A stretch of 19,658 bases of DNA from UHGV virus genome UHGV-0171543, one strand, 5' to 3'. The translations under genes were made by a program, and so were the position numbers. Shown one piece after another: positions 1 through 19,658 of the stretch. Under the pieces are notes generated by a model. That model made no database searches and was not told the origin of the DNA. It saw only the letters and a program-made list of their open reading frames with translations. Within the stretch, counting starts at the first letter, position 1. Each line of letters begins with the position of its first letter. This DNA comes from a virus.

Positions 1-206
1 TTAGCATCAGCAAGCTCCTTTGTGTATCTGGCGTCGAGTTCTGCTACATCACGTTGACGCTTCTGCATGTCAGCGATTGTGGATGTGGCCTTATCGCGCT
101 GCTCTTTGTAGGTGATGGCGTTATCACGGTAATGATTAACAGCCCATGACAGACAGACGATGATGCAGATAATCAGAGCGGAGATAATCGCAGTTACTCT
201 GCTCAT
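1..206 (-). CDS. Rz: Rz-type i-spanin, N-terminal part only (gene runs off the window start)
   Basis: Minus-strand ATG at 206..204 overlaps the R stop codon (ATGA). Hand translation [68 protein letters not shown] shows an N-terminal TM anchor then a charged helical region, typical of Rz. Position after S and R fits. Confidence 0.75.
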
Positions 207-700
207 TGCCGCCCCCACAAACAGACTTCACGCTCAATCTCACGGCGAGTCATCAGCCCTTTCCATTGCTTACCGCCAGCATATGTCCAGCGACGTAGCT
301 GATCACATGCGCCTTTGATATCGCCCTGGTTTATTTTGCGAAGAAGCGTCGATGTTCTGAAATTTCCAGCACCAACGTTGTAAACGAACGAGTAAAGAGC
401 GCCGCGCGTTGTTTCCGGTATATCGACTTTGATGTACGGGTTAATTTGTCTGGCGACAGTGGCAAGGTCTTTATTCAGGAGGGCTTTGCATTCTGCTTCG
501 GTATACGTTTTACCGAGCATAATGTCTTTTCCGGTGTGCCCGTAACATACAGTCCATACACCAACGATATCTTTATATGGTATGTAGCTGACGCCTTCCA
601 GACCATCGTTACCACTTGGGCCAGTGATTAACACAGATGCTATAGCAATAGCCCCGCCACCAATAGCCGCAGCAACGGCTTTTCGTAATGATGGAGGCAT
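203..700 (-). CDS. R: SAR endolysin (phage 21 R-type lysozyme with N-terminal signal-anchor-release domain)
   Basis: 165-aa ORF with a Gly/Ala-rich weakly hydrophobic N-terminus ([20 protein letters not shown]) followed by a lysozyme-like domain. Recalled as matching phage 21 / DLP12 SAR endolysin. Its start overlaps the holin stop. Confidence 0.9.
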
Positions 701-915
701 TATTCACCTCTCGCAGCCTTTCTTCTGTCTTCTCTGATTTTGAAGTACAGATTTGTCAGATAGGTGAGAAAGCCCAACACAAGGCTTCCAAGCACTCCAA
801 TCGCAGCCCACTGTGATGGACTGACCTGATCCAACCACTGTAAAAACCAGTATCCCGCACTACCAGCGGATGTTCCGTAAGCAATGCCAGTTGAGATTTT
901 GTCCATTGATTTCAT
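700..915 (-). CDS. S: Pinholin (S21-type class II holin)
   Basis: 71-aa ORF with two TM segments and a charged C-terminus ([13 protein letters not shown]), beginning MKSMDK (dual-start motif). Recalled as matching phage 21 S / DLP12 EssD. Sits immediately upstream of R. Confidence 0.9.
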
Positions 916-1033
916 AGCAACGCCTCCGCCAGTAACGGATTGCGTAGTTCTTATATTGGGAAGGGGAAAAAAGAAGGCCGCAGCATAACTATCACTGATG
1001 AATTCAGAATAGCCAGTGGCTACGGCTCAGTAA

Positions 1034-1109
1034 TGGTGCTGGTTAACGGACTTGAACCGCTACCCATTCGCTTACAAGGCGACTGCTCTACCATTGGAGC
1101 TAAACCAGC
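1034..1109 (-). tRNA. tRNA, predicted Thr (anticodon UGU)
   Basis: Hand-folded 76-nt cloverleaf on the minus strand: perfect 7-bp acceptor stem (GCTGGTT/AACCAGC), D-arm GCTC-CAATGGTA-GAGC, anticodon loop CTTGTAA, T-arm AGCGG-TTCAAGT-CCGTT, encoded CCA. One G-A mismatch at the top of the anticodon stem. Confidence 0.6.
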
Positions 1110-1114
1110 ATATT

Positions 1115-1189
1115 TGGAGGGGCAGCGTGGACTCGAACCACGATAAGAAGGTTAACGGCCTTCCGTAATGACCTTTATACGACTGACCC
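1115..1189 (-). tRNA. tRNA-like element, possibly degenerate (Asn GUU-like anticodon loop with C at position 33)
   Basis: 75-nt minus-strand sequence with a canonical T-arm (CGTGG-TTCGAGT-CCACG), encoded CCA and a 5-bp anticodon stem with loop CCGTTAA. The acceptor stem has one mismatch (GGGTCAG vs CTGCCCC) and the D-arm is short and atypical. Lies 5 nt from the preceding tRNA. Confidence 0.35.
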
Positions 1190-1252
1190 AAATAAAAAAA
1201 GCCACCGTTGCAACTTAAGAGTCACTAACGGCAGCTTACCTTCTAATTATGG

Positions 1253-1771
1253 CTAAATGGATAATTGCATGTCAAGACTTTTAACAGCAATATGTTTAAC
1301 TTTCTCAACACGTTTACGCATTTTGAAAGCATTTTGCATTGGTTGGTACAAAACAAATAATGATGCTTTCAGGATGTCGTCAATTTCATTTCTACAGGTT
1401 GCCAGTGAAGGTTTTCTCCATCCCTCGCCACCACGTCCACACATCTTGCGTGGCTTTGCAGTCGCGTGATAGTAGGATGCAATTGCTCGCTTAGATGAAC
1501 CATGAGCGTAGTAGCTGAGGAGGATGCCAAAGGCTTTCTTGTCAATGCACATGACGGAATCAACGACCTGAGAAATCAACATTCCATCATCATCATTGCA
1601 CATTGGCCTTGTCATAACTCTTCCCGGTTCTACGCTCTCCATGAACTTCGCTATTACGCTGCTCATGCGCTTTTCCAGACGACCTGAATAAACCCATGCG
1701 CCCCACAGTTCAAGCCAGCCATTCAGCCACTCATGCTGTTCTTTGGTGAGGTTTAGTTCTCTTATGCTCAT
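1253..1771 (-). CDS. Putative late-gene antiterminator (Q-like)
   Basis: 172-aa ORF between NinH and the lysis cassette, the Q position in lambdoid phages. Contains several Cys residues (MCND...MCID...MCGR...TCRN) consistent with a zinc-binding antiterminator. Assignment is by synteny, not strong sequence recall. Confidence 0.5.
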   Translation of the reverse strand: MSIRELNLTKEQHEWLNGWLELWGAWVYSGRLEKRMSSVIAKFMESVEPGRVMTRPMCNDDDGMLISQVVDSVMCIDKKAFGILLSYYAHGSSKRAIASYYHATAKPRKMCGRGGEGWRKPSLATCRNEIDDILKASLFVLYQPMQNAFKMRKRVEKVKHIAVKSLDMQLSI

Positions 1772-1956
1772 CGTCTTCCCCTCTTGCCCTGTTTGACCAT
1801 CAGGACGCCGTTAACTATTACGTGACGCTCGCCTTTGCTGTCTCGGTTGTACTTGAGCACTGTTCCTCTTGCACAGGAAAGCATCCTCGCCACTTCGGTC
1901 TGATTGCCTCGTGTCTGGATAAGAAGCTCTGGTATCGTTTGAATTATGGCGTTCAT
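1768..1956 (-). CDS. ninH: NinH-like protein
   Basis: 62-aa ORF with the core GNQTEVARMLSCARGTVLKY, recalled as matching lambda NinH (GNQTEVARRLKCSRGTVRKY). Overlaps neighbours by 4 nt. Confidence 0.65.
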   Translation of the reverse strand: MNAIIQTIPELLIQTRGNQTEVARMLSCARGTVLKYNRDSKGERHVIVNGVLMVKQGKRGRR

Positions 1957-2315
1957 GCGTTCTCCAGTTCGGTGATTTTTATTCCAAGCCGTCCGCCTGG
2001 TACTTTCACACCACGAATTACGCGAATGTCATCGAATTGCTCGTCGTCTTCCGCAAATCCGGCGTGGATAAGGGAGTCGAGTAAACCTTTCAGGATGTTG
2101 TCGAGGTCGCGGCGGCGGGAGTCTGGAACGTCTGCGATGACTTTGATTCGTAGTCGTGATTTGGTGAAAATGTCTAACTTGAGTTGGCGGATGATTTGCT
2201 GAACGTCTTTTCGGTATTTCTGGCCTTTATCGCTGATGTAGTATTGGCTTCCCCGTCTTCGCCAGTAGGTGTTGACCGACGGCGGGTATGGAAGCACAAA
2301 CTGATATTCGTTCAT
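1953..2315 (-). CDS. rusA: RusA-family Holliday junction resolvase
   Basis: 120-aa ORF with PPSVNTYW, DVPDSRRRDLDNILKGLLDSL and GGRLGIKITE motifs, characteristic of RusA. Confidence 0.85.
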   Translation of the reverse strand: MNEYQFVLPYPPSVNTYWRRRGSQYYISDKGQKYRKDVQQIIRQLKLDIFTKSRLRIKVIADVPDSRRRDLDNILKGLLDSLIHAGFAEDDEQFDDIRVIRGVKVPGGRLGIKITELENA

Positions 2316-2623
2316 GACTTAATCTTCCCCTCCTTCAGCAGTATCGCCTGCGTCCTGATCACGCCTTCGAGGTGGTAAAGTCTGGCGTCTTTGTTGTCGA
2401 GATTATAGGTGCGTCGGTCGATTTCATCGTGACACGCGCTACAAGCCCATGCGCCGATCAGGTCGTCAGGCTTCATTCCCGTTCCGCAAATTCCAGCCAT
2501 CCGGTAATGTGCCAGAACTGTAGTTTCAGGGTTGCCATTGCATACGCCGTAAATACGTACCTGACATTCTCTGCCGCGCGCTTCTTTGCGTAGGTTAGCC
2601 ATTGTGATTTTCCTTTTCGTCAC
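2312..2623 (-). CDS. YbcO-like (DUF1364-type) nin-region protein, putative metal-binding nuclease
   Basis: 103-aa ORF with ARGRECQVRIYGVCNGNPETTVLAH and CSACHDEIDRR motifs, recalled as resembling DLP12 YbcO. Confidence 0.7.
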   Translation of the reverse strand: MTKRKITMANLRKEARGRECQVRIYGVCNGNPETTVLAHYRMAGICGTGMKPDDLIGAWACSACHDEIDRRTYNLDNKDARLYHLEGVIRTQAILLKEGKIKS

Positions 2624-2939
2624 ATTTGCATTTGCAACATTCCATATGGTATGGGAATGAGCTATCCAGTTCGGTAAACCATTCCCTGCATTCAGGGCAA
2701 TACAAAACCTCCCATGGAACTCCGTATTCCGTTATCCATTCGAGGACCTGCTTTGTCATTGGAATTGGCGGTATTGCTGAAACATCGTAATTTTTTATGG
2801 ATAATTCTTTCAAAGCCATGTCGTAACGATGCTGAACTGTCGAAAGGTGTCGATTTGTTATGACTAGCTGGCGTCTTAACTGGTAATTGGCTTCGATTAA
2901 ATCGTTAATCCTTTTTCCTGGATGGGAAAGTGTTTTCAT
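2595..2939 (-). CDS. Hypothetical nin-region protein with C-terminal Cys cluster (possible zinc ribbon)
   Basis: 114-aa ORF. C-terminus CPECREW...HMECCKCKCDE. Overlaps both neighbours, so the true start may be internal. Confidence 0.45.
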   Translation of the reverse strand: MKTLSHPGKRINDLIEANYQLRRQLVITNRHLSTVQHRYDMALKELSIKNYDVSAIPPIPMTKQVLEWITEYGVPWEVLYCPECREWFTELDSSFPYHMECCKCKCDEKENHNG

Positions 2940-3102
2940 CGTCTTCTTCCTCGTACATTGAGCTATTCGGATCGCTCATCAGTTCTGCGCAGCAGTGCTC
3001 ACACACGTGAACTTCCAGCACATGCAGCTTCTGACCGCAGTTAGCGCACGTTAAAGCTCGCTCGACACTTCCTTGTTCGTAACTTCGATTTTGGTCAATC
3101 AC
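2905..3102 (-). CDS. ninF: NinF-like protein
   Basis: 65-aa ORF containing [38 protein letters not shown], recalled as matching lambda NinF. Confidence 0.75.
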
Positions 3103-3281
3103 CTTGTTTTCCTCGCACGTTCTCTAAGCCACCGGATATCCCACAGGTGAGCCGTGTAGTTGAAGGTTTTTACGTCAGATTCTTTTAGGATTGGCTTGGG
3201 TTTATTTCTGGAGCGTTTCGTTGGAAGGTATTTGCAGTTTTCGCAGATTATGTCGGTGATACTTCGTCGCTGTCGCCTCAT
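3099..3281 (-). CDS. ninE: NinE-like protein
   Basis: 60-aa [26 protein letters not shown]...[28 protein letters not shown], recalled as near-identical to lambda NinE. Confidence 0.8.
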
Positions 3282-3688
3282 TCATACCTCCTGTCGGTAA
3301 ATCTGACACCCTGACCAATAGCCCAGGCTGTTGTGTACTCGATCAGACTTGCCATACGCTTCACGCTCATCTGTGCGCTACTCTCCCGAATGTTGACGAA
3401 TTCGCCTTCAAGGCCGGGCAAAACATCAGCTTCCTGTTTTGTTGCCACTGCATGACCGCTGATCAACAAAACCTTCCATTGTTCTGGTTTTAACCATTTG
3501 CCGCACCATTGAACCTGACGAGCGATATCCGCCAGCATCGCGTGAAATTTTGCGTTCTGGTCAAGGTTGCGCTTGTAGTCAGTAATGCGGATGGTGACTG
3601 GCTTGTCTTTATCGAGTGGTGTTGCGAGGATGGCGTTGATTGCGGCTTGCTGTTGTTGCTTAGTTCGGAGGAATATTGTTTGCTTCAC
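3278..3688 (-). CDS. ninB: NinB (Orf) family recombination mediator
   Basis: 136-aa ORF with the [13 protein letters not shown] and WKVLLIS pattern, similar to lambda NinB (RSLDQNRKLWACL). Position is upstream of NinE. Confidence 0.75.
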
Positions 3689-3699
3689 TGAACACTCCT

Positions 3700-3891
3700 T
3701 TATTTTTTATGCCTGTAACCCCATTCTTCCAGCAACCTTGCGGCGTACCACCCAAGAAACAAAGGAAAGAACATTACAATGAGATATTCCCCGCCACGGT
3801 CAATGTTCGAAATTGACCAGATTACGATGTAGCCGGTGCAGGACAGGAATATTACAAACCCCAAAAAGCTACTTCGTCGACTCATGCTCAC
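3700..3891 (-). CDS. Small hypothetical membrane protein (two predicted TM helices)
   Basis: 63-aa ORF with hydrophobic stretches FLGFVIFLSCTGYIVIW and IVMFFPLFLGWYAARLL. Overlaps the next gene by 4 nt. Confidence 0.45.
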   Translation of the reverse strand: MSMSRRSSFLGFVIFLSCTGYIVIWSISNIDRGGEYLIVMFFPLFLGWYAARLLEEWGYRHKK

Positions 3892-4208
3892 TCCTTCACT
3901 TTGATTCCAGCAGCGCGGATGTTTTCCTCATAAGCATCCATTGCATCACCGAAGCCATTGGAATAATCAACAGTAAACCCTTTGGCTAATGCTTCTCTGC
4001 TGTCGATAAACTTTGGCGCGGTTATTTCAATAGCTGCTCGCGATGCCTGCCACGTTTGCCAGTGGCCTTGAACATCGTCCATCACGTATTGACCACCAAT
4101 ATTACCGCTGCCAATTTCATGGTGATTTTCAGGGTAACGGATAAGGTCTGAGTATTCGCCTCCACGTCGCAACCAACTTTCTTCAAACTGCTTTCTTGAT
4201 TCGTCCAT
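3888..4208 (-). CDS. Hypothetical protein
   Basis: 106-aa acidic ORF with no motif I recognise. Embedded in the operon between the helicase and ninB. Confidence 0.5.
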   Translation of the reverse strand: MDESRKQFEESWLRRGGEYSDLIRYPENHHEIGSGNIGGQYVMDDVQGHWQTWQASRAAIEITAPKFIDSREALAKGFTVDYSNGFGDAMDAYEENIRAAGIKVKE

Positions 4209-4225
4209 CGATACTTACCCTCAGT

Positions 4226-4432
4226 TCAACTCACAAAACGCCACGCCATTTTTGCTATAGCGACAGGCGCAACACCGATAATCACCCACATGAGAATGCT
4301 ACCGAAAAGCACACCCACCAGGTCTTTACCTTCGCCTACCAACCGGACAAAACAGCCAGCAACCACAATGAAAGTCGCCACCATCCACATAGCACCGAGA
4401 AGCCTCAATGCAGAGAAAATCAACTCAACCAC
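4226..4432 (-). CDS. Small hypothetical membrane protein (two predicted TM helices; GTG start)
   Basis: 68-aa ORF, almost entirely hydrophobic (MWMVATFIVVAGCFV, VLFGSILMWVIIGVAPVAIA). The start codon is GTG on the minus strand. Confidence 0.4.
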   Translation of the reverse strand: MVELIFSALRLLGAMWMVATFIVVAGCFVRLVGEGKDLVGVLFGSILMWVIIGVAPVAIAKMAWRFVS

Positions 4433-4507
4433 GATTTACTCTCCCCCAAATAAAAAGGCCTGCGATTACCAGCAGGCCTGTTACAAGCTCAGTGATGTAG
4501 ATGGTCA

Positions 4508-5944
4508 TCAGAATCCTCCTTTCTTCTTGGACTGCGGTTCCTCGCGTTCACGTCGGCGCATTTCAGCAGACTGTTGGTCTGTGTCATAAATAGCGCCATT
4601 TGCCTGAATGCAATACACCGTGCCGGTATTGCCATGACGATTGAGACGAAGGATTAGTTCGGTTTCACCAGGTGGAACACTGTCATCAAAAGCGCCTTCA
4701 CGATGGATCCCAACCCAATAATCGCAATCCTGTTCAATCTGCCCTGTATCTCGTGAGTCACTTGGTAATGGGCGTTTATTGGTTCGGCTTTCCAGTGCGC
4801 GGTTAAGCTGTGTCAGAAGCACAACAACGCAATCAAGCTCTTTGGCAAGGTTCTTCAGTCCTTTGGTGATCATGCCGTAAGCAAGGTCGTTGCGATCGGC
4901 CTTCTCAGCGGTCATTAGTGTCAGGTAATCGACCAGAATCATGCCAACACATCCTTTTTCTCGCTTTATTCGACGGCTTTCGCTGACGATTTGAGCCAGA
5001 GATAATCCCGGCGTGTCGTCGATGTAAAGCATGTCGATTTCACTCAAGCGATTAGCTGTTTCGATTGCCCTGTTGAAGTCACCATCGTAATCACCCTGAT
5101 AGCCGTCATCAGCGTCATTTGTCGCCGGAAGGTAAAAAATATTCGGGTTAACACCTGACTTCTGTCCCACCAGTTTTTCCAGTATCTGGTCACCTGGCAT
5201 TTCAAGGCTGAACATCAGAGCGGGCTTTTTCTCATGCACTGCGCAGTTGATTGCCATCTGGCTGTATATCGTCGTTTTCCCCATCTTAGGGCGAGCGCCA
5301 ATGACAAACAGAGAGCCTTTCACCAGACCTTTCGGTGACAGCATCCTGTCCAGCGATGGGATCCCTGTGCTCATTCCTCGTTGTTCTCCTGACGGGTCAA
5401 ATCGCTTCTCAAGGTCGCTAACCCAGTCTTCCATGACCTCACCAAATGAGCGAAGGCCGCGACGCGATCCGGTTTTTGCATGGTCTGTCAGTTGCGTGAA
5501 AATCGCCTGAATAGCTTCGTACTTCTGCGTTGCAGTCATTCCGTTGCGGGAATAGAGCAATTCCGTCGCTTCAGTCATGCGGTTGATGGCGTAGCGTTCC
5601 ATTGCGGTTTCACGAACCTGCATTGCATAGGCAACGATGTTTGCTGCGCTTGGCGTGTTCTTTGCGATCTCAGCGATATAAGCAAAACCGCCAACAGACG
5701 CCGTTAACGATTTACGCTCCAGTTCATCGAAAAGCGTCAGGCCATCTACTGGCTTTTGCTCCCGGTGCATTCTGGTTATTTCTTCGAAAAGGATTTTGTG
5801 TGGTCGGCCGTAAAATGAATCAGGCTTCAGCATCGCCAGAACTTTCTGGACGCGCTCACTGCTGTCATCATCCAGAAGCAATCCACCAATCACCGCCTGC
5901 TCTGCCTCGATGCTATGGGGCGGCGCATAAAAATTATCGGTCAT
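4508..5944 (-). CDS. DnaB-family replicative helicase (lambdoid P-position helicase)
   Basis: About 478 aa from the ATG at 5944, which has an AGGGTG Shine-Dalgarno-like element upstream (the ORF track extends to a GTG at 5959). Walker A GARPKMGKT, DnaB-like N-terminal domain, Walker B-like ILVDYLTLM. Overlaps the O stop. Confidence 0.9.
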   Translation of the reverse strand: MTDNFYAPPHSIEAEQAVIGGLLLDDDSSERVQKVLAMLKPDSFYGRPHKILFEEITRMHREQKPVDGLTLFDELERKSLTASVGGFAYIAEIAKNTPSAANIVAYAMQVRETAMERYAINRMTEATELLYSRNGMTATQKYEAIQAIFTQLTDHAKTGSRRGLRSFGEVMEDWVSDLEKRFDPSGEQRGMSTGIPSLDRMLSPKGLVKGSLFVIGARPKMGKTTIYSQMAINCAVHEKKPALMFSLEMPGDQILEKLVGQKSGVNPNIFYLPATNDADDGYQGDYDGDFNRAIETANRLSEIDMLYIDDTPGLSLAQIVSESRRIKREKGCVGMILVDYLTLMTAEKADRNDLAYGMITKGLKNLAKELDCVVVLLTQLNRALESRTNKRPLPSDSRDTGQIEQDCDYWVGIHREGAFDDSVPPGETELILRLNRHGNTGTVYCIQANGAIYDTDQQSAEMRRREREEPQSKKKGGF

Positions 5945-6833
5945 CGTGTTCACCCTCACGAACTTTCAGGTAGGTATTGTCGTTAAGCAGGAAATCAAAT
6001 CCCTTTTTGTGCCAGACGGTTCCGCGTTGATGGTTTGGGCGTTCTTCGAACATCCATCGGCAATTTTCGCCTACGTAGCTCAAATAATTTCTCCAGTCCT
6101 GCATCGAGAACCCATGCCCGTCAAGCTGGCGGGTTATCACTCCGGCTTTGCGCCAGAACGTTCGGATCTGGTTTTTACGCTTGTCATTCAGTGCGCGGAT
6201 TCTTGGCGCTTCAGGAAGGATTTCGTGGTAAGCATCGACAACATCCTGACAGCTAACGGAAGGTTTTTTCTTGTCAGACTTTTTGTCTGCTGTGGCACTC
6301 TCTAATACGTCAGTATTAGAGATAATATTATTATATTCTTTATCTGTGGTAATTTGCTGGTAATCTGCTGGTACAGTATTGCTTACAGGCATTGGTATTG
6401 CTGGCTTTGAGGTGGTAATTTGCTGGTAATCTGCTGGTACAAAATTTGACTGATAATCGTCATATTTCTCTACCGAGAAAACTGAGAATTTACCGTGTGA
6501 AACCCAGTCAATCATGCCGAGTTTTTTGAACTTTCTAAGCAGGTACTGAACGCGATCTGGTTTGAGTCCTGTTTCAAACGCCAGAGAGTTTCTACCGCCA
6601 AGTAGCTTACCTCTGCCTACCAGAATTTCTCCTGCGTCAGTCATTACATACTCAGGCGTATGCTTTGCTTTGAGGATTAAGTGAACCCACAGATGTGCTG
6701 CTTCTGCGTCCTTGTAAAACGGCACATCCATAATTTTACGGTGCAGCAAGGCATACCCCTTACCGCTGCTTTGATGCGGTTGTTGTAGCCTTCTGGCCTC
6801 TCTGGCTTCGGCTAGATTAGATATGTTACTCAT
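5934..6833 (-). CDS. Replication initiator O-like protein (non-lambda allele) containing the origin iterons
   Basis: 299-aa ORF directly downstream of cII in the O position. The repeated peptide [10 protein letters not shown] is encoded by the DNA iterons. The N-terminal domain does not match lambda O as I recall it. Confidence 0.8.
6300..6441. repeat. Putative replication origin inside the O gene: iterons plus adjacent AT-rich segment
   Basis: GGTAATTTGCTGGTAATCTGCTGGTACA occurs twice (6348..6375 and 6414..6441), each made of two approx. 10-bp GCTGGTA units. A perfect 8-bp inverted repeat (TCTAATAC-GTCA-GTATTAGA, 6301..6320) and an AT-rich run (6321..6345) lie just beyond, downstream in the O reading direction. 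Confidence 0.65.
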
Positions 6834-6972
6834 GACCTTTCTCCTTCTGCATCAGCTTCACCTTTTCCAACTCAGCCCGGAATCGACCAGGCTGCTTGAA
6901 GCTGGACAGGAAGCGATCACGTAGTATGTGTTTGTGAATTTTGTCCTGGTAAGGACTGAGTTGTTTTGTCAT
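6826..6972 (-). CDS. Small hypothetical ORF between cII and O (48 aa, basic)
   Basis: Below the ORF-track length cutoff. Minus-strand ATG at 6972 preceded by AGGAG about 7 nt upstream. Its stop overlaps the O start (ATGAGTAA). Hand translation [48 protein letters not shown]. Confidence 0.35.
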
Positions 6973-7004
6973 AATGACTCCTGTGGATTGATCCAGTAAT
7001 TCCC

Positions 7005-7304
7005 TCAGAATTCCATCTGGATTTGTTCAGAACGCTCGGTCTTGCACACCGGGCGTTTTTTATTGGTGAGTCCATCAAGCGCATACTTAAAAGCCCTGCT
7101 AATCGGACTGATGTCTGATGCCATTCCAAAAGCACACAGAACCGAAGCAATAAATCTCCAGTCCGTTCTGCTTATCTTCGATTCATGACAGCCAATCATC
7201 TTTGCCAGACCGCGCTGGGTAAGCGTGGACAGGTTGATGAGTAAATCTGTTTCTGCGCGATCAACGTCGCGCTGTGATAGTTTGCTGTAACTTGTTTGTT
7301 CCAT
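7005..7304 (-). CDS. cII: cII-like transcriptional activator (mosaic: lambda-type C-terminus, different N-terminal domain)
   Basis: 99-aa ORF at the cII position. The C-terminal [17 protein letters not shown] matches the lambda cII C-terminus as recalled. The N-terminal 75 aa carries a different HTH-like segment ([18 protein letters not shown]). Confidence 0.7.
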
Positions 7305-7368
7305 TTCTTACTATTTCCATAGGTAAATAATCACTAATACTCATCTTTCGATGAGTGCTTAATTAGTT

Positions 7369-7402
7369 ACCGCGTTGTCGGCGGTGCAGATTGATAAAGA
7401 GC
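7369..7402 (-). promoter_or_regulatory. nutR-like site: boxA plus P22-type boxB hairpin
   Basis: In the rightward transcript, CGCTCTTTATCA (boxA-like) is followed by ACCGCCGACAACGCGGT (hairpin with GACAA loop). A second hairpin ACTCATC-GAAA-GATGAGT lies at 7338..7355. Confidence 0.6.
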
Positions 7403-7410
7403 GGTGTTAC

Positions 7411-7620
<210 letters not shown>

Positions 7621-7637
7621 TTAGTACATGCAATCAT

Positions 7638-7705
7638 TATCACCGCTAGAGGTAAAATAGTCAACACGCACGGTGTTAGATATTTATCCCTTGCGGTGAT
7701 AGATT
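7638..7705. promoter_or_regulatory. oR1-oR2-oR3 operators with divergent pR and pRM promoters
   Basis: 17-bp sites TATCACCGCTAGAGGTA (7638..7654), CAACACGCACGGTGTTA (7662..7678), TATCCCTTGCGGTGATA (7685..7701). pR -35/-10 on the minus strand (AGTCAA 7659..7664, ATTATC 7637..7642). pRM -35 TAGATA and -10 TAGATT on the + strand. cI starts at the first ATG, as for the leaderless lambda cI mRNA. Confidence 0.9.
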
Positions 7706-7708
7706 TAA

Positions 7709-8425
<717 letters not shown>

Positions 8426-8432
8426 CACGTAA

Positions 8433-8870
8433 ATGATTAAAGAACGTATTTCTTATATCATTCCGATTGCGATGGATGAAGGCAACCCCGTAACTCCAGT
8501 TCTTATCTATGAAATGGATAAAGACTCCCATGAAGTGGATCTGTCATTTGGCGCTTTTTTTATCGGCCTTAAGGCTACAAAAAAATATTCCATAGGCATT
8601 GAGGTTTTCAATGCTCAAGAAATACCGATACCAATTGACACAAAACTGTACTCCAACCATAAGTTTTTTACGGTAGCAGAAGCCAACGATGGAGAAACCA
8701 TCGTATCAACTTCTATGAGAATTAACTTCCCAAGGGTGAAAATTATCAAGCCTGGGATATTCGAAGTTAGAGCATCACTGGTTAATCCTGAGAAAGGCGA
8801 AGTAATTGATGTAAAAAGTTCGTTTTTTGACGTGAAGATAACAGGATCAGTTCGCGATGAGTTTAGATAA
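8433..8870 (+). CDS. Hypothetical protein A of a two-gene cassette at the rexA position (unknown function)
   Basis: 145-aa ORF starting 7 nt after the cI stop, same strand. No TM segment and no motif I recognise. Confidence 0.7.
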   Translation: MIKERISYIIPIAMDEGNPVTPVLIYEMDKDSHEVDLSFGAFFIGLKATKKYSIGIEVFNAQEIPIPIDTKLYSNHKFFTVAEANDGETIVSTSMRINFPRVKIIKPGIFEVRASLVNPEKGEVIDVKSSFFDVKITGSVRDEFR

Positions 8871-9228
8871 CAAGGTTGCTCAGCTTCGTCCAAATCAAAA
8901 CATATCTCGCCCAATTGGACACTATTACACTGATGATGCATACTCACGGCATGGTGGAGGAAACGGCGGAGGTAACATGCTTGAGGCTAGAGTTGCAAAG
9001 CTAGAGTCTGATGTTGAATACATCAAGCGCGATCTCGCTGAGGTAAAGTCAGATATAAAATCTGTTGATTCTCGTCTGTCAGGTATTGAGACAAGCATTA
9101 GCTCAGCAAAAACCACCATTAAGGCATCTGCGGTCGTTGTCAGTTTCGTGTTCGCATTTTGCGCCTACATTTTTGGAAGTTATGTTTCCAAAATCCTTGA
9201 TGCCTTAAACGGACTCATTCTTAAGTAA
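8857..9228 (+). CDS. Hypothetical membrane protein B of the cassette: Gly-rich linker, amphipathic coiled coil, single C-terminal TM helix
   Basis: 123-aa ORF overlapping gene A by 14 nt. An alternative start at ATG 8977 is preceded by GGAGGT and would give 84 aa. Heptad-like segment LEARVAKLESDVEYIKRDLAEVKSDIKSV, then hydrophobic AVVVSFVFAFCAYIFGSYV near the C-terminus. Confidence 0.7.
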   Translation: MSLDNKVAQLRPNQNISRPIGHYYTDDAYSRHGGGNGGGNMLEARVAKLESDVEYIKRDLAEVKSDIKSVDSRLSGIETSISSAKTTIKASAVVVSFVFAFCAYIFGSYVSKILDALNGLILK

Positions 9229-9235
9229 CACACAA

Positions 9236-9261
9236 CCCGGCCTCAGTGCCGGGTTTTCTTT
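9236..9261 (+). terminator. Rho-independent terminator closing the cI-cassette operon
   Basis: CCCGGC-CTCAGT-GCCGGG stem-loop followed by TTTTCTTT, 8 nt after the gene B stop. Confidence 0.6.
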
Positions 9262-9413
9262 GCCTCTCGATCCCCCTTCCCAACAACACATAACCATTTG
9301 TATTTATTGGAAAACTAATAGATAAAACTTGCTAAACAGTGCAATTCTGATCCCTCACCTACCTAACAATTCACCCCCTGCAAAAAATAAATCCATATAA
9401 AAAACATACAGAT

Positions 9414-9476
9414 AACCATCTGCGGTGATAAATTATCTCTGGCGGTGTTGACATAAATACCACTAGCGGTGATACT
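9414..9476 (+). promoter_or_regulatory. oL3-oL2-oL1 operators and pL promoter
   Basis: AACCATCTGCGGTGATA (9414..9430), TATCTCTGGCGGTGTTG (9434..9450), TACCACTAGCGGTGATA (9458..9474). pL -35 TTGACA (9448..9453) and -10 GATACT (9471..9476) with 17-bp spacing. Near-identical to lambda pL as recalled. Confidence 0.85.
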
Positions 9477-9521
9477 AAACACATCAGCAGGACGCTGGAA
9501 GCCAAACGGAACAGATTGGCA

Positions 9522-9556
9522 TGCTCTTTAACTTCGATGGGGCGCTGACAAAGCGC
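9522..9556 (+). promoter_or_regulatory. nutL-like site: boxA and P22-type boxB
   Basis: TGCTCTTTAAC (boxA-like, 9522..9532) followed by GCGCTGACAAAGCGC (9542..9556, 4-bp stem with GACAA-containing loop), in the pL leader upstream of N. Confidence 0.65.
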
Positions 9557-9720
9557 AAACAGATACCAAACGAGATGGGTTTGGGATTTGATGAATGTGC
9601 AGGTCGATGCACTAACGCTTAGCGGTGAGCACCTGCCTTTGGGGCAGGATGGGTAGCCGCAATCAGGAGATCGACACCTGACATCAAATCACCAAAGCCA
9701 TTTCACATGAGGAAAACATC

Positions 9721-10029
9721 ATGACGGTAATCGTGTACGGAAAATCAACATTTGCAGGAAATGCCAAAACTCGCCGTCATGAGCGGCGCAGAAAGCTGGC
9801 TATCGAGCGTGATGCTATATGCAACATCATCGATTCGATCTTCGGTACAGACAGTGATGAACCTTTTCAGGAAAAACCGAGAAAGCGTTTAAATCTTTCT
9901 GAAAAAGCAATATCACTCAGCAACATTCGTAACCAAAATACCGATGAATGCAGTGGAAGTATTTGTCTTCCAAATGTAGCTCTTTACGCGGCAGGCTACA
10001 GGAAATCAAAACAACTGACGGCGAGATGA
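9721..10029 (+). CDS. N: N-family transcription antiterminator, P22 gene 24 type (arginine-rich motif)
   Basis: 102-aa ORF, first gene after pL, with GAGGA RBS. N-terminal GNAKTRRHERRRKLAIER is the P22 N arginine-rich boxB-binding peptide as recalled. Not lambda N. Confidence 0.85.
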   Translation: MTVIVYGKSTFAGNAKTRRHERRRKLAIERDAICNIIDSIFGTDSDEPFQEKPRKRLNLSEKAISLSNIRNQNTDECSGSICLPNVALYAAGYRKSKQLTAR

Positions 10030-10044
10030 TAAATCATTTGCTAA

Positions 10045-10626
10045 TTACTTGTTTTTGCCATGCTTATCCTGAGCGATAAGTTCATCCATAAGACTGTCTT
10101 TCTTCCCAGCAAACCTAATGTAGCACTCATTTCTATAGCGTTCCGGGATAACAAAACGGTCGATTTCAGGATATCCAGTAGCAGAAGGTATCCGAATAAG
10201 AAGCCCTTTTTCGAGCAATGAGATTGCTTCAGGGCTTCCCTTTTCTGTCTTTAGCTGGTTATTCGCGGCTACAGCGAATGCCAAATACGCTCTTTCTCCA
10301 AGAGTTAACGAATCAAACAAATCTTGCACATATTTTTCTTCTTTAGATTTGCGCTTCTGAGCAGCGGATACCTCAATTCTTTCAGTCACAGCGTGATAAG
10401 CGGAATTAACAACACCGTTAAGCACATAGCTAACGCAGAACAACAGGATGTAATACATCCAATAATGAGGAAGGATTTCTGGATTATGCAGGTTTATCCA
10501 TTCTTTTACGCTTACCGGCATAACAATAATCAATATGATCAGGATGATTAGCATATGAATCAACTGTTTAAGTGTCATTCCTTGCAGGAAAAAATGCATT
10601 AGTTCCTGCCACCATGAGTTGTTCAT
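10045..10626 (-). CDS. sieB: Superinfection exclusion protein B
   Basis: 193-aa ORF opposite in orientation to N, with an N-terminal hydrophobic segment (LIHMLIILIILIIVMPV). Matches lambda SieB as recalled. Confidence 0.8.
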   Translation of the reverse strand: MNNSWWQELMHFFLQGMTLKQLIHMLIILIILIIVMPVSVKEWINLHNPEILPHYWMYYILLFCVSYVLNGVVNSAYHAVTERIEVSAAQKRKSKEEKYVQDLFDSLTLGERAYLAFAVAANNQLKTEKGSPEAISLLEKGLLIRIPSATGYPEIDRFVIPERYRNECYIRFAGKKDSLMDELIAQDKHGKNK

Positions 10627-10769
10627 CGGCGTTTCTCTTTTGCTCGCTGTAGGGGTGAATAGAGTTTATCCGATTTCTCGCTGTAGGGGTACACGAGAAC
10701 CACCGAGCCTGATGTGGTTAAAAGACAGGCACAATCTTTACTACCGCAATCCACTATTTAAGGTGATAT

Positions 10770-10856
10770 ATGGAAGAAGAATTTGAAGAGTTCGAAGAGC
10801 ATCCTCAGGATGTGATGGAACAATACCAGGACTATCCTTATGACTACGACTATTGA
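10770..10856 (+). CDS. Small acidic ORF (28 aa) overlapping the ral start
   Basis: ATG at 10770 preceded by AAGGTGA. Hand translation MEEEFEEFEEHPQDVMEQYQDYPYDYDY. Its stop overlaps the first codons of ral, which has no obvious SD of its own. Confidence 0.3.
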   Translation: MEEEFEEFEEHPQDVMEQYQDYPYDYDY

Positions 10857-11040
10857 TAAAAATCAATGGTGTGGACAATTCAAGCGATGCAATGGATGCA
10901 AGCTGCAATCGGAATGCATGGTTAAGCCTGAAGAAATGTTTCCTGTAATGGAAGATGGGAAATATGTCGATAAATGGGCAATACGAACTACGGCAATGAT
11001 TGCCAGAGAACTTGGTAAACAGAACAACAAGGCTGCCTGA
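10840..11040 (+). CDS. ral: Restriction alleviation protein Ral
   Basis: 66-aa ORF MTTTIDKNQWCGQFKRCNGCKLQSECMVKPEEMF..., matching lambda Ral as recalled. Confidence 0.85.
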   Translation: MTTTIDKNQWCGQFKRCNGCKLQSECMVKPEEMFPVMEDGKYVDKWAIRTTAMIARELGKQNNKAA

Positions 11041-11100
11041 TGTGTGGCCTTTATTTTTTGGCCGTAAATAATTTCATGCTTATTACAATCAAGGGGATAT

Positions 11101-11550
11101 ATGGAAGAACAAGCAAACAAGATTCTCGTAGAACTACTGCAAAAAGCCAGCAATGGAATAGACACGGCTGTTTCATTCAGCCAGGCGCAGATTCCTGATG
11201 TTGTTCATCAGTTGCTGCTATGGAATATGGTTGACAGTCTGATTAAAACATTAATAGCCATTCTAACAATCCCACTGGTTTTCTGGTTTATGAAGAAGCA
11301 GTGCCGAAGAGTTGAGACAGGTAAAATCGGTGATGAAGGATATTCATGGGAGAAGGGAAATCCCAAATACAGGCCGACAATGGTTTGGGATAGCAAAGGT
11401 GATATTAATCTTCTTATCATGCCATTAGTTGGAGTTTTGGCTCTGTGGGGGATTTTTATTATTAGTGCAGTAACCAATATGACATGGTTAAAAATTTTGC
11501 TGGCTCCAAAGCTTTACCTTATCGAATATGCAGCATCATTGGTTAAGTAA
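11101..11550 (+). CDS. Hypothetical inner-membrane protein (two predicted TM helices)
   Basis: 149-aa ORF with AAGGGGA RBS. Hydrophobic segments LIKTLIAILTIPLVFWFM and INLLIMPLVGVLALWGIFIISAV. No lambda counterpart recalled at this position. Confidence 0.6.
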   Translation: MEEQANKILVELLQKASNGIDTAVSFSQAQIPDVVHQLLLWNMVDSLIKTLIAILTIPLVFWFMKKQCRRVETGKIGDEGYSWEKGNPKYRPTMVWDSKGDINLLIMPLVGVLALWGIFIISAVTNMTWLKILLAPKLYLIEYAASLVK

Positions 11551-11737
11551 TTTCAGGCCGCATAGTCGGCCTTTATTTTTGGCACTAACAACAGAATAAA
11601 CACTGCACTGTGTATTCATTCCAACGAGTGAATACACGGAGCAATGTCGCTCGTAACTAAACAGGAGCCGACTTGTTCTGATTATTGGAAATCTTCTTTG
11701 CCCTCCAGTGTGAGGGCAATTTTTTGACGGAGGATAT

Positions 11738-12706
11738 ATGAGTGAAGTAACAGATTTAGTTGTTATTGAAAAAGCAAATGCAATGACTGTATTTCAGTCT
11801 GCCGACCAGATTGAAGAAATCCTTCAAAAGGTTGAACGTGAAGTTATGTCCTTTGTGCCTGATATCACAACGGCAAAGGGCAGAAAGGAGATCGCTTCTC
11901 TGGCGTATAAAGTTGCGCAGACGAAAACATATCTCGATGGTCTTGGCAAAGACCTTGTTGCTGAACTGAAGGAAATTCCAAAGCTAATTGATGCCAACCG
12001 CAAGACAGTGCGCGATCGCCTTGATGAACTGAAAGCCAAGGCACGCCAGCCTCTTACTGATTATGAAGAGGAACAGGCGCGGATTAAAGCCGAAGAAGAA
12101 GCTAAGGCAGCAGCTGAAGCTCTCGCAAAGCAAATTGAGTCTGACCATGAAATAGCGATTTTGATGGATCGCGAATTTGACCGCCAAAGAGAAGAGGCAA
12201 GACTCAAAGCGGAGCAGGAAAAGCGAGAGCATGAAGAACGCTTAAAAAGAGAAGCTGAAGAGAAAGCCAGAGCAGAAGCCGAAGCAAAGGCAAAAGCCGA
12301 AATTGAAGCAGCAGCAAGGCGAGAAGCAGAAGCTAAGGCCGCAGCGGAACGTGCAGAGCGTGAACGCATTGAAGCCGAGCAACGAGCACAGCGCGAAGCA
12401 AAAGAGGCAGCAGAACGAGCTGAAAGAGAAAAGCAGGCGGCAATTGAAGCAGAACGCCGAAAAGCACAGGAGGAGGCTGAACGAATCCGGCGCGAGGCTG
12501 AAGCAAAAGAGCAAGCCAGAATAGCAGAAGAAAAAAGAATCAAGGACGAAGAAGAGCGTAGAGCAAAGGATAAAGCTCACCGGAAAGAAGTAAATAACAA
12601 AATACTTGCTGACCTTATCAAGGTTGGCGCATCAGAAGATGTTGCTAAAAATATCATAACAGCCATCGTAAAAGGCGAAGTATTCGCAACAAAAATAACC
12701 TACTAA
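11738..12706 (+). CDS. Hypothetical protein with a long K/E/A/R-rich low-complexity coiled-coil core between N- and C-terminal domains
   Basis: 322-aa ORF with GGAGG RBS. The central region of roughly 170 aa is an EAEAKAKAE/AERAERE-type charged repeat; the flanks are ordinary sequence. The repetitive DNA creates spurious ORFs on the opposite strand. Confidence 0.65.
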   Translation: MSEVTDLVVIEKANAMTVFQSADQIEEILQKVEREVMSFVPDITTAKGRKEIASLAYKVAQTKTYLDGLGKDLVAELKEIPKLIDANRKTVRDRLDELKAKARQPLTDYEEEQARIKAEEEAKAAAEALAKQIESDHEIAILMDREFDRQREEARLKAEQEKREHEERLKREAEEKARAEAEAKAKAEIEAAARREAEAKAAAERAERERIEAEQRAQREAKEAAERAEREKQAAIEAERRKAQEEAERIRREAEAKEQARIAEEKRIKDEEERRAKDKAHRKEVNNKILADLIKVGASEDVAKNIITAIVKGEVFATKITY

Positions 12707-12729
12707 TAAACCAACATAAGGAACCACCC

Positions 12730-12861
12730 ATGATTTACGCAATCGCGGGAGGCGCTCGCATGGGTGCCTTCCAACTAAATGAATCTTTACTTGAACGAAT
12801 CACCCGTAAATTACGTGACGGATGGAAAAGAGTTGAGGTCTTATTATGCGCAATGAAATAG
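12730..12861 (+). CDS. cIII: CIII-like protein (FtsH/HflB inhibitor), short allele
   Basis: 43-aa ORF, below the ORF-track cutoff, with AAGGA RBS. Contains ESLLERITRKLRDGWKR, the conserved central helix of lambda CIII as recalled. Confidence 0.75.
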   Translation: MIYAIAGGARMGAFQLNESLLERITRKLRDGWKRVEVLLCAMK

Positions 12862-12998
12862 CCATCAATCACCAGATGCTTCGTGCTGCACAGAACAAAG
12901 CAGTAATAGCCCGATTTATTGGTGATTCAAAAATGTGGCTTGAAGCAAATAAAGCGATGAAATCAGCTATCAACCTTCCGTGGTATCGCAGGAAATGA
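12846..12998 (+). CDS. kil: Kil-like protein (putative host cell-division inhibitor)
   Basis: 50-aa ORF overlapping the cIII end. The segment IARFIGDSKMWLEA resembles what I recall of lambda Kil (IATFIGDEKMFREA). Position after cIII fits. Confidence 0.5.
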   Translation: MRNEIAINHQMLRAAQNKAVIARFIGDSKMWLEANKAMKSAINLPWYRRK

Positions 12999-13165
12999 GT
13001 TTTACAGATAACTGGTCAGACGAAGAATTCATTCGTCAGATGAAAGAATTAATCGGTAACGAAGGAGATATTCATGTCACTTGCAACCACAGTGAAGGAG
13101 AGCAAGTTACAGAGACGCATGTACACGCAGCAGGCGTTAATGTATCGCCAGAAGGGAGATCGTGA
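12995..13165 (+). CDS. Small hypothetical protein
   Basis: ATG at 12995 overlaps the kil stop (ATGA), giving 56 aa (MSFTDNWSDEEFIRQMKELIGNEGDIHV...). The ORF track begins it at an upstream GTG (12980). Confidence 0.4.
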   Translation: MSFTDNWSDEEFIRQMKELIGNEGDIHVTCNHSEGEQVTETHVHAAGVNVSPEGRS

Positions 13166-13252
13166 AGGTGTTCGCGTATTTTTAAATGCGGCAAAGACTG
13201 AAGTATTAAATCAGCGTTATTTCCTTGGGCCGTGTCCATTCTGAGGTGAATT

Positions 13253-13960
13253 ATGGATTTGAATAAATTCGATGAGCCATTCAGCCCTGAAGATATCGAA
13301 TGGCGAATACAGCAAAGCGGTAAAACACGCGATGGCAAAGTGTGGGCTATGGTGCTGGCTTATGTCACGAACCGGGCAATCATGAAACGCCTGGACGATG
13401 TTTGCGGCAAAGCAGGATGGCGCAATGAATACCGCGATATTCCCAACAACGGCGGCGTTGAATGCGGCATATCAATCAGGATTGATTCCGAATGGGTAAC
13501 CAAATGGGATGCTGCTGAAAACACGCAGGTAGAAGCCGTCAAAGGTGGTCGTTCCGGTGCAATGAAGCGCGCTGCCGTTCAGTGGGGAATCGGTCGGTAT
13601 CTGTATAACCTTGAGGAAGGTTTCGCACAAACATCTCTCGATAAAAAGCAGGGATGGCACAGGGCAAAACTCAAGGATGGAACAGGATTTTACTGGCTCC
13701 CTCCATCGCTGCCGGGATGGGCAATCCCAACATCAGATAACAAACCATCACCAGAAAATACCAACCAGAAATCTCCATCGGTTGACTGCGAACAAATCCT
13801 GAAAGACTTCAGCGATTATGCGTCAACAGAAACTGACAAGAAAAAACTCATCGAGCGTTATCAGCGTGACTGGCAATTAATGGCTGGTAACGAGGAGGCG
13901 CAGGCTAAATGCGTTCAGGTAATGAACATCAGAGTTAACGAACTAAAACAGGCGGCATAA
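13253..13960 (+). CDS. Rad52-family single-strand annealing protein (Sak-like core) with Erf-like C-terminal tail
   Basis: 235-aa ORF with GAGGTGA RBS. Rad52/Sak-type motif GGVECGISIRIDSEW...AVKGGRSGAMKRAAVQWGIGRYLYNLEE. The C-terminal segment ETDKKKLIERYQRDWQL...CVQVMNIRVNELKQAA resembles the P22 Erf C-terminus as recalled. Confidence 0.8.
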   Translation: MDLNKFDEPFSPEDIEWRIQQSGKTRDGKVWAMVLAYVTNRAIMKRLDDVCGKAGWRNEYRDIPNNGGVECGISIRIDSEWVTKWDAAENTQVEAVKGGRSGAMKRAAVQWGIGRYLYNLEEGFAQTSLDKKQGWHRAKLKDGTGFYWLPPSLPGWAIPTSDNKPSPENTNQKSPSVDCEQILKDFSDYASTETDKKKLIERYQRDWQLMAGNEEAQAKCVQVMNIRVNELKQAA

Positions 13961-14434
13961 ATGGGAAGTAGAGGCGTAAATAAGGTGATCATTATTGGTC
14001 GCCTTGGGCATGATCCAGAAATCAGATATTCACCATCAGGAACGGCATTTGCAAACCTTACAGTTGCTACGTCAGAACAATGGCGTGATAAGCAAACTGG
14101 AGAGCAAAAGGAGCAGACGGAGTGGCACCGCGTGGTAATGAGCGGGAAACTGGCAGAAATTGCCAGCGAATATCTGCGAAAAGGCTCTGAGGTTTATCTT
14201 GAAGGCAAATTGCGGACAAGAAAATGGCAGGATCAAAGCGGACAGGATCGGTTCACTACCGAAGTTATCGTGGGCGTTGGTGGAACCATGCAAATGCTTG
14301 GTGGCAAGCAAGGAGGAAATGAACAGTCTTCACCTCAGCGAAATAACGGTCAGCAACAAAGACAGCAACCTCAGCAGCAAGGGAATCACAGCGAACCACC
14401 TATGAACTTCGACGATTCGGATATTCCGTTCTAG
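13961..14434 (+). CDS. ssb: Single-stranded DNA-binding protein
   Basis: 157-aa ORF starting at the ATG immediately after the annealing-protein stop. OB-fold-like N-terminal region, Gly/Gln-rich linker, acidic C-terminal tail DDSDIPF. Confidence 0.9.
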
Positions 14435-14443
14435 GAGCTGAAT

Positions 14444-14923
14444 ATGAAAATCTGCTCAAGATGCCATCAACAGAAGGAAGAAAGGGACTTTCAAATCAGA
14501 AGAGCATCCAGAGATGGATTAACTGCCGCTTGCCGGGCTTGCCTGGCTGAATACGACAAAGAGCGCGCGGGATTGCCACATCGAGTATCAGCAAGGAGAG
14601 AATATCAATCATCGGAACGCGGCAGAGAACGGTGTAACGCAGCCAAAAAGCGGTTCATTCAGAGCAACCCATGGAAAAGAAAAGCCCACATCATCGTGGG
14701 TAATTTTTTGCGCGACGGTAAGCTAATCCGACCACCACAATGTGAGTGCTGCGGATCAGAATGTAAACCACAGGCGCACCACTGCGACTACAGCAAACCA
14801 ACCGATGTGATGTGGCTCTGCAAGTCATGTCATGTCGAGTGGCACAAACATAACAAACCTATCTACCCAGACGAGGAGCCAGTAACTCTCCCCTTCCCTC
14901 GTCACGCTATTCACGCAATTTAA
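14444..14923 (+). CDS. Putative HNH endonuclease with N-terminal zinc ribbon
   Basis: 159-aa ORF. N-terminal CSRCH...CRAC and C-terminal CECCGSEC...AHHCDYSKPTDVMWLCKSCHVEWH fit an HNH (His-Asn-His) nuclease motif with Cys ligands. Confidence 0.6.
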   Translation: MKICSRCHQQKEERDFQIRRASRDGLTAACRACLAEYDKERAGLPHRVSARREYQSSERGRERCNAAKKRFIQSNPWKRKAHIIVGNFLRDGKLIRPPQCECCGSECKPQAHHCDYSKPTDVMWLCKSCHVEWHKHNKPIYPDEEPVTLPFPRHAIHAI

Positions 14924-14936
14924 TCAGGAGAAAATC

Positions 14937-15230
14937 ATGCCAGCGCCTCTGTATGGTGCGGACGACGCGCGCCGCTGTTCCGGCAATTCCGTATCGGAGG
15001 TGCTGGATAAATTCAGAAAAAACTACGATCGGATAATGTCGCTACCGCAGGAAACGAAAGAGGAAAAGGAATTTCGCCACTGTATATGGCTTGCAGAGAA
15101 AGAAGAACGCGAGCGAATTTACCAGACATCAATCCGACCATTCCGCAAAGCCACATATACCCACTTCCCTGAAATTGACCCGCGCCTGCGTAATTACCGC
15201 TCACGCTATGGTGCTATCAGTAATGACTGA
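14937..15230 (+). CDS. Hypothetical protein
   Basis: 97-aa ORF with GGAGAAAA upstream, in the same operon. No recognised motif. Confidence 0.5.
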
Positions 15231-15403
15231 GGAATTTACCATGAGAGGACTTGCATACAATCCCGGCATTCTTCCGGCAGAAATGATTATTCGCCAACGC
15301 GTAAAGCCAATGCCATCGAGAGAGGAATTGCTTAAGAGAAATTCTTTTCCATCAGTGAATCAAACAAATATCTGAATACGATGTGGCGCAAAGGAGGCAA
15401 CCA

Positions 15404-15964
15404 GTGAGTGTAACGGTTGAAAAGATTGATGTGTTGTCATTCGTTATAACCGGTGCAGAGAGACTAGATCCGGTTCGAGTGATGATTGAAAACTACGAAC
15501 CTGGAAAGGGAAGAATCACCATCACCTGCTACGGAAAAGCGTGGACTGCGGCTTGGTTTGCTATGGGCGGTGATGATGTGCAGACGTTCATTAAGCGAGT
15601 CAGCAACGATTATCTAATCGACAATTTCGACCCTCAACTGCTAAGCACGGTCGACGATGACAACGATGCAAATCTGCTTTTCGTGAAGTCAGAAATCATA
15701 AAGTTACGAAGAGAGAGAGAAATAGACGTCGTACTGGCTCGCGAAATGTGGGACGAGGCGGAAAACGCCGATGACGTAAAAGAAAGCTGCTGCTGTTTCG
15801 GCGTCGGTAACAAACTACTGAATCTCTTTGGTGATGATCCGTGGTATGCCAACTGGCCAACGATACCAAACCCGAAATACCAGTATCTGGAACGCGTACT
15901 TAATGCAGTGAGAGACGGTCTTAAGCAAATAGATGCAGGAGAGCAAAGCGATGAAAAACCGTAA
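15404..15964 (+). CDS. Hypothetical protein
   Basis: Start taken as GTG 15404, preceded by AAGGAGG at 15391..15397 (the ORF track uses an upstream GTG at 15383). About 186 aa, acidic. No recognised motif. Confidence 0.55.
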   Translation: MSVTVEKIDVLSFVITGAERLDPVRVMIENYEPGKGRITITCYGKAWTAAWFAMGGDDVQTFIKRVSNDYLIDNFDPQLLSTVDDDNDANLLFVKSEIIKLRREREIDVVLAREMWDEAENADDVKESCCCFGVGNKLLNLFGDDPWYANWPTIPNPKYQYLERVLNAVRDGLKQIDAGEQSDEKP

Positions 15965-16127
15965 GGCAAAACGACTTTTTTTACAGCGACCTGTGCGTGT
16001 GGTGGAGCTGGTTATTAGCAACCATAAGATAGCGGTACTCCATCCATTTGGTCAGGTGGCTTTTGCCGCAAAGCGTAAGCCTACTGCGTCACAGAACAGG
16101 CGGAAGAAAGGGTACGCTGTAAGATGA
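15951..16127 (+). CDS. Small basic protein, paralog 1 (MKNRKAK... family)
   Basis: ATG at 15951 preceded by AGGAGA, giving 58 aa (MKNRKAKRLFLQRPVRVVELVISNHKIAV...). Its stop overlaps the start of the next paralog. Confidence 0.4.
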   Translation: MKNRKAKRLFLQRPVRVVELVISNHKIAVLHPFGQVAFAAKRKPTASQNRRKKGYAVR

Positions 16128-16315
16128 AAAACCGTAAAGCAAAGATGCTTATTTCCCGTGTATACAGACGTTGCTATCCCAGCCAATGGTTGAGGGTTAG
16201 CAATCGCCGTGTGGTGTTGTTTTCATTTTCTGGAATTGCCAGAGAGGGAGTCAAAGATAAGCGTAGCGCGGCGCAAAACCGCTGGAAAAACCACTTGTGC
16301 ACTAAAGGAGCGTGA
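16124..16315 (+). CDS. Small basic protein, paralog 2 (MKNRKAK... family)
   Basis: 63-aa ORF beginning with the same MKNRKAK heptapeptide as the upstream ORF; both are rich in Arg/Lys. Tandem arrangement. Confidence 0.4.
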   Translation: MKNRKAKMLISRVYRRCYPSQWLRVSNRRVVLFSFSGIAREGVKDKRSAAQNRWKNHLCTKGA

Positions 16316-16316
16316 T

Positions 16317-16832
16317 ATGGCGTTAACACACCGCGAACTCTGTCAGATTGCGTACAAGTTCCTTAAGCGCAACGGGTTCAAGGTTTGTTTTCATGACCGC
16401 TTTATAGCTGTAACCAGTACCGGAGAACAGCCAGATGCTATGGGATTCAGAAATTCAGCATCATGCCTGATAGAGGCGAAGTGTTCTCGTGCTGACTTGT
16501 TGGCAGATAGAAAAAAGCGTTTCCGTAAAAATCCGTCTCTTGGAATGGGCGACTGGCGATTCTTTATTAGTGAGCCGGGAATTATTTCAATTGAGGATTT
16601 ACCTCCCGGCTGGGGATTACTTCACGTTGTTAACGGAAGAGTACGGAAAGTACATGGATGGCCCAAGGGGAATTGCTGTTGGGGTAACCCTGAAGATAAA
16701 CCTTTTATTGGGAATAAGCAGGTTGAATGCGATTACATGTTATCTGCATTAAGGCGCATGGAGTTGAGAGGGCACCTTAATGAAATATATGACGGTGTAA
16801 TTGTTAATAAGAAAGAAGGAAACGCGGCATGA
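16317..16832 (+). CDS. Hypothetical protein with PD-(D/E)xK-like motif (possible nuclease fold)
   Basis: Start taken as ATG 16317, preceded by AAGGAG (the ORF track starts at 16209, inside the upstream paralog). 171 aa. The segment QPDAMGF...CLIEAKCSRAD has the D...E-x-K spacing typical of PD-(D/E)xK nucleases. Confidence 0.5.
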   Translation: MALTHRELCQIAYKFLKRNGFKVCFHDRFIAVTSTGEQPDAMGFRNSASCLIEAKCSRADLLADRKKRFRKNPSLGMGDWRFFISEPGIISIEDLPPGWGLLHVVNGRVRKVHGWPKGNCCWGNPEDKPFIGNKQVECDYMLSALRRMELRGHLNEIYDGVIVNKKEGNAA

Positions 16833-17761
16833 TCACTATTACCAAAGAGTTCACCAAAGAGCAGTTGATTGAGCAGGCTAAGAAGAATATTGAGGTTCTT
16901 CGCGTTGCGGTGGAAAGAGTCCCAGGCGCTTATGATGCGGCGGTTATTCATCTCAAGCTGGCTGAAATTACGCTGGCATCGCTGGAAGCAGAGCCTGTTC
17001 TGTATCAGTCCTGCACACGCCCCACCTGGAATAGCGGAGTTCCGTGGACGGAATGGAAAGAACGTAGTCGTGAGGGCTACGAAGACGATTTGCGCTTTAC
17101 AGACACGCCTGACCATGCCGGTTGGATAAACAAATGTCGAAAACTATATACCACTCCGCCAGCACCGATAGCGTTAGAGGCCATTGAAAACGCAATTGAA
17201 TATATCCGCAGTATCGCTTTTCACATCGATGAAGACGATTACCACGGCAAGCATATTGCGTATTTCATGCGACAAGCACTGGTCTGGCTGGAAGGGCATT
17301 CATGCAGCAACGACAGACAGGGTAAAGCCGAGAATCAACCAGTACGCGGCAACCAGACTGCCGAATCCAATCGCGGTAATGAGTGGACCGGCAATCCTGA
17401 TATTGATAACGCCATCATCATGCTCGATCGCATAGATACGCTGGAAAGTTGCGATGATGACCGTATTGAGGCGGTTAAGGCTGTTTTGCGTAGACTGGCT
17501 GGCAACTATCCGGTAACTCCGGATGGTTGGATAAGCTGTAGTGAGCGAATGCCAGAAATGGGAGAGCGACAATGCTATGTGTTAGCAGCTGACTTTAAAA
17601 ACAACTACCCACCAAACATCCCCAACACTCAGGTCGGCGTATATGGCGACTGGTTTAATGATGGCAATCCCACTTGGGATGACGGTGATGGCGAAGACCT
17701 GTATCTCAAAGAGGTAACCCACTGGATGCCGCTACCGGAACCGCCACAGGAGGTGAAATGA
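16829..17761 (+). CDS. Hypothetical prophage early-region protein (C-terminal region resembles the DUF551-type domain)
   Basis: 310-aa ORF translationally coupled to the upstream gene. The acidic, Trp/Pro-rich C-terminus (VTHWMPLPEPP) resembles DUF551-type prophage proteins; this assignment is from memory only. Confidence 0.5.
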   Translation: MITITKEFTKEQLIEQAKKNIEVLRVAVERVPGAYDAAVIHLKLAEITLASLEAEPVLYQSCTRPTWNSGVPWTEWKERSREGYEDDLRFTDTPDHAGWINKCRKLYTTPPAPIALEAIENAIEYIRSIAFHIDEDDYHGKHIAYFMRQALVWLEGHSCSNDRQGKAENQPVRGNQTAESNRGNEWTGNPDIDNAIIMLDRIDTLESCDDDRIEAVKAVLRRLAGNYPVTPDGWISCSERMPEMGERQCYVLAADFKNNYPPNIPNTQVGVYGDWFNDGNPTWDDGDGEDLYLKEVTHWMPLPEPPQEVK

Positions 17762-17822
17762 TGCTTGGCCTGAAGTATTTTATGTAATTGGTATTGCTAT
17801 ATTTTTATCTGGGGATAAACGA

Positions 17823-18065
17823 ATGTTCTCTCTGATTCAACGTGGTCAGATATACACCGATAGCGCTGGCTATCCAGTAAAAATCATTCGTAGTACTGAT
17901 CACTCAGTGTTCTTCAAGAGGATGGATGGCTATCCTGGAAGGGTGTGCATCAGAAAATTCAATAATTTATTCGAACACATTGATCACAGAGAATATCACC
18001 AGATCCTGGCTGAAACAGAACAGGAGAACCATCTGAAAAAATTACGTGCCATGCAAAGGAGATAA
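17823..18065 (+). CDS. Hypothetical protein
   Basis: 80-aa ORF in the same orientation. No recognised motif. Confidence 0.45.
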   Translation: MFSLIQRGQIYTDSAGYPVKIIRSTDHSVFFKRMDGYPGRVCIRKFNNLFEHIDHREYHQILAETEQENHLKKLRAMQRR

Positions 18066-18145
18066 ACCGGTAAAGGTGTTCGCGATAAAGGTGAATATCG
18101 GCAATGAATAACAATCCTCGAACTCGCGGGGATTTCTTTTATCTG

Positions 18146-18170
18146 AACTCGCTACGGCGAGTTTTGTTTT
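18146..18170 (+). terminator. Putative rho-independent terminator in the pL operon upstream of xis
   Basis: AACTCGC-TACG-GCGAGTT 7-bp stem-loop followed by TTGTTTT. Confidence 0.45.
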
Positions 18171-18183
18171 ATGGAGATGATAA

Positions 18184-18351
18184 ATGCACTTCCGAGTCAC
18201 AGGTGAATGGAATGGAGAACCATTCAACAGAGTTATCGAAGCAGAGAACATCAACGACTGCTATGACCACTGGATGATATGGGCGCAGATAGCACATGCA
18301 GACGTAACCAATATTTGTATTGAAGAACTGAAAGAACACCAAGCCGCCTGA
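18184..18351 (+). CDS. Small hypothetical protein (55 aa) upstream of xis
   Basis: ATG at 18184 with GGAG upstream. Hand translation MHFRVTGEWNGEPFNRVIEAENINDCYDHWMIWAQIAHADVTNICIEELKEHQAA. Size and position resemble the small ORF next to xis in lambda, as far as I recall. Confidence 0.45.
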   Translation: MHFRVTGEWNGEPFNRVIEAENINDCYDHWMIWAQIAHADVTNICIEELKEHQAA

Positions 18352-18363
18352 TGGCGGTTTTTT
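18344..18363 (+). terminator. Putative rho-independent terminator
   Basis: CCGCC-TGAT-GGCGG stem-loop followed by TTTTTT, overlapping the stop of the 55-aa ORF. Confidence 0.5.
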
Positions 18364-18390
18364 CTTGCGTGTAATTGCGGAGACTTTGCG

Positions 18391-18609
18391 ATGTACTTGA
18401 CACTTCAGGAGTGGAACGCACGCCAGCGACGCCCAAGAAGCCTTGAAACAGTTCGTCGATGGGTACGCGAGTGCAGGATATTCCCTCCTCCGGTTAAGGA
18501 TGGAAGAGAGTATCTGTTCCACGAATCAGCGGTAAAGGTTGACTTAAATCGACCAGTAACAGGTAGCCTTTTGAAGAGGATCAGAAATGGGAAGAAGGCG
18601 AAGTCATGA
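18391..18609 (+). CDS. xis: Excisionase
   Basis: 72-aa ORF MYLTLQEWNARQRRPRSLETVRRWVRECRIFPPPVKDGREYLFHESAVKVDLNRP..., matching lambda Xis as recalled. Its 3' end overlaps the int start. Confidence 0.92.
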   Translation: MYLTLQEWNARQRRPRSLETVRRWVRECRIFPPPVKDGREYLFHESAVKVDLNRPVTGSLLKRIRNGKKAKS

Positions 18610-19658
18610 GCGCCGGGATTTACCCCCTAATCTTTATATAAGAAACAATGGATATTACTGCTACAGGGACCCAAGGACGGGTAAAGAGTTTGGATTAGGC
18701 CGAGACAGGAGGATAGCAATCACTGAAGCTATACAGGCCAACATTGAGTTATTTTCAGGACACAAACCACAAGCCTCTGACAGCGAGAATCAACAGTGAT
18801 AATTCTGTTACGTTACATTCATGGCTTGATCGCTACGAAAAAATCCTCGCCAACAGAGGAATCAAGCAGAAGACACTCATAAATTACATGAGCAAAATTA
18901 AAGCAATAAGGAGGAGTCTGCCTGATGCTCCACTTGAAGACATCACCACAAAAGAAATTGCAGCAATGCTCAATGGATACATAGACGAGGGCAAGGCGGC
19001 GTCAGCCAAGTTAATCAGATCAACACTGAGCGATGCATTCCGAGAGGCAATAGCTGAAGGCCATATAACAACAAACCCGGTCGCTGCCACTCGCGCAGCA
19101 AAATCAGAGGTAAGGAGATCAAGACTTACGGCTGACGAATACCTGAAAATTTATCAAGCAGCAGAATCATCACCATGTTGGCTCAGACTTGCAATGGAAC
19201 TGGCTGTTGTTACCGGGCAGCGAGTTGGTGATTTATGCGAAATGAAGTGGTCTGATATCGTAGATGGATATCTTTATGTCGAGCAAAGCAAAACAGGCGT
19301 AAAAATTGCCATCCCTACAACATTGCATGTTGATGCTCTCGGGATATCAATGAAGGAAACACTTGGTAAATGCAAAGAGATTCTTGGCGGAGAAACCATA
19401 ATTGCATCTACTCGTCGTGAACCGCTTTCATCCGGCACAGTATCAAGGTATTTTATGCGCGCACGAAAAGCATCAGGTCTTTCCTTCGAAGGGGATCCGC
19501 CTACCTTTCACGAGTTGCGCAGTTTGTCTGCAAGACTCTATGAGAAGCAGATAAGCGATAAGTTTGCTCAACATCTTCTCGGGCATAAGTCGGACACCAT
19601 GGCATCACAATATCGTGATGACAGAGGCAGGGAGTGGGACAAAATTGAAATCAAATAA
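18587..19658 (+). pseudogene. int: Lambda-type tyrosine integrase disrupted by a +1 frameshift (single extra C near 18767..18768)
   Basis: Residues 1 to about 58 (MGRRRSHERRDLPPNLYIRNNGYYCYRDPRTGKEFGLGRDRRIAITEAIQANIELFSGHK) are in one frame and stop after 70 codons. The rest of Int (HKPLTARINSDNS...DKIEIK, with catalytic-domain motifs) continues in another frame. The span is 1072 nt, not a multiple of 3. Removing one C from CACAAACCACAAG restores the lambda reading HKHKPL. Confidence 0.85.

Follow-up and report, generated by a model that had tools for sequence, protein, structure and literature searches.

[quoted passage not shown] The proteins encoded there (Orf60a, Orf61, Orf63, Orf73, Ea8.5 and Orf55) are similar in size to the two described here, and their genes occupy the same operon position. 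However, we detected no sequence or fold relationship between the two groups and, unlike the exo-xis genes, the family studied here forms arrays of paralogs and is far more basic. This family is catalogued as phrog_1380 ("unknown function"), is uncharacterized and is often mis-annotated. Its named relatives are phiV10 gp51, HK225 gp054, TL-2011b gp16 and Sergei gp88, and in 933W and VT2-Sakai an unannotated phrog_1380 ORF follows ea22, ahead of the next gene. A full-text literature search returned no paper mentioning MKNRKAK, the N-terminus of our two proteins, or phrog_1380, and no expression, binding or phenotype data for the family; reviews of the exo-xis region do not mention the gene. The mosaicism of lambdoid phages has been attributed in the literature to relaxed homologous recombination by Rad52-like enzymes, which in temperate phages promote exchange at short or diverged homologies (PMC2327257, PMC3945230).

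The window analyzed here is the whole 19,658-nt stretch of the virus genome UHGV-0171543. It is a lambdoid prophage whose best DNA matches are mEp235, Sf6, HK022 and phiv205-1, and its relevant features are the following (core types are introduced below).

7712-8425, plus strand, cI-type repressor
13253-13960, plus strand, Rad52-like Erf recombinase
13961-14434, plus strand, SSB
14937-15230, plus strand, Abc2 (anti-RecBCD)
15383-15964, plus strand, 193-aa protein (phrog_3451, not of the phrog_1380 family)
15951-16127, plus strand, ORF1, 58 aa, core type A (ATG 15951, TGA 16125-16127)
16124-16315, plus strand, ORF2, 63 aa, core type B (ATG 16124, TGA 16313-16315)
16317-16832, plus strand, 171-aa protein (phrog_631/phrog_9263) with a PD...(E)xK-like motif
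16829-17761, plus strand, DUF551 protein
17823-18065, plus strand, DUF4222 protein
from 18744, plus strand, integrase

The ORF pair is thus located between the recombination genes (erf, ssb and abc2) and xis/int, on the same strand, and this gene order places it in the accessory stretch of the pL operon, the counterpart of the lambda exo-xis region. The genes flanking the pair are on the same strand and their stops and starts abut or overlap, as expected for co-transcription; neither promoter-like sites above chance nor terminator-like sites were found between 14900 and 17000. From this position, the pair is predicted to be expressed from pL as delayed-early genes.

Three other features of the window deserve mention. 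The 193-aa gene has a weak PADLOC match to a type II restriction enzyme model (E 0.0032, residues 66-122), which is probably not meaningful. The 171-aa gene carries the motif EQPDAMGF ... CLIEAKC and weakly matches phrog_5429, a PHROG annotated as DNA repair protein (E 0.003); it is without a Pfam match, and its product may be an uncharacterized nuclease. Adjacent tRNA-Thr(tgt) and tRNA-Asn(gtt) genes are present on the minus strand (1034-1189), by gene order presumably at the Q/late-promoter end of the rightward operon, where tRNA genes are common in lambdoid and Stx-type phages.

The original prediction drew attention to two adjacent, Arg/Lys-rich ORFs of 58 and 63 aa that both begin with MKNRKAK, the stop of the first overlapping the start of the second, and all of this is borne out. 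The overlap is an ATGA at 16124-16127 that combines the ORF2 start with the ORF1 stop. Lys and Arg account for 16 of 58 residues in ORF1 and 17 of 63 in ORF2; each protein has a net charge of +15, with a pI of 12.0 for ORF1 and 11.7 for ORF2. Their paralogy was also correctly proposed: the two proteins are identical at 23 of 56 positions by BLASTP (41%, E 5e-6), and both match the 62-position profile of phrog_1380 (ORF1 with E 6.5e-23 over profile positions 1-60, ORF2 with E 1.2e-32 over positions 1-61). The likeness evidently extends past the shared heptapeptide, and chance cannot explain it. They differ in their C-terminal tails, which are of an "internal" type in ORF1 (ending ...TASQNRRKKGYAVR before the stop) and of a "terminal" type in ORF2 (ending ...SAAQNRWKNHLCTKGA before the stop).

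ORF1 overlaps the end of the upstream 193-aa gene by its first 14 nt and is preceded by a Shine-Dalgarno sequence, AGGAG (15937-15941, plus strand), 9 nt 5' of its ATG. An in-frame ATG further upstream, at 15933, is ACG in RCS47, L117 (one of the sampled loci) and HEMP4, so the conserved start of ORF1 is the one at 15951. The ORF1 protein is 100% identical to a database protein (P0058), and its variants are 81-97% identical with a constant length of 58 aa; homologs of ORF2 are 85-97% identical.

A profile search of 1.84e9 representative proteins recovered 45 family clusters (50% identity) at E <= 0.001. With the exception of a small number of fusions and a single spurious repeat protein, they have a length of 56-80 aa and three motifs in common: M-(K/N)-N-R-K-A-(K/R)-x-L, (R/K)-(I/V)-S-N-(R/H)-(R/K) and (S/T)-A-(A/S)-Q-N-R-(W/R)-K. 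ORF1 and ORF2 each contain all three and both fall within the length of about 58-65 aa, and in profile match, length, motifs and genomic setting we see no material difference between the window pair and the other phrog_1380 members. The family is found in other prophages, with many divergent variants. By tblastn, it was detected in 146 of 50,697 phage records, all enterobacterial, which comprise Stx, lambdoid, phiV10-like, Sashavirus and P1-like phages and one virulent phage of the Vequintavirinae (Av-05). Matches are present in 655 of 5,426 complete E. coli genomes (~12%), at 445 chromosomal and 334 plasmid places, and cover at least 80% of the pair in 136 genomes. A scan of genome contigs with a back-translated AQNRWKNH pattern gave 25 chance matches in unrelated metagenome-assembled genomes (L128-L152) and no family member; the lack of a species-representative genome with an exact AQNRWKNH member fits a narrow, phage-borne distribution.

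Annotation of these genes is inconsistent. Every one of the phage records found by tblastn that annotates the gene calls it "hypothetical protein". In RefSeq, the 933W homolog (3763-3951; L155 1264-1452) is unannotated and partly covered by an over-extended neighboring gene, and the second copy in TL-2011b (L002 2701-2892) is unannotated. For VT2-Sakai, the annotation (orf8, 156 aa) gives the gene a long N-terminal extension that is spurious. In three database proteins (P0007, P0017 and P0002), too, the sequence reaches upstream of the MKNRKAK start, and in P0007 and P0017 this extension is the tail of the preceding copy in another frame. Five others (P0090, P0097, P0101, P0092 and P0104) are frameshifted or deletion-fused, with a core that runs into the alternative tail frame or the downstream gene, and phrog_9263 and phrog_12350 appear to be built on fused versions of the family. 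Such forms may reflect decay in some prophages, or errors of sequencing or annotation. The longer family-containing proteins P0102 and P0103 had no match in a Pfam scan.

Such inconsistent annotation, which includes the unannotated TL-2011b and 933W copies, and the very short length of the ORFs are what could be said for a non-coding region, with a regulatory RNA or chance ORFs. However, the frames are conserved across deep divergence. The layout of a 58-aa ORF, an ATGA overlap and a 62-63-aa ORF is found with intact frames in TL-2011b (96% DNA identity), in RCS47 and P1-like phage-plasmids (84%) and in HEMP4 (66%), where about half of the residues of the proteins are in common with the window. 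It is also kept in 36 pairs and one triple from IMG/VR, and the frames persist in related phages where the cores are only 36-55% identical. Both ORFs are called by NCBI PGAP in E. coli FDAARGOS_1059.

The substitution pattern points the same way. Between alleles of the ORF2 type (B) and the HK225 type (E), synonymous sites are saturated (pS 0.88) while pN is 0.26, and the ten-codon segment encoding SAAQNRWKNH has six synonymous and no nonsynonymous changes, so the gene ends are conserved as protein and not only as DNA. Within core types (64 unique alleles, grouped by type), we counted 102 synonymous and 88 nonsynonymous polymorphisms, giving a pN/pS of 0.23 (binomial p 1.4e-22), with values of 0.21 for type A (ORF1) and 0.36 for type B (ORF2). 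An Rfam scan of the window gave no match in the region, its only hits being the two tRNAs elsewhere, and the three junctions show no RNA structure when folded (z-scores -0.42, +0.54 and +2.11). These patterns indicate that ORF1 and ORF2 are genuine coding genes under selection; a non-coding origin is effectively refuted by the substitution pattern, and we give it a negligible probability. The description of the family as "diversifying" is right in that it has many divergent core types. It does not extend to positive selection, which we looked for in the B-E and A-B comparisons and in the within-type polymorphism: dN/dS is 0.2-0.6, below 1 in every comparison, and gives no sign of it.

Scanning IMG/VR with a sequence pattern gave 120 loci; from these and the annotated phages, we analyzed 115 arrays. 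These comprise 78 single genes, 36 pairs and one triple; tandem arrangement, originally described as unusual, is therefore common in the family (37 of the 115 sampled loci). The central 35-40 residues of the proteins sort into about eight core types, represented as follows.

Core A: window ORF1
Core A': first copy of HEMP4
Core B: window ORF2
Core C: 933W and Sakai
Core C': first copy in loci L080 and L099
Core D: second copy of HEMP4
Core E: HK225
Core F: single copy of L077 and second copy of L097

The window pair is an A-B combination, and the cores occur in the arrays in these numbers.

Single-copy arrays: C 28, C' 16, E 13, B 13, F 4, D 3
Two-copy arrays: A-C 23, A-B 3, A'-D 3, A'-B 3, C'-B 2, C-B 1, A'-F 1
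Three-copy array: A-C-B 1

Within a core type, DNA identity is 93-100%. Synonymous sites between A and B cores are saturated (pS 0.73), which argues that the pair is an assembly of old paralogs and not the product of a recent duplication. The proposed tandem duplication thus holds as far as the paralogy of the two genes is concerned, while a simple or recent duplication is contradicted by this divergence and by the recombined cores elsewhere. As the same cores are found in other combinations and copy numbers, the pair appears to have been assembled by recombination between old, diverged members of the family.

The C-terminal tails follow another rule. An internal tail, ...QNRR(K/E)KG-x-AVR, whose stop overlaps the next ATG, is present in 38 of 38 internal copies, and a terminal tail, ...QNRWKNH(LRTKGE), in 111 of 115 last copies; the ORF2 tail differs from the latter consensus in two residues (LCTKGA in place of LRTKGE). 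C and C' cores are seen with either tail (loci L018, L080, L099 and L117), and one A' core (P0057) carries the terminal tail. Across these arrays, the tail is evidently set by the position of the copy in the array and not by its core type.

A and A' cores are nearly always found in the first copy and almost never alone, while B to F cores often stand alone. This bias and the ATGA overlap of two small genes would suit a toxin-antitoxin-like or toxic small-protein module in which the upstream A-type copy neutralizes or modulates the downstream copy, and the helix-strand-strand-strand-helix order, as predicted (see below), would resemble the topology of HicA toxins. However, the partners are paralogous instead of belonging to different toxin and antitoxin families, 78 of the 115 arrays have a single gene, the A' core with a terminal tail exists, and no Pfam, NCBIfam or PADLOC match supports such a module, which we regard as very improbable.

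The position-dependent tails coincide with stretches of conserved DNA at the gene ends, two of which are located in the window as follows.

16086-16150, plus strand, internal junction: conserved 3' end of copy 1, ATGA (16124-16127) and conserved 5' end of copy 2
16304-16310, plus strand, AAAGGAG within the last ORF2 codons: Shine-Dalgarno sequence of the next gene (ATG 16317-16319)

The head junction around the ORF1 start, gcaggagagcaaaRcgATGAAAAACCGTAARGCAAAR, is the same in RCS47, Sakai, HEMP4, L117, L080 and L024. The internal junction of the window has 83-98% DNA identity to arrays in which the flanking cores are only 36-55% identical, and head, internal junction and tail together have 83-100% identity to arrays with cores of 36-55% identity. 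No RNA structure was detected at the internal junction (folding z +0.54), which is likely a site of both termination-reinitiation coupling and homologous crossover. Its ATGA overlap would couple the translation of ORF1 and ORF2. At the other end of the pair, the tail codons ACT AAA GGA G form a Shine-Dalgarno sequence for whichever gene comes next, and the same terminal tail precedes at least five unrelated downstream genes. The RNA of the tail region (16304-16319) has less structure than its shuffled controls (z +2.11). Internal copies have substitutions for W54 and H57 of the terminal tail, so the conservation of this tail may partly reflect the embedded translation signals and not a function of the protein.

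These observations suggest how the arrays may arise. The dependence of the tail on position and not on core type points to homologous exchange at the conserved gene ends, which we infer to be the simplest mechanism. The 50-75 nt or so of near-identical sequence at each gene end would serve as built-in homology for phage recombinases, through which cores could be exchanged, stacked (one to three copies) or lost. The tail of each copy would then be dictated by what comes next: an internal copy would end in ...QNRRKKGYAVR and run through the ATGA overlap into the next copy, and the last copy would end in ...QNRWKNHLRTKGE, which contains the AAAGGAG Shine-Dalgarno sequence of the next gene. The window itself encodes the Rad52-like Erf recombinase 2 kb upstream of the pair. 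The arrays resemble the module exchange of lambdoid phages by Red or Rad52-like enzymes in having near-identical short flanks around unrelated cores. They differ in where this homology is placed, namely within the coding ends of a small gene that is repeated, so that exchange alters the copy number and creates position-specific tails.

Given these signals, the ORFs might act mainly in cis, as coupling cistrons that pass ribosomes on and supply homology for module exchange, with the peptide of minor importance. The tails do encode the translation signals of the next gene in perfect correlation with position, the junction RNA is unstructured and the downstream genes are diverse. In contrast, a cis role leaves several properties of the proteins unexplained: the N-terminal, central-turn and C-terminal-helix motifs persist despite saturated synonymous sites (B versus E), purifying selection acts over the whole length including the cores, the length is constant at about 60 aa, and the family is also found in a different setting in the unrelated virulent phage Av-05. 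A purely cis-acting part is therefore quite improbable.

The genes around the family vary on both sides. Downstream of the arrays we found genes for a 69-aa Cys-rich protein, the 171-aa protein, a 72-aa membrane protein, an HNH endonuclease, an ead/Ea22-like protein or a DUF551 protein; the upstream gene varies too (in HK225 it is annotated as EaE-like), and there is no fixed partner gene. A Pfam scan of the alternative neighbors gave no match. In HK225 (L005), Sergei (L006) and TL-2011b (L002), the family is found in the rightward early operon, behind replication genes or ParB, and not in the pL region, which suggests that the cassette moves between two early accessory regions. In two loci (L153 1339-1515 and L007 1217-1372), the first MKNRKAK copy is directly preceded by another kind of small, very basic ORF (MRVACI...RRAAKRRRRAKR, 51-58 aa), which also overlaps it by ATGA. 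In the window, the head DNA encodes the ...DAGEQSDEKP end of the 193-aa gene. Different upstream genes, the MRVACI ORF in one case and the 193-aa gene in the other, thus use different reading frames of the conserved head DNA.

The proteins themselves are orphans in fold and function as judged from empty homology and fold searches. Pfam, NCBIfam and PADLOC scans of both ORFs returned nothing usable, and a Pfam scan of 31 aligned family members gave no match even at E <= 10. A profile search of PDB sequences yielded nothing below E 0.39, the value of a match to Nucleolar protein 16 that we rejected, and Foldseek found nothing below E 0.68 in the PDB and only the family itself in BFVD. For ORF2, AlphaFold2 predicts, with moderate confidence (pLDDT 76.4, pTM 0.47), a helix (residues 4-16), three strands (20-24, 29-34 and 39-44) and a second helix (49-62); the pLDDT was 63 in a run with 18 sequences and 76 with the 31-sequence alignment. 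The invariant residues (K, R, N, Q and S) are found in the first helix, in the turn that joins strands 1 and 2 and where helix 2 begins. The strands vary in sequence but keep their hydrophobic pattern. In every core type, the net charge is +12 to +16 and the pI 11.3-12.0.

The original prediction suggested a nucleic-acid-binding or regulatory role, and from this charge and the conserved polar residues we infer that the proteins most likely bind nucleic acid. Their three conserved patches of polar or basic residues (MKNRKAK-L, the S-N-(R/H)-(R/K) turn and (S/T)A(A/S)QNR-K) on a poorly conserved scaffold would bind RNA or DNA and thereby modulate some process of the host or the phage early in infection or induction. 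The order of secondary structure, as predicted, would recall that of double-stranded RNA-binding domains (dsRBDs) and HicA domains, which are of similar size. In dsRBDs, RNA is contacted by the first helix, by the loop that follows strand 1 and by the beginning of the second helix, and the three conserved patches of the family would lie at the corresponding positions. Neither fold was accepted, with no Foldseek match in the PDB below E 0.68 and no Pfam match to dsrm or HicA_toxin; moreover, S-N is followed by Arg in most members, and the conserved catalytic His of HicA is lacking. Similarly, SQNRRKK resembles the WFQNRRMK of homeodomain helix 3, and a homeodomain-like recognition helix was rejected since the predicted core has three strands and is not a three-helix bundle, again with no Pfam match.

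The high positive charge is also compatible with binding to an acidic protein or a membrane. The proteins could inhibit or redirect an acidic host factor, or a component of a defense system or a rival phage, with the cores as target specificities. The accessory early-left location beside abc2 (anti-RecBCD) and the many core types on a fixed frame, with stacked copies, are in keeping with a protein target, and models of the exo-xis region propose host-protein targets such as RNA polymerase (PMC8614690). However, the conserved residues form charged or polar patches while the variable part looks like a buried scaffold, positive selection is absent (dN/dS 0.2-0.6), and there is neither a PADLOC match nor likeness to any known anti-defense protein; we consider a protein target unlikely.

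Returning to nucleic-acid binding, we put the probability that the pair consists of real, coupled genes, is exchanged as cassettes and encodes nucleic-acid-binding proteins at roughly 0.5; coupled genes and cassette exchange are the well supported parts of this statement and nucleic-acid binding is the weak one. The arrays could in addition be a means of diversifying specificity through recombination. In such a scheme, the hypervariable cores would recognize different targets (variant nucleic acids, or a component of host or rival-phage defense), the conserved ends would be the crossover sites at which cores are swapped or stacked, and the leading A-type protein would act only with its downstream partner, for example as a heterodimer. 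We regard this proposal as rather unlikely.

The pair belongs among the small accessory genes of the lambdoid early-left region, and the cassette arrays with position-dependent tails are its most notable feature. The arrays offer a compact and analyzable case of phage mosaicism inside coding sequence. Shiga-toxin phages, 933W and VT2-Sakai among them, carry the family directly after ea22, and the region around ea22 influences the lysis-lysogeny decision and prophage induction. Because annotations there often miss the gene or extend it wrongly, it may have been disturbed unnoticed in genetic studies of the exo-xis region. If binding to nucleic acid or to a host factor proves true, the family would represent a new small fold among early phage effectors.

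Follow-up and report, generated by a model that had tools for sequence, protein, structure and literature searches.

The int locus at the end of the analysed stretch of DNA (the window; 19,658 nucleotides of the virus genome UHGV-0171543) raises the question of whether its interrupted reading frame reflects a real mutation and, if so, whether a prophage that carries it could still leave the chromosome. The best reading, to which a probability of about 0.86 is assigned, is that a real and inherited insertion of one C in codon 61 of a lambda-type int, within an att-lambda module, makes the prophage Int-null and excision-defective.

The features on which this reading is based are listed in Table 1. 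The 3′ end of xis overlaps the int ATG (18587) by 23 nt, as in lambda, and all close relatives carry the excisionase annotation for xis. Comparison of the window (CACAAACCACAAG) with lambda (CACAAACACAAG) reveals one extra C at 18767/18768, and in the alignment with lambda, phage vB_EcoP-720R6 and Escherichia coli FDAARGOS_1251, CACAAA-CACAAG stands opposite CACAAACCACAAG. The insertion falls in codon 61, which places the break between K60 and H61 at the end of the arm-binding domain. The 304-codon ORF in the +1 frame extends from 18744 to 19658; no stop interrupts this frame from 18717 onwards, and the earliest codon that could serve as a start is a TTG at 18744, upstream of which no Shine-Dalgarno sequence is found, nor is there a start codon in frame near the upstream stop. 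The first-pass annotation had described a change of the int frame near 18767, ORFs of 70 and 304 codons, a length of 1072 nt and one inserted C, and had placed the frameshift after the N-terminal arm-binding region; the ORF calls and the alignment agree with this description in every detail. Its conclusion that a full-length catalytic Int cannot be made likewise holds, the frames differing by +1 after codon 60. Because the frameshift is a direct sequence difference and not a statistical pattern, the question of chance does not apply.

Table 1. Positions of the int region, the recombination junction and other ORFs in the window
Feature	Coordinates	Strand	Basis or remarks
Two small ORFs, 145 aa and 123 aa	8433-8870, 8857-9228		Next downstream of the 237-aa cI, where lambda has rexA/rexB
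SieB homologue (superinfection exclusion), 193 aa	10045-10626	-	Pfam PF14163, E=1.4e-25; between N and ral
Early-left ORF, 322 aa, conserved	11738-12706		Homologous to Sf6 gene 33; RefSeq relatives labelled 'cell envelope biogenesis protein TolA'
DUF2737-to-int module common to the E. coli prophage at att-lambda (beside ybhC)	15240-19658	+	15277-19658 100% identical, including the frameshift; one mismatch at 15276
Crossover interval (72 bp) inside the DUF2737 gene	15277-15348	+	Left side identical to L150, right side to L128
xis (excisionase, 72 aa, intact)	18391-18609	+	ORF call; Pfam PF07825 Exc, E=3.9e-41
int, whole	18587-19658	+	Start to stop 1072 nt (1071 + 1); TAA at 19656-19658
int 5′ ORF, 70 codons	18587-18799	+	Int residues 1-60, then 10 out-of-frame codons (PQASDSENQQ); TGA at 18797-18799
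CC dinucleotide holding the inserted C	18767-18768	+	Single C in relatives; alignment
int remainder, +1 frame, native His61-Lys356 and stop	18768-19658	+	Core-binding and catalytic domains

The domains on either side of the break are well preserved. The 70-aa ORF matches Pfam PF09003 (Arm-DNA-bind_1) over residues 1-62 (E=4.9e-31), and the +1-frame ORF matches PF00589 (E=1.5e-40) as well as PF22022 and PF02899. Residues R212, K235, H308, R311, H333 and Y342 are all conserved with respect to lambda Int, and residue 174 is Glu. When the C is removed in silico, a 356-aa Int is obtained that departs from lambda Int at six residues (S89N, G110S, H164P, A245T, I248V and D260G).

The extra C is absent from all 125 related int loci in a local BLAST alignment, the comparison with related alleles that the first-pass annotation had proposed, and each megablast match to the full query, whether from phages or from complete E. 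coli genomes, covers 1278 bases, one fewer than the 1279 of the window. A 61-nt probe across the site has no full-length exact match in any of the 1,872 complete E. coli genomes that gave full-length hits, the sole record in the band of at least 99% identity being the one partial match. Scanning public genome, viral and metagenome contig collections for the exact +C pattern likewise gave no match, and the same approach returned the wild-type pattern from at least 120 viral contigs. This absence from complete E. coli genomes, aligned viral contigs and phage records is what would be expected if the extra C were an artefact of one assembly and the true gene were intact, as is the observation that three further 1-bp indels (11043, 12707 and ~15362) initially seemed private to the window.

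Look-ups of exact proteins, however, did find carriers, and the blank scan is explained by the absence of the carrier strains from the collections that were scanned. The exact 70-aa product is present on 44 public E. coli contigs (NCBI, ENA and Logan; indexed in 79 blocks), a number that may include repeated assemblies of single isolates, so that the independent genomes number fewer than 44, with at least three genotypes seen. The exact product of the 304-aa TTG ORF occurs on 33 contigs from the same three sources, all named E. coli, and the exact intact 356-aa protein on 43 contigs. In the two sets of frameshift-allele contigs that were examined (24/24 and 24/24), the same prophage adjoins ybhC. 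The window itself stops at the int stop codon, and the attachment site was read in the identical module of carrier L128, where the P′ arm, the core and the B arm of attL are followed by ybhC, the core and the B arm being intact. Carriers L128, L129 and L130 differ from one another by SNPs in the chromosome, by a 20-bp indel within O and by the deletion of ~158 bp from the stretch between ybhJ and ybhH, which indicates that the clade has diversified since the int mutation. The O-gene indel lies at 430-449 of L128 relative to L129, and the deletion lies at ~14970 of L130, a chromosomal gap where ybhI is not called.

Because the same allele recurs on 44 contigs, derived from several sources and assemblers and from strains with differing chromosomal flanks, the extra C is, on these comparisons, a real and vertically inherited 1-bp insertion. 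The site, AAAC changed to AAACC, is moreover not a long homopolymer, and the indels at 11043, 12707 and ~15362 recur in independent assemblies (L150 and L128-L147), so that there is no excess of indel errors in the window. A sequencing or assembly error, the alternative that had been raised at first pass, is thus very improbable. An error-prone assembly had also been considered in view of four 1-bp indels (the three above and that at 18767) against ~8 private substitutions at well-covered sites, and was rejected since all four recur in independent assemblies.

The age of the lesion can be judged from two sister genomes, L142 and L145, in whose copies of this prophage int is intact (356 aa). 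The int of both differs from that of the window by the C alone, and over 10,135 bp the prophage of the carriers is separated from theirs by the C plus 1-2 SNPs. Because so little separates carriers from intact sisters, the int lesion is, as far as these alignments tell, very recent, and the 10 kb that were aligned show no further decay. The first-pass annotation had called for a search for further prophage decay, which found none over this distance, and its suggestion of a domesticated prophage is unsupported: the accumulated decay or divergence that would mark long-term retention appears to be lacking. What the sequences do display is the mark of a defective prophage, namely a mobility gene that is disrupted relative to intact orthologues and inherited in that state. 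Two nonsynonymous and seemingly private changes, G110S and D260G, suggested relaxed selection after pseudogenisation; this idea was discarded, because the same two changes are present in the intact sister allele.

In lambda-type Int, a single polypeptide spans the arm and core sites. Translation from the usual int start would yield the arm-binding domain only, residues 1-60 with 10 nonsense residues at their end. The domains for core binding and catalysis (His61-Lys356) are encoded in the +1 frame without a credible start and are most likely not made, although some translation of a C61-like fragment may occur, given the frame open from 18717 and the TTG at 18744. Because arm and core sites have to be bridged by a single polypeptide, the lesion would be expected to put an end to both excision and re-integration by Int, and the prophage would stay locked in the chromosome unless the C were lost again or an Int of lambda specificity were given in trans. 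Such complementation could be provided by the same-specificity Int of another prophage or of an infecting phage. By analogy with published Int genetics (PMC9791396), neither Int activity nor excision would be expected of the split gene. Williams, Voziyanova and Voziyanov (2022; PMC9791396) reported that the C-terminal domain of wild-type Int alone does not recombine, and that no attP x attB recombination takes place when separate wild-type N- and C-terminal polypeptides are mixed.

The same study bears on the converse possibility that the split gene is functional, either because a programmed +1 frameshift yields full-length Int or because N60 and C61 together form a natural binary integrase. 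An engineered binary Int, in which N64 or N60 is combined with C57-C60 carrying E174K, recombines attP x attB at ~1-3% (PMC9791396), and its cut point is essentially the same as the 60|61 split of the window. Consistent with a functional arrangement, the N- and C-terminal domains meet exactly where the reading frame breaks, no catalytic residue is lost, and the downstream RNA has a somewhat more stable fold than shuffled sequence (z = -2.15). However, the activity of the engineered pair requires both E174K and an N-terminal piece of the right size, N64 or N60, since wild-type Glu174 pieces are inactive and the longer N70 and N74 fail (PMC9791396), whereas in the window residue 174 is Glu, N60 carries a foreign tail of 10 residues, and the C-terminal piece has no evident start, the TTG at 18744 being without a Shine-Dalgarno sequence. 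The downstream RNA has the same sequence in intact alleles, and by inspection there is no known +1 slippery motif in the overlap of the two frames (18717-18799). A conserved two-frame architecture, as in prfB, dnaX and the IS3-transposase genes, is not seen among the int homologues, the shifted arrangement occurring in none of 125 and having no full-length exact match in the 1,872 genomes. Because no homologue has the shifted architecture and a sister allele without the C is intact, the lesion is a new mutation and not a conserved design. Programmed frameshifting was rejected on these grounds, namely the unconserved architecture, the intact sister allele and no known +1 slippery motif on inspection, and a split but working Int as a whole is extremely unlikely.

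It is conceivable that the N60 arm-binding fragment is expressed and plays a part of its own, as a dominant-negative at the arm-type sites of phages with lambda specificity or as one half of a natural two-piece recombinase with a weakly translated C61. The basis for this idea is the position of the split point and nothing beyond it, and it is considered highly improbable. Loss of Int function through a simple frameshift is the reading retained here.

Which prophage has lost its Int is a separate question, because the window is, by its identities with public assemblies, an exact chimera in which two prophage types, each known on its own, are combined. Positions 6753-15348 are 100% identical to L150, an ENA metagenome scaffold of a prophage type with a different right arm and integration module, and positions 15277-19658 are 100% identical to L128, which represents the prophage type with the frameshifted int. 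The two segments overlap in an interval inside the DUF2737 gene. This gene (15241-15375) is present as a short 44-aa allele, in which an A4 run is reduced to A3 at ~15362 and the last 14 residues are replaced by 3; it first seemed frameshifted, and is indexed in 42 blocks from several phage types, including prophages with intact integrases, as befits a circulating variant.

The junction may have arisen by very recent recombination in vivo between co-resident lambdoid prophages, or it may be an assembly mis-join. In the latter case, the real frameshifted int of an L128-type att-lambda prophage would have been joined by the assembler to the cI/replication/Rad52 region of an L150-type prophage across the 72-bp exact repeat, and the grounded prophage would not be the one whose cI and cargo stand in the window. 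Several observations point in this direction. In addition to the identities of the two segments, the left side is of the L128 type (RecT/Gp157/DUF5405) in all frameshift-allele contigs of both sets of 24, and is that of the window in none of them, and none of the 11 contigs with the Rad52 of the window carries this int. The mosaic of the window was found on no contig among the matches to the 145-aa cI-adjacent protein, the short DUF2737, Rad52 or the 304-aa ORF. The Logan contig L153, of the left-parent type (5 samples), ends at window position 15269, as would be expected of a branch in a k=31 graph if a second sequence homologous from 15240 were present in the same genome. On the other hand, module boundaries of just this kind are where lambdoid prophages recombine in vivo, the adjacency of abc2 and the short DUF2737 is present in other phages (L146 and L147), and the frameshift-allele contigs that were examined came from the blocks with the longest contigs, so that a window-type contig could be among the others. 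A mis-joined contig is therefore a possibility to be taken seriously, though a doubtful one. The chimeric junction makes the tie between the frameshifted int and the cI region of the window a tentative one, and leaves the reality of the frameshift unaffected.

Whether the cI (7712-8425), the two ORFs adjacent to it and SieB belong to the grounded prophage thus depends on the 72-bp junction, and so does the first-pass suggestion that a prophage with this int may go on expressing cI and its accessory cargo. The exact 145-aa protein is indexed in 1,098 blocks and follows this cI in 10 of 10 loci among the matches listed. Neither this ORF nor that of 123 aa has a Pfam match above the cut-off or a convincing PADLOC match, and both are candidate lysogen-expressed exclusion or defence genes. 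The 322-aa early-left ORF gave no Pfam or PADLOC match, and the PADLOC scan of the unannotated cargo ORFs as a whole returned marginal matches only (E >= 0.003).

Other truncated or frameshifted int products of E. coli, limited to the arm domain and independent of that of the window, belong to the same 90% protein cluster. One of them, P0002, stems from another frameshift in this lambda-type int and ends in an identical ENQQ* tail. P0003, present on 256 contigs, is 127 aa long and comes from a related int, and P0004, present on 17 contigs, is 62 aa long. As judged from these alleles, loss of int in such E. coli prophages is recurrent, and a frameshifted prophage integrase represents ordinary prophage decay of a kind that is already known. 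The significance of the present case is accordingly small, and no new mechanism is revealed. Its practical consequences are that int should be annotated here as a pseudogene and that the prophage of a small E. coli clade is predicted to be unable to excise by itself. Because the frameshifted and intact sister prophages are near-isogenic (the C and 1-2 SNPs in 10 kb), they offer a handy natural pair for relating Int loss to induction, lysis and prophage retention.

The repaired int of the window resembles lambda Int, together with those of 434, HK97 and others of lambda att specificity, in its length of 356 aa, its overlap with xis, its three domains and its catalytic residues. Lambda Int, however, is one heterobivalent polypeptide, whereas in the window the arm-binding domain is split from the rest by the C after codon 60; read from its frames, the locus is an int pseudogene and not a functional lambda-type heterobivalent integrase, because the domains are not in one continuous frame. 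Lambdoid prophages of E. coli with a disrupted int are well known, and close precedents are Sp3, Sp11 and Sp12 of E. coli O157 Sakai (Asadulghani et al., 2009; PMC2669165), and prophages disrupted in Int can still interact with other prophages in that strain (PMC2669165). Like the window type, these are E. coli lambdoid prophages with an inactivated int that are vertically inherited. They differ in the extent of the damage, in that the Sakai prophages bear multiple defects, whereas the window type bears a single, very recent base insertion.
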